A stretch of 40,024 bases of DNA, taken from positions 1 to 40,024 of the forward strand of contig JAPPOJ010000241.1 of NCBI GenBank assembly GCA_028817975.1. The letters run 5' to 3'. Every line of letters starts with the position of its first letter. The stretch's first letter is position 1. This document shows positions 1-40,024 of the stretch, piece by piece. The notes beneath the pieces were generated by a model. That model searched no databases. It was not told where the DNA came from and worked only from the letters and a program-made list of their open reading frames with translations. Made by a program: the position numbers and the translations under genes. Origin of the DNA: Zetaproteobacteria bacterium. Its GTDB lineage: Bacteria > Bdellovibrionota_B > Oligoflexia > Oligoflexales > Bog-1112.

Positions 1-1027
1 CCGTAAGTCCATTACGAATCCCCCCGGTTGCTATTTTAGGTAACCAAATACGCTGCCTATCGAGAGCTGCCAGCGCATAGGCCGTGGGAATCCCCCAATC
101 GCGAAAGGTTGCCCCTACCTGGCGGCCTGTGAGTTCTGAGGAACGCAGGCCTTCTAAGTAGCCCCACGAGGTTCCTCCACGCCCACCTAAATCGATCGCC
201 GCAACCCCTCGCTCTGCCAATCTAAGTGCCGAGCGTGGGTCTATTCCAGAACCCACTTCTTTCACCAGAACAGGCACTTCCAGTTGCGCACAAATTTTTT
301 CAAGGTTATCCCAAAAACCACTAAAAGTCACATCTCCTTCAGGTTGGATCAGCTCCTGCAAAACGTTCACATGCAACGCGAGCGCATCTGCTTCAATTTG
401 CTCAACCGCACGCTTACACAGGTCTACGGCCTTTTCCGAAGGGCCTTGCAGTTGGGCAACTCCTAGATTACCAATCAAAAAGACATCAGGAACATGTTTT
501 TTAACCTGAAATAAGGGGGCAAAAGCTTCGTTTTCCAAGGCCATACGCTGCGACCCTACCCCCATGGGCAGACCACACTTCACGGCAGCTCGGGCAAGGT
601 GAAGATTAATCTGTTGTCCTTTGAGAACTCCTCCGGTCATGCCTGTCAATAAGAGCGGAAAAGGGAAGGTTCGCCCCAAAAAGGAAGTTCGACAGTCTAA
701 ATCACAGAGATCAAAATCAGGTAACGCGCACACCTCTAAATGTAATTGGTCAAACCCTGTAAACCTATTGGTTTCTTCGACATTTTGCCCGGAACATAAT
801 TCAATATGGTCGTGCTTGCGCAAAAAAGACTGCAACAAATGAAAGATAGGTAAACTCTCCACCGTCGCCACAGCAAGATAGCGTTCCTCACGTGTAACTA
901 CGTCCTGAAACTGCACCGGCTGCAGCCCTAAAATAGGGAGATTATCCCAAAATAATGCATAGCACTCAGATAAGCACGGAGGAGCCAAAGAAGGGCTTTT
1001 CACCACCCACAACGTATCGTTCTCCAT
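1..1027 (-). CDS. fni: Type 2 (FMN-dependent) isopentenyl-diphosphate isomerase. Partial: the C-terminus runs off the left window edge.
   Basis: The minus-strand frame is open to position 1, so it is absent from the ORF track. Hand translation gives ...FLRKHDHIELC...FPFPLLLTGMTGG (Met codon at 640-638)...LPMGVGSQRMA...ALHVNVLQELIQPEGD...VLVKEVGSGI...DLGGRGGTSWG...ATGGIRNGL. These are the hallmark IDI-2 motifs. The start is uncertain: in-frame ATG at 1027 and 1066, an upstream stop at 1115-1117, and GTG/TTG codons nearer the RK motif (about 880-900) are also possible. Confidence 0.85.
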   Translation of the reverse strand, partial: MENDTLWVVKSPSLAPPCLSECYALFWDNLPILGLQPVQFQDVVTREERYLAVATVESLPIFHLLQSFLRKHDHIELCSGQNVEETNRFTGFDQLHLEVCALPDFDLCDLDCRTSFLGRTFPFPLLLTGMTGGVLKGQQINLHLARAAVKCGLPMGVGSQRMALENEAFAPLFQVKKHVPDVFLIGNLGVAQLQGPSEKAVDLCKRAVEQIEADALALHVNVLQELIQPEGDVTFSGFWDNLEKICAQLEVPVLVKEVGSGIDPRSALRLAERGVAAIDLGGRGGTSWGYLEGLRSSELTGRQVGATFRDWGIPTAYALAALDRQRIWLPKIATGGIRNGLT

Positions 1028-1131
1028 CCGTGTCACAGCGTAACTCACCCCTGCCGCCCCACGCATGGAGAGGTGATCCACATAACTTACCCCATCATCT
1101 GCATCTCTCACGACCTACTCCCAACCGTTTT

Positions 1132-4100
1132 TTAGTTCCAAACAGAGCTTTTCTTCAACACACCTTTACGGCGGTATGGTGTATGCGAGCGTGCCGGACA
1201 GATTTTTAAGTAGTACTGAGTCCGGCCCGCTTTCTCAAAAGAAGCCGATTCTACTAGTATTTTGCCTTGATGGGCCAAATATTCCAATGCAAGATCAAAG
1301 TCTGCAGGGGTGATATCAACTTTCTTTTGCACTTCAGCAAGTAGCTTGCCACGACTCCAAAAGCCTTTGCGAATCACACTCTGGAGGATGATGCGAGTCA
1401 TTTGCGCATCAGGACGCTGGTGCGGGACCAAAATTTTATCTAAGCGTTCATGGCCCGCACAGACATCACAGTGACCACAGGCTTGCTTTCCGTCATCGCC
1501 AAAATAGCGGATTAATTGCGCCATACGACAGTCCGAAGTATTAAAGCAAAAGCCGTACATCTGTTCTATTTCTAAGTTCTTGATCTTACGGCGTTCCAGA
1601 TAACGTTCCTCCCAACTCGCATCCGCACAGGATTTAACCCACCAAACACCATCTGGCTGCTGAACACACTCCACAGCTCCCCAATGAACAAAACGGTCGG
1701 CGAACCCATCTAGCTTCATCTCCGTAAGCCGTTCACAAAAATCCAACCATTCTAAGGGTTTTTTCTGTACACACTGCAAACCACGACGTAACTTACTTAA
1801 TTCTGGGTAGGTCTGCGCAAACATGATCCGTCGAAACTGCAAGTCACTTTCGGAATAAAATAAAACGGTCTGCGCAAGCAAACCATCACGGCCAGCACGG
1901 CCGATCTGTTGATAGTAGCTTGCCAAGGAATCTGGCAAAGTCATATGAATCACCGCTCTGACATTCGCTTTGTCAACTCCCATCCCAAAAGCAATGGTGG
2001 CGACCACCACCTCAATCTCATGAGCTAAAAAAGCATTTAAGACTTTACGCCGCACCTCACGGTCCATACCTCCGTGATAACACGCGGCACGAAACCTAGG
2101 CGCAAGTTGACGCGCAATATCCTCCGCATCAGCTTTACGCGCAACATAAATAATTGCAGGTAAATGTGCCTGCTTTTCCAGAAAACGTGAGGCTGCGGCC
2201 ACACGCCGATAAGACTCTAAAGTAGCCACCTGAATCGCCAAATTACCACGCCAAAACCCACGTATCACCTCGGCATATTCGGTCCCTAAGACCAGTTGCT
2301 CCACAATGTCATGCTTGACGGCAGGGGCTGCGGTTGCCGTTACAGCCATCCGTGGAACCCCCACAAAGCACGCCAGACGTTGGCCTAAATAACGGTAATC
2401 CACTCGAAAGTCATGTCCCCATTCCGAAACACAGTGCGCTTCATCAATGGCAATTAAACTTGGCTGTTGGCGCTGCAAAAGACGCACAAAGTAAGGAGAG
2501 CGCAAACGTTCGGGAGCAAAATAAAGAAAGTCCACCTCTCCAGCACAGTACTTACGAGCTATTTCATTTTGCTCGGCGGAGGATAAACCACTATGTACAC
2601 TAAACGCGTTCAAGTTAAGTTTGGTCAGTTTAAGAACCTGATCCTCAATCAAAGAAATCAGCGGACTGATGACCAACACAGGCCCCTGTCTCACATAACC
2701 AGGTAGTAAATAGCACAACGACTTACCACTGCCAGTGGGCATAATCACGAGGCCATTTCTCCCAGCAACGACCTCGCGTGCAATTTCTTCTTGACCTGGA
2801 CGAAAGTCTTTCATGGCAAACACACGTGCAAGCGTTGCATGTAGGTCACCCACCTGCTCCGCTTGCGTGACACTTTCTTGCGTCACCGCGACATCTTGCC
2901 GTTGCTCATCTCCAGCCATATGCAATATATTTTCCTCGAAAGAGTTATCTGCACCTGCTATTTGAGGTGCTTTTTGCAATTGAGTTAAAATTTCAGTGCC
3001 TGTTGTGACAAAATGGACCACATTTTGCAAGAACTCTTTTTTATCTTTGCGGCCCAAAGAAATGTCCTCCAGCGACTCCTCCCAATCTTTGGTAAGGGAA
3101 CAGTCTTGCAACTGAGGGGGAACACACTGCAAAAGCTCCTCCGCTTTCGCAGTTGAAGTAATTTTTTTACCTTCTCGACAAAGGTAGCCCCCCCCAATCA
3201 AACTCTCCAGCACCCCCGCACGCGTGGCTGCCGTCCCAATACCACAACGAGGACGAGATTCACGCGACACCTCTTCACTGGCCCCACCCATCTCCATGCA
3301 GCTCAACAAAGTTGCATCTGAAAAAGCCTGGGGCGGTACAGTAGCTCCAGTACGCACACGACCCGCAACCACCCACACAGGCTGCCCCACCGCAACATCC
3401 TGTAAAGGGTATTTGGTTTCCTTGTCCGTTGCCGTCGTTTTATGTAAGTCGGCTAAGCAGCTTTTCCACCCTAAACTTAGGGTCACCGTTTCATGAGAAA
3501 GTCCCACCCAAGTAGACAATGGCTGCGCACCCACAACCAAATAACGATGTTCACGAACGTATGGTTCCAAAAAGGTCGCCAAACTCAAACGACAAACCAA
3601 ATCAAAAAGGCGCTTTTCACCCAGCTCAGAAGAAGTGAGTAGCTTACCCGTAGGGACAATGGCATGATGATCCGTAGCTTGTGCATCCGAAACATAACGC
3701 TGGCGCTCCCAATGTGCGAAGTCCAATTTCGACACATACAAGGGAAACAGTTTGCGCAACGCAACGAGGCTCTCACGAAAAGTATCCAAATCATCCGAAG
3801 CAAGATAGCGACAATCTGTACGTGGATATGAGATGACTTTATGACGCTCGTACAAGGCCTGCATGACATCCAAAGTTTGCTGTGCTGTATACCCAAAAAA
3901 CCGGTTTGCATATTTCTGAATCGTAACCAGGTCAGGCAGTAAAGGGGGTTTGAGATGGACTTGCTCTTTTTTACAGTACAAGACGTACAGGTCCTGATCA
4001 CAAAACTGCCGCAATTGTAACGCCAGTTCTTGACGTGAATCTGTATAACGACGTGTCTGACTCCAATCTTTAAACCATGACATACCCAAGTCTGGACATT

Positions 4101-4923
4101 TTGTACGTAACGACGCAGCACGCAAGAGCCAGCCCACAAACTGTGCCGCACTGTCTTTCACAGGCAGATCAAGACACATCAAGTTCGCAGCTTGTCTTTC
4201 CTCCTCCGTGGAACAGACCACTTTTAACTCGCGATATTTCTCTTCCTTAAATTCACGAATCTTACGGTCACGTTGTGCAACCAAAGACAGCGTTGGCGTT
4301 TGGACCCGACCTACGGGAAAACGCTCTCCCAGCAGACTCGTACACCCTCGCGAAAAGTTAATCCCCACCAACCAGTCTGCCTGCGCACGCGCCACAGCCG
4401 ATTGATAGAGGTCATCAAAAGCGGTCGAAGGCTTCATCTGGGTAAAGGCAGTACAAATTGCTTTGGGCGTAAGGGAAGCTGTCCAAAAACGTTGCACAGG
4501 GTGGGTCCATCCCGACAACTGGTATAAAAAGCGAAAAATAAGCTCACCTTCACGGGCAGCGTCTGTCGCACACACCAGATGTTGAATCTCAGGACGAGCT
4601 GCAAGACGCTGTAAGAGAGCAATTTGCGCCTGCGCACTTTTCTTAGCCACAGGCTGCCACCCTGTAGGTACAATCGGTAAATGACTCAAATCCCAAGAAC
4701 GGTAACGCGCACTGAGCTGATTGGGTAAAGGAAAGCTTGCCACATGGCCCTTGGTCCAGCTGAGCAGTATACTTTCCGATTCGTAGTATTGTCCCTGATG
4801 CCTGAAACCACCTAATGCATTTGCAATAGCTTCGGCGACAATAGGTTTTTCCGCAATAATAAGCGCTCCAGATAAGCAGGAGAAGGCTTCACCACGTGTA
4901 CTCATCCACGCCCTTTTAAGCAA
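1132..4923 (-). CDS. Fusion protein: N-terminal type IA DNA topoisomerase (Topo III-like, aa 1 to about 655), an acidic linker, and a C-terminal RecQ-family helicase (aa about 695-1263).
   Basis: Single uninterrupted 1263-aa ORF. Topo IA motifs: IIAEKP (TOPRIM Glu), ATDAAREGE, GRVQTPTL, VISYPRTDCRYL (catalytic Tyr codon 3826-3828), HHAIVPT, GIGTAATRAGVLESL. RecQ motifs: FRPGQEEIAREVVAGRNGLVIMPTGSGKSLCY, DEAHCVSEWGHDFR, VTATA, the helicase C-domain (GMGVDKANVRAVIH, QQIGRAGRDG), and the Zn-binding CRMAQLIRYFGD...CGHCDVC. The ORF begins with TTG at 4923. An ATG at 4905 (MSTRGEAF...) is the more likely start. Confidence 0.85.
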   Translation of the reverse strand: MLKRAWMSTRGEAFSCLSGALIIAEKPIVAEAIANALGGFRHQGQYYESESILLSWTKGHVASFPLPNQLSARYRSWDLSHLPIVPTGWQPVAKKSAQAQIALLQRLAARPEIQHLVCATDAAREGELIFRFLYQLSGWTHPVQRFWTASLTPKAICTAFTQMKPSTAFDDLYQSAVARAQADWLVGINFSRGCTSLLGERFPVGRVQTPTLSLVAQRDRKIREFKEEKYRELKVVCSTEEERQAANLMCLDLPVKDSAAQFVGWLLRAASLRTKCPDLGMSWFKDWSQTRRYTDSRQELALQLRQFCDQDLYVLYCKKEQVHLKPPLLPDLVTIQKYANRFFGYTAQQTLDVMQALYERHKVISYPRTDCRYLASDDLDTFRESLVALRKLFPLYVSKLDFAHWERQRYVSDAQATDHHAIVPTGKLLTSSELGEKRLFDLVCRLSLATFLEPYVREHRYLVVGAQPLSTWVGLSHETVTLSLGWKSCLADLHKTTATDKETKYPLQDVAVGQPVWVVAGRVRTGATVPPQAFSDATLLSCMEMGGASEEVSRESRPRCGIGTAATRAGVLESLIGGGYLCREGKKITSTAKAEELLQCVPPQLQDCSLTKDWEESLEDISLGRKDKKEFLQNVVHFVTTGTEILTQLQKAPQIAGADNSFEENILHMAGDEQRQDVAVTQESVTQAEQVGDLHATLARVFAMKDFRPGQEEIAREVVAGRNGLVIMPTGSGKSLCYLLPGYVRQGPVLVISPLISLIEDQVLKLTKLNLNAFSVHSGLSSAEQNEIARKYCAGEVDFLYFAPERLRSPYFVRLLQRQQPSLIAIDEAHCVSEWGHDFRVDYRYLGQRLACFVGVPRMAVTATAAPAVKHDIVEQLVLGTEYAEVIRGFWRGNLAIQVATLESYRRVAAASRFLEKQAHLPAIIYVARKADAEDIARQLAPRFRAACYHGGMDREVRRKVLNAFLAHEIEVVVATIAFGMGVDKANVRAVIHMTLPDSLASYYQQIGRAGRDGLLAQTVLFYSESDLQFRRIMFAQTYPELSKLRRGLQCVQKKPLEWLDFCERLTEMKLDGFADRFVHWGAVECVQQPDGVWWVKSCADASWEERYLERRKIKNLEIEQMYGFCFNTSDCRMAQLIRYFGDDGKQACGHCDVCAGHERLDKILVPHQRPDAQMTRIILQSVIRKGFWSRGKLLAEVQKKVDITPADFDLALEYLAHQGKILVESASFEKAGRTQYYLKICPARSHTPYRRKGVLKKSSVWN

Positions 4924-5156
4924 AGTGGTATAATTACATTATGAAAAATAACAAATTTAAATTTGTATTGCAGTGGGATAGATGCCCTGTTCAAGATCGG
5001 ATCACGTTGGCTTTTGACTCTCATATCTTATCCGACTTGGTAGACGTCCAAACTCCCACCATACTTCCACAGAAAGGCTTAAAAGTACAGCAAGTAACTG
5101 TACAAACTGTGTAAAGTTGCTAGGACTCCTGATCACTTTATCGCAAGGAGAATACC

Positions 5157-6941
5157 ATGAGTCAAACTCTGTACCGCACACACGCACCTAACCGCATTGT
5201 AAAAGAGCTAGCACCGATCTTTGCTTTTTTTCTCGGCTGCTGGGGTACAAAGGCATGGGGCTTTATTCACCCCCACGCGACACCTCATGCTCCCCAAGTG
5301 ACCGGCGAGATCGTCATTCGTCCAACCACAGAAAAAATGCCCTCATCCATGCATGGGTTTGTCAGCACACCTCAGATACCCGGAGCAATCACCCTCCGCA
5401 GAGACCAAGTCTCAGGGACAATCACGTTTGTAGCTGGCAATCTCGGTGCTGTGCACTTTGCACAGACCATGAATACCCAAGAAAAGCAAGAACAGATCTT
5501 ACAGTTTACCAAAAAGTTTATAGACACCTACTACAAACAGCTCCAAATCAATTGGAACGATTTAAACCTCAATCGAGATGCCACGCTCATGGGTACCGAA
5601 GAGCAATTCGTACGCTTCGACGTACACCGTGACGGTCTTAAGATCAAAGATGCCGAGGTTATTTTTCGCTTCAAACGCGGTAAACTTCTCCAAGTACTCA
5701 ACCGGAGCTTTCCCCACGCAACCATCATCAGCAACAACTTTGCGGGAGCGGGGCATATTCCACAAGAGCAAAACATCTTGAGTAAGTTTGACGTCAAGAA
5801 AATTTCCCAGATCGCGAGTGAGTTTCGCGCTGCACCCAACGCTCAATCCTCTCAGTATGAGCTGGTGCTTGTGGATCGCTACCATATTGAGTCTAAAAAT
5901 GGGGAAAAGCACTCTGTCGAATATGTGCATGGCAGCACGACGATATGGGAACTCAAGAATCTGCATTATCATCTTGCGGCCCAAGTCACCGCGCCCGTCT
6001 TTCCACGCTATTATGGAGACGCACCTAAGAGGGAGCCGCTACACTTTGTCTCGATCCAAAGTGAAAGTGGTAATCTGACCTCTGACAAAAAGGGTATGAT
6101 TCCCGAAGCTGGGGAAGAAGCACCCACCTTGTTAGGCCTCAAGGGACCTCGGGTCCGCGTTTTTTCCGCAAGCACCACAGCTCTTTCCCAGCAAGCTGTT
6201 CTCGAAAATGGACGTTGGTCGATCGATGTTGACTTTAAGCCACAGCAGCAACCTTGGAAAGACCCGACCCTCGCACAAGTCATGGCCTTCCAACATACGA
6301 ATAAGATCATCATGACCGCCAAAAAATACGTCCAGACTCCTTGGTTTGACCGCCCACTCGAAACCAACGTCAACCACCCACGCACATGCAATGCCTACTG
6401 GGATGGTAGCTCGATCAACTTCTTCCGCGGAGACGACTACTGCTCAAATACTGCATTAATCGCAGATGTTATCTACCATGAATGGGGCCACGGATTGGAT
6501 GACAATACAGGTGGAATTTATGACAGTGCTTATTCCGAAGGCTTCGGTGACATCATGGCACTCATCATGGAACGCAGTCCTATCCTTGGCAAAGGTTTCT
6601 TCATCCGTACCGGAGCAGGAGTACGTGACTTGAGCCAAAACAAAGTTTACCCCCGTGACCGCGGCGAAGCCCACGACGAAGGGCTCATTATCGCCTCCAC
6701 TTTTTGGGATATGTACACCGAACTCAAAGAACTTACCAATGCAGATCAAGCCATCGATACCCTCGCCAACTTTGCCTTCAAAATGATCTTTACCACGTCA
6801 AGATATACCGATGTTTACGAAGCACTCATGGTCATTGATGATGACGATGCCGATATTTCGACTCCAGGACCTAACTTTTGTACTTTAAATCGTAATTTCA
6901 CCCGACATGGACTCACCACAAAAGACCCTACCTGCGGTTAA
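5157..6941 (+). CDS. Secreted zinc metalloprotease, gluzincin of the thermolysin/fungalysin (M4/M36-like) type.
   Basis: 594-aa ORF. AAGGAG lies 8 nt upstream of the ATG. The N-terminus is hydrophobic and signal-like (IFAFFLGCWGTKAWG). The motif VIYHEWGHGLDD-x11-SEGFGDIMA matches HExxH plus the downstream Glu (ExxxD) of gluzincins. Confidence 0.75.
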   Translation: MSQTLYRTHAPNRIVKELAPIFAFFLGCWGTKAWGFIHPHATPHAPQVTGEIVIRPTTEKMPSSMHGFVSTPQIPGAITLRRDQVSGTITFVAGNLGAVHFAQTMNTQEKQEQILQFTKKFIDTYYKQLQINWNDLNLNRDATLMGTEEQFVRFDVHRDGLKIKDAEVIFRFKRGKLLQVLNRSFPHATIISNNFAGAGHIPQEQNILSKFDVKKISQIASEFRAAPNAQSSQYELVLVDRYHIESKNGEKHSVEYVHGSTTIWELKNLHYHLAAQVTAPVFPRYYGDAPKREPLHFVSIQSESGNLTSDKKGMIPEAGEEAPTLLGLKGPRVRVFSASTTALSQQAVLENGRWSIDVDFKPQQQPWKDPTLAQVMAFQHTNKIIMTAKKYVQTPWFDRPLETNVNHPRTCNAYWDGSSINFFRGDDYCSNTALIADVIYHEWGHGLDDNTGGIYDSAYSEGFGDIMALIMERSPILGKGFFIRTGAGVRDLSQNKVYPRDRGEAHDEGLIIASTFWDMYTELKELTNADQAIDTLANFAFKMIFTTSRYTDVYEALMVIDDDDADISTPGPNFCTLNRNFTRHGLTTKDPTCG

Positions 6942-6956
6942 TCAAAAAGCCCAAAC

Positions 6957-6996
6957 CTTCCTCCCTCCTTGGACAAACAGGGGGGCGAAGTTTTTT
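6957..6996 (+). terminator. Rho-independent terminator downstream of the metalloprotease gene.
   Basis: CTTCCTCCCTCC (6957-6968) pairs with GGGGGGCGAAG (6980-6990), with one mismatch and two G-U pairs. It is followed by T6 (6991-6996). Confidence 0.6.
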
Positions 6997-7071
6997 ATCC
7001 ACACCCACAACGTTTTAGTACTTTCATATTTGGCTGTCATTTCAGGTGATTAAAATTTATACAAAAAACCA

Positions 7072-7100
7072 CTGTCATTTCATGATTTTTAGTGTATAAT
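7072..7100 (+). promoter_or_regulatory. Candidate sigma70 promoter for rpsD.
   Basis: Perfect -10 TATAAT at 7095-7100. The -35-like CTGTCA at 7072-7077 matches 4/6 with a 17-nt spacer. This would give a leader of about 90 nt before the rpsD ATG. Confidence 0.45.
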
Positions 7101-7195
7101 GTTCAGCTGCGATTCCTCTTTCAACTTAGCATGTGCTGTTTTAAGAGTTCAAATTGTCGTTTTCTCGAATCGCTAAGCATCATAAAGGTTTACAC

Positions 7196-7816
7196 ATGTC
7201 ACGTTACACTGGTCCAAGACTTAAGCAAATGCGTTCTGTAGGGGCGCAACTACCCGGACTATCCAGAAAATCTATTGATCGTCGCCCTTTTCCCCCTGGG
7301 ATGAAAGACGGACAGTTCCGTCGTAAGAAGAGTGACTACGGCCTTCACCTACAAGAAAAGCAAAAACTGCGTTTCAACTATGGTGTTACCGAAAAATACC
7401 TTCGTAAAATCGTATCAGAAGCATTTCGTAGCCGTGAGCACTCAGGTTACAAGCTTCTTGAACTTCTTGAGCGCCGCCTCGACAGCTTTGTCTTCCGTTC
7501 AGGACTCGCTCCAACTATTCCCGCAGCGCGTCAGCTCGTACGCCACAACCACGTGCTGGTAAACGGCAAAAGAGTAAACATTCCTTCTTACCGCATGGCT
7601 GCGGGTGATGAAGTGTCTTTCACCGCAAAAGGGAAAAAAATCGGTATTGTGGTATCTTCTATAGAGCAGCCGTCTCTTTCACGTCCAGCTTGGTTAGCAT
7701 ACGATGCAGACAAAGAGACAGCTAAAGTGCTCACCAATCCAGATCGTGAGTCCTTCCCTTTCCAAATCGAAGAATCTCTCGTTGTAGAATTTTACGCACG
7801 TAGCGTAAAAGGCTAA
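7196..7816 (+). CDS. rpsD: 30S ribosomal protein S4.
   Basis: MSRYTGPRLKQMRSVGAQLPGLS... is the canonical S4 N-terminus, and an S4 RNA-binding domain follows (LDSFVFRSGLAPTIPAARQLVRHNHVLVNGKRVNIPSY). The ORF-track start at 7154 is a TTG. The ATG at 7196 fits the conserved N-terminus. Confidence 0.95.
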   Translation: MSRYTGPRLKQMRSVGAQLPGLSRKSIDRRPFPPGMKDGQFRRKKSDYGLHLQEKQKLRFNYGVTEKYLRKIVSEAFRSREHSGYKLLELLERRLDSFVFRSGLAPTIPAARQLVRHNHVLVNGKRVNIPSYRMAAGDEVSFTAKGKKIGIVVSSIEQPSLSRPAWLAYDADKETAKVLTNPDRESFPFQIEESLVVEFYARSVKG

Positions 7817-7848
7817 GATAGAGAAAGACTGGAATGGTTTTTGGTCAG

Positions 7849-7873
7849 AAAAAGGGCGCTGCGCCCTTTTTTT
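7849..7873 (+). terminator. Rho-independent terminator after rpsD.
   Basis: AAAAAGGGCG-CTG-CGCCCTTTTTTT: GC stem at 7854-7858/7862-7866 with a 3-nt loop, flanked by A5 and T7 runs. Confidence 0.8.
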
Positions 7874-7903
7874 GCGTTTTTTACTCATGGGGTAGAGAAA
7901 TCT

Positions 7904-8923
7904 ATGGAGACAGAAGCAACACCTTCATCATCGCAGACAAACCTCCCCGAGAAGTCTGACCAACACCCAAGTCTTTTTGAGCGCATCTCAAACCTTAAGC
8001 ACACGTCTACCCCCCCCCTGGTGACAAACTCCACAAACTGCCCTCTCAGTGAACCCGTGCCCTGCTCTTTTTGCCGTGGCAAAGGAATTCGCTTAGCCAA
8101 ACCGAATGGGGCTTTCGCACAAGTCGAAATCTGCGTCTGTGTGCGCTCATGTAAAAGCTGTCAAGGAAGTGCTGTACGCCAAGGGCAAGATAGCCACGGC
8201 CTACGTACCGCCAAAAATTGCATCTCCCCCTCTCCACAACGACGCGCAAACCTCTTTAACCAAGCCAATATTCCTCTGCGCTATGCCACAGCTCGCCTCT
8301 CACGTTTAGATGCCAAATCAGAGCAAATGCAACAGGTAGGCGAACGTATTCAGCACTGGATCGGAGAACTTAAAAGTCAAGACCCTGCTAGCCCATGTAG
8401 AGGTTTTATTCTCCAAGGAGATGTCGGCATTGGCAAAACCTTTTTAGCAGCCGCTACCGCTAAACACCTTGCATATCACGGCTACGGGGTAAAGTTTGTC
8501 GACTTTTTCCAGTTAATCACTGAAATTAAAATCCGGCATTCCCAACAGCTTGAGTGGACCTCCAGTTTGTTTACCCCCTTAATCGAAGTAGAATTTCTGA
8601 TTATTGATGAGCTTGGCAAAGGACGACGTACAGAGTTCGAACAAACCGTGATCGACCAGCTCGTAGCACAGCGTTACAACCGCAATAAAACGATTATTGC
8701 CACCACCAACTGCACCCTCGAATCTCAAAGCACACACCTTAAAAAAGAAGGTGACTACAGTAGTAGTGATTTCAGTCAAAGCTCACCTTTAATCCAGGCC
8801 GTTGGAGCAAGAGTATACTCTCGGCTCTTAGAGATGTGCTCCCTCTGGAAAATCTCTGATGCCGAAGATCTCCGCGAACTTATGGCACAAAGATCACGCG
8901 ACTTTCACATGGGCCTGGAATGA
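7904..8923 (+). CDS. DnaC/DnaI/IstB-like AAA+ ATPase (putative helicase loader) with an N-terminal DnaJ-type zinc finger.
   Basis: Walker A GDVGIGKTFLAAA, Walker B LIIDELGKG, sensor IIATTN. The N-terminal Cys motifs are CSFCRGKG and CKSCQGSA. The track start at 7841 lies inside the rpsD terminator, so the ATG at 7904 (METEATPS...) is preferred. Confidence 0.7.
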   Translation: METEATPSSSQTNLPEKSDQHPSLFERISNLKHTSTPPLVTNSTNCPLSEPVPCSFCRGKGIRLAKPNGAFAQVEICVCVRSCKSCQGSAVRQGQDSHGLRTAKNCISPSPQRRANLFNQANIPLRYATARLSRLDAKSEQMQQVGERIQHWIGELKSQDPASPCRGFILQGDVGIGKTFLAAATAKHLAYHGYGVKFVDFFQLITEIKIRHSQQLEWTSSLFTPLIEVEFLIIDELGKGRRTEFEQTVIDQLVAQRYNRNKTIIATTNCTLESQSTHLKKEGDYSSSDFSQSSPLIQAVGARVYSRLLEMCSLWKISDAEDLRELMAQRSRDFHMGLE

Positions 8924-9816
8924 AATTATGCTTTGCCAAACAGCTTAAAAGGGGCTTTAGTTCCCCCCTCATCGGCATGCAAGTCAATGCTGAGGGTGTT
9001 GCCAGCCTCGGCCCCGCACACTTTTACCAATGCTGCAAGCAAGAGTGCATCCGACAACTTCAAACCTCGCCCAACCAGCTCGCCATATGTGCTATTGAAG
9101 AACGACTCACCATGGCACAGGAAATCCTCCACAAGTACAAAGAACTGAATCAAGGCGTTCCCCTAGAGATTGCTCGCTGGCAAGAGCACCCGCATGTCAT
9201 GCACTTTTATCGCTCTTTACTCGCTCCTAAATACTGGAATGCACGCACCCACTACCAAAACCCCAAAGGGAGTATTTTCTATTCCGGATCTCGTCCCACC
9301 CCCCAAAGCCCAAGCCCCGTACTGTGGACATGCGCGGTGGTATGTACATGGCGCTTTGGCTACCGCCCTTATATCCTAGCGCTCAAGCACAATACGGTAC
9401 CCAATACTCCCACACCTTCCCCTACACACCCGATCGTCATGATCGACCAAATGGGATCGTTGAGAAATCCGACCTATGCTTTTCAATTTGCAGCGCAAGT
9501 TAAATGGTGTGAGAACGCACTAGCACCGTTATGGATGGACATCAGCTCCGAGCAGTTCCAAGCACATGCCACTTTCGAACAATGGAAAAACAGCAACACA
9601 ATGAGCGGACTCCCACGCCAAAAAAACCTCCACCAAATCAGCAAAAAAGACTTAAACGCACTGAGCGTTGTTGCACGGGCAAAGGTCGTCAGCCTCAAGC
9701 GTCTCGCGGCCACTTCTCCCCTAGACTGGGCGAATGACTTTGACAGCAGTTGCCTTGCACGCCTAGAATCTGTCGCCCATAGAGACGACCTCAACCATAC
9801 AGGGACATTCATCTGA
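8920..9816 (+). CDS. Hypothetical protein, translationally coupled to the DnaC-like gene.
   Basis: 298-aa ORF whose ATG overlaps the upstream stop (ATGA at 8920-8923). I recognise no motif. The central segment is Pro/Thr-rich and low in complexity. Confidence 0.45.
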   Translation: MKLCFAKQLKRGFSSPLIGMQVNAEGVASLGPAHFYQCCKQECIRQLQTSPNQLAICAIEERLTMAQEILHKYKELNQGVPLEIARWQEHPHVMHFYRSLLAPKYWNARTHYQNPKGSIFYSGSRPTPQSPSPVLWTCAVVCTWRFGYRPYILALKHNTVPNTPTPSPTHPIVMIDQMGSLRNPTYAFQFAAQVKWCENALAPLWMDISSEQFQAHATFEQWKNSNTMSGLPRQKNLHQISKKDLNALSVVARAKVVSLKRLAATSPLDWANDFDSSCLARLESVAHRDDLNHTGTFI

Positions 9817-9841
9817 TTTGGGGTGGATCTCGCGACGCAAA

Positions 9842-10066
9842 TCAGTCCAATTTACGCGGCGTATCATAACTTTCTATTTTATTCTTACAGCTTTCATCCA
9901 CCTGAGCGCCACATATCTGACAAGAGCCCTGCTCATCTTGAAGAGCATTATTTAACCCTCCACACGAGCCTGAAAGGGGTCGCCTTCGAAACAGCACGCC
10001 TATTCCCATAAGCAGAATTACCCCTAAAAAGACACCTAAGCTGACTAAAAAGACCTTCACCCACAC
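9842..10066 (-). CDS. nqrM: (Na+)-NQR maturation protein NqrM (DUF539 family).
   Basis: 74 aa with an N-terminal TM helix, then GSCGGL...CQICG...C, the Cys pattern typical of NqrM. It sits immediately downstream of apbE at the end of the nqr operon. Confidence 0.75.
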   Translation of the reverse strand: MWVKVFLVSLGVFLGVILLMGIGVLFRRRPLSGSCGGLNNALQDEQGSCQICGAQVDESCKNKIESYDTPRKLD

Positions 10067-10071
10067 CTCTC

Positions 10072-11163
10072 CTAAGCATTGGGCTGCGGTGTCGAGGAAA
10101 GCCCCGCACTCATCCGTTCAAAAGCCCCACTGCGCCACTCCTGTAATTCTCCTTGATCCGAAAACCACTGCACATATACCGCGAGGTCATGCTCTGCGGA
10201 TAGCTTCTGCACCTGCTCTAAGCCCAGCACGAACAACCCGGTTGCCAGAGCATCTGCCTGTAAAGCTGTCTCGTGGAGCACAGACAAAGAGACCACTTTA
10301 TGTTGGATCGGGATTCCAGACTCCGGATTCAACACATGCGAGTAGCGTTTTCCTTCTCGCTCATAATAATTACGATAGGAGCCTGAAGTGGCTATCGCAC
10401 AGTCACGCAGCTTAACCACTTTCTGCACCCTATGCTCCTCTAGGCCAAAAGCTGCTTTTTCAATGCCAACGGTCCAAGGGGTTCCTAAATGATCCCCGCG
10501 CGCCATCATCTCCCCCCCGACGTCCACCAAGTGGTGCGCAAAGCCGCGACGTTCCAGCAGAGCTGAAACCAAATCCACACCATAACCTTTCGCAATCCCA
10601 GAAAAATCAAGGTATACCTCGGGGTGGAGTTTACGCAACCGTGGCGCGGGATCAAAGGACACCTCATAACCGGGCTTAGGCATGTGCAACCAAGCTTGTA
10701 ACTGCTGCGGGTCAGGCGTTTTAACCGGAGTCGCCTGGGGGCCAAAACCCCACAGATTCACCAGCCCTCCGATGGCGGGGTTAAACGCTCCTAAAGTAAG
10801 CCCATGAAAGCGCAAACTCTCATGCGCCACAAACGCAGTTTGTTCCGACACTGGAAACCACTCCAAAGGCTCGGCCATCGTATTGAAACGCGACAACTCC
10901 GACTGAGCGCGGTAAGTGGACATCCAATCGTTGACTTTCTCTAACTCTAAGTCAATTTCCTGCTTTAAAGTGGTTAAAACACTCTGCTGGGCAGCAAAAG
11001 AAGCCACAAACTTCACTTCGTACGTCGTCCCCATGGTACTCCCCCCAAGCTCAAACACTCGAAACTCAGGGGTAGCCTGCTGACGATAAAGAAAACCTGC
11101 TCCAACCAATAAAAAAAAGGCCACCAAGACGGGCTGGGCCTTACCTTGCATACCTGACTCCAA
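10072..11163 (-). CDS. apbE: FAD:protein FMN transferase ApbE.
   Basis: 363 aa with an N-terminal signal/anchor. ApbE-type segments are present: STYRAQSELSRFN, DFSGIAKGYGVD, AIATSGSYRNY. Located directly after nqrF. Confidence 0.9.
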   Translation of the reverse strand: MESGMQGKAQPVLVAFFLLVGAGFLYRQQATPEFRVFELGGSTMGTTYEVKFVASFAAQQSVLTTLKQEIDLELEKVNDWMSTYRAQSELSRFNTMAEPLEWFPVSEQTAFVAHESLRFHGLTLGAFNPAIGGLVNLWGFGPQATPVKTPDPQQLQAWLHMPKPGYEVSFDPAPRLRKLHPEVYLDFSGIAKGYGVDLVSALLERRGFAHHLVDVGGEMMARGDHLGTPWTVGIEKAAFGLEEHRVQKVVKLRDCAIATSGSYRNYYEREGKRYSHVLNPESGIPIQHKVVSLSVLHETALQADALATGLFVLGLEQVQKLSAEHDLAVYVQWFSDQGELQEWRSGAFERMSAGLSSTPQPNA

Positions 11164-11180
11164 TTTCCACAGGGATAAAA

Positions 11181-12407
11181 CTATCCGCCAAAGTCATCCA
11201 ACATGATGTTTTCAGGCTCTACACCGAGATCCAACAGCATGTTGGTCACCGCAACATTCATCATAGGAGGCCCACAAAGATAGTATTCACAATCTTCGGG
11301 GTTAGGATGATCCTTCAGATAATTATCTAACAAAACCTGATGAATAAATCCAGTGTAACCATCCCAGTTGTCTTCCGGGAGTGGATCTGACAAGGCAACA
11401 TGCCAATTAAAGTTAGCATTCTCTGATTGTAACTGATCAAACTCGTCATCATAGAACATCTCGCGCTTACTGCGAGCACCATACCAAAAGGTCATCTTAC
11501 GGTCGGTTTTAATACGGCGCAACTGATCAAAAATATGCGAGCGCATCGGAGCCATCCCCGCGCCACCACCGACAAAGACCATCTCGTTTTTCGTCTCCCG
11601 CGCAAAAAACTCACCAAAAGGACCAGAGATCGTCACCTTATCTCCAGGCTTCAGGTTGAAAATATAAGAAGACATGATCCCAGGTTTCACTTCCGGGTTA
11701 TTCGGCGGAGGAGTCGCAATGCGCACATTCAACATGATGATCCCTTTTTCCTCAGGGTAATTCGCCATGGAGTACGCACGCACCGTGTCTTCTTCTACTT
11801 TAGAGACATAACGCCACAGGTTAAACTGATCCCAATCCGGATGATACTGCTTTTCAACATCAAAGTCTTTGTAGTTCAGTTGGTGAGGCGGACACTCAAT
11901 TTGAATATATCCCCCAGCACGGAAATCAACATTTTCTCCCGCAGGTAATTCCAACACCAGCTCTTTAATAAACGTAGCCACATTATTATTCGACTTGACC
12001 GTACATTGCCACTTTTTACAATCAAAGACCTCTGCAGGTACCTCGACTTTCATATTCTGCTTACAAGATACTTGGCAAGAAAGCCGGTAGCCTTCCTTAG
12101 CTTCACGATTATTAATATGCGACTTCTCTGTGGCAAGGATCTCCCCCCCACCTTCCGTAACTTTGACCTTACACTGGGCGCAGGTACCACCACCCCCACA
12201 AGCAGAAGAAATAAAGATTTTTTGATCTGCCAAGACATTTAGCAGCTTACCCCCCGCAGGGACTTTCACAGCCTTATCCTGATCTTCATTAATCAAGATA
12301 GTAATGTCCCCACTGGCCACTAACTTGGATTTCGCAAGTAAAATAATCGCCACCAATGTCGTAATGACCAGGGTAAACATGGCGATACCTAAACCAATGT
12401 CCAACAT
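11181..12407 (-). CDS. nqrF: Na+-translocating NADH:quinone oxidoreductase subunit F.
   Basis: N-terminal TM helix, 2Fe-2S motif [21 protein letters not shown]-binding FNR-like domain ([28 protein letters not shown]). Confidence 0.95.
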
Positions 12408-12417
12408 GATGACTTCC

Positions 12418-13029
12418 TTATAACTGTATCCCAGAAAAAACCATAAAGCCCAAAGCCATCAGCCCTACAGTGATAAAAGTGATACCCAAGCCTTTTAAGC
12501 CATCCGGGACATCACTATACTTCAGCTTCTCACGAATACCCGCAAGAGCGGCAATGGCCAAAGCCCAGCCCACGCCTGACCCAAGGCCATAGACGACACT
12601 TTCGGGAAAATTGTAGTCTCTCTCAACCATAAACAAAGAACCGCCTAATATCGCGCAGTTCACCGTAATTAAAGGAAGAAAAATACCCAGTGCGTTATAC
12701 AAAGCAGGAAAAAAGCGATCCAAGGTCATTTCCAAAATCTGCACCAAGGCAGCAATGACACCGATGTAACTGATCAGCCCGAGAAAACGTAAGTCCACAT
12801 CCTCTAAACCAAGCCACCACAAAGCCCCCTCATTGAGGAGTCCCTGATAGATAATATTATTCACGGGAACCGTGATCCCCTGCACGACGATCACCGCAAT
12901 CCCCAAGCCTACAGAGGTCTTTACTTTTTTAGAGACCGCAAGGAAAGTACACATCCCCAGAAAAAAGGCCAAGGCCATGTTCTCTACAAATACAGCTTTC
13001 AAAAAAAGACTCACATAATGCTCTAACAA
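12418..13029 (-). CDS. nqrE: Na+-NQR subunit E.
   Basis: [35 protein letters not shown] closely matches the conserved NqrE N-terminus. Polytopic membrane protein. Confidence 0.95.
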
Positions 13030-13031
13030 GG

Positions 13032-13655
13032 TTACCCCTCCTTCTCAACCTGGTCTGGCTTTGCTGTTCTAAGTATCCAAATAAAAAGTCCAATGATAAA
13101 AAATGCACTAGGAGGTAACACCATGAGGCCATTTGGAGCGTACCAGCCACCTGCAGTGACCGGAGTGAAAACCGTCAGATCAAACAATTTACCAAAACCA
13201 AAAAGCTCGCGAATAAACGCAACAAAAATAAGGACCACACTGTATCCCAAACCATTCCCAAAACCATCTAGCAGACTTTCCAAAGGACCATTTTTCATTG
13301 CAAAGCCTTCGGCACGCCCCATCACGATACAGTTGGTAATAATCAGCCCCACAAAAACCGACAGATCCTTACTCACAGAGAACAGAAAAGCCTTCAATAC
13401 CTGGTCGACGACAATCACCAAAGAAGCAATAATCGCCATCTGTACAATGATACGAATGCTTCCAGGGATAAAGTTACGAATACAAGAGACAGCTAAATTC
13501 GAACAGGAAATCACCGCAATCACCGAAGCGCACATGGTCAGAGTGGTGGTCATCTTAGAAGTCACCGCAAGTGCCGAACATATTCCGAGGATCTGCAAGG
13601 CAATGGGGTTATTCACAAAAATCGGACTTATTAAAATCTCTTTGTTCGAAGCCAT
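13032..13655 (-). CDS. nqrD: Na+-NQR subunit D.
   Basis: [20 protein letters not shown] is the conserved NqrD motif. The ATG at 13655 has GGGGAGG 9 nt upstream. The track start at 13664 would leave no spacer after that SD. Confidence 0.9.
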
Positions 13656-13656
13656 G

Positions 13657-14445
13657 TTAGGCATCCTCCCCGGTGGTGGATAGTTTTTTCAGGTACTTAC
13701 GAAAGCCTAAGCGACCTGTCCAAAAGCGCACGAGATTACTCACCCCCCGCGCGGTAATAGTCGCCCCAGAGAGACCATCTACCTGATACTTCGCATCCGC
13801 ACGGGCCAGGTCGACTGCTCCTTTGATCACTTCCAATTTTAAATTACCATCGGCATCATAGACTTCTTTGCCATTCCAACTTGCCTTCCAAGTCGGATTA
13901 TCCACCTCTCCACCAAGTCCAGGAGTTTCCATATGGGAATAAAAGCCAATTCCTTGCACAGAATTCCCGTCTGCCTTCACACTTAAAAAACCATACAAAG
14001 TCGACCACAAACCTTTGCCATGTATCGGGAGCACCACTTGAGTGAGCTTGTCCATTTCGTAAACTTCATACACCACTGCCTTCGGTGCAATCATACGAAT
14101 CCCCGCAATATCGTCTGCCGCCTGCAAGCGCACCGCCTGGCTAGGATCTTTACCGACTTTATACTGGTCATACTCCTCTGCAACCAAGGAAGTATCGACC
14201 TCACCCGTCTCTAGGTCCACAACCTTAGGCCTGATATATTTTGCATAGACTTCGTTCACGTCATCCTCAGGGCTTTTCAACAACCCCGCCGCAGCTAGAA
14301 TATTCTTCTTTTTATCTAAACGCTGATTCTCTTCCTGAAGCGGACGTAAGGCAACCGCGGCAACAGAAACTAACACCGAACAAAACAAACTCAGCACAAC
14401 AGCAATGGTAATCGTTCCTGGAACACTGTCTTTATCTAAACTCAT
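13657..14445 (-). CDS. nqrC: Na+-NQR subunit C.
   Basis: TM anchor, then the FMN-attachment motif [11 protein letters not shown]. The ATG at 14445 (MSLDKDS...) is preceded by AAGGGA and fits the NqrC N-terminus. The track start at 14478 overlaps nqrB. Confidence 0.9.
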
Positions 14446-14458
14446 GGTGTTGTTTCCC

Positions 14459-15670
14459 TTATCTCTGTTGTCTTGCAAGGCGCCGATTTATATTTGCTTG
14501 GACCACATAATTATCAATCAGCGGTGCAAAAAGATTGCCAAACAAAATAGAAAGCATGACCCCTTCCGGAAAGGCTGGATTCAGGCTACGGACAACAATC
14601 GACATAAATCCAATCAAAAACCCATATATGTACTTACCTTTACGGGTCATGGCAGCGGAAACAGGGTCCGTTGCCATGAAAACGAGGCCAAAAGCAAAGC
14701 TACCCATCACGAAATGCCAAGCTGGAGAAAGACTAAACATCGGATTCGTATCCGAACCAATGCAGTAGAGCAAAGAAGAGGTCACCAGCCCTCCGACAAG
14801 CATACTCAACATGATTCTCCACGAACCAACCCCGGTGACCAACAACAGACCAGCCCCCATTAGGCAAGCGATCGTCGAAGTTTCACCCATCGAACCAGGG
14901 ATAGTCCCAATAAAGCTCTGCCACCACGTAAATTGTTCACTCACCGCCGCAACGCCACCTGTTGCTGCTAAAGACAAGCTCGTGGCTCCACTATAACCAT
15001 CGACAGCTGTCCACACCATATCCCCAGAAATTTGTGCCGGGTACGCAAAGAAAAGAAAAGCTCGGGCTGTCAAAGCTGGATTCAGAAAGTTTTTTCCCGT
15101 ACCGCCAAATACTTCCTTTCCAACAACCACTCCAAACGAAATCCCTACCGCAACCTGCCACAAAGGAATCAAAGGAGGGAGCGTAAGCGGATACAAGAGA
15201 CCCGTCACAAGAAAGCCTTCATTAATCTCATGCTTGCGCACCACCGAAAAAGCTGCTTCCCAAAGCCCCCCCACAATATTGGCTACTAAAAAAATAGGGA
15301 CAAAGTACAACGCTCCATGGACAAGGTTCGAAAGCAAACTCGTTGGATCAATCGTGAGGCCCAGTAAGGCAAAAACCGCGCCCCTCCATCCTTCTATTTG
15401 CGTCAGCCCCATAGACTGCATCGCCCGATTGGCCTGCAAGCCTGTATTAAACAAGGCCATGAACCCACAGGGACCCAAAGCCACCGCCACTGTGATCATC
15501 ATTCGCTTTAAATCCAGGCTATCACGCACATGGCTCGGACCACTGGTAACTTCTCCTGGAGAAAATAAAAAGGTATCTGCCGCTTCATACAAGGGATACA
15601 AGCGTTCAAACTTCCCCCCCTTTGCAAAATGCGGGTGCAATTGATCAAGTGTTTTTCGCAATGCCTTCAT
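14459..15670 (-). CDS. nqrB: Na+-NQR subunit B.
   Basis: 403-aa polytopic protein with NqrB/RnfD-type motifs ([11 protein letters not shown] site, FMATDPVS). Confidence 0.95.
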
Positions 15671-15673
15671 GGT

Positions 15674-17023
15674 CTACCCATCCTTTTCTATAGTCGTCAA
15701 CACGCTGCGCAACAGCGGGCCATATGAGGATTTACCAGGGCAAACAAAAGTACAAAGCCCCAAATCTTCTTCGTCCATTTCTAAAGCACCGAGCAAGGCA
15801 GCCTGTTCAGTGTCTTGTGACAAGAGTGAGCGCAATAAAAAAGTCGGTTCTACATCCCAGGGCATCACCGACTCATAGCATTCAATGGGAACCATGGCAC
15901 GATAAGAACCTTCGCGCGAAGTTGTAAAGGCAAACTTAGATCCACCGGGCAACAGCTTGGAGAAAAAAGGCTTTTTTACGGAGAATTTATTAAAGCCGGG
16001 CATAAAAAAGCTCAAAAAGTCACGCGAACGTCCTTCTTTCAACACAGCAACTTGTTGATGATAATGGCCGAGAAAATCGTAGGCATCCGCGGCCTGAAAA
16101 CCGGAATAAACCGTACCCGAAATGCAACGCAGTTCTTCCCCTGCAACCAGTTTACCAGCACACAATTCGGAGATCTTGGCTCCGCGTGGCACACGATACA
16201 GCTGAGGAGCTTTCACCATCGGACCCGCCAAGGCCACGATACGCGAACCATCTAACTCACCGGTGAGAAACAGCTTCCCAACGGCGATGACATCTTGATA
16301 GCCTATGGTCCACACGGTTTTGTGCTCACTTACAGGGTCCAACATGTGAATATGGGTCCCTGCAAGCCCCGCAGGATGCACCCCTGCAAAACGCTTGATC
16401 TGATAAGCTTCCGGAACTGGGGTCGCAGAGCTGAATTTGCTATCGACACAGAGATAATTTTTGGCCTGCCCAAGCTTTGCAAGCACTGTGAGACCACATT
16501 CAAACGCTTCTTGTTCCGCAGCCATAATAAAATTAGGGTACACAGATAAAGGCGAGGTGTCCGTAGCCGTGACGAAAAGAGCTTCCGGCACAGAATCAAT
16601 AGCTGGCACACGGCTGAAAGGGCGCGTACGCAATGTCGTCCACAGCCCCGAAGCTATTAAATTACGCCGTACTTTGTCGGAATCCAAAGTAGGCAACTCC
16701 GACTTCGCATACTTATCAAATGATTCCGCTTCATCTCCAGATACTTCAATCACCACAGATTCAAGGAGACGACGATAGCCACGATTTACCGCAACGACCT
16801 TGCCGGCACGCGGGGAAGTGTACAGCACTCCAGGGGTCTGTTTATCACTAAAAAGAGTCTGGCCCCTTTTGACAACGCTCCCCTCCTTCACGAGCATGGT
16901 AGGCTTCAACCCATGTAGCTCCGCAGTTACCACAGCTACCTGAGTAATATGAGGGTCCTCACCCAGTTCTTGAAGCGGCTCGCCGTCAATCGGCAGATCC
17001 AATCCTTTTGTGATTTCAATCAT
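15674..17023 (-). CDS. nqrA: Na+-NQR subunit A.
   Basis: 449 aa. MIEITKGLDLPIDGEP is the conserved NqrA N-terminus. First gene of the operon. Confidence 0.95.
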   Translation of the reverse strand: MIEITKGLDLPIDGEPLQELGEDPHITQVAVVTAELHGLKPTMLVKEGSVVKRGQTLFSDKQTPGVLYTSPRAGKVVAVNRGYRRLLESVVIEVSGDEAESFDKYAKSELPTLDSDKVRRNLIASGLWTTLRTRPFSRVPAIDSVPEALFVTATDTSPLSVYPNFIMAAEQEAFECGLTVLAKLGQAKNYLCVDSKFSSATPVPEAYQIKRFAGVHPAGLAGTHIHMLDPVSEHKTVWTIGYQDVIAVGKLFLTGELDGSRIVALAGPMVKAPQLYRVPRGAKISELCAGKLVAGEELRCISGTVYSGFQAADAYDFLGHYHQQVAVLKEGRSRDFLSFFMPGFNKFSVKKPFFSKLLPGGSKFAFTTSREGSYRAMVPIECYESVMPWDVEPTFLLRSLLSQDTEQAALLGALEMDEEDLGLCTFVCPGKSSYGPLLRSVLTTIEKDG

Positions 17024-17263
17024 AACGGTTCCCTGCGTCTTTCTAGTCTCACCAAACCGGTTTCTTATGGTTTTCTACTCTATCAGCTCTCATCCGAATC
17101 GCAAGAGCTTTCCCCTAAACCCTAATACACAAACTTGTATTGTTCCTTTTACAGTTTATATGATACCTGTGGATTAATCACTCTGACGAATATTTCTGCG
17201 TGAGTCAGACTTCTGTACCACCGCCACACAACCTAAACATCTTTAAGACAGAGAGGAAATCAC

Positions 17264-17644
17264 GTGCATATTCATATAAAAGGATACCCTGTATTTGTAA
17301 AACTGGGTGTCTTCGATACAGAACAGCTGTATGGGCAAGAAATCTTTGTCGACCTCTCTCTCAAACTCCATCAAATGGAAAGCCAACTGCACGAGGATGA
17401 CGCTCCCCCCAGCCTTGACTATGGGGCAGTACTCCGCGCCGTGGATGCATGCCTGCAAGGTAAGTCTTTTAAACTGATTGAAACAGCTCTGTATATGCTA
17501 GGTAAAGACTTTAGAACTCGTTTTCCACAAATCTTATCGGCGCAGTACTCCATTCACAAGCCCGTTCTGCCCGGAGGCATCGACAAGGGTGCACATGTTT
17601 CTATTTCAGCGGAGTTTTGCTATATTGACGACACTCATTCTTGA
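17264..17644 (+). CDS. folB: Dihydroneopterin aldolase (FolB family).
   Basis: 126 aa. The pattern I.I.G..V...LGVFDTEQLYGQEIFVDLSL...LDYGAV...LIETALY...IHKP matches the FolB fold signature. GTG start with GAGAGGAAA upstream. Confidence 0.7.
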   Translation: MHIHIKGYPVFVKLGVFDTEQLYGQEIFVDLSLKLHQMESQLHEDDAPPSLDYGAVLRAVDACLQGKSFKLIETALYMLGKDFRTRFPQILSAQYSIHKPVLPGGIDKGAHVSISAEFCYIDDTHS

Positions 17645-17699
17645 TAAATCTGTTCGACCGACTGCACTTTCAGGCGCAGCTTGAGCCAAAGGAAACCGG

Positions 17700-20213
17700 G
17701 TGAAACGAAGTAAAGCGATACGTATTGTCGGCGCTGAAGAACACAATCTTAAAAATATTGATGTTGAATTTCAACGCGGAAAGATTACCACCGTGACTGG
17801 GGTCAGTGGCTCAGGGAAAAGCTCCCTGGTTTTTGATACACTCTTATCCGAGTCCCAACGGCGTTTTTTCTACACCTTATCTCATTACGCCCGCCAATTC
17901 CTTTCGGCGGATGAAAAACCCAAATTTTTGCGTATCGAAGGCCTTTCCCCGTCTATCGGGCTCGCACAAAATGAAACGCTGCTCTCCCGCCGCTCCAGCG
18001 TTGCCACCGAGTCCGATATCGGCGAACTTATGGGAGTTGCTTTTGCACGTTATGGCAACTACCTTTGTCCCACACACCAGCTCGATACCACCGCGCAAAG
18101 TATAGACAGCGTCATCAAACGCTTGATTCACGAGCAAGAAGGTAAAGTTATTGCAATCTGCGCGCAAATCATCGAAGAAAAGCGCGGCCACTACCGTAGC
18201 GAACTTGAGACCTTTGCCAAAAAAGGTTTCACCAAAGCACTCATTGACGGCAAGGTCACCCCGTTGACTCCCATTCCAGAACTCGACAAAAGTCGTAAAC
18301 ACTCGATCGCTTTGATTATTGACTATGTCAGCCTGACGGCAGCGAAAAAAAAGCGTATCCAACAAAGTATCGAAACCGCAATCCAAATCACCCCGGAAGA
18401 ATTTGCGATTGTGGAAGCCAAATCACCACAAGCATTCGAGCTGTCTTCATGGCTTAAAATCTCTTTGGCTTCCGGCTGTCCCCAGTGCGGCTACTCATGG
18501 ACCAAGCTCGATTCACGTCATTTTTCCCCGAACTCTCTAGGTAAATGCACCTACTGTTCAGGTCTTGGCAGTGCAGCCGACACAGGGGAGCACGACATCA
18601 AAGATCCCTACCAAAAATGCCCCCACTGCCAGGGGGTAGGACTGAAGCAGGATTTAGAGTCCGTGCGCTTGTCGGGTATAAGTATTTTTGATTGCTATCA
18701 AACGCCTATCGCCACAAACCTAAAATTCTGGAAGCAACTCGGACAAAAATCGAAAAGTAAACCCGCTTTGCTGCGGCTCTGCCACGAAATCATGGCTAAA
18801 ATGGCTCAAATGGGGGATATGGGGATCGACTACCTCTCCCTTTCCCGACGCCTGCCCACACTTTCCGGAGGTGAACTGCAAAGGTTAAAGCTTTCCTCAC
18901 TATTCTCAGACAACTTACATGGACTGATTTACGTTTTAGACGAGCCAAGCCAAGGATTACACACACAAGAAATCACCAAACTCATGGATAAGCTACGTCA
19001 ACTCGCTGACATGGGCAATACAGTGCTGATCGTCGACCATGACGAACTGGTCATGCAGATGAGCGATCAAATTCTTGAGCTTGGTCCCGAAGGTGGGCTG
19101 AAAGGTGGTCAGCTCATCGCACAGTTTCCTCCTCAAGCAGCCTCAAAGTGGGCGCGCAAAAGTTTAACGGCCCGTTACTTGCATGAGTACATGACCCAAG
19201 GCACCCGCACCACACGCAGCAAATGCCCCCTGCCGAAAGAAGATGCGGATAACTGGATTTGCCTCACCGAACTCAAATTAAACTGTTTAAAGATACCCCG
19301 TGTCGCTTTTAAGCGCCACGCCTTAAACGTGGTCACGGGAGTCTCAGGGGCAGGCAAGTCTTCCCTCGTGTTTGGCTCCTTACTCCCCACCCTCAAAGCC
19401 TGCAAAGATGGTCAACTGGAGACCTTTTTCACGACCCATGCAACGATTGCCCGCTCTATCTCCACACTCCCGACCCAAACCACCATTGATGCCATCGATC
19501 GCCGCCCCATGGGGCGCAGTCGACTCAGTATGCCCGTAACTTATTTAGGAGCCTATACCGCAATCCGCGAACTCTACGCTTCTCTTCCGGAAGCCCAAAT
19601 CATGGGCATCACCGCCAAGGACCTATCCCTCCTCAGTAAAGGAGGGCGCTGCGAAGACTGCAAAGGACGTGGCTACATCGAACTGAGTATGAAATTTCTC
19701 TCCGATGCTAAAGTCACCTGTACATCCTGCTTAGGCATGCGCTTTGGGATGATGGTGCTACAGCTCAAATATCTCAACAAAAATCTGAATGATGTACTCA
19801 ATATGACGATCCGGGAAGCCGCAGAGGTATTTGCCAAACACCCAAGTATCTGCCGCAAACTCCAACCGGCAATCGACTTAGGCCTGGGTTACCTGCAACT
19901 CGGCCAACCGGTCATCACCCTCTCGGGGGGGGAAGCTCAACGCATCCGCCTTGCCCCATACTTCGCGAAAAAGAAAGATGAGCATGCGATTATCCTCATG
20001 GATGAGCCAACCCAAGGACTACACTCCCAAGATGTAGATGTGTTAATCCATAACCTACGTAACCTCACCGCGAAAGGGATCACCATTGTGGTAATCGAAC
20101 ACCATCCTGCACTGGAACAAGCTGCCGACTGGATTTTAGAACTAGGTCCCGGAGCAGGCAGCCAAGGAGGCAAACTCGTCTGGCAGGGAATGAATGCTCC
20201 AACAAAGACCTAA
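17700..20213 (+). CDS. UvrA-family ABC ATPase (short paralogue, 837 aa).
   Basis: Two ABC modules: GVSGSGKSSLVFDTL with LSGGELQRLKL, and GVSGAGKSSLVFGSL with LSGGEAQRIRL. Zn modules: CPTH...CPQCG, CTYCSGLG...CPHCQGVG, CEDCKGRG...CTSCLG. The start lies 56 nt after the folB stop, with AAAGGAAA upstream. Confidence 0.85.
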   Translation: MKRSKAIRIVGAEEHNLKNIDVEFQRGKITTVTGVSGSGKSSLVFDTLLSESQRRFFYTLSHYARQFLSADEKPKFLRIEGLSPSIGLAQNETLLSRRSSVATESDIGELMGVAFARYGNYLCPTHQLDTTAQSIDSVIKRLIHEQEGKVIAICAQIIEEKRGHYRSELETFAKKGFTKALIDGKVTPLTPIPELDKSRKHSIALIIDYVSLTAAKKKRIQQSIETAIQITPEEFAIVEAKSPQAFELSSWLKISLASGCPQCGYSWTKLDSRHFSPNSLGKCTYCSGLGSAADTGEHDIKDPYQKCPHCQGVGLKQDLESVRLSGISIFDCYQTPIATNLKFWKQLGQKSKSKPALLRLCHEIMAKMAQMGDMGIDYLSLSRRLPTLSGGELQRLKLSSLFSDNLHGLIYVLDEPSQGLHTQEITKLMDKLRQLADMGNTVLIVDHDELVMQMSDQILELGPEGGLKGGQLIAQFPPQAASKWARKSLTARYLHEYMTQGTRTTRSKCPLPKEDADNWICLTELKLNCLKIPRVAFKRHALNVVTGVSGAGKSSLVFGSLLPTLKACKDGQLETFFTTHATIARSISTLPTQTTIDAIDRRPMGRSRLSMPVTYLGAYTAIRELYASLPEAQIMGITAKDLSLLSKGGRCEDCKGRGYIELSMKFLSDAKVTCTSCLGMRFGMMVLQLKYLNKNLNDVLNMTIREAAEVFAKHPSICRKLQPAIDLGLGYLQLGQPVITLSGGEAQRIRLAPYFAKKKDEHAIILMDEPTQGLHSQDVDVLIHNLRNLTAKGITIVVIEHHPALEQAADWILELGPGAGSQGGKLVWQGMNAPTKT

Positions 20214-20379
20214 CCTTTTACACTTCTAACCTGCCTAGTCACGTCCCCCTCATTTTCATCTACAATGATTGCTGAGTAGCCAACTGAATGTCGCAAGGTC
20301 AGCACCTTGCCAGGGATGAAGGCACACGCTTTCACTCTTGCATTTTTTTGAAACTAACGTCATCCAAAGGAGGCTCAGG

Positions 20380-21447
20380 TTGCGTTCACCAGGCGAAAAG
20401 GTCTTTCTTATTTTCTTTTTTCCGACGGTTATCGGATTTTACCTCATCTACAAATATCCCCTGTGGTTTGTCGCCGCAGACGAGGTCGAGAGTTCATTCT
20501 ACTGGTTGGGTAAATCTACCAGCTTTTGGTATAACACCGTATACAGCGGTCTCGTATGTTTTATCTCAGCTCGGGTCATCCTCTCGAATAAAACTCCCTA
20601 TGGCAAAAACAAACAAGCGCCTCTGAGTAGCTATCAGAAAAAAAAGTTTACCAGTATTTTCTTTGCTCAACTGATTTTTTTCTACCTCATTCCCTTCTAT
20701 CTGCCCTACCTCTTCAACGATAAAAACTTCTTCCAAGACACCTACGCTCCCTTAAATAAAAATGCATATGTCTATGTCTACAACGGTTTCACCTCCCTGA
20801 GTGGCTTTCTATACGTGTTTATCGTCGTCCCGATTTCCGTATGGTTCTTAGGCAAACGTTATTGCTCCTGGTTCTGCGCATGTGGCAACTTGGCCGAAGC
20901 CATTGGAGTCACCAAACTCGGCAACAAATGGGTGACGCAACATACCCCCCGAGGACAAACCTCGCTCAAGCTCGAAAAACTCCAGTATGCTTTTCTCGTT
21001 TTTGCGATCTTCTTTGGCCTGTTGCTTTTCTTTGATACGTGGAAAATTGTCACCGCACCGAACCTCGTGCAGTCTGTCCGTGAGGTACAAGATTTTGCTG
21101 TAGACCTAATGTTTGGGGCACTGATTGGAGTGGGTGCCTACCCGCTGCTAGGTACACGGATTTGGTGCCGCTACGGCTGTCCACTGGCTGGGGGTATGCG
21201 TCTCTTCGGCAAATTTTCCAAATCACGCTTTAAAGTCGTCGCCAATAAAGGCTGCAAAGGTCTCAACCTATGCAGCACACAGTGCCCTATGGGCATCGAT
21301 GTCGCCAGCTACGCCCATGAAAATAAGGTCCCCACGCAAGGGAGCTTCGGGCTGCAGAACTCTCCCTGCATTGGCTGCGGCGGATGCGTCGATATCTGCC
21401 CTGTCAAAGCCTTGTCTTTTCAAAAAGTTCTCAACCCCACGCCATAA
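20380..21447 (+). CDS. NapH/MauN-like integral-membrane polyferredoxin (4Fe-4S binding).
   Basis: Several TM helices. Cys motifs YCSWFCACG and IWCRYGCPLAG, plus two ferredoxin motifs, CKGLNLCSTQCPMG and CIGCGGCVDICPV. The TTG at 20380 is preceded by AAAGGAGG with a 6-nt spacer. The track start at 20338 is less likely. Confidence 0.7.
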   Translation: MRSPGEKVFLIFFFPTVIGFYLIYKYPLWFVAADEVESSFYWLGKSTSFWYNTVYSGLVCFISARVILSNKTPYGKNKQAPLSSYQKKKFTSIFFAQLIFFYLIPFYLPYLFNDKNFFQDTYAPLNKNAYVYVYNGFTSLSGFLYVFIVVPISVWFLGKRYCSWFCACGNLAEAIGVTKLGNKWVTQHTPRGQTSLKLEKLQYAFLVFAIFFGLLLFFDTWKIVTAPNLVQSVREVQDFAVDLMFGALIGVGAYPLLGTRIWCRYGCPLAGGMRLFGKFSKSRFKVVANKGCKGLNLCSTQCPMGIDVASYAHENKVPTQGSFGLQNSPCIGCGGCVDICPVKALSFQKVLNPTP

Positions 21448-21457
21448 GGTACATCGC

Positions 21458-22636
21458 ATGGAAGCAACCACCCCATACCAAGGCCTGTTCTATCTCTCTT
21501 TGGGATTTAGTGCGTTTTCCTTTTTACTGCTCGGTTTTCGTATCATGAGCAATGAACTCGCCCAGCAAGAAAGCCAAACTACGGAGTTTTCGGACGCGTG
21601 GCATCACAAAGAACCACTCGAAATCATCGAAATCATCGAAGAAACCCATGATATTCGTTCTATACGCTTTAAGAGAATGGACGACAAAAAAATACCGCTC
21701 TTTTCTCCGGGTCAGTTCTTAAGCTTTCAAATAGGTGACAACCCCAAACTACTACGCTCCTATTCCATCTCGACCCCATCCACAAGCCACGAGACGATTC
21801 AAGTCTCGGTTAAAAAACTCAACGGTGGGGTAGGTTCCAACTGGTTTCATAAACTCGAAGTGGGTCAAAAAGTTTTTGCTTATCCACCCTCGGGGCTATT
21901 TACCGACGATAAGCTGGGAGAAGGCGAACGCGTCTACATTGCGGGAGGTATCGGGATCACTCCCATGGTATCGATGATCCTGAGCAATATCGAAAAGGTA
22001 CTTAAGTGTCGTATGTCACTTTTCTATGGGATGCGCTCCGAGCAGGATCTCGCCTTTCATGACTTATTCCACTACCTCTCCAAACGTTACCCACAGTTTT
22101 CTTATTACCCCATCCTTTCTCAAGCCCCCCAAGATTGGCGAGGAGACCAAGGGCATATTGACCTCAAATGGATACAAAGCAAAATCAACCTAACCGAGGA
22201 TACCCACATCTTTATGTGTGGCCCCAGTGGCATGACCACCACTCTCGAAGACCAGCTCGAAGCAAGTGGCTTTAGTTTGGAGCGTGTGCATGCCGAGAAA
22301 TTCGCCTCCCCAGTAGAGTTCGACCGCGAGAGCATCCCGCAACAAAGCGTGACGCTGTCCTGGGATGGAACCGAACACGCCTATTCGGGCAAACAAACTC
22401 TCCTAGAGTTTTTCGAAGAAAAATCCATACCGATTCCCTACGCCTGCCGCGTAGGAGTCTGTGGCACGTGCAAGTGCAAGGCAGAAGGGCAAGCCCATCA
22501 GATTACCGACGCCGGCTTAACCACTTACGAGAAGCGTGCAGGAATGATTCTGACCTGTGTCAGCTTTCCTCTCAGCGACATGCAGCTCCACAGCGTCGAC
22601 ACATCCTCTGATAAGCATCAGACCAAGCCGGCATGA
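21458..22636 (+). CDS. Membrane-anchored FNR-family oxidoreductase with a C-terminal plant-type 2Fe-2S ferredoxin domain.
   Basis: ATG at 21458 (MEATTPYQGLFYLSLGFSAFSFLLLGF is the TM anchor). FAD motif RSYSIS, NAD motif GGIGITPM, CGPSGM, and 2Fe-2S motif CRVGVCGTCKC...LTCVS. The track start at 21299 overlaps the upstream gene by 150 nt and is rejected. Confidence 0.8.
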   Translation: MEATTPYQGLFYLSLGFSAFSFLLLGFRIMSNELAQQESQTTEFSDAWHHKEPLEIIEIIEETHDIRSIRFKRMDDKKIPLFSPGQFLSFQIGDNPKLLRSYSISTPSTSHETIQVSVKKLNGGVGSNWFHKLEVGQKVFAYPPSGLFTDDKLGEGERVYIAGGIGITPMVSMILSNIEKVLKCRMSLFYGMRSEQDLAFHDLFHYLSKRYPQFSYYPILSQAPQDWRGDQGHIDLKWIQSKINLTEDTHIFMCGPSGMTTTLEDQLEASGFSLERVHAEKFASPVEFDRESIPQQSVTLSWDGTEHAYSGKQTLLEFFEEKSIPIPYACRVGVCGTCKCKAEGQAHQITDAGLTTYEKRAGMILTCVSFPLSDMQLHSVDTSSDKHQTKPA

Positions 22637-22656
22637 CAGCGCGACATACGTTTAGC

Positions 22657-25563
22657 TTAAAGAGTCGGCTGCTGTGACTTGTACTTCACAGCGTCCTCCA
22701 CCCAATGCAAGGCCTGATCGGTCTGGGTTGTATTATAGCCTTTTTTACCCAAGTATACGGAAACCGAGCGAGAGGTCTGTGGCTGAAACATTTTTTCATA
22801 GAGGGCAATCACTTGAGCTAACGTCAACTCTTCCACCTGTACCGCAACCTCTTCTTGATACCCCAAGTGACCTTTCATGGAGAGGGTCTCATACACTAAA
22901 GACTGATGTTTTTCAGCCATCGTCTTTTCCTGTTCACGCAACTCCGTCGCAGTGGCTTTCTTAACCTGCGCCAAGAGTTCTTCAGGAGTTGCCTTAAGCT
23001 GGCCAATTGCCTGTTTTTTCCACTCTTGCACCCGCCCTGCGAGCACCCCAGGTGCATACTCGGAAGACTGAATCAAAAAGAGCATAGAGACCGTCTTTTC
23101 CGTGGGACGAGGGCTGGAATGCACCACATATCCTAATTGCTGTTTGGTACGCAACTCCGAAAAGAAGCTTGTTTTCAACAACGCATGGCCCACAAGCAGG
23201 GCCGCGCTCAAGGAAGGATTTTTTTCTCCCAACAAAATCTGCTCTGCCCAACAGTGATTGGGAGTAAAGCCCTCTAACGCACGCGCAGCATGTTGTCCCT
23301 CTGCAGGAAACACATACTCATTTTCGGGCACCAGCTTGACACTCAAGGGTTGCGCATCCAAGAGCTGAGGCAACGCCGCGATCACAGAGCCAAGAGATTC
23401 CGGCTGCATACTCCCGTAAACAGCTGCTTCCACACGGAACATCTTGTAGAGTTCATTCCGTGCAAAGCTTTTCACGTCCCGAATATCCACCGCCGTGATT
23501 AAGTCGACTTGCTTTTCCGGTGCATAGATTTCATCACGATGAATCTTATTTTTATCGACAAGAAAACTCATCTCGTACATACCGACTTGATAAGCATTTT
23601 CTAGATTCGCATTTGCTAAGTCGCGCTTAAACTGAGTTTTTAAAGCGCGGAAATGATCGGGATCTAAATCCACATCACGTAGTCGTTTGGTTAATTCTCG
23701 CAAGAAGTCCGGCATTTTTTCCGCATAACCAAACAGGTCAATCACCAAACCACGGTCATCACGCCCCACCGAAAAGTGTAAGCCCGCCAACATGGCCGTA
23801 TAATTCCACTCGTTCAGCGCCTCGGCCAACGCAAGCGAGTACAGTAAAGATAGTGCCTTGTTGGCAGCACTCGAATTGACAACAGGGGTGAGCAAATGGA
23901 TTTGGGCGTATGCTTTCGGAACTTTAAAACGGTCATCTTGTTGAAACCAATAGACTACTTGATCTTGGTCGATGATTTTCTGCGGCTGAGTCGCGTTCTT
24001 CGCCGTGAGTAACTCCAGTTTTTCTGGAATAAACGGATTCGGCTTGGGCAAAGTCAATCCATGGGGCAACTTCGCCTGACGCCACTGGTTCACCAGAGGT
24101 TGAGCCAATTTTTCCGTCCGATACGGAGTTCCATAATAACGTTCGGTCAAGTCCGTGGCTGCACTCTTATGCGAGAGAAAGTACATCGCATTTTCAGGTA
24201 CAAGCTCGGCTAACAGCGCCTGGATCTGGGTACGATCGAAGCGATAGTAAAGTTCATTGGCACGGTCAATTTCCAAAGCAGGTACACGGTGCATCTGACG
24301 GGCATATTGCGAAGTTACGTAGGCACCTTCCCGGAATTCACGAAAGGTAAAGTTAATTTCTGCCATGCGCTGACGTTCGGTAAACACATACTCAGGAAAG
24401 CCTTGCTCACGCATATGCGCAATATACGCATGGATGGTTTCTGCAACTTGCTGCCAGTGTTGCAAACCTTTATCCGTCAGCTGCACCTCCAAGTACAGGC
24501 TCGTCGAATAGCTGGCATCATCCGTACCCACTCCTAGTCCTGTGGCCAAATTTTGCGCTTTCAAGTAAGACAAAATAGAACCTTCACCCTCAAACCCTAG
24601 GACCGTCGAAATAAGGTCTAAAGACTTGTGCTGCCAATCTTTTTCTTGGGAAGGCAGTGCGTACATCACATTAAGCTTTTTGAGATCTTTGACCGGTTTG
24701 ATTTCCACAAGCAAAGGCAGCTGTGCAGCTGCAAAAGGATCTTGCGGATACTGGGGCTTCACCGCCTGTTGGTTTTTGACCGCGACAAACTTCGCCCGGA
24801 CCCACTGCTCCATGTCTGCCAGCGAATGCTTGGACATCAGCGCCAACTTCATCTGGTTCGCCGAGTAATAGCGGTTATAAAAGTCCACCAAGACCTTACG
24901 ATCCACATTACCCAAAGTTTTTAAATCACCGGTAGAAAACTTCCGTCGTGGATGGCCTTCCCGGTGGAGCGAGCGGCGCAGCATCATTTCACGCCAGTCG
25001 TCATTTTCAATGTTCTTTTGATGCTCCGAGTGCACGGCATTCCGTTCACGTTCGGTAAACTGGGCATCAAACGTAGGAGAAATAAAAAATTGCGCAAAAC
25101 GGTCCAAAGCACCTTCAAAACCGTCATGATTCACTTCAAAAAGATAGTTGGTATCTTCCGATGCCGTGTAAGCATTCGAATACCCCTGATGCGTCGCCAA
25201 AAACTCGCTATATTCGTCGACCGAAGGATACTTCTCTGTACCTAAAAAGAGCATATGCTCCAAAAAGTGCGCCAGTCCTAAATGCTCTTCAGGGTCATCT
25301 AAACTACCCACAGCCACATCCATGCTTGCAGATGACTTATTCAAACTCGGCTCATGTATTAATAAAACTTCTAAGTCATTGGCGAGCTTAAAAGCTTTCA
25401 TTTCACGCTGATCGTTAGGGTTTTGGATATGACTACTGTCCAAAATCGTGCCTCCTTGAGAATACGGATTTGATGACAAAGATTCGTCGAGAGTACTGCA
25501 TCCATTGGACAAGGTCACCAAACAGCAGAATAACCCATATGAACAAACAAGCCATCGGCGCAT
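22657..25563 (-). CDS. M16-family (insulinase/pitrilysin-like) zinc peptidase, probable lipoprotein.
   Basis: 968 aa with the inverted zinc motif HFLEHMLFLGTEKYP (HxxEH). The N-terminus LVTLSNGCS resembles a lipobox. Confidence 0.85.
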   Translation of the reverse strand: MRRWLVCSYGLFCCLVTLSNGCSTLDESLSSNPYSQGGTILDSSHIQNPNDQREMKAFKLANDLEVLLIHEPSLNKSSASMDVAVGSLDDPEEHLGLAHFLEHMLFLGTEKYPSVDEYSEFLATHQGYSNAYTASEDTNYLFEVNHDGFEGALDRFAQFFISPTFDAQFTERERNAVHSEHQKNIENDDWREMMLRRSLHREGHPRRKFSTGDLKTLGNVDRKVLVDFYNRYYSANQMKLALMSKHSLADMEQWVRAKFVAVKNQQAVKPQYPQDPFAAAQLPLLVEIKPVKDLKKLNVMYALPSQEKDWQHKSLDLISTVLGFEGEGSILSYLKAQNLATGLGVGTDDASYSTSLYLEVQLTDKGLQHWQQVAETIHAYIAHMREQGFPEYVFTERQRMAEINFTFREFREGAYVTSQYARQMHRVPALEIDRANELYYRFDRTQIQALLAELVPENAMYFLSHKSAATDLTERYYGTPYRTEKLAQPLVNQWRQAKLPHGLTLPKPNPFIPEKLELLTAKNATQPQKIIDQDQVVYWFQQDDRFKVPKAYAQIHLLTPVVNSSAANKALSLLYSLALAEALNEWNYTAMLAGLHFSVGRDDRGLVIDLFGYAEKMPDFLRELTKRLRDVDLDPDHFRALKTQFKRDLANANLENAYQVGMYEMSFLVDKNKIHRDEIYAPEKQVDLITAVDIRDVKSFARNELYKMFRVEAAVYGSMQPESLGSVIAALPQLLDAQPLSVKLVPENEYVFPAEGQHAARALEGFTPNHCWAEQILLGEKNPSLSAALLVGHALLKTSFFSELRTKQQLGYVVHSSPRPTEKTVSMLFLIQSSEYAPGVLAGRVQEWKKQAIGQLKATPEELLAQVKKATATELREQEKTMAEKHQSLVYETLSMKGHLGYQEEVAVQVEELTLAQVIALYEKMFQPQTSRSVSVYLGKKGYNTTQTDQALHWVEDAVKYKSQQPTL

Positions 25564-25773
25564 AAATACTCCAATTCTTTTTTAAATCAACAGTGAACCA
25601 TTCTAAACCAGAATCCGATGCGAGAGTACGAGTACTTCGAGTCAAACATCGTACCTTTTTTTTTCCTATATGTCGATTTTTGTATTTTCACTTTTTTCCA
25701 CTTGGAAAATAAAGTGTTAGTCACTATTGTAAACCAAAAAATAGCCGCGCTGAACATCCATCAGGTATTTACA

Positions 25774-25802
25774 TTGACATTCATACAATATTGTTGTAAG
25801 TT
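25774..25802 (+). promoter_or_regulatory. Candidate sigma70 promoter driving the structured RNA at 25809.
   Basis: Perfect -35 TTGACA (25774-25779), a 17-nt spacer, and -10 TAAGTT (25797-25802). The predicted TSS, about 7 nt downstream, is G25809, which is the first paired base of the terminal helix. Confidence 0.5.
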
Positions 25803-25808
25803 GGATAC

Positions 25809-25995
25809 GCAGTCTGATCGCTCCAATTGGAGAACCGATGCTTAAAAAAGAGGGAGCTAGACGCGGGTTCGGTGCGCAAGCCTTCCCAAGAGCAGCTTCA
25901 CGTCAAGCTGTCACGGTTAGAGGGAAGCCTAAAGAACTCTCCGAGGCACCCACCTAGTGAATTGGGTTCTCCCAGTTCTAGAGCCTTCAGGCTGC
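25809..25995 (+). ncRNA. Candidate structured small RNA of about 187 nt with a rod-like, 6S (SsrS)-like architecture. Identity not established.
   Basis: The 5' arm (25809-25836) pairs with the 3' arm (25965-25995): GCAGUCUGA/UCAGGCUGC, GCUC/GAGC, AAUU/AGUU, GGAGAACC/GGUUCUCC. Nested inner helices are GGUGC/GCACC (25871-75/25946-50), CUUCCC/GGGAAG (25882-87/25922-27) and GCAGCUU/AAGCUGU (25892-98/25905-11, 6-nt loop). Three G-U pairs would be A-C mismatches on the other strand, which favours the + strand. A large asymmetric internal loop (34 nt vs 14 nt) separates the terminal helix from the inner helices. Confidence 0.45.
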
Positions 25996-26610
25996 CTGCA
26001 CCCAAGAAAAAACGTCTTTTTCAAACGACAAAAAGAGGCTACCTTCCATATCTTGTAAGTAACGATAGAACTCTGCCCCACCTCCAAGACGCTCAAGTTC
26101 ACGGTCAATTTCCCGCAGATGCGAGGCTTCTTCCCGGATCAACCATTGTAAAGAAAACAAGCCCCGAGCTTTCAAGACTTGATGGTAAATTTGATAAAGT
26201 TGTACCGCACGCACTTCCACAAGCTTCGTCACCCACAAATAACACTGCGACTTCCACACCGACTCATGCACTTCACCACGCATCCACGCAGCTTTAACCG
26301 CTCGGGTGACCCCAGCGTCCAATAAATGCAAATACCGCCGTAAATAGTGATAACGACGCTGGGGTAGACTTTGAGACACGCCAAGTTCCCTGGCACGCGA
26401 CATAAAGAAAAACGCATGGCGAAACTCCTCCGCCGCGTGTTGCAGATGTTCGACTTCAGGGGACCACTGAGGTAAAAAAGCTGCGATCTTCGCCGCGCCG
26501 ACATACTCCAGCTGTCCCAACGTCGACAACCAACGATGATGCAACACAGGACTTGCAACGATCTGCTCTAGACACTTGTACCATTGGCTTTGTTCCACCA
26601 TGAACCCCAT
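25987..26610 (-). CDS. Ferritin-like di-iron carboxylate protein, function unknown.
   Basis: 207 aa, predicted all-helical. Two ExxH motifs (AAEEFRHA and REEASHLRE) are each preceded by a lone Glu in a helix (LEYVGAAK, LVEVRAVQ). This is the E...ExxH...E...ExxH di-iron pattern. Confidence 0.55.
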   Translation of the reverse strand: MGFMVEQSQWYKCLEQIVASPVLHHRWLSTLGQLEYVGAAKIAAFLPQWSPEVEHLQHAAEEFRHAFFFMSRARELGVSQSLPQRRYHYLRRYLHLLDAGVTRAVKAAWMRGEVHESVWKSQCYLWVTKLVEVRAVQLYQIYHQVLKARGLFSLQWLIREEASHLREIDRELERLGGGAEFYRYLQDMEGSLFLSFEKDVFSWVQAA

Positions 26611-26636
26611 TCTCTTTTAAGATCAAACAGCAGATA

Positions 26637-26669
26637 AAGAAAAAGCCCTGCGAAATACAGGGCTTTTTC
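26637..26669 (-). terminator. Rho-independent terminator after tex (sequence is bidirectional-capable).
   Basis: AGCCCTG (26644-50), loop CGAAATA, CAGGGCT (26658-64). An A-run lies on one side and a T-run on the other, so a U-tract follows the stem on either strand. Confidence 0.8.
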
Positions 26670-26676
26670 GGCATGA

Positions 26677-29226
26677 CTAACTACGGTTATTAAATTTACT
26701 GAGCAAGTCTTCCATGGTGTGCTTTTTGTTGCTTGGCGCCCCACGATCACGGCCCCGTTGATTTTGTGCACGTTTAGCCTGCACAAATCCTTGCCCCGCA
26801 CGAGGACGATTTCCCCCGCGTTCCGAGCCGCGTTCCGAAGAGCGCGGCGCAGGATGACGGCGCCCTTGCCCCTGGTTGCCAGCCCCACTCGCGGGAGCTG
26901 GCTGTTGGCGACAGCTCAAACTGATGCGCTTCTTGTCCACATCTGCATCCAAAACACTTACCTGCAAGATGTCACCCACACTGACCACCTTCGTCGGATC
27001 GGAAACAAAACTATCCGCGAGCTGGGAAATATGAACGAGTCCATCCTGATGGACTCCAATATCAACAAACGCCCCAAACTTGGTCACGTTGGTCACAGTG
27101 CCTTTGAGCAGCATACCTTTTTTCAGATCCTCAATGCACGACACATCATCGGAAAACAGCAGACGTGACCCCTCATCACGAGGATCTCGTCCCGGCTTCA
27201 GTAGCTCCGTCTGAATATCCAACAACGTAGGTAATCCCACCTCATCGGTGACATACTTTTCGAGGGCGATCGAGCTTACCACCGCATGATTATTCACAAG
27301 CTCCATCATCGGCAAGCCTAAGTCCGCCGCAATCTGCTCGACTAACGCATAGCGTTCAGGATGCACCGCCGACTTATCCAAGGGATTCTCTGCTTCAACA
27401 ATACGTAAGAAGCCCGCAGCCTGCTGAAATACCTTGTCTCCAAAGCCATGCACCTGCATCAGCTCTGCACGAGAGGCAAAGGTTCCACTCGCATCTCTTT
27501 TTTCCACAATACTCTTGGCTAAAACAGGACCTATCCCTGAGACGTAACTCAACAGTTTAAAAGAAGCGGTATTCAGGTTGACTCCAACCTTATTCACACA
27601 AGACTCTACCGTCTCTTTTAACGAACGGGTCAACTGAGCTTGGCTACAGTCATGCTGATACTGCCCCACTCCAATCGACTTAGGGTCCACCTTGACAAGT
27701 TCCGCTAAGGGGTCTTGTAAGCGCCGCGCAATCGAAATCGCACTCCGAATCGTCGGATCTAAATCAGGAAACTCTTCACGCGCGATTTCATCCGTCGAAT
27801 ACACACTTGCACCCGACTCATTCACCACTACACGCTTGACCTTCAACCCATGGGTACGAATGGCTTGCGAAACCACCTGGCCAATTTCACGACTGCCAGT
27901 ACCATTGCCAATGGCAATCACACCAATTTGGTATTCCTGCACAAAGCGCGCAATCACTTCCACAGCTTGCGTCACCGAAGCACTTTCACCTGATTTCTCA
28001 AACCTTGGATAGATCGTCTCAAAACCTAAGAGCTTCCCCGTCGCGTCTACAGCAGCAAGCTTAGACCCCGTACGCAGACCAGGGTCAATCCCCAGCACCG
28101 CCTTGCCCGGCAAAGGTGGCAATAACAGAAGCTTTTCGAGATTCGTGGAAAACACTTTAATCGCTTCTTTTTCCGCGGTATTCTTCAGCTCCAAACGGAC
28201 TTCCGCTTCCAAAGAAGGAGACAAGAGCCGTTTAAAAGTATCGACACACGCCTTCTCCATCCATGCCGTCACCGCTGGAGAGGTGGGCATCCCCTTGATA
28301 ACTGTTTCTTGAATAACCCCCATGACCTGCTCTTTATCAACTTCGATGGTAAAGCGCAGAACTTTTTCGGCCTCACCCCGGCGAATCGCCATCACCCGAT
28401 GAGACGCGATGGTACGTACAGGCTCGCGAAAATCAAAATAATTTTCAAATTTAGAAAAATCCGTCTGTTTTTTGTGCCGGTTTGAAGGCACACTCGCCGC
28501 TGCAGGTGCCGCTTCGGCAGCCACCTCACGGACCTTCGATACCACTTCGCCTGTTTCCGCAAACAGTGTACGGACTTTTGCGCGCAAAGTAGGATCTTCT
28601 GCAATACGCTCTGCCAGGATATCCCTCGCCCCCATTAAACATTTTTCTGCCGTCAACCCAGCCAAGTCTTCGGCACGCTTTTTAGCCTCATCGCTTTCTG
28701 CGGGAGACAGGCCTTCCTGCGCTTCGGAAAGAGCATCGGTACTTGTATTCGCCTTCAATTGAGCCAGAAAATCCACACTCATTTGATTTAAATCTTCTAA
28801 AGTCGCACGCGCTTCGAGAATCATTTCCAGCAAAGGTTCTAACCCCAGTTCTCGGGCCTGAACAGCACGTGAACGCCGCTTGGGCTTATAGGGGAGGTAC
28901 AGGTCATCAAGCTCATTTTTGTTTTCACACGCTTTAAACTGAGCTTTTAACGCCTCATGCTTTGCGGCAAGCTCTGGTTTACCCATAAAATGCAAGGCCA
29001 CAATTTTAAGGTACCGAGCTTTCGTAGCCTCTAACTCTGTCAAGTACTCATACCGATCACGCACGTTTTTAATTTGGACTTCATCCATAGAACCCGTCAG
29101 CTCCTTACGGTAACGGGCAATGAATGGAATCGTACATCCTTCATCAAAAAGGAGTTCCACAACACTTTTTACGCGAATGGTTTCAATACTAAGTTCTTGT
29201 GCAATTTTTGAGATAAGCTCGTGCAT
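26677..29226 (-). CDS. tex: Transcription accessory protein Tex (S1 domain protein) with an Arg/Gly-rich C-terminal tail.
   Basis: 849 aa. N-terminal IAQELSI...VKSVVELLFDEGCTIPFIARYRKE, a YqgF/RuvC-like and HhH core, and a C-terminal S1 domain (LKGTVTNVTKFGAFVDIGVHQDGLVHISQL). Confidence 0.9.
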   Translation of the reverse strand: MHELISKIAQELSIETIRVKSVVELLFDEGCTIPFIARYRKELTGSMDEVQIKNVRDRYEYLTELEATKARYLKIVALHFMGKPELAAKHEALKAQFKACENKNELDDLYLPYKPKRRSRAVQARELGLEPLLEMILEARATLEDLNQMSVDFLAQLKANTSTDALSEAQEGLSPAESDEAKKRAEDLAGLTAEKCLMGARDILAERIAEDPTLRAKVRTLFAETGEVVSKVREVAAEAAPAAASVPSNRHKKQTDFSKFENYFDFREPVRTIASHRVMAIRRGEAEKVLRFTIEVDKEQVMGVIQETVIKGMPTSPAVTAWMEKACVDTFKRLLSPSLEAEVRLELKNTAEKEAIKVFSTNLEKLLLLPPLPGKAVLGIDPGLRTGSKLAAVDATGKLLGFETIYPRFEKSGESASVTQAVEVIARFVQEYQIGVIAIGNGTGSREIGQVVSQAIRTHGLKVKRVVVNESGASVYSTDEIAREEFPDLDPTIRSAISIARRLQDPLAELVKVDPKSIGVGQYQHDCSQAQLTRSLKETVESCVNKVGVNLNTASFKLLSYVSGIGPVLAKSIVEKRDASGTFASRAELMQVHGFGDKVFQQAAGFLRIVEAENPLDKSAVHPERYALVEQIAADLGLPMMELVNNHAVVSSIALEKYVTDEVGLPTLLDIQTELLKPGRDPRDEGSRLLFSDDVSCIEDLKKGMLLKGTVTNVTKFGAFVDIGVHQDGLVHISQLADSFVSDPTKVVSVGDILQVSVLDADVDKKRISLSCRQQPAPASGAGNQGQGRRHPAPRSSERGSERGGNRPRAGQGFVQAKRAQNQRGRDRGAPSNKKHTMEDLLSKFNNRS

Positions 29227-29379
29227 AGAAATGATCCGTCAATAAAGGTGTCAGTAGGGAGTGAAGAAAAGTTTGCAGACAGGAAGTCTCAACCCCCTAC
29301 CGTTAAATTCAAGTAGCTGACATCAAGTTTACACATGTCAGGGTAAGCAATTTTTGAAGCTCATAAAGTTATACAACGA

Positions 29380-29802
29380 TTAGTTATTGTATAGTTCAAT
29401 TCCGGAAAAGAAGTAAGCCAATTCACGTGCTGCAGATTCCGCAGAGTCCGAACCATGCACCGAATTTGCTTCAATACTCTCGGCATAAAGCTTACGTAGG
29501 GTGCCTTCCGCAGCATCCGCTGGGTTGGTCGCCCCCATGATTTCACGGTTACGTAACACAGCACCTTCGCCCTGTAAAGCCATAAGTACAACGGGACCTG
29601 AAGTCATAAAGTTGACCAAATCCTTAAAAAAAGGACGCTCGCGGTGCTCAGCATAAAAGCCTTCCGCTTCTTGCGCAGAAAGTTGCTTCATTTTCATCGC
29701 ACGCACGCACAAGCCTTCTTCCTCAAACCGAGATACAATCTTTCCAATAAGATTACGCTTTGTTGCATCTGGTTTTACAATGGAAAAGGTGGTCTCTAAC
29801 AT
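29380..29802 (-). CDS. ndk: Nucleoside diphosphate kinase.
   Basis: [13 protein letters not shown]...[14 protein letters not shown]...NSVHGSDS (active-site His). 140 aa. Confidence 0.95.
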
Positions 29803-29977
29803 AATGTTTCCTTGATTTGTCTGATTATAGATTTATAGAAAAAAGCCAAAGTATACAGGCAAAGTAGTATATTAGTTTTAGATTGAAACTTCAAGCTTTA
29901 AGAACCGGACTCGCCGGGCCCGTACACGGACAGGCCGTACACCTTACAAAGAAAGAGGTTGTAACACTCTCCCCCAC

Positions 29978-30493
29978 TCACCTCAAATGCTCTTGACGCT
30001 CAAGGTGGCATATCAAATAAGAACTCTGGGAAGATAATTTTGTCGACGTGAGCACTAACCCACCCTCTACCAGCTCCAAGGTAACCCAGGTCTCCAAGGA
30101 CTGCGGCAACATACGGCTATAGTCATGACGATTGACCACAGACTTCATCCATAAAGTCTGGCGTTGGGCATCTTTCCACATCGGATAGTCACTTACTTCT
30201 TGCAGATGCTGGTCGGAATACTCCGCATGCCGGACCACCCCACCAATCGGGTAATCTTGTTCAAATAGACGGATACGCTCACATCCATGCTGGACAACCT
30301 CCATTTTTAACAAGCGTGCACCGTTACACTTACCCAACCAACTGCCACTAAAGTCTTGACACCCAAGCTCGGCTGGCTTGGCAACCTCAGGCGGAGCTAA
30401 ACCCTCACTCTGGCGCAAAAAATCCGGCAACCCGAGCGCTCCCCGCATCACCGTCGACAGACCTAAGCACACCATAAACAATGCATATTTCAT
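29978..30493 (-). CDS. Hypothetical secreted protein.
   Basis: ORF 29978-30520. The internal ATG at 30493 gives MKYALFMVCLGLSTVMRGALG, a signal-peptide-like N-terminus. No recognisable domain. Confidence 0.45.
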   Translation of the reverse strand: MKYALFMVCLGLSTVMRGALGLPDFLRQSEGLAPPEVAKPAELGCQDFSGSWLGKCNGARLLKMEVVQHGCERIRLFEQDYPIGGVVRHAEYSDQHLQEVSDYPMWKDAQRQTLWMKSVVNRHDYSRMLPQSLETWVTLELVEGGLVLTSTKLSSQSSYLICHLERQEHLR

Positions 30494-30575
30494 AAGATGG
30501 AACCCCCTCTCAGCGCACATGGTTGAATCGTCTCAAAACAACAGGAACAGCTCTCCTTAGTGGAGACAAGGGTTA

Positions 30576-31151
30576 TCACCTCCCCCAAAGAGCAAACAGA
30601 TCTCCAAGAGGATACCGAGCATGCACCGCAAGCAGGCCCCAAACCAAGACCCCCGCTCCCAGACCCGCCAACAAGTCATCGGCCAAAGTGGTCCAAGCAG
30701 AATCCCCGTGACGATCTAATCGACCAATCCACCCCGGCTTCCAAATGTCCAATAAACGAAAAAAGACAAACGCCCAAACCACGGACCCTACCTGGGGTGG
30801 TAGAAAGAGAAAGGCAAGCGCCTGCCCCACCACCTCATCCACCACAATCGCTTTGTGATCGTGAGGGAGCCAGTTTCTTTCGGTATAGGCAATACACCCC
30901 CAAGCCAGTGCCACAGCGCAGAGTGCCAACGCACACGTGACCAAAGCCCCGTACACCAGCATGCACTGGGCAAAGCCCCAGCCCAAAACCAATCCAGGGA
31001 GAGACCCCCACGTGCCTGGAGCAAAACGCGCGAGGCCGAGGCCCCAACCCACACTCGTCCAATGCAAGATCCAACCCTGTTGCGGAACCACATGCGCAGG
31101 CTGAGGGTGTTCCCCCTCAGCCGCTTCTGTCAATATTTGATTTTTCAACAC
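30576..31151 (-). CDS. pgpA: Phosphatidylglycerophosphatase A.
   Basis: APGTWGSLPG and IVVDEVVGQ are PgpA signature segments. Membrane protein. The GTG start overlaps the upstream stop by 7 nt. Confidence 0.8.
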   Translation of the reverse strand: MLKNQILTEAAEGEHPQPAHVVPQQGWILHWTSVGWGLGLARFAPGTWGSLPGLVLGWGFAQCMLVYGALVTCALALCAVALAWGCIAYTERNWLPHDHKAIVVDEVVGQALAFLFLPPQVGSVVWAFVFFRLLDIWKPGWIGRLDRHGDSAWTTLADDLLAGLGAGVLVWGLLAVHARYPLGDLFALWGR

Positions 31152-31702
31152 TTTTCCAATCTAAACAACTTTTGACCACACGTCACTCGATCTTTGTGAG
31201 CACACAACATCCTAACAATCTTCCCCGCAAAAGTCGCGTTGATTTGGTTCTCCATTTTCATCGCATCCAAAACCAAGACCGTTTCTCCAGCCTCCACTAC
31301 ATCCCCTTCTTGCTTGTAGAGGCGCACACACTCACCCGCCATCGGCGCCGTGACATCGGCAACGGACTGTTGCGTACCACGTGCTTGTAAAAGGCTCTCC
31401 ACCCCACAACGCATATAATCCACAGCCACATGTTGCAGCGATTTACCATGCGCCCAAAGCGTCAAGCTGCCTTGGAGCGCCGGATGATCACGGCCCACAC
31501 ACTGCACTTGACTGAGCCGAAAACAACGCTCCAGCGAACTCCCCAGATCCCGCATAAAGACAGCATCTAAGGCCGGCACATGCATCATTTCCACATCCCT
31601 TGCTGCGACCCGCGCCCGCACCCAACACCCCGGAACCATCTTAAAAGGGACACTCACTTCAACAAGGTTTGCCTCCGCGGTGCGGATTTTCCAGTGCTGC
31701 AT
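31145..31702 (-). CDS. Biotin carboxyl carrier protein with an N-terminal extension of about 110 aa.
   Basis: The C-terminal biotinyl domain APMAGECVRLYKQEGDVVEAGETVLVLDAMKMENQI contains the AMKM biotinylation motif. Confidence 0.8.
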   Translation of the reverse strand: MQHWKIRTAEANLVEVSVPFKMVPGCWVRARVAARDVEMMHVPALDAVFMRDLGSSLERCFRLSQVQCVGRDHPALQGSLTLWAHGKSLQHVAVDYMRCGVESLLQARGTQQSVADVTAPMAGECVRLYKQEGDVVEAGETVLVLDAMKMENQINATFAGKIVRMLCAHKDRVTCGQKLFRLEKC

Positions 31703-31719
31703 CTCTCTCCCTTCTGGGG

Positions 31720-33159
31720 TTACCCCATCTCACCTAACATCCCCACCAAAGAAATTTCCGCGATTTCATCCGCGTGAGGGGCGAGGCGCGCAGCGGTTGC
31801 CGCCCATTCCCACTCGGCCTGCATGTAGCTGGTGTCAAAGTCACCTGCCACAAACTTAGGACAGTTGAGCAACGCACTATGAAAAAGTGCTGTGGTCGGA
31901 ATGCCTTCGACCTTCAACTCAGCCAAGGCTCTTTTCAACCGAGCAATCGCCTCTTCCCGGGTGTTGCCCCACACAATCAGCTTCGCAATCATCGAATCAT
32001 ATGCATCTGGAATCGTATAACCTTCATACACATGAGAGTCTAAACGTACATGAGGCCCCAAGGGGACACTCCACCGTTGCACACGCCCTGGAGTTGGCAA
32101 AAATTGTTGGGCCGGGTCTTCCGCATTAATACGCGCCTCCATGCTCCAGCCATGCAGACGAATTTCGTCCTGCTTCCAGGCCAGAGCTTTGCCTTCCGCC
32201 ACCCGAATCTGCTCGGCAACCAAATCAATCCCCGTAATGCACTCCGTGACCGGATGCTCCACTTGAATCCGGGTATTCACTTCCATAAAGTAAGCTTGAT
32301 CTGGTGACTCACAGATAAACTCGACCGTTCCCAACCCACAATACCCCGCCGCAAGTACCGCACGGACAGCCTCAGCTCCCAATGTGTTCCGCTGCTGGGA
32401 AGATAAATAGACACTCGGAGCCTCCTCAAACAACTTCTGATGGCGCCTCTGGATGGAGCAGTCCCGCTCAAAAAGGTGCACTCCATTCCCATACACATCA
32501 CACAGCACCTGAAACTCAATGTGGCGGGGGGATTCAATGTAGCGTTCACAAAAGATCGCATCATTCCCAAAGCATTGAAGAGCTTCCCTCTGGCACTGCT
32601 CAAAGCTCAGCGCCATATCCTCAAGCCGGCGCACCACGCGCATGCCGCGACCTCCCCCACCCCCGCTTGCTTTTAAAATAACCGGAAGGCCGATGTCCTC
32701 AATACAAGCAGCCAGCTCCGCAACATTCTCCAGCGGTTTCACCCCTCCGGGGACCACCGCGACCTGGTGCTCGATCATCAACTTGCGCGCCGCAATCTTG
32801 TCCCCAAGGCACTGCATCGCTACAGCACTCGGCCCGATAAATACCAACCCCGCCTCTTCCACCGCACGACAAAAAGCAACCGATTCCGCAAGAAAGCCAT
32901 AACCAGGATGGACGGCATCGGCACCTGAGCTTTGCGCGATGGCCACAATTTGCTCAATGTTCAAATAGGTTTGGGCCACCCCCTGGCCCGATAAACGCAC
33001 GGAAAAGTCCGCCATACTGCGGTGCAGGGATTCTTGATCCACATCGGCATAGATCGCCACCGATTCCCGCCCCAAATCACGTAAAGTACGCACAATACGC
33101 ACCGCGATTTCACCCCGGTTCGCCACAAGCACACGATTTATTCTCACATCACACCCCAT
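31720..33159 (-). CDS. accC: Biotin carboxylase subunit of an acyl-CoA carboxylase.
   Basis: INRVLVANRGEIAVRI, ATP-grasp GGGGRGMRVV, EMNTRIQVEHPVTE. The ATG at 33159 lies 1 nt after the upstream TAG. The track start at 33180 overlaps the upstream gene by 20 nt. Confidence 0.9.
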   Translation of the reverse strand: MGCDVRINRVLVANRGEIAVRIVRTLRDLGRESVAIYADVDQESLHRSMADFSVRLSGQGVAQTYLNIEQIVAIAQSSGADAVHPGYGFLAESVAFCRAVEEAGLVFIGPSAVAMQCLGDKIAARKLMIEHQVAVVPGGVKPLENVAELAACIEDIGLPVILKASGGGGGRGMRVVRRLEDMALSFEQCQREALQCFGNDAIFCERYIESPRHIEFQVLCDVYGNGVHLFERDCSIQRRHQKLFEEAPSVYLSSQQRNTLGAEAVRAVLAAGYCGLGTVEFICESPDQAYFMEVNTRIQVEHPVTECITGIDLVAEQIRVAEGKALAWKQDEIRLHGWSMEARINAEDPAQQFLPTPGRVQRWSVPLGPHVRLDSHVYEGYTIPDAYDSMIAKLIVWGNTREEAIARLKRALAELKVEGIPTTALFHSALLNCPKFVAGDFDTSYMQAEWEWAATAARLAPHADEIAEISLVGMLGEMG

Positions 33160-33160
33160 A

Positions 33161-34741
33161 CTACAAAGGGATATTGCCATGCTTACGCGACGGCTGGTAT
33201 TCCGATTTATGTTGCATCGCCTGATAACTCTGGATCAAATAATCACGCGTCTCTGAGGGGAAAATAACCGCATCAATGTAACCTCTCTCAGCGGCAGCAT
33301 AAGGGTTGGAGAATTTATCCCGGTATGCAGCCAGAACCTTGTGACGTTCTTTTGCAGGATCTGGGCTCGATGCAATTTGCTTCTTAAAAATGATGTTACA
33401 TGCACCTTCCGCACCCATCACCGCAATTTCCGCCCCTGGCCAGGCTAAATTCAGATCCGCCCCAATGTGTTTTGAATTCATCACATCATAAGCACCTCCA
33501 TAGGCCTTACGTGTGATGACGGTAAATTTAGGCACGGAGGCTTCACAAAACGCGTACAACAGCTTGGCTCCATGACGGATGATCCCGCCTTGTTCCTGAT
33601 CCGATCCAGGTAAAAACCCAGGGACATCGACAAAAGTCAGCAAAGGAATGTGAAAAGCATCGCAAAAACGCACAAAGCGCGCGGCTTTCACACTTGCCTT
33701 GATATCGAGGACCCCCGCGAGGTGGCCCGGGTTATTGGCCACCACTCCAATACTGCGCCCCCCGATACGCGCAAAGCCCACTAAAATATTGCGTGCATAT
33801 TCGGCTTTCATCTCCAAGAAGGTACCTGGGTCCACAATATGCTCAATCACCTCAAGCATCTGATAAGGCTGCTGGGGGTCGGCGGGAATAGCTTGATTCA
33901 ACCACTGAGCGCGACGCTGCGCTTCTTTGGTTTCTACAATGGTAGGATCACTCAGGGTGGCAGGGCCTGCAGCTGCATGATCGGGAAGATAACTCAGCAG
34001 CTTTTTGACCGCCGCCAAAGCCTCCAATTCATTGACAAAGCGCGCATCCGCCACCCCACTTTCTTCACTATGGAGCTGTGCCCCCCCGAGCGTCTGAAAA
34101 TCAACTTCTTCACCCGTGACCTCACGTACGACATCAGGACCGGTGATAAACATATGGCTGGTATGATCGCACATAAAAATAAAGTCGGTCAGTGCGGGAG
34201 AATACACAGCCCCCCCTGCACACGGGCCTAAGACCAACGAAATTTGCGGAACCACTCCACTCAACCGCGCATTACGGTAAAAGATGTCCGCATAGCCGCC
34301 TAAGCTCGCCACCCCTTCATGGATACGCGCCCCACCCGAATCATTTAAACCGATCAAAGGGTGCCCCGCTTTGGCTGCTAAGTCCATCACCTTACATATT
34401 TTTTGCGCATGCGCACGCGAGAGGCTCCCCCCAAACACGGTAAAATCCTGAGAAAACACATAGACCACCCGCCCCGCAATGTGACCTTGTCCGGTAATCA
34501 CCCCATCCCCATGGACCTTCTTCTCGGCCATCCCAAAGTCATTGCAATCATGGGTCACAAAGGCATCAAATTCATAAAAGCTGCCTGGGTCGAGAAGCAG
34601 TTCGATGCGCTCACGCGCGGTGAGTTTACCCTTAGCATGCTGCGCCGCAATCTTGCGTTGCCCCCCTGCTATGGGCAACTCTTCATAAAGAGAGGATAAT
34701 TTCGCGAACGTAGGGGGAGTGACTTCATTGCTTTCCAACAC
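33161..34741 (-). CDS. Acyl-CoA carboxylase carboxyltransferase (beta) subunit, PccB/MmdA-like.
   Basis: 526 aa. [53 protein letters not shown], and the duplicated crotonase-like CT fold. GTG start with AAGGAG 8 nt upstream. Confidence 0.9.
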
Positions 34742-34774
34742 TTTAAATCTCCTTGCTCAACCATAGCTCAAGCT

Positions 34775-35530
34775 TTAAGGGTCGACCACACGCCCAGGAT
34801 ATTCACTCCACAAGGAAGGACTCAGCAAACGGTAGCTCAACTGACGCCACTCCGGAAAAAGAGGGGGTTGATCCTCATAAATTTGCCGATTTTGGAGCCG
34901 GGCCACATGCCAACCATTCCAAATCAAATCCCCACTATTGGTATCTATCAACAGCCACAGAGCCTCGGCTTCGCGTAGAGCCACTTTCTGGCCACGGTCG
35001 GAAATAATCTCTTGACGGATGCCTGCCACAAACGGAATCAACACCGCATCGGCGTAACGTGTCCACACACTAAACTGCTGCAGCCAGTTTTGCCACTTCG
35101 CATAAGGCGCAATAGAGTCTTGATAAAGAGAAAAAGGGGCGGTCTCACGCTTACTCGGGTGGACACTCTGTAACCAGATGTCCGGCCACAGGCGCAAAAA
35201 AGCAGACTGTTTTTGTTTCTGCAAGAGCTTTTCGACTGCAGCAGGGGTAAAGCCCATCATGTAAGGCTGATTTTCAAACCCAGCAAGGACAAAAGCATCC
35301 ATAGCCTCACACAGCTTACGCTTACCGATACTTAATTGGGAATGCAAACGTAAAGACTCGGTCAGCCCTGGCCACTCGGTACAGCTCAACAACGCAACTT
35401 GGCCCGGAACAAACGCACGGTAAGCCGGCTGCACTCCAGACTGCGGCTGTGATTTCCAAGAAAGGCAACCCCATACACTGACGAGTACCCAAGCACCCAC
35501 CAACATGGGTAAATAACGCTGATTCTGCAT
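34775..35530 (-). CDS. Hypothetical lipoprotein or secreted protein.
   Basis: 251-aa ORF. The N-terminus LVGAWVLVSVWGC resembles a signal/lipobox. No recognisable domain. Confidence 0.45.
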   Translation of the reverse strand: MQNQRYLPMLVGAWVLVSVWGCLSWKSQPQSGVQPAYRAFVPGQVALLSCTEWPGLTESLRLHSQLSIGKRKLCEAMDAFVLAGFENQPYMMGFTPAAVEKLLQKQKQSAFLRLWPDIWLQSVHPSKRETAPFSLYQDSIAPYAKWQNWLQQFSVWTRYADAVLIPFVAGIRQEIISDRGQKVALREAEALWLLIDTNSGDLIWNGWHVARLQNRQIYEDQPPLFPEWRQLSYRLLSPSLWSEYPGRVVDP

Positions 35531-35600
35531 GCACCTCCCCCGAAAGGCTTATATTTAGCTCATTATAGAAATGCTCCAGCGAAAATGCAAGGGTCAGGGA

Positions 35601-36299
35601 TTAGGACTTCGCCGCATAATAATCTTGCCACCGGGGAAAGTGTTGGCCAATCCAGGCCGCCAACAGCTGTTGTTGACGTGGAGGAGAAATAAAGAATGCT
35701 TCCGCAGGGAGAAGATCTCGCGCTTTGGTCGTCAGCGCATACATCGAAATCGCAGCACATACCGAAATATTCATGCTTTCGACCATCCCCGTCATCGGAA
35801 TGGTGAAACACCCCGCGAGATGCGGCTGCCAATCTGGAGAAACACCGTTTTTTTCATTACCAAACAAAACCGCCACGGCATGCTCTCTCTCCACGGGGAC
35901 TTGTGCCAACGGAATGCTTGTTTGGCTGGGCATACCGGCATAAATCGCAATATGGTGGGCGCGCATCCACGCCGCACAAGCTGCAATGCTTTCATAACGA
36001 TGGACCACAAGCCACTTATGCACCCCACTCGCCGCAGCACTGTTTTCAAACTTTCCACCCGACTCCACCACATGGATGTGGAGCACCCCCAACGCTTCCG
36101 CCGAACGCACACAGGCTGCAATATTATGGGGACTATGCACATCTTGAATAATCAAATGCACATGCTCGGTACGCTGCCGGGCCACTTCTTCCATCCGTGC
36201 CGCACGTGCCGCTTTCAAGCGCGGAGACAGCACAGACCACAAATCATCCGGGTAAGCGTCACCCCAATTTAATTCATAATTTTTAGCATCGTTCATCAT
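35601..36299 (-). CDS. trmH: SpoU/TrmH-family tRNA/rRNA 2'-O-methyltransferase.
   Basis: SpoU motifs HNIAACVRSAEALGV, VLFGNEKNGVS, IPMTGMVESMNISVCAAISMY. Confidence 0.8.
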   Translation of the reverse strand: MMNDAKNYELNWGDAYPDDLWSVLSPRLKAARAARMEEVARQRTEHVHLIIQDVHSPHNIAACVRSAEALGVLHIHVVESGGKFENSAAASGVHKWLVVHRYESIAACAAWMRAHHIAIYAGMPSQTSIPLAQVPVEREHAVAVLFGNEKNGVSPDWQPHLAGCFTIPMTGMVESMNISVCAAISMYALTTKARDLLPAEAFFISPPRQQQLLAAWIGQHFPRWQDYYAAKS

Positions 36300-37270
36300 A
36301 TTTTTCGTGTCGCGTCCAGGTCCTCATGGTTGGACTGCATGGCCGCAACCGCAAGGGCCTGACCCTGCTTATCCTCCATCAAATCAGCTGCATCCTCACC
36401 TACATCGTCCAAAAAACGATCCTGGTGCTGCACCGGCTCTTTAAAAGCATATTCATCTTCGACCAGCGAAGGCGACTGGGTCACCTCCAAAGCACGCGTT
36501 ACCAAGGCACCGAGAGTGACCTCGGGTTGACGCAACAAGGTGGTTTGCTCAAAATGGTCTAACACCCAATTGGACAATAACCGCAGAGCTGTTTCCCAGT
36601 TACGCGACTGATCTTCCACCAAAGCACGACGCGAAGCCATCAACATATTGACATGACGCGCACGGCCGATTTTATCTTTAAAGCGTTGGATCTCTTGTAC
36701 CAGACGGCGTTCAAACACTTTCTCTAAAGATTGACGCAGTTGCTGCTGAGTCTGCAGCTTCTTTTTAGCTTGTGCAAGTTCTGCTTTAGTTTGATCCAAA
36801 CTTTGGAGCTGGGACTTCAGCACGGTGGCTTGGTCCGCAAGCACACCTTTCCGCTCCAACTTCCGGGTTAACTCCGCACGTTCCATATCGAGCGACTTTA
36901 ACTGACTCAACATCGAAGCATTTTGCTCACGCAAACTTTCCACTTGGTCGCGCATTTGCTCCACCGCACCGGTTAGCTCCTCTCGCTCACGCGTCGAGGT
37001 GGACTCCAGAGCACTCATGGTCTCCCGCATGGACTTATTTTCTTTCTCTAGTTTGGCCAAAGCCCCCCCTAAAGAGCTTTTTTCTGCTTTGACCGCCGCA
37101 AGATTTTGCACCGAACGTTCACGTTCACTCACCGCTTTTCGCTCGCGTTGTAACACATTCTCCAAAGCGGATTTACCGGCCTGTAACCTGCGGCGCAGTG
37201 CGACCACATAAGCTAACGCAAGACTCAGCACACATCCCAATACAGCCACAAAGGTTGGATAAGTTTCCAC
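36296..37270 (-). CDS. Membrane-anchored coiled-coil protein, function unknown.
   Basis: An N-terminal TM helix (FVAVLGCVLSLALAYVVAL) is followed by about 200 aa of heptad-like, Glu/Lys/Gln/Leu-rich sequence. The stop overlaps the trmH start by 4 nt. Confidence 0.5.
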   Translation of the reverse strand: METYPTFVAVLGCVLSLALAYVVALRRRLQAGKSALENVLQRERKAVSERERSVQNLAAVKAEKSSLGGALAKLEKENKSMRETMSALESTSTREREELTGAVEQMRDQVESLREQNASMLSQLKSLDMERAELTRKLERKGVLADQATVLKSQLQSLDQTKAELAQAKKKLQTQQQLRQSLEKVFERRLVQEIQRFKDKIGRARHVNMLMASRRALVEDQSRNWETALRLLSNWVLDHFEQTTLLRQPEVTLGALVTRALEVTQSPSLVEDEYAFKEPVQHQDRFLDDVGEDAADLMEDKQGQALAVAAMQSNHEDLDATRKI

Positions 37271-37302
37271 GTCATGATTCCTAGAAGCAAGAAGGTTAGA
37301 GA

Positions 37303-38028
37303 TTAGTCTGTACTCGCGTTGTGATGCACAGACTGGACATCATCGTTGTCTTCCAAGACACCTATCATTTTTTCCAGCGAAGCGGACTGAGCTTCATCAA
37401 TATCCGTGGTATTTTTGGCGATCATAGTGATTTCACAAAAATCTGGATCTGGAATCAACTGCTCACAAGCGGTGCGAATCGCCTGGAAGTCCTCCGGAGC
37501 ACACACCACCTCAACACTGTCCTGTTCATCTTTGACATCTTCCGCACCATTTTCAAGCGCTAATTCAAAAAAACGGTCAAAGTCATCCACCTTCTGACGC
37601 TCGTAGACAATCACTCCCTTACGTTCAAACATCCAGGCCACCGAGCCATCGGTGCCCAAATTGCCTCCAGCACGGCTAAAAGCATGCCGCACTTCACTCA
37701 CCGTGCGATTGACATTATCGGTCAGGCATTCGACAAACACCGCGACGCCACCTGGACCATACCCTTCGTAGGTCTTTTCCAGGTAATTCGCGCCATCGCC
37801 TTCGCCACTACCTTTTTTAATCGCCCGCTGGTAGTTGTCTTTAGGCATATTCGCGGCACGGGCTTTCGCCAAAGCCGCACGCAACCGCGGATTATCATCG
37901 GGGTTCGGCCCCCCCATACGGGCTGCCACAGTAATTTCAATCCCAATTTTGGTAAATATCTTACCCCGCTTTGCATCCTGAGCACCTTTACGGTGTTGAA
38001 TATTCTTCCACTTACTGTGTCCAGCCAT
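37303..38028 (-). CDS. yebC: YebC/PmpR-family transcriptional regulator.
   Basis: MAGHSKWKNIQHRKGAQDAKRGKIFTK is the canonical N-terminus. 241 aa. Confidence 0.9.
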   Translation of the reverse strand: MAGHSKWKNIQHRKGAQDAKRGKIFTKIGIEITVAARMGGPNPDDNPRLRAALAKARAANMPKDNYQRAIKKGSGEGDGANYLEKTYEGYGPGGVAVFVECLTDNVNRTVSEVRHAFSRAGGNLGTDGSVAWMFERKGVIVYERQKVDDFDRFFELALENGAEDVKDEQDSVEVVCAPEDFQAIRTACEQLIPDPDFCEITMIAKNTTDIDEAQSASLEKMIGVLEDNDDVQSVHHNASTD

Positions 38029-38060
38029 TTTAAACCCTTAATCCTACAGATACGCGTTAC

Positions 38061-38834
38061 TTAAAAGTGAAAATGCTTGATCTTTTCACCTTTGGTTCCT
38101 ATTTCAGTCATCGCTTCGATACCCACATCAATGTGAATATCGACATATTTACTTGAGACATGCTTGTCACTTGATTCTGTCTTCACACCTTCGGGAGTCA
38201 TAGGCTTATCGGATACCATAAGAAGGGCCCCTCTGGCAATATCATTTATGAACCCAACCGTAAAAATAGTCGCTGTCTCCATGTCAATCCCCGTCACCCG
38301 CATGCGATGGAGCTTCGCCTTGAACTCTTCGTCATGCTCCCAAACACGCCGGTTGGTGGTGTAGACGACCCCGGTACGATATTCCGTCCCAGATTCCACA
38401 ATCTTTTGCGACACAAATTTGTGTAACTTAAACGAGGGCAGTGCAGGAACCATGGGGTCGAGATAGTCATCGCTGGTTCCTTCGCCACGAATCGCCGCCA
38501 CCGGTAAAATAAAATGACCGATTTCAGTGGAACGCTTCGCCCCCCCACATTTGCCCAAAAAAAGCACCCCAGAGGGATTCACGGCGGTGAGCAAATCCAT
38601 GATAGTGGCTGCATTCGCCGAACCAATGCCAAAATTAATCATCGTCAGCCCCGCCGAATTGGTACAGGTCTGCATCGGACGGTTGATACCACGAATAGGG
38701 GCGCCAAACCGAGCACTAAACTTTTCCATATACTCGCTGAAGTTGGTGAGCAAAATATGCGAACCAAAATCCTCTAACTCGGTTCCGGTATATCGCGGCA
38801 GCCAGTTTTGCACAATCTCTTGCTTACTTTCCAT
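38061..38834 (-). CDS. Short AMP nucleosidase-like or nucleoside phosphorylase family (PNP_UDP_1) protein.
   Basis: INFGIGSANAATIMDLL...VLFLGKCGG...IDMETATIF resembles the catalytic domain of AMP nucleosidase. The ATG at 38834 is preceded by GGGGGAGAA. The track start at 38864 is less likely. Confidence 0.65.
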   Translation of the reverse strand: MESKQEIVQNWLPRYTGTELEDFGSHILLTNFSEYMEKFSARFGAPIRGINRPMQTCTNSAGLTMINFGIGSANAATIMDLLTAVNPSGVLFLGKCGGAKRSTEIGHFILPVAAIRGEGTSDDYLDPMVPALPSFKLHKFVSQKIVESGTEYRTGVVYTTNRRVWEHDEEFKAKLHRMRVTGIDMETATIFTVGFINDIARGALLMVSDKPMTPEGVKTESSDKHVSSKYVDIHIDVGIEAMTEIGTKGEKIKHFHF

Positions 38835-39070
38835 AAGACTTTCTCCCCCTAAGGTTCGTGGCACAGACAGCGTAGGACAACATATCCCTCACCCCTCATA
38901 GCTATTCTGCGACAAGCATTTTGTACACACCTCCGCATTCCCCGCTCATTCCGAGAGGTGCACCACATCTAGTACGCGAATCTTATGAATATTTTTGCAC
39001 ATATGCGAAGAAGTGAGCTACCATAGCTTTGATAAGCTCAACATCCTCAAGAAGAAAAGGGAGAGTAGCC

Positions 39071-40024
39071 TTGTTTCTGAGCCCATCCTTAACCACACAT
39101 TTACCCCCTCACTTTTGCCTGCGGATATGTCTCGTTGTTTTCTGCGCGTTCGCTCCGTTCGCCAGAGGCTTCGCGGCCGCACCTGCCTGGCCTCCACATC
39201 AGGAGAGTCGCGTGGCTATTCTGGGCGACAGTTACTCAACGGGTGCAGGACTGGTGGAAGGCTTTCACTACGAAGCGGACAGCTTTTGGCAGCACCTAAA
39301 ATCCCCACACCAGACTCCCTTCGAGCCTCTCGCTGCGGCGACAACCTACACCCAACAGCATCCGAGCGAGGGCCCGATTTGGCTGCCCTCTTCCCCACGC
39401 GAGTGGCAATCTGGCTTGTCGGCACTCACCTGGAGCTTCATGCGCAAGATAGCCACCGAGTTTATCGACGAGCCACGGCACAGCTGGGGCTACCTGTTGG
39501 CACGACGCTACGGCATCCCTACCCGCAACATCTGGATAGGAGCACAAGATGGCGCCACCACCGCGGACCTCTTATCCCAGATAGAACGACTGCTCCATTA
39601 TAACGAGCGTCAGTTGCCCTCGTATACCTTTGCGCTCTTTACCCTAGGTGGACTCTGCGCCTCTACCATTGCAGAGATTCAAGACGTACAGAGCTACCAA
39701 AACGAGATCCTCCGTGCCCTCAAATACCTATATATCAACACCACCCCCCGGAAGGACCACACCATCCCCAAAGTCTACCTGCTCAGCCCACTCAGCCTGC
39801 CCGCGATTCTCGGCAACCCGGCGATCCTTAACAAACAGGTCACCGCCCATGGCGAATCCGTCTCGTGCCAAGTTTTGCGCCAACGTTCTTTCCTCTCCCG
39901 GAAGGAAGACAGCTCACATCAACATCCCGAAAGCCAAATTTTCGGCCACATCCTGCCCCCGAACCCGGCCCATGACTGCCCGAGATTGACCGTACTCACA
40001 CTACCCCGACGCTATACCTCCAGC
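39071..40024 (+). CDS. Secreted GDSL/SGNH-like hydrolase. Partial: the C-terminus runs off the right window edge.
   Basis: The frame starting at 39071 stays open to the window end (hand-translated, no stops), so it is absent from the ORF track. The TTG start is preceded by GGGAGAG with a 5-nt spacer. A signal-like segment LRICLVVFCAFAPFARGFAAAP is followed by the block I motif VAILGDSYSTGAG. The later SGNH blocks are not clearly recognisable. Confidence 0.55.
   Translation, partial: MFLSPSLTTHLPPHFCLRICLVVFCAFAPFARGFAAAPAWPPHQESRVAILGDSYSTGAGLVEGFHYEADSFWQHLKSPHQTPFEPLAAATTYTQQHPSEGPIWLPSSPREWQSGLSALTWSFMRKIATEFIDEPRHSWGYLLARRYGIPTRNIWIGAQDGATTADLLSQIERLLHYNERQLPSYTFALFTLGGLCASTIAEIQDVQSYQNEILRALKYLYINTTPRKDHTIPKVYLLSPLSLPAILGNPAILNKQVTAHGESVSCQVLRQRSFLSRKEDSSHQHPESQIFGHILPPNPAHDCPRLTVLTLPRRYTSS

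Follow-up and report, generated by a model that had tools for sequence, protein, structure and literature searches.

The interval 1132-4923 of the 40,024-nucleotide stretch of DNA analysed here (the window) raises the question of whether one polypeptide can combine a complete Topo III with a complete RecQ helicase and, if it does, what such a protein would do. The cooperation of RecQ and Topo III is well documented (PMC2647321, PMC7614492, PMC8185306). The covalent one-chain form is an unstudied version of this known partnership, whose partners are normally separate. An earlier note on this DNA had proposed such a fusion and called it a one-chain dissolvasome. The locus is a real, chromosomally inherited single-chain Topo III-RecQ gene, a divergent HRDC-less member of a widespread and experimentally unstudied family, and we consider it probable that its product acts by a tethered unlinking mechanism.

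Reading frame, domains and catalytic motifs

The whole fusion gene is a single uninterrupted ORF on the minus strand at 1132..4923, with its stop codon at 1132-1134 and a TTG at 4923, and it encodes 1263 aa counted from the TTG (ORF list). The continuous frame described in the earlier note was therefore found again, and the strand, which it had not given, is the minus strand. The likelier start codon is not the TTG at 4923 but the ATG at 4905 (M7), since this ATG is preceded by an AAGGG Shine-Dalgarno-like motif and would yield a protein of 1257 aa, the length at which the protein is called in a public protein collection (P0001).

All Pfam matches scored above the gathering score and lay in the order predicted beforehand, all on the minus strand. 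They are the TOPRIM domain (Toprim, aa 21-136, 4516..4863, E 8.9e-07), the type IA topoisomerase core with domains II-IV (Topoisom_bac, aa 170-633, 3025..4416, E 4.2e-80), RecQ helicase lobe 1 (DEAD, aa 708-868, 2320..2802, E 1.8e-25), lobe 2 (Helicase_C, aa 911-1014, 1882..2193, E 1.7e-24), which aligns to the RecQ cores 4tmu and 1oyw, and the RecQ Zn-binding region (RecQ_Zn_bind, aa 1110-1155, 1459..1596, E 5.5e-11). The one domain of the forecast that Pfam did not match in the window protein was RQC. A C-terminal winged-helix, RQC-like domain was instead seen in the structural model at aa ~1173-1243 (1195..1407, minus strand), with an H-H-H-beta-beta topology predicted by AlphaFold.

Every motif quoted in the earlier note was present. 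In the topoisomerase half, the TOPRIM Glu25 lies inside AEKP, the catalytic Tyr366 lies in SYPRTD (codon at nt 3826-3828), and a loop at aa ~545-560 aligns where E. coli Topo III has its decatenation loop. Helicase lobe 1 carries motif 0 (FRPGQ), Walker A (GSGKS, Lys734), DEAH at 827-830 and TATA, and lobe 2 includes motif VI, QQIGRAGRDG. The Zn cysteines C1132, C1149, C1152 and C1155 are invariant columns in the family alignment. Conservation across 60 relatives extends to AEKP, GRVQTPTL, SYPRTD, DHHAI, GxGTxATRA, FRxxQ, GSGKS, DEAHC, GRAGRDG and the Zn cysteines. Since the catalytic residues of both halves are conserved in all 60 of the aligned relatives, both activities appear to be under selection. 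The acidic TOPRIM motif reads D121-A-A-R-E125, whereas the canonical form is DxDxE, so that the second Asp is replaced by Ala. Of 56 Topo III representatives of stand-alone length in the same subfamily, 55 carry the D-A-G/A form, so the altered motif characterises this Topo III subfamily throughout, members of stand-alone length included.

The N-terminal half matched E. coli Topo III with an E of 2e-63, and the RecQ half matched the E. coli and Cronobacter RecQ cores (1oyw, 4tmu) with an E of 1e-85 (phmmer). The window protein scored 355 bits with TIGR00614 recQ_fam, above the cutoff of 219.8, and fell below the NCBIfam equivalog-level cutoffs for both Topo III (484 bits vs 597) and RecQ (423 vs 640). 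The suggestion that the helicase takes the place of a Zn-ribbon C-terminus did not hold, as the closest matches are Topo III and the alignment reaches near the end of the E. coli enzyme, window aa 637 pairing with residue 597 of 653. In this kind of Topo III the tail is short.

Predicted folds, the tether and the HRDC domain

AlphaFold was run on the two halves separately, the N-terminal half being aa 1-700, and gave a pLDDT of 85.7 for this half and 85.6 for the RecQ half. The best Foldseek match of the aa 1-700 model was E. coli Topo III (1d6m, E 4e-48, TM 0.85), and that of the RecQ-half model was the RecQ catalytic core (E 1.6e-35). About 597 columns were aligned to the 511-residue RecQ core 4tmu, which includes the WH domain. 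Pfam, NCBIfam, the alignments and AlphaFold/Foldseek thus agree with the earlier note on a complete Topo III and a complete RecQ core in a single polypeptide, in the order opposite to that of reverse gyrase.

The RecQ half also contains an inserted module of ~60 aa, ahead of the Zn site (aa ~1040-1100, 1624..1806, minus strand). It has no counterpart in 1oyw and 4tmu when these are aligned by phmmer, and AlphaFold modelled it as three helices and a beta-hairpin at pLDDT 83-92. A stand-alone RecQ (P0281) aligns across it without a gap, and the module, which is not in E. coli RecQ, is conserved in this RecQ subfamily. A disordered tail of 20 aa follows the winged-helix domain.

The two halves are joined at aa ~640-697 (nt ~2833-3006) by a non-conserved, Gln-rich segment with a net charge of -8, which bears out the acidic linker reported before. 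The core of this tether, aa ~652-690 (2854..2970, minus strand), is predicted to be disordered, with pLDDT <50 in both half-models. The linkers of the relatives are 39-143 aa long, Pro/Ala-rich and unconserved. Because the linker is unconserved and disordered, we regard the two modules as tethered partners and not as a rigid machine of the reverse gyrase kind.

No HRDC domain was matched by Pfam in the window protein. It is also lacking in P0002 but is present in the ortholog L004, in the Oligoflexus protein L005 and in most other relatives, and no other long ORF was found in the 1.1 kb downstream of the fusion gene. The window copy has lost this domain, which the majority of its relatives retain. 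The absence of HRDC noted earlier therefore stands for this copy and fails as a trait of the family. BLM and E. coli RecQ are reported to require their HRDC to unwind double Holliday junctions (PMC1616949), so the dissolvasome reading is weaker for the window copy than for its relatives. What stands of that reading is the single chain with both modules; dissolution itself is a putative function.

Relatives, inheritance and genomic context

The same architecture was found in at least 119 other clusters at 90% identity, with 96-98% coverage and on independent contigs, and in about 39-55 clusters at 50% identity. The sources are Acidobacteriota, Polyangiaceae and Oligoflexia MAGs, where the proteins are labelled just "DNA topoisomerase 3", and full-length fusion genes are present in Acidobacteriota, Oligoflexus and Polyangiaceae genomes. 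With so many clusters from several phyla, the fusion is no rarity. Full-text literature searches nevertheless found no paper characterising a Topo III-RecQ fusion, and it is absent from topoisomerase reviews of 2009, 2020, 2021 and 2024, which give reverse gyrase as the only helicase-topoisomerase fusion, in agreement with the earlier remark that no characterised Topo IA-RecQ protein was known.

The window copy is divergent: its identity to any relative is at most 39% (50% representative search), and clustering at 50% identity leaves it in a cluster of its own. The uncharacterised fusions HWQ52199.1 (Bryobacteraceae MAG), HUP24449.1 (Thermoanaerobaculia MAG), L005 (Oligoflexus sp.) and L004 (CALBMD010000444.1) resemble it in domain order, in catalytic motifs, in the WH-like insert of the RecQ half and in having a variable disordered linker, with 34-39% identity over 96-98% of the protein. 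Unlike most fusions, the window copy has no C-terminal HRDC and its linker is acidic and Gln-rich instead of Pro/Ala-rich; its domain II insertion is longer than in the others. The survey proposed earlier showed that the domain order is widespread and, as to coexisting copies, that a fusion and a separate RecQ-like gene occur together in one MAG (L012, L016), so that the role of the fusion may be a more restricted and specialised one.

The window shares a block of M4-peptidase, rpsD and IstB-like genes in synteny with L004 and with L081/L082. The syntenic ortholog L004, itself a single ORF of 1261 aa, shows vertical inheritance of the fusion in the Oligoflexia-like lineage. The genomic context is a housekeeping one, with rpsD, the nqr operon, Tex and 6S RNA among the neighbours, and the GC content of the gene equals that of its flanks. 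No Rmi1-like partner was seen near the fusion gene.

Proposed function, alternatives and known systems

We infer all enzymatic activities and substrates of the fusion, and most likely its helicase and its strand-passage enzyme, held together by the tether, would unlink intermediates of replication and recombination. The C-terminal RecQ module, with its SF2 ATPase core, Zn site, winged helix and extra WH-like insert, would bind forked or partly single-stranded DNA and unwind the duplex using ATP. The N-terminal Topo III module, kept close by a flexible tether of ~40-60 residues, would depend on the single-stranded DNA so exposed as its substrate. Topo III would then cleave a single strand by means of Tyr366, pass a second strand or a duplex through the opening and reseal the break. 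The outcome would be an ATP-stimulated unlinking of late replication intermediates, converging forks, precatenanes, hemicatenanes and recombination joint molecules, for which the fusion would guarantee 1:1 stoichiometry and co-localisation.

Other readings were weighed against this one. An ATP-driven supercoiling enzyme, a mesophilic reverse gyrase analogue of reversed order whose helicase locally unwinds while the topoisomerase fixes a directional linking-number change, and whose main role is not the unlinking of joint molecules, seems unlikely. Both ingredients of reverse gyrase, the SF2 helicase and the type IA topoisomerase, are likewise combined in one chain here, reverse gyrase structures turn up when the fold of the N-terminal half is compared (E ~1e-25), and RecQ-Topo III cooperation alters supercoiling (PMC7245102). 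But the domain order is opposite, the reverse gyrase model TIGR01054, with a cutoff of 471.7, reaches 57 bits and only in the TOPRIM region, the long, disordered and unconserved linker gives no sign of latch-like rigid coupling, and in place of the minimal helicase-like module of reverse gyrase there is a full RecQ with Zn site and WH. A role mainly on RNA-containing structures (R-loops, transcription-replication conflicts), or as an RNA topoisomerase, instead of on DNA intermediates of recombination or replication, we hold to be slightly less likely still. Type IA Topo III enzymes are able to work on RNA and to suppress R-loops (PMC7614492), and the missing HRDC argues against dedicated dHJ processing; the RecQ module, however, bears the DNA-helicase hallmarks of Zn site and WH, and the sequence has no RNA-specific features and no RNA-binding domains by Pfam.

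It is improbable that one module has lost its catalytic activity and does no more than bind DNA for the other or target it. The missing second Asp of TOPRIM and the unusual divergence of this copy would fit such a loss, but the catalytic Tyr, TOPRIM Glu, Walker A, DEAH, motif VI and Zn cysteines are intact and family-invariant, and the D-A-G/A motif is common to nearly all of the stand-alone-length Topo III representatives. Very improbable is a component of anti-phage or mobile-element defence, either a DpdF-like helicase of the Dpd 7-deazaguanine DNA-modification/restriction system or part of another defence island. DpdF shares a RecQ-like SF2 helicase core with the fusion, and the PADLOC profile PDLC02865 "DpdF" matches the whole protein with 708 bits and relatives with up to 1693 bits. 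Yet this profile has 1499 positions spanning both halves, appears to be built from fusion proteins and amounts to a profile of the fusion family, while the curated NCBIfam DpdF model, with a cutoff of 550, gives 187 bits and covers the helicase part only. No Dpd or other defence genes lie near the fusion in the window or at five other loci, none of 72,556 plasmid and 50,697 phage records had a match covering at least 80% of the query, and the gene sits within the conserved housekeeping synteny block. An assembly or frameshift artefact joining two adjacent genes is hardly credible: recQ and topB neighbours exist in Listeria, so that a missed stop could in principle make a false fusion, but there recQ precedes topB, the reverse of the order in the fusion. 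The same Topo-then-RecQ ORF runs without a break in more than 100 independent contigs that come from different studies, L004 is likewise one ORF, and at the junction the reading frame stays open and no signal of an alternative frame is seen.

The proposed unlinking by a tethered pair has its nearest counterparts in separate proteins. RecQ and Topo III (with SSB) in E. coli and Sgs1/BLM-Top3-Rmi1 in eukaryotes do this job with enzymes of these two families, and labour is presumably split in the same way, the helicase providing ssDNA and the type IA enzyme strand passage. In these systems, however, the polypeptides are separate and eukaryotes add the OB-fold partner Rmi1, whereas the fusion is covalently 1:1. 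Listeria monocytogenes offers the split counterpart, with the same two functions genomically linked: its recQ and Topo III genes (WP_014601216.1, WP_014601215.1) lie 23 nt apart on one strand, an adjacency that supports functional coupling. They differ from the fusion in being two genes with recQ first, and that RecQ is annotated as an ordinary HRDC-type enzyme. Reverse gyrase, like the fusion, joins an SF2 helicase-type ATPase to a type IA topoisomerase in one chain, but it has an N-terminal, minimal non-RecQ helicase-like module, a latch and tight inter-domain coupling, and is confined to thermophiles. The fusion instead places the topoisomerase first, carries a full RecQ with Zn site and WH behind a floppy linker, and comes from lineages reported from soil and water metagenomes that are presumably mesophilic.

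Domain architecture of the Topo III-RecQ fusion

The fusion gene lies on the minus strand of the window (1132..4923) and, as the earlier note claimed, the ORF list gives it as one open frame, with 1263 codons counted from a TTG. Because an AAGGG motif stands ahead of an ATG at nt 4905, six codons past the TTG, and the resulting 1257-aa product agrees in length with P0001, the public-collection entry for the window protein, this ATG is the likelier start. Pfam placed Toprim (aa 21-136), Topoisom_bac (aa 170-633; E 4e-80, 270 bits against a cutoff of 35.1), DEAD (aa 708-868), Helicase_C (aa 911-1014), and RecQ_Zn_bind (aa 1110-1155) in sequence along the chain, all above gathering score. This is the order that the earlier note had expected, except that the RQC model it also named found no match in the window protein. 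At least 119 other clusters (90% identity) hold proteins of 1209-1443 aa with the same Pfam set, 34-39% identical over 96-98% of the query. Since these come from many independent assemblies, the fusion is a real gene and not an artefact. Judged by motifs, predicted folds, and Pfam and RecQ-family thresholds, its product is assigned to both the type IA/Topo III and the RecQ families.

Among solved structures, the N-terminal half matched E. coli Topo III (E 2e-63). The protein was modelled with AlphaFold as two separate halves, aa 1-700 and aa 640-1263, the first of which reached a pLDDT of 85.7 and a pTM of 0.84 with a predicted four-domain toroidal fold. The best Foldseek matches of this model were the E. 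coli Topo III structures 1d6m and 2o5c (E 4e-48, TM 0.82-0.85, ~650 columns), 1d6m alone giving E 4e-48 and TM 0.85. A flexible loop at aa ~545-560 (pLDDT ~53) is predicted where the decatenation loop of E. coli Topo III aligns, and is similar to it in length. The catalytic Tyr366 is invariant in the fusion family, and S-Y366-P-R-T-D aligns with T-Y-P-R-S-D of E. coli Topo III; an active-site Tyr followed by Pro is given as a Topo III feature in PMC10969213. The full-length NCBIfam cutoffs for Topo III were not reached (PRK07726, 484 vs 597 bits; TIGR01056, 397.5 vs 515.75 bits), a shortfall expected of a protein that lacks the C-terminal tail of Topo III. In the TOPRIM domain, Glu25 (AEKP), Asp121, and Glu125 are present and the second Asp of DxDxE, the acidic metal-binding motif beside the catalytic Glu, is replaced by Ala (D-A-A-R-E). 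Loss of this residue was considered as a mark of inactivation or decay and rejected: of the 56 Topo III representatives of stand-alone length that are closest, 55 have the form D-A/S-G/A-R-E, which marks it as a trait of the subfamily rather than damage.

The motifs that the earlier note had listed were all present in the window protein and are conserved across 60 relatives, including FRPGQ (motif 0), GSGKS (Walker A, Lys734), DEAHC, and QQIGRAGRDG (motif VI) in the RecQ half. This half scored 354.9 bits with TIGR00614 (recQ_fam), above the curated RecQ-family threshold of 219.8, and 422.8 bits with the RecQ equivalog TIGR01389, below its cutoff of 640.2. It matched the solved RecQ cores of Cronobacter (E 1e-85) and E. 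coli (E 2e-84), and the four Zn-site cysteines are invariant in the fusion family. The model of aa 640-1263 (pLDDT 85.6) matched the RecQ cores 4tmu and 1oyw in Foldseek with E about 2e-35; its alignment to 4tmu spanned ~597 columns, nearly all of the 511-residue RecQ catalytic core, with TM 0.77. Since the model has a helix-helix-helix-hairpin domain at aa ~1173-1243, a winged helix appears to be present there despite the silent RQC profile. Compared with E. coli RecQ, the protein has a ~60-residue insert before the Zn site (aa ~1040-1100; three helices and a hairpin, pLDDT 83-92), which is common to stand-alone RecQs of the same subfamily (P0281 and L006-L010).

The halves are joined by a Gln-rich segment (aa ~652-686) with a net charge of -8 and a pLDDT <50 in both half-models. 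In relatives, the corresponding segment ranges from 39 to 143 aa and is Pro/Ala-rich and unconserved; we conclude that the linker is a flexible tether.

HRDC is a domain of bacterial RecQ proper, not of every RecQ-family member. The window protein ends 20 residues past the winged helix and has no Pfam match to HRDC; downstream there is no HRDC remnant, and the next 1.1 kb contains nothing but an FMN-dependent dehydrogenase/IDI-2-like gene, which continues past the edge of the window. The HRDC absence claimed from the sequence is genuine for the window copy. It is shared by P0002, and the domain is kept in the syntenic ortholog L004, in the Oligoflexus locus L005, and in most relatives.

Distribution, descent, and genomic surroundings

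An exhaustive search covered 1.84 billion sequences, each representing one cluster at 50% identity. Fusion-length proteins ranked at the top, followed at lower scores by stand-alone RecQ and Topo III proteins. The Tyr motif and DEAH occurred together in 39 of the 148 best matches among these representatives, and classification by domain coordinates gave 55 fusions in 169 sequences. A scan of species-representative genomes with RecQ-generic patterns, which yields examples and no census, gave full-length matches in at least four Acidobacteriota MAGs, an Oligoflexus sp. MAG (1349-aa ORF), and a Polyangiaceae MAG among the matches listed; the genome of the window itself was not among them. The order Toprim, Topoisom_bac, linker, DEAD, Helicase_C, RecQ_Zn, winged helix also holds in L004, L005, L083, L085, and L086. 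Two of the fusions, HWQ52199.1 and HUP24449.1, carry the sole name "DNA topoisomerase 3." The family is known as deposits many times over, and on sequence comparison the window protein is a new, divergent member of it. Stand-alone RecQ is not simply replaced by the fusion everywhere, since the Polyangiaceae MAG JAVTWR01 has a full-length fusion (L012) plus a separate RecQ-like gene of the same subfamily (L016).

In the window lineage, the fusion is vertically inherited and fast-evolving. This follows from contig CALBMD010000444.1 (L004), which has the gene order of the window (orf298, IstB-like ATPase, rpsD, M4-like peptidase, and a divergent 1261-aa fusion gene), from the identities between the two loci (68% for rpsD and merely 37% for the fusion proteins), and from L081/L082, the loci encoding P0002, which also have the divergent peptidase gene. 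The M4-like peptidase/rpsD block alone is conserved, within the window's own lineage only; acidobacterial fusion-gene neighbourhoods are unrelated to each other and to the window. A conserved partner gene (Rmi1-like or SSB) was sought in the fusion neighbourhoods and none was found, the surroundings varying by lineage. In neighbour-joining trees of each half, the fusions were intermixed with single-module sequences, many of them possibly metagenomic fragments, and the window branch was long.

The window is ordinary chromosome. Its GC content is uniform, and the neighbours include rpsD, apbE with the nqrA-F operon, a UvrA-like ABC ATPase, an M16 peptidase, 6S RNA, Tex, and acyl-CoA carboxylase genes; Tex is ~55% identical to proteins named from Oligoflexales, Oligoflexus, and Pseudobacteriovorax, an approximate placement by which the organism probably belongs to a deep, Oligoflexia-like branch (Bdellovibrionota). 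A match covering at least 80% of the protein was found in 0 of 72,556 plasmid records and in 0 of 50,697 phage records, a search in which stand-alone Topo III was common on conjugative plasmids. In Listeria monocytogenes (L087, NZ_LR134400.1, 3983-7932), recQ is followed on the same strand by a Topo III gene after a 23-nt gap. This adjacency is an independent genomic link between both functions, a split counterpart in the opposite order. The record NZ_LR134400.1 is filed as a 593-kb "plasmid" and looks like chromosomal DNA.

Several further features of the window were recorded. The gene at 2-1114 (minus strand; FMN_dh match) starts ~20 nt after the fusion stop and runs off the left edge; by eye it resembles a type-2 isopentenyl-diphosphate isomerase, and it may share a transcript with the fusion gene. 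Directly after rpsD lies an IstB/DnaC-like AAA+ ATPase whose N-terminus is Cys-rich (7841-8923, plus strand), overlapped by a 298-aa ORF with no Pfam match (8920-9816, plus strand). The trio of rpsD, ATPase, and 298-aa ORF is conserved in L004 (19-1541), and the latter two may represent a helicase-loader-like pair specific to the lineage instead of a remnant of IS21. The UvrA-like ABC ATPase (17700-20213, plus strand; 837 aa, with the UvrA interaction domain), which we take to be shorter than canonical UvrA, may be a UvrA paralogue. A 4Fe-4S ferredoxin-domain protein (20338-21447, plus strand) and a FAD/NAD/2Fe-2S reductase (21299-22636, plus strand) are encoded by ORFs that overlap by ~150 nt; probably the reductase start is mis-assigned or both ORFs were once fused. 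Two ORFs from the mechanical listing, at 25827-26297 (plus strand) and 25987-26610 (minus strand), overlap the 6S/SsrS RNA gene (25808-25997, plus strand; Rfam RF00013, 54.1 bits, gathering score 46.4). GC skew is negative in all 1-kb bins of window 1-40024 (-0.05 to -0.26) whatever the gene strand, which is unusually strong, and AT skew is mostly positive. Because the GC skew is negative throughout and the majority of long genes are on the minus strand, the window seems to lie within one replichore, with the plus strand as the lagging strand.

Proposed function of the fusion

Across all domains of life, helicases of the RecQ type work together with type IA topoisomerases, RecQ unwinding supplies the ssDNA for Topo III, and a defective human pair leads to Bloom-type genome instability. 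The physical coupling of motor and gate is still debated. Duplex DNA is reportedly catenated and decatenated by RecQ together with Topo III (Harmon et al. 1999). E. coli RecQ and Topo III jointly resolve converging replication forks (PMC7614492; PMC2647321) and hemicatenanes (PMC8185306), and eukaryotic BLM/Sgs1-Top3-Rmi1 performs double Holliday junction (dHJ) dissolution (PMC7245102). The simplest reading of the fusion is that it would be a tethered version of the RecQ and Topo III pair, with the activities presumed from that pair. The RecQ module would load on DNA and unwind it; the Topo III module, kept near by the floppy linker, would cut via Tyr366; and a strand or duplex would go through the Topo III gate, followed by resealing. 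The catalytic residues of both modules are kept across a family diverged to ~35% identity, which would imply selection on both activities.

Several variants of this reading can be weighed. BLM and E. coli RecQ are reported to need HRDC in order to unwind dHJs (PMC1616949). Since the window enzyme is without this domain, by analogy the unlinking of replication intermediates or hemicatenanes is more likely its task than that of a dedicated dHJ dissolvase, and the HRDC-bearing relatives would be better candidates for a dissolvase. Rigid coupling of the reverse-gyrase kind would seem disfavoured, because the linker is unconserved. We also consider it unlikely that covalent coupling gives an activity absent from the separate proteins, such as Rmi1-independent ATP-driven hemicatenane/dHJ dissolution or directional supercoiling strand passage; if it did, the family would be the mesophilic counterpart of reverse gyrase with the domain order inverted, and a natural "dissolvasome" in minimal form. 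A widespread natural Topo III-RecQ chain would be a "Rosetta-stone" confirmation of the partnership in bacteria; the textbook partnership and the abundance of the fusion lower the surprise. The fusion would offer a compact one-protein system for structural and single-molecule study of unwinding coupled to strand passage, and its natural HRDC-plus and HRDC-minus variants can be compared, making helicase-topoisomerase coupling directly testable. The helicase half is hidden in hundreds of deposits named merely "DNA topoisomerase 3."

Comparison with known systems

The PADLOC model PDLC02865, labelled "DpdF" after the Dpd-system helicase, gave 708 bits on the window protein and 1693 bits on the related fusion P0003, which would point to a role in defence. 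The two halves of the window protein match positions 27-656 and 743-1292 of its 1499 positions, N-terminal and C-terminal half respectively, so the model amounts to a profile of Topo III-RecQ fusions. The curated NCBIfam DpdF model NF041063 covered the helicase part alone and, at 186.9 bits, stayed below its cutoff of 550; among the neighbours of the fusion gene the defence and Dpd models found no match except for a generic resemblance of the UvrA-like protein to ABC ATPases. With a score below the curated threshold, no dpd or defence neighbours, and absence from the plasmid and phage records, a DpdF or defence role was rejected, and the window protein falls outside DpdF. PDLC02865, whose matches include the relative P0002 as well, will flag housekeeping fusion genes as defence and is likely to produce false "Dpd" calls in defence annotation.

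To our knowledge, reverse gyrase, with its non-RecQ helicase, is the sole natural fusion studied so far. The statement that no Topo III-RecQ fusion had been characterised agrees with the open full-text literature, in which no description of one was found; subscription-only papers lay outside this search, and a brief prior mention there is possible. A 2009 phylogenomic review (PMC2647321) and a 2021 archaeal review (PMC8185306) make no mention of such a fusion, a 2020 PNAS paper describes hyperthermophiles as having "uniquely" fused helicase and topoisomerase units (PMC7245102), and a 2024 review of type IA diversity names reverse gyrase as the sole topoisomerase using a helicase domain (PMC10969213). 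An identity with reverse gyrase was rejected: TIGR01054 covered the TOPRIM region alone and scored 57 bits, below its cutoff of 471.7, and the domain order is reversed, as the earlier note had stated. Reverse gyrase has its helicase-like module at the N-terminus and its Topo IA module at the C-terminus, whereas in the window protein the Topo half comes first and RecQ second. By analogy, the window protein may be likened to the RecQ and Topo III pair, carried in one chain.
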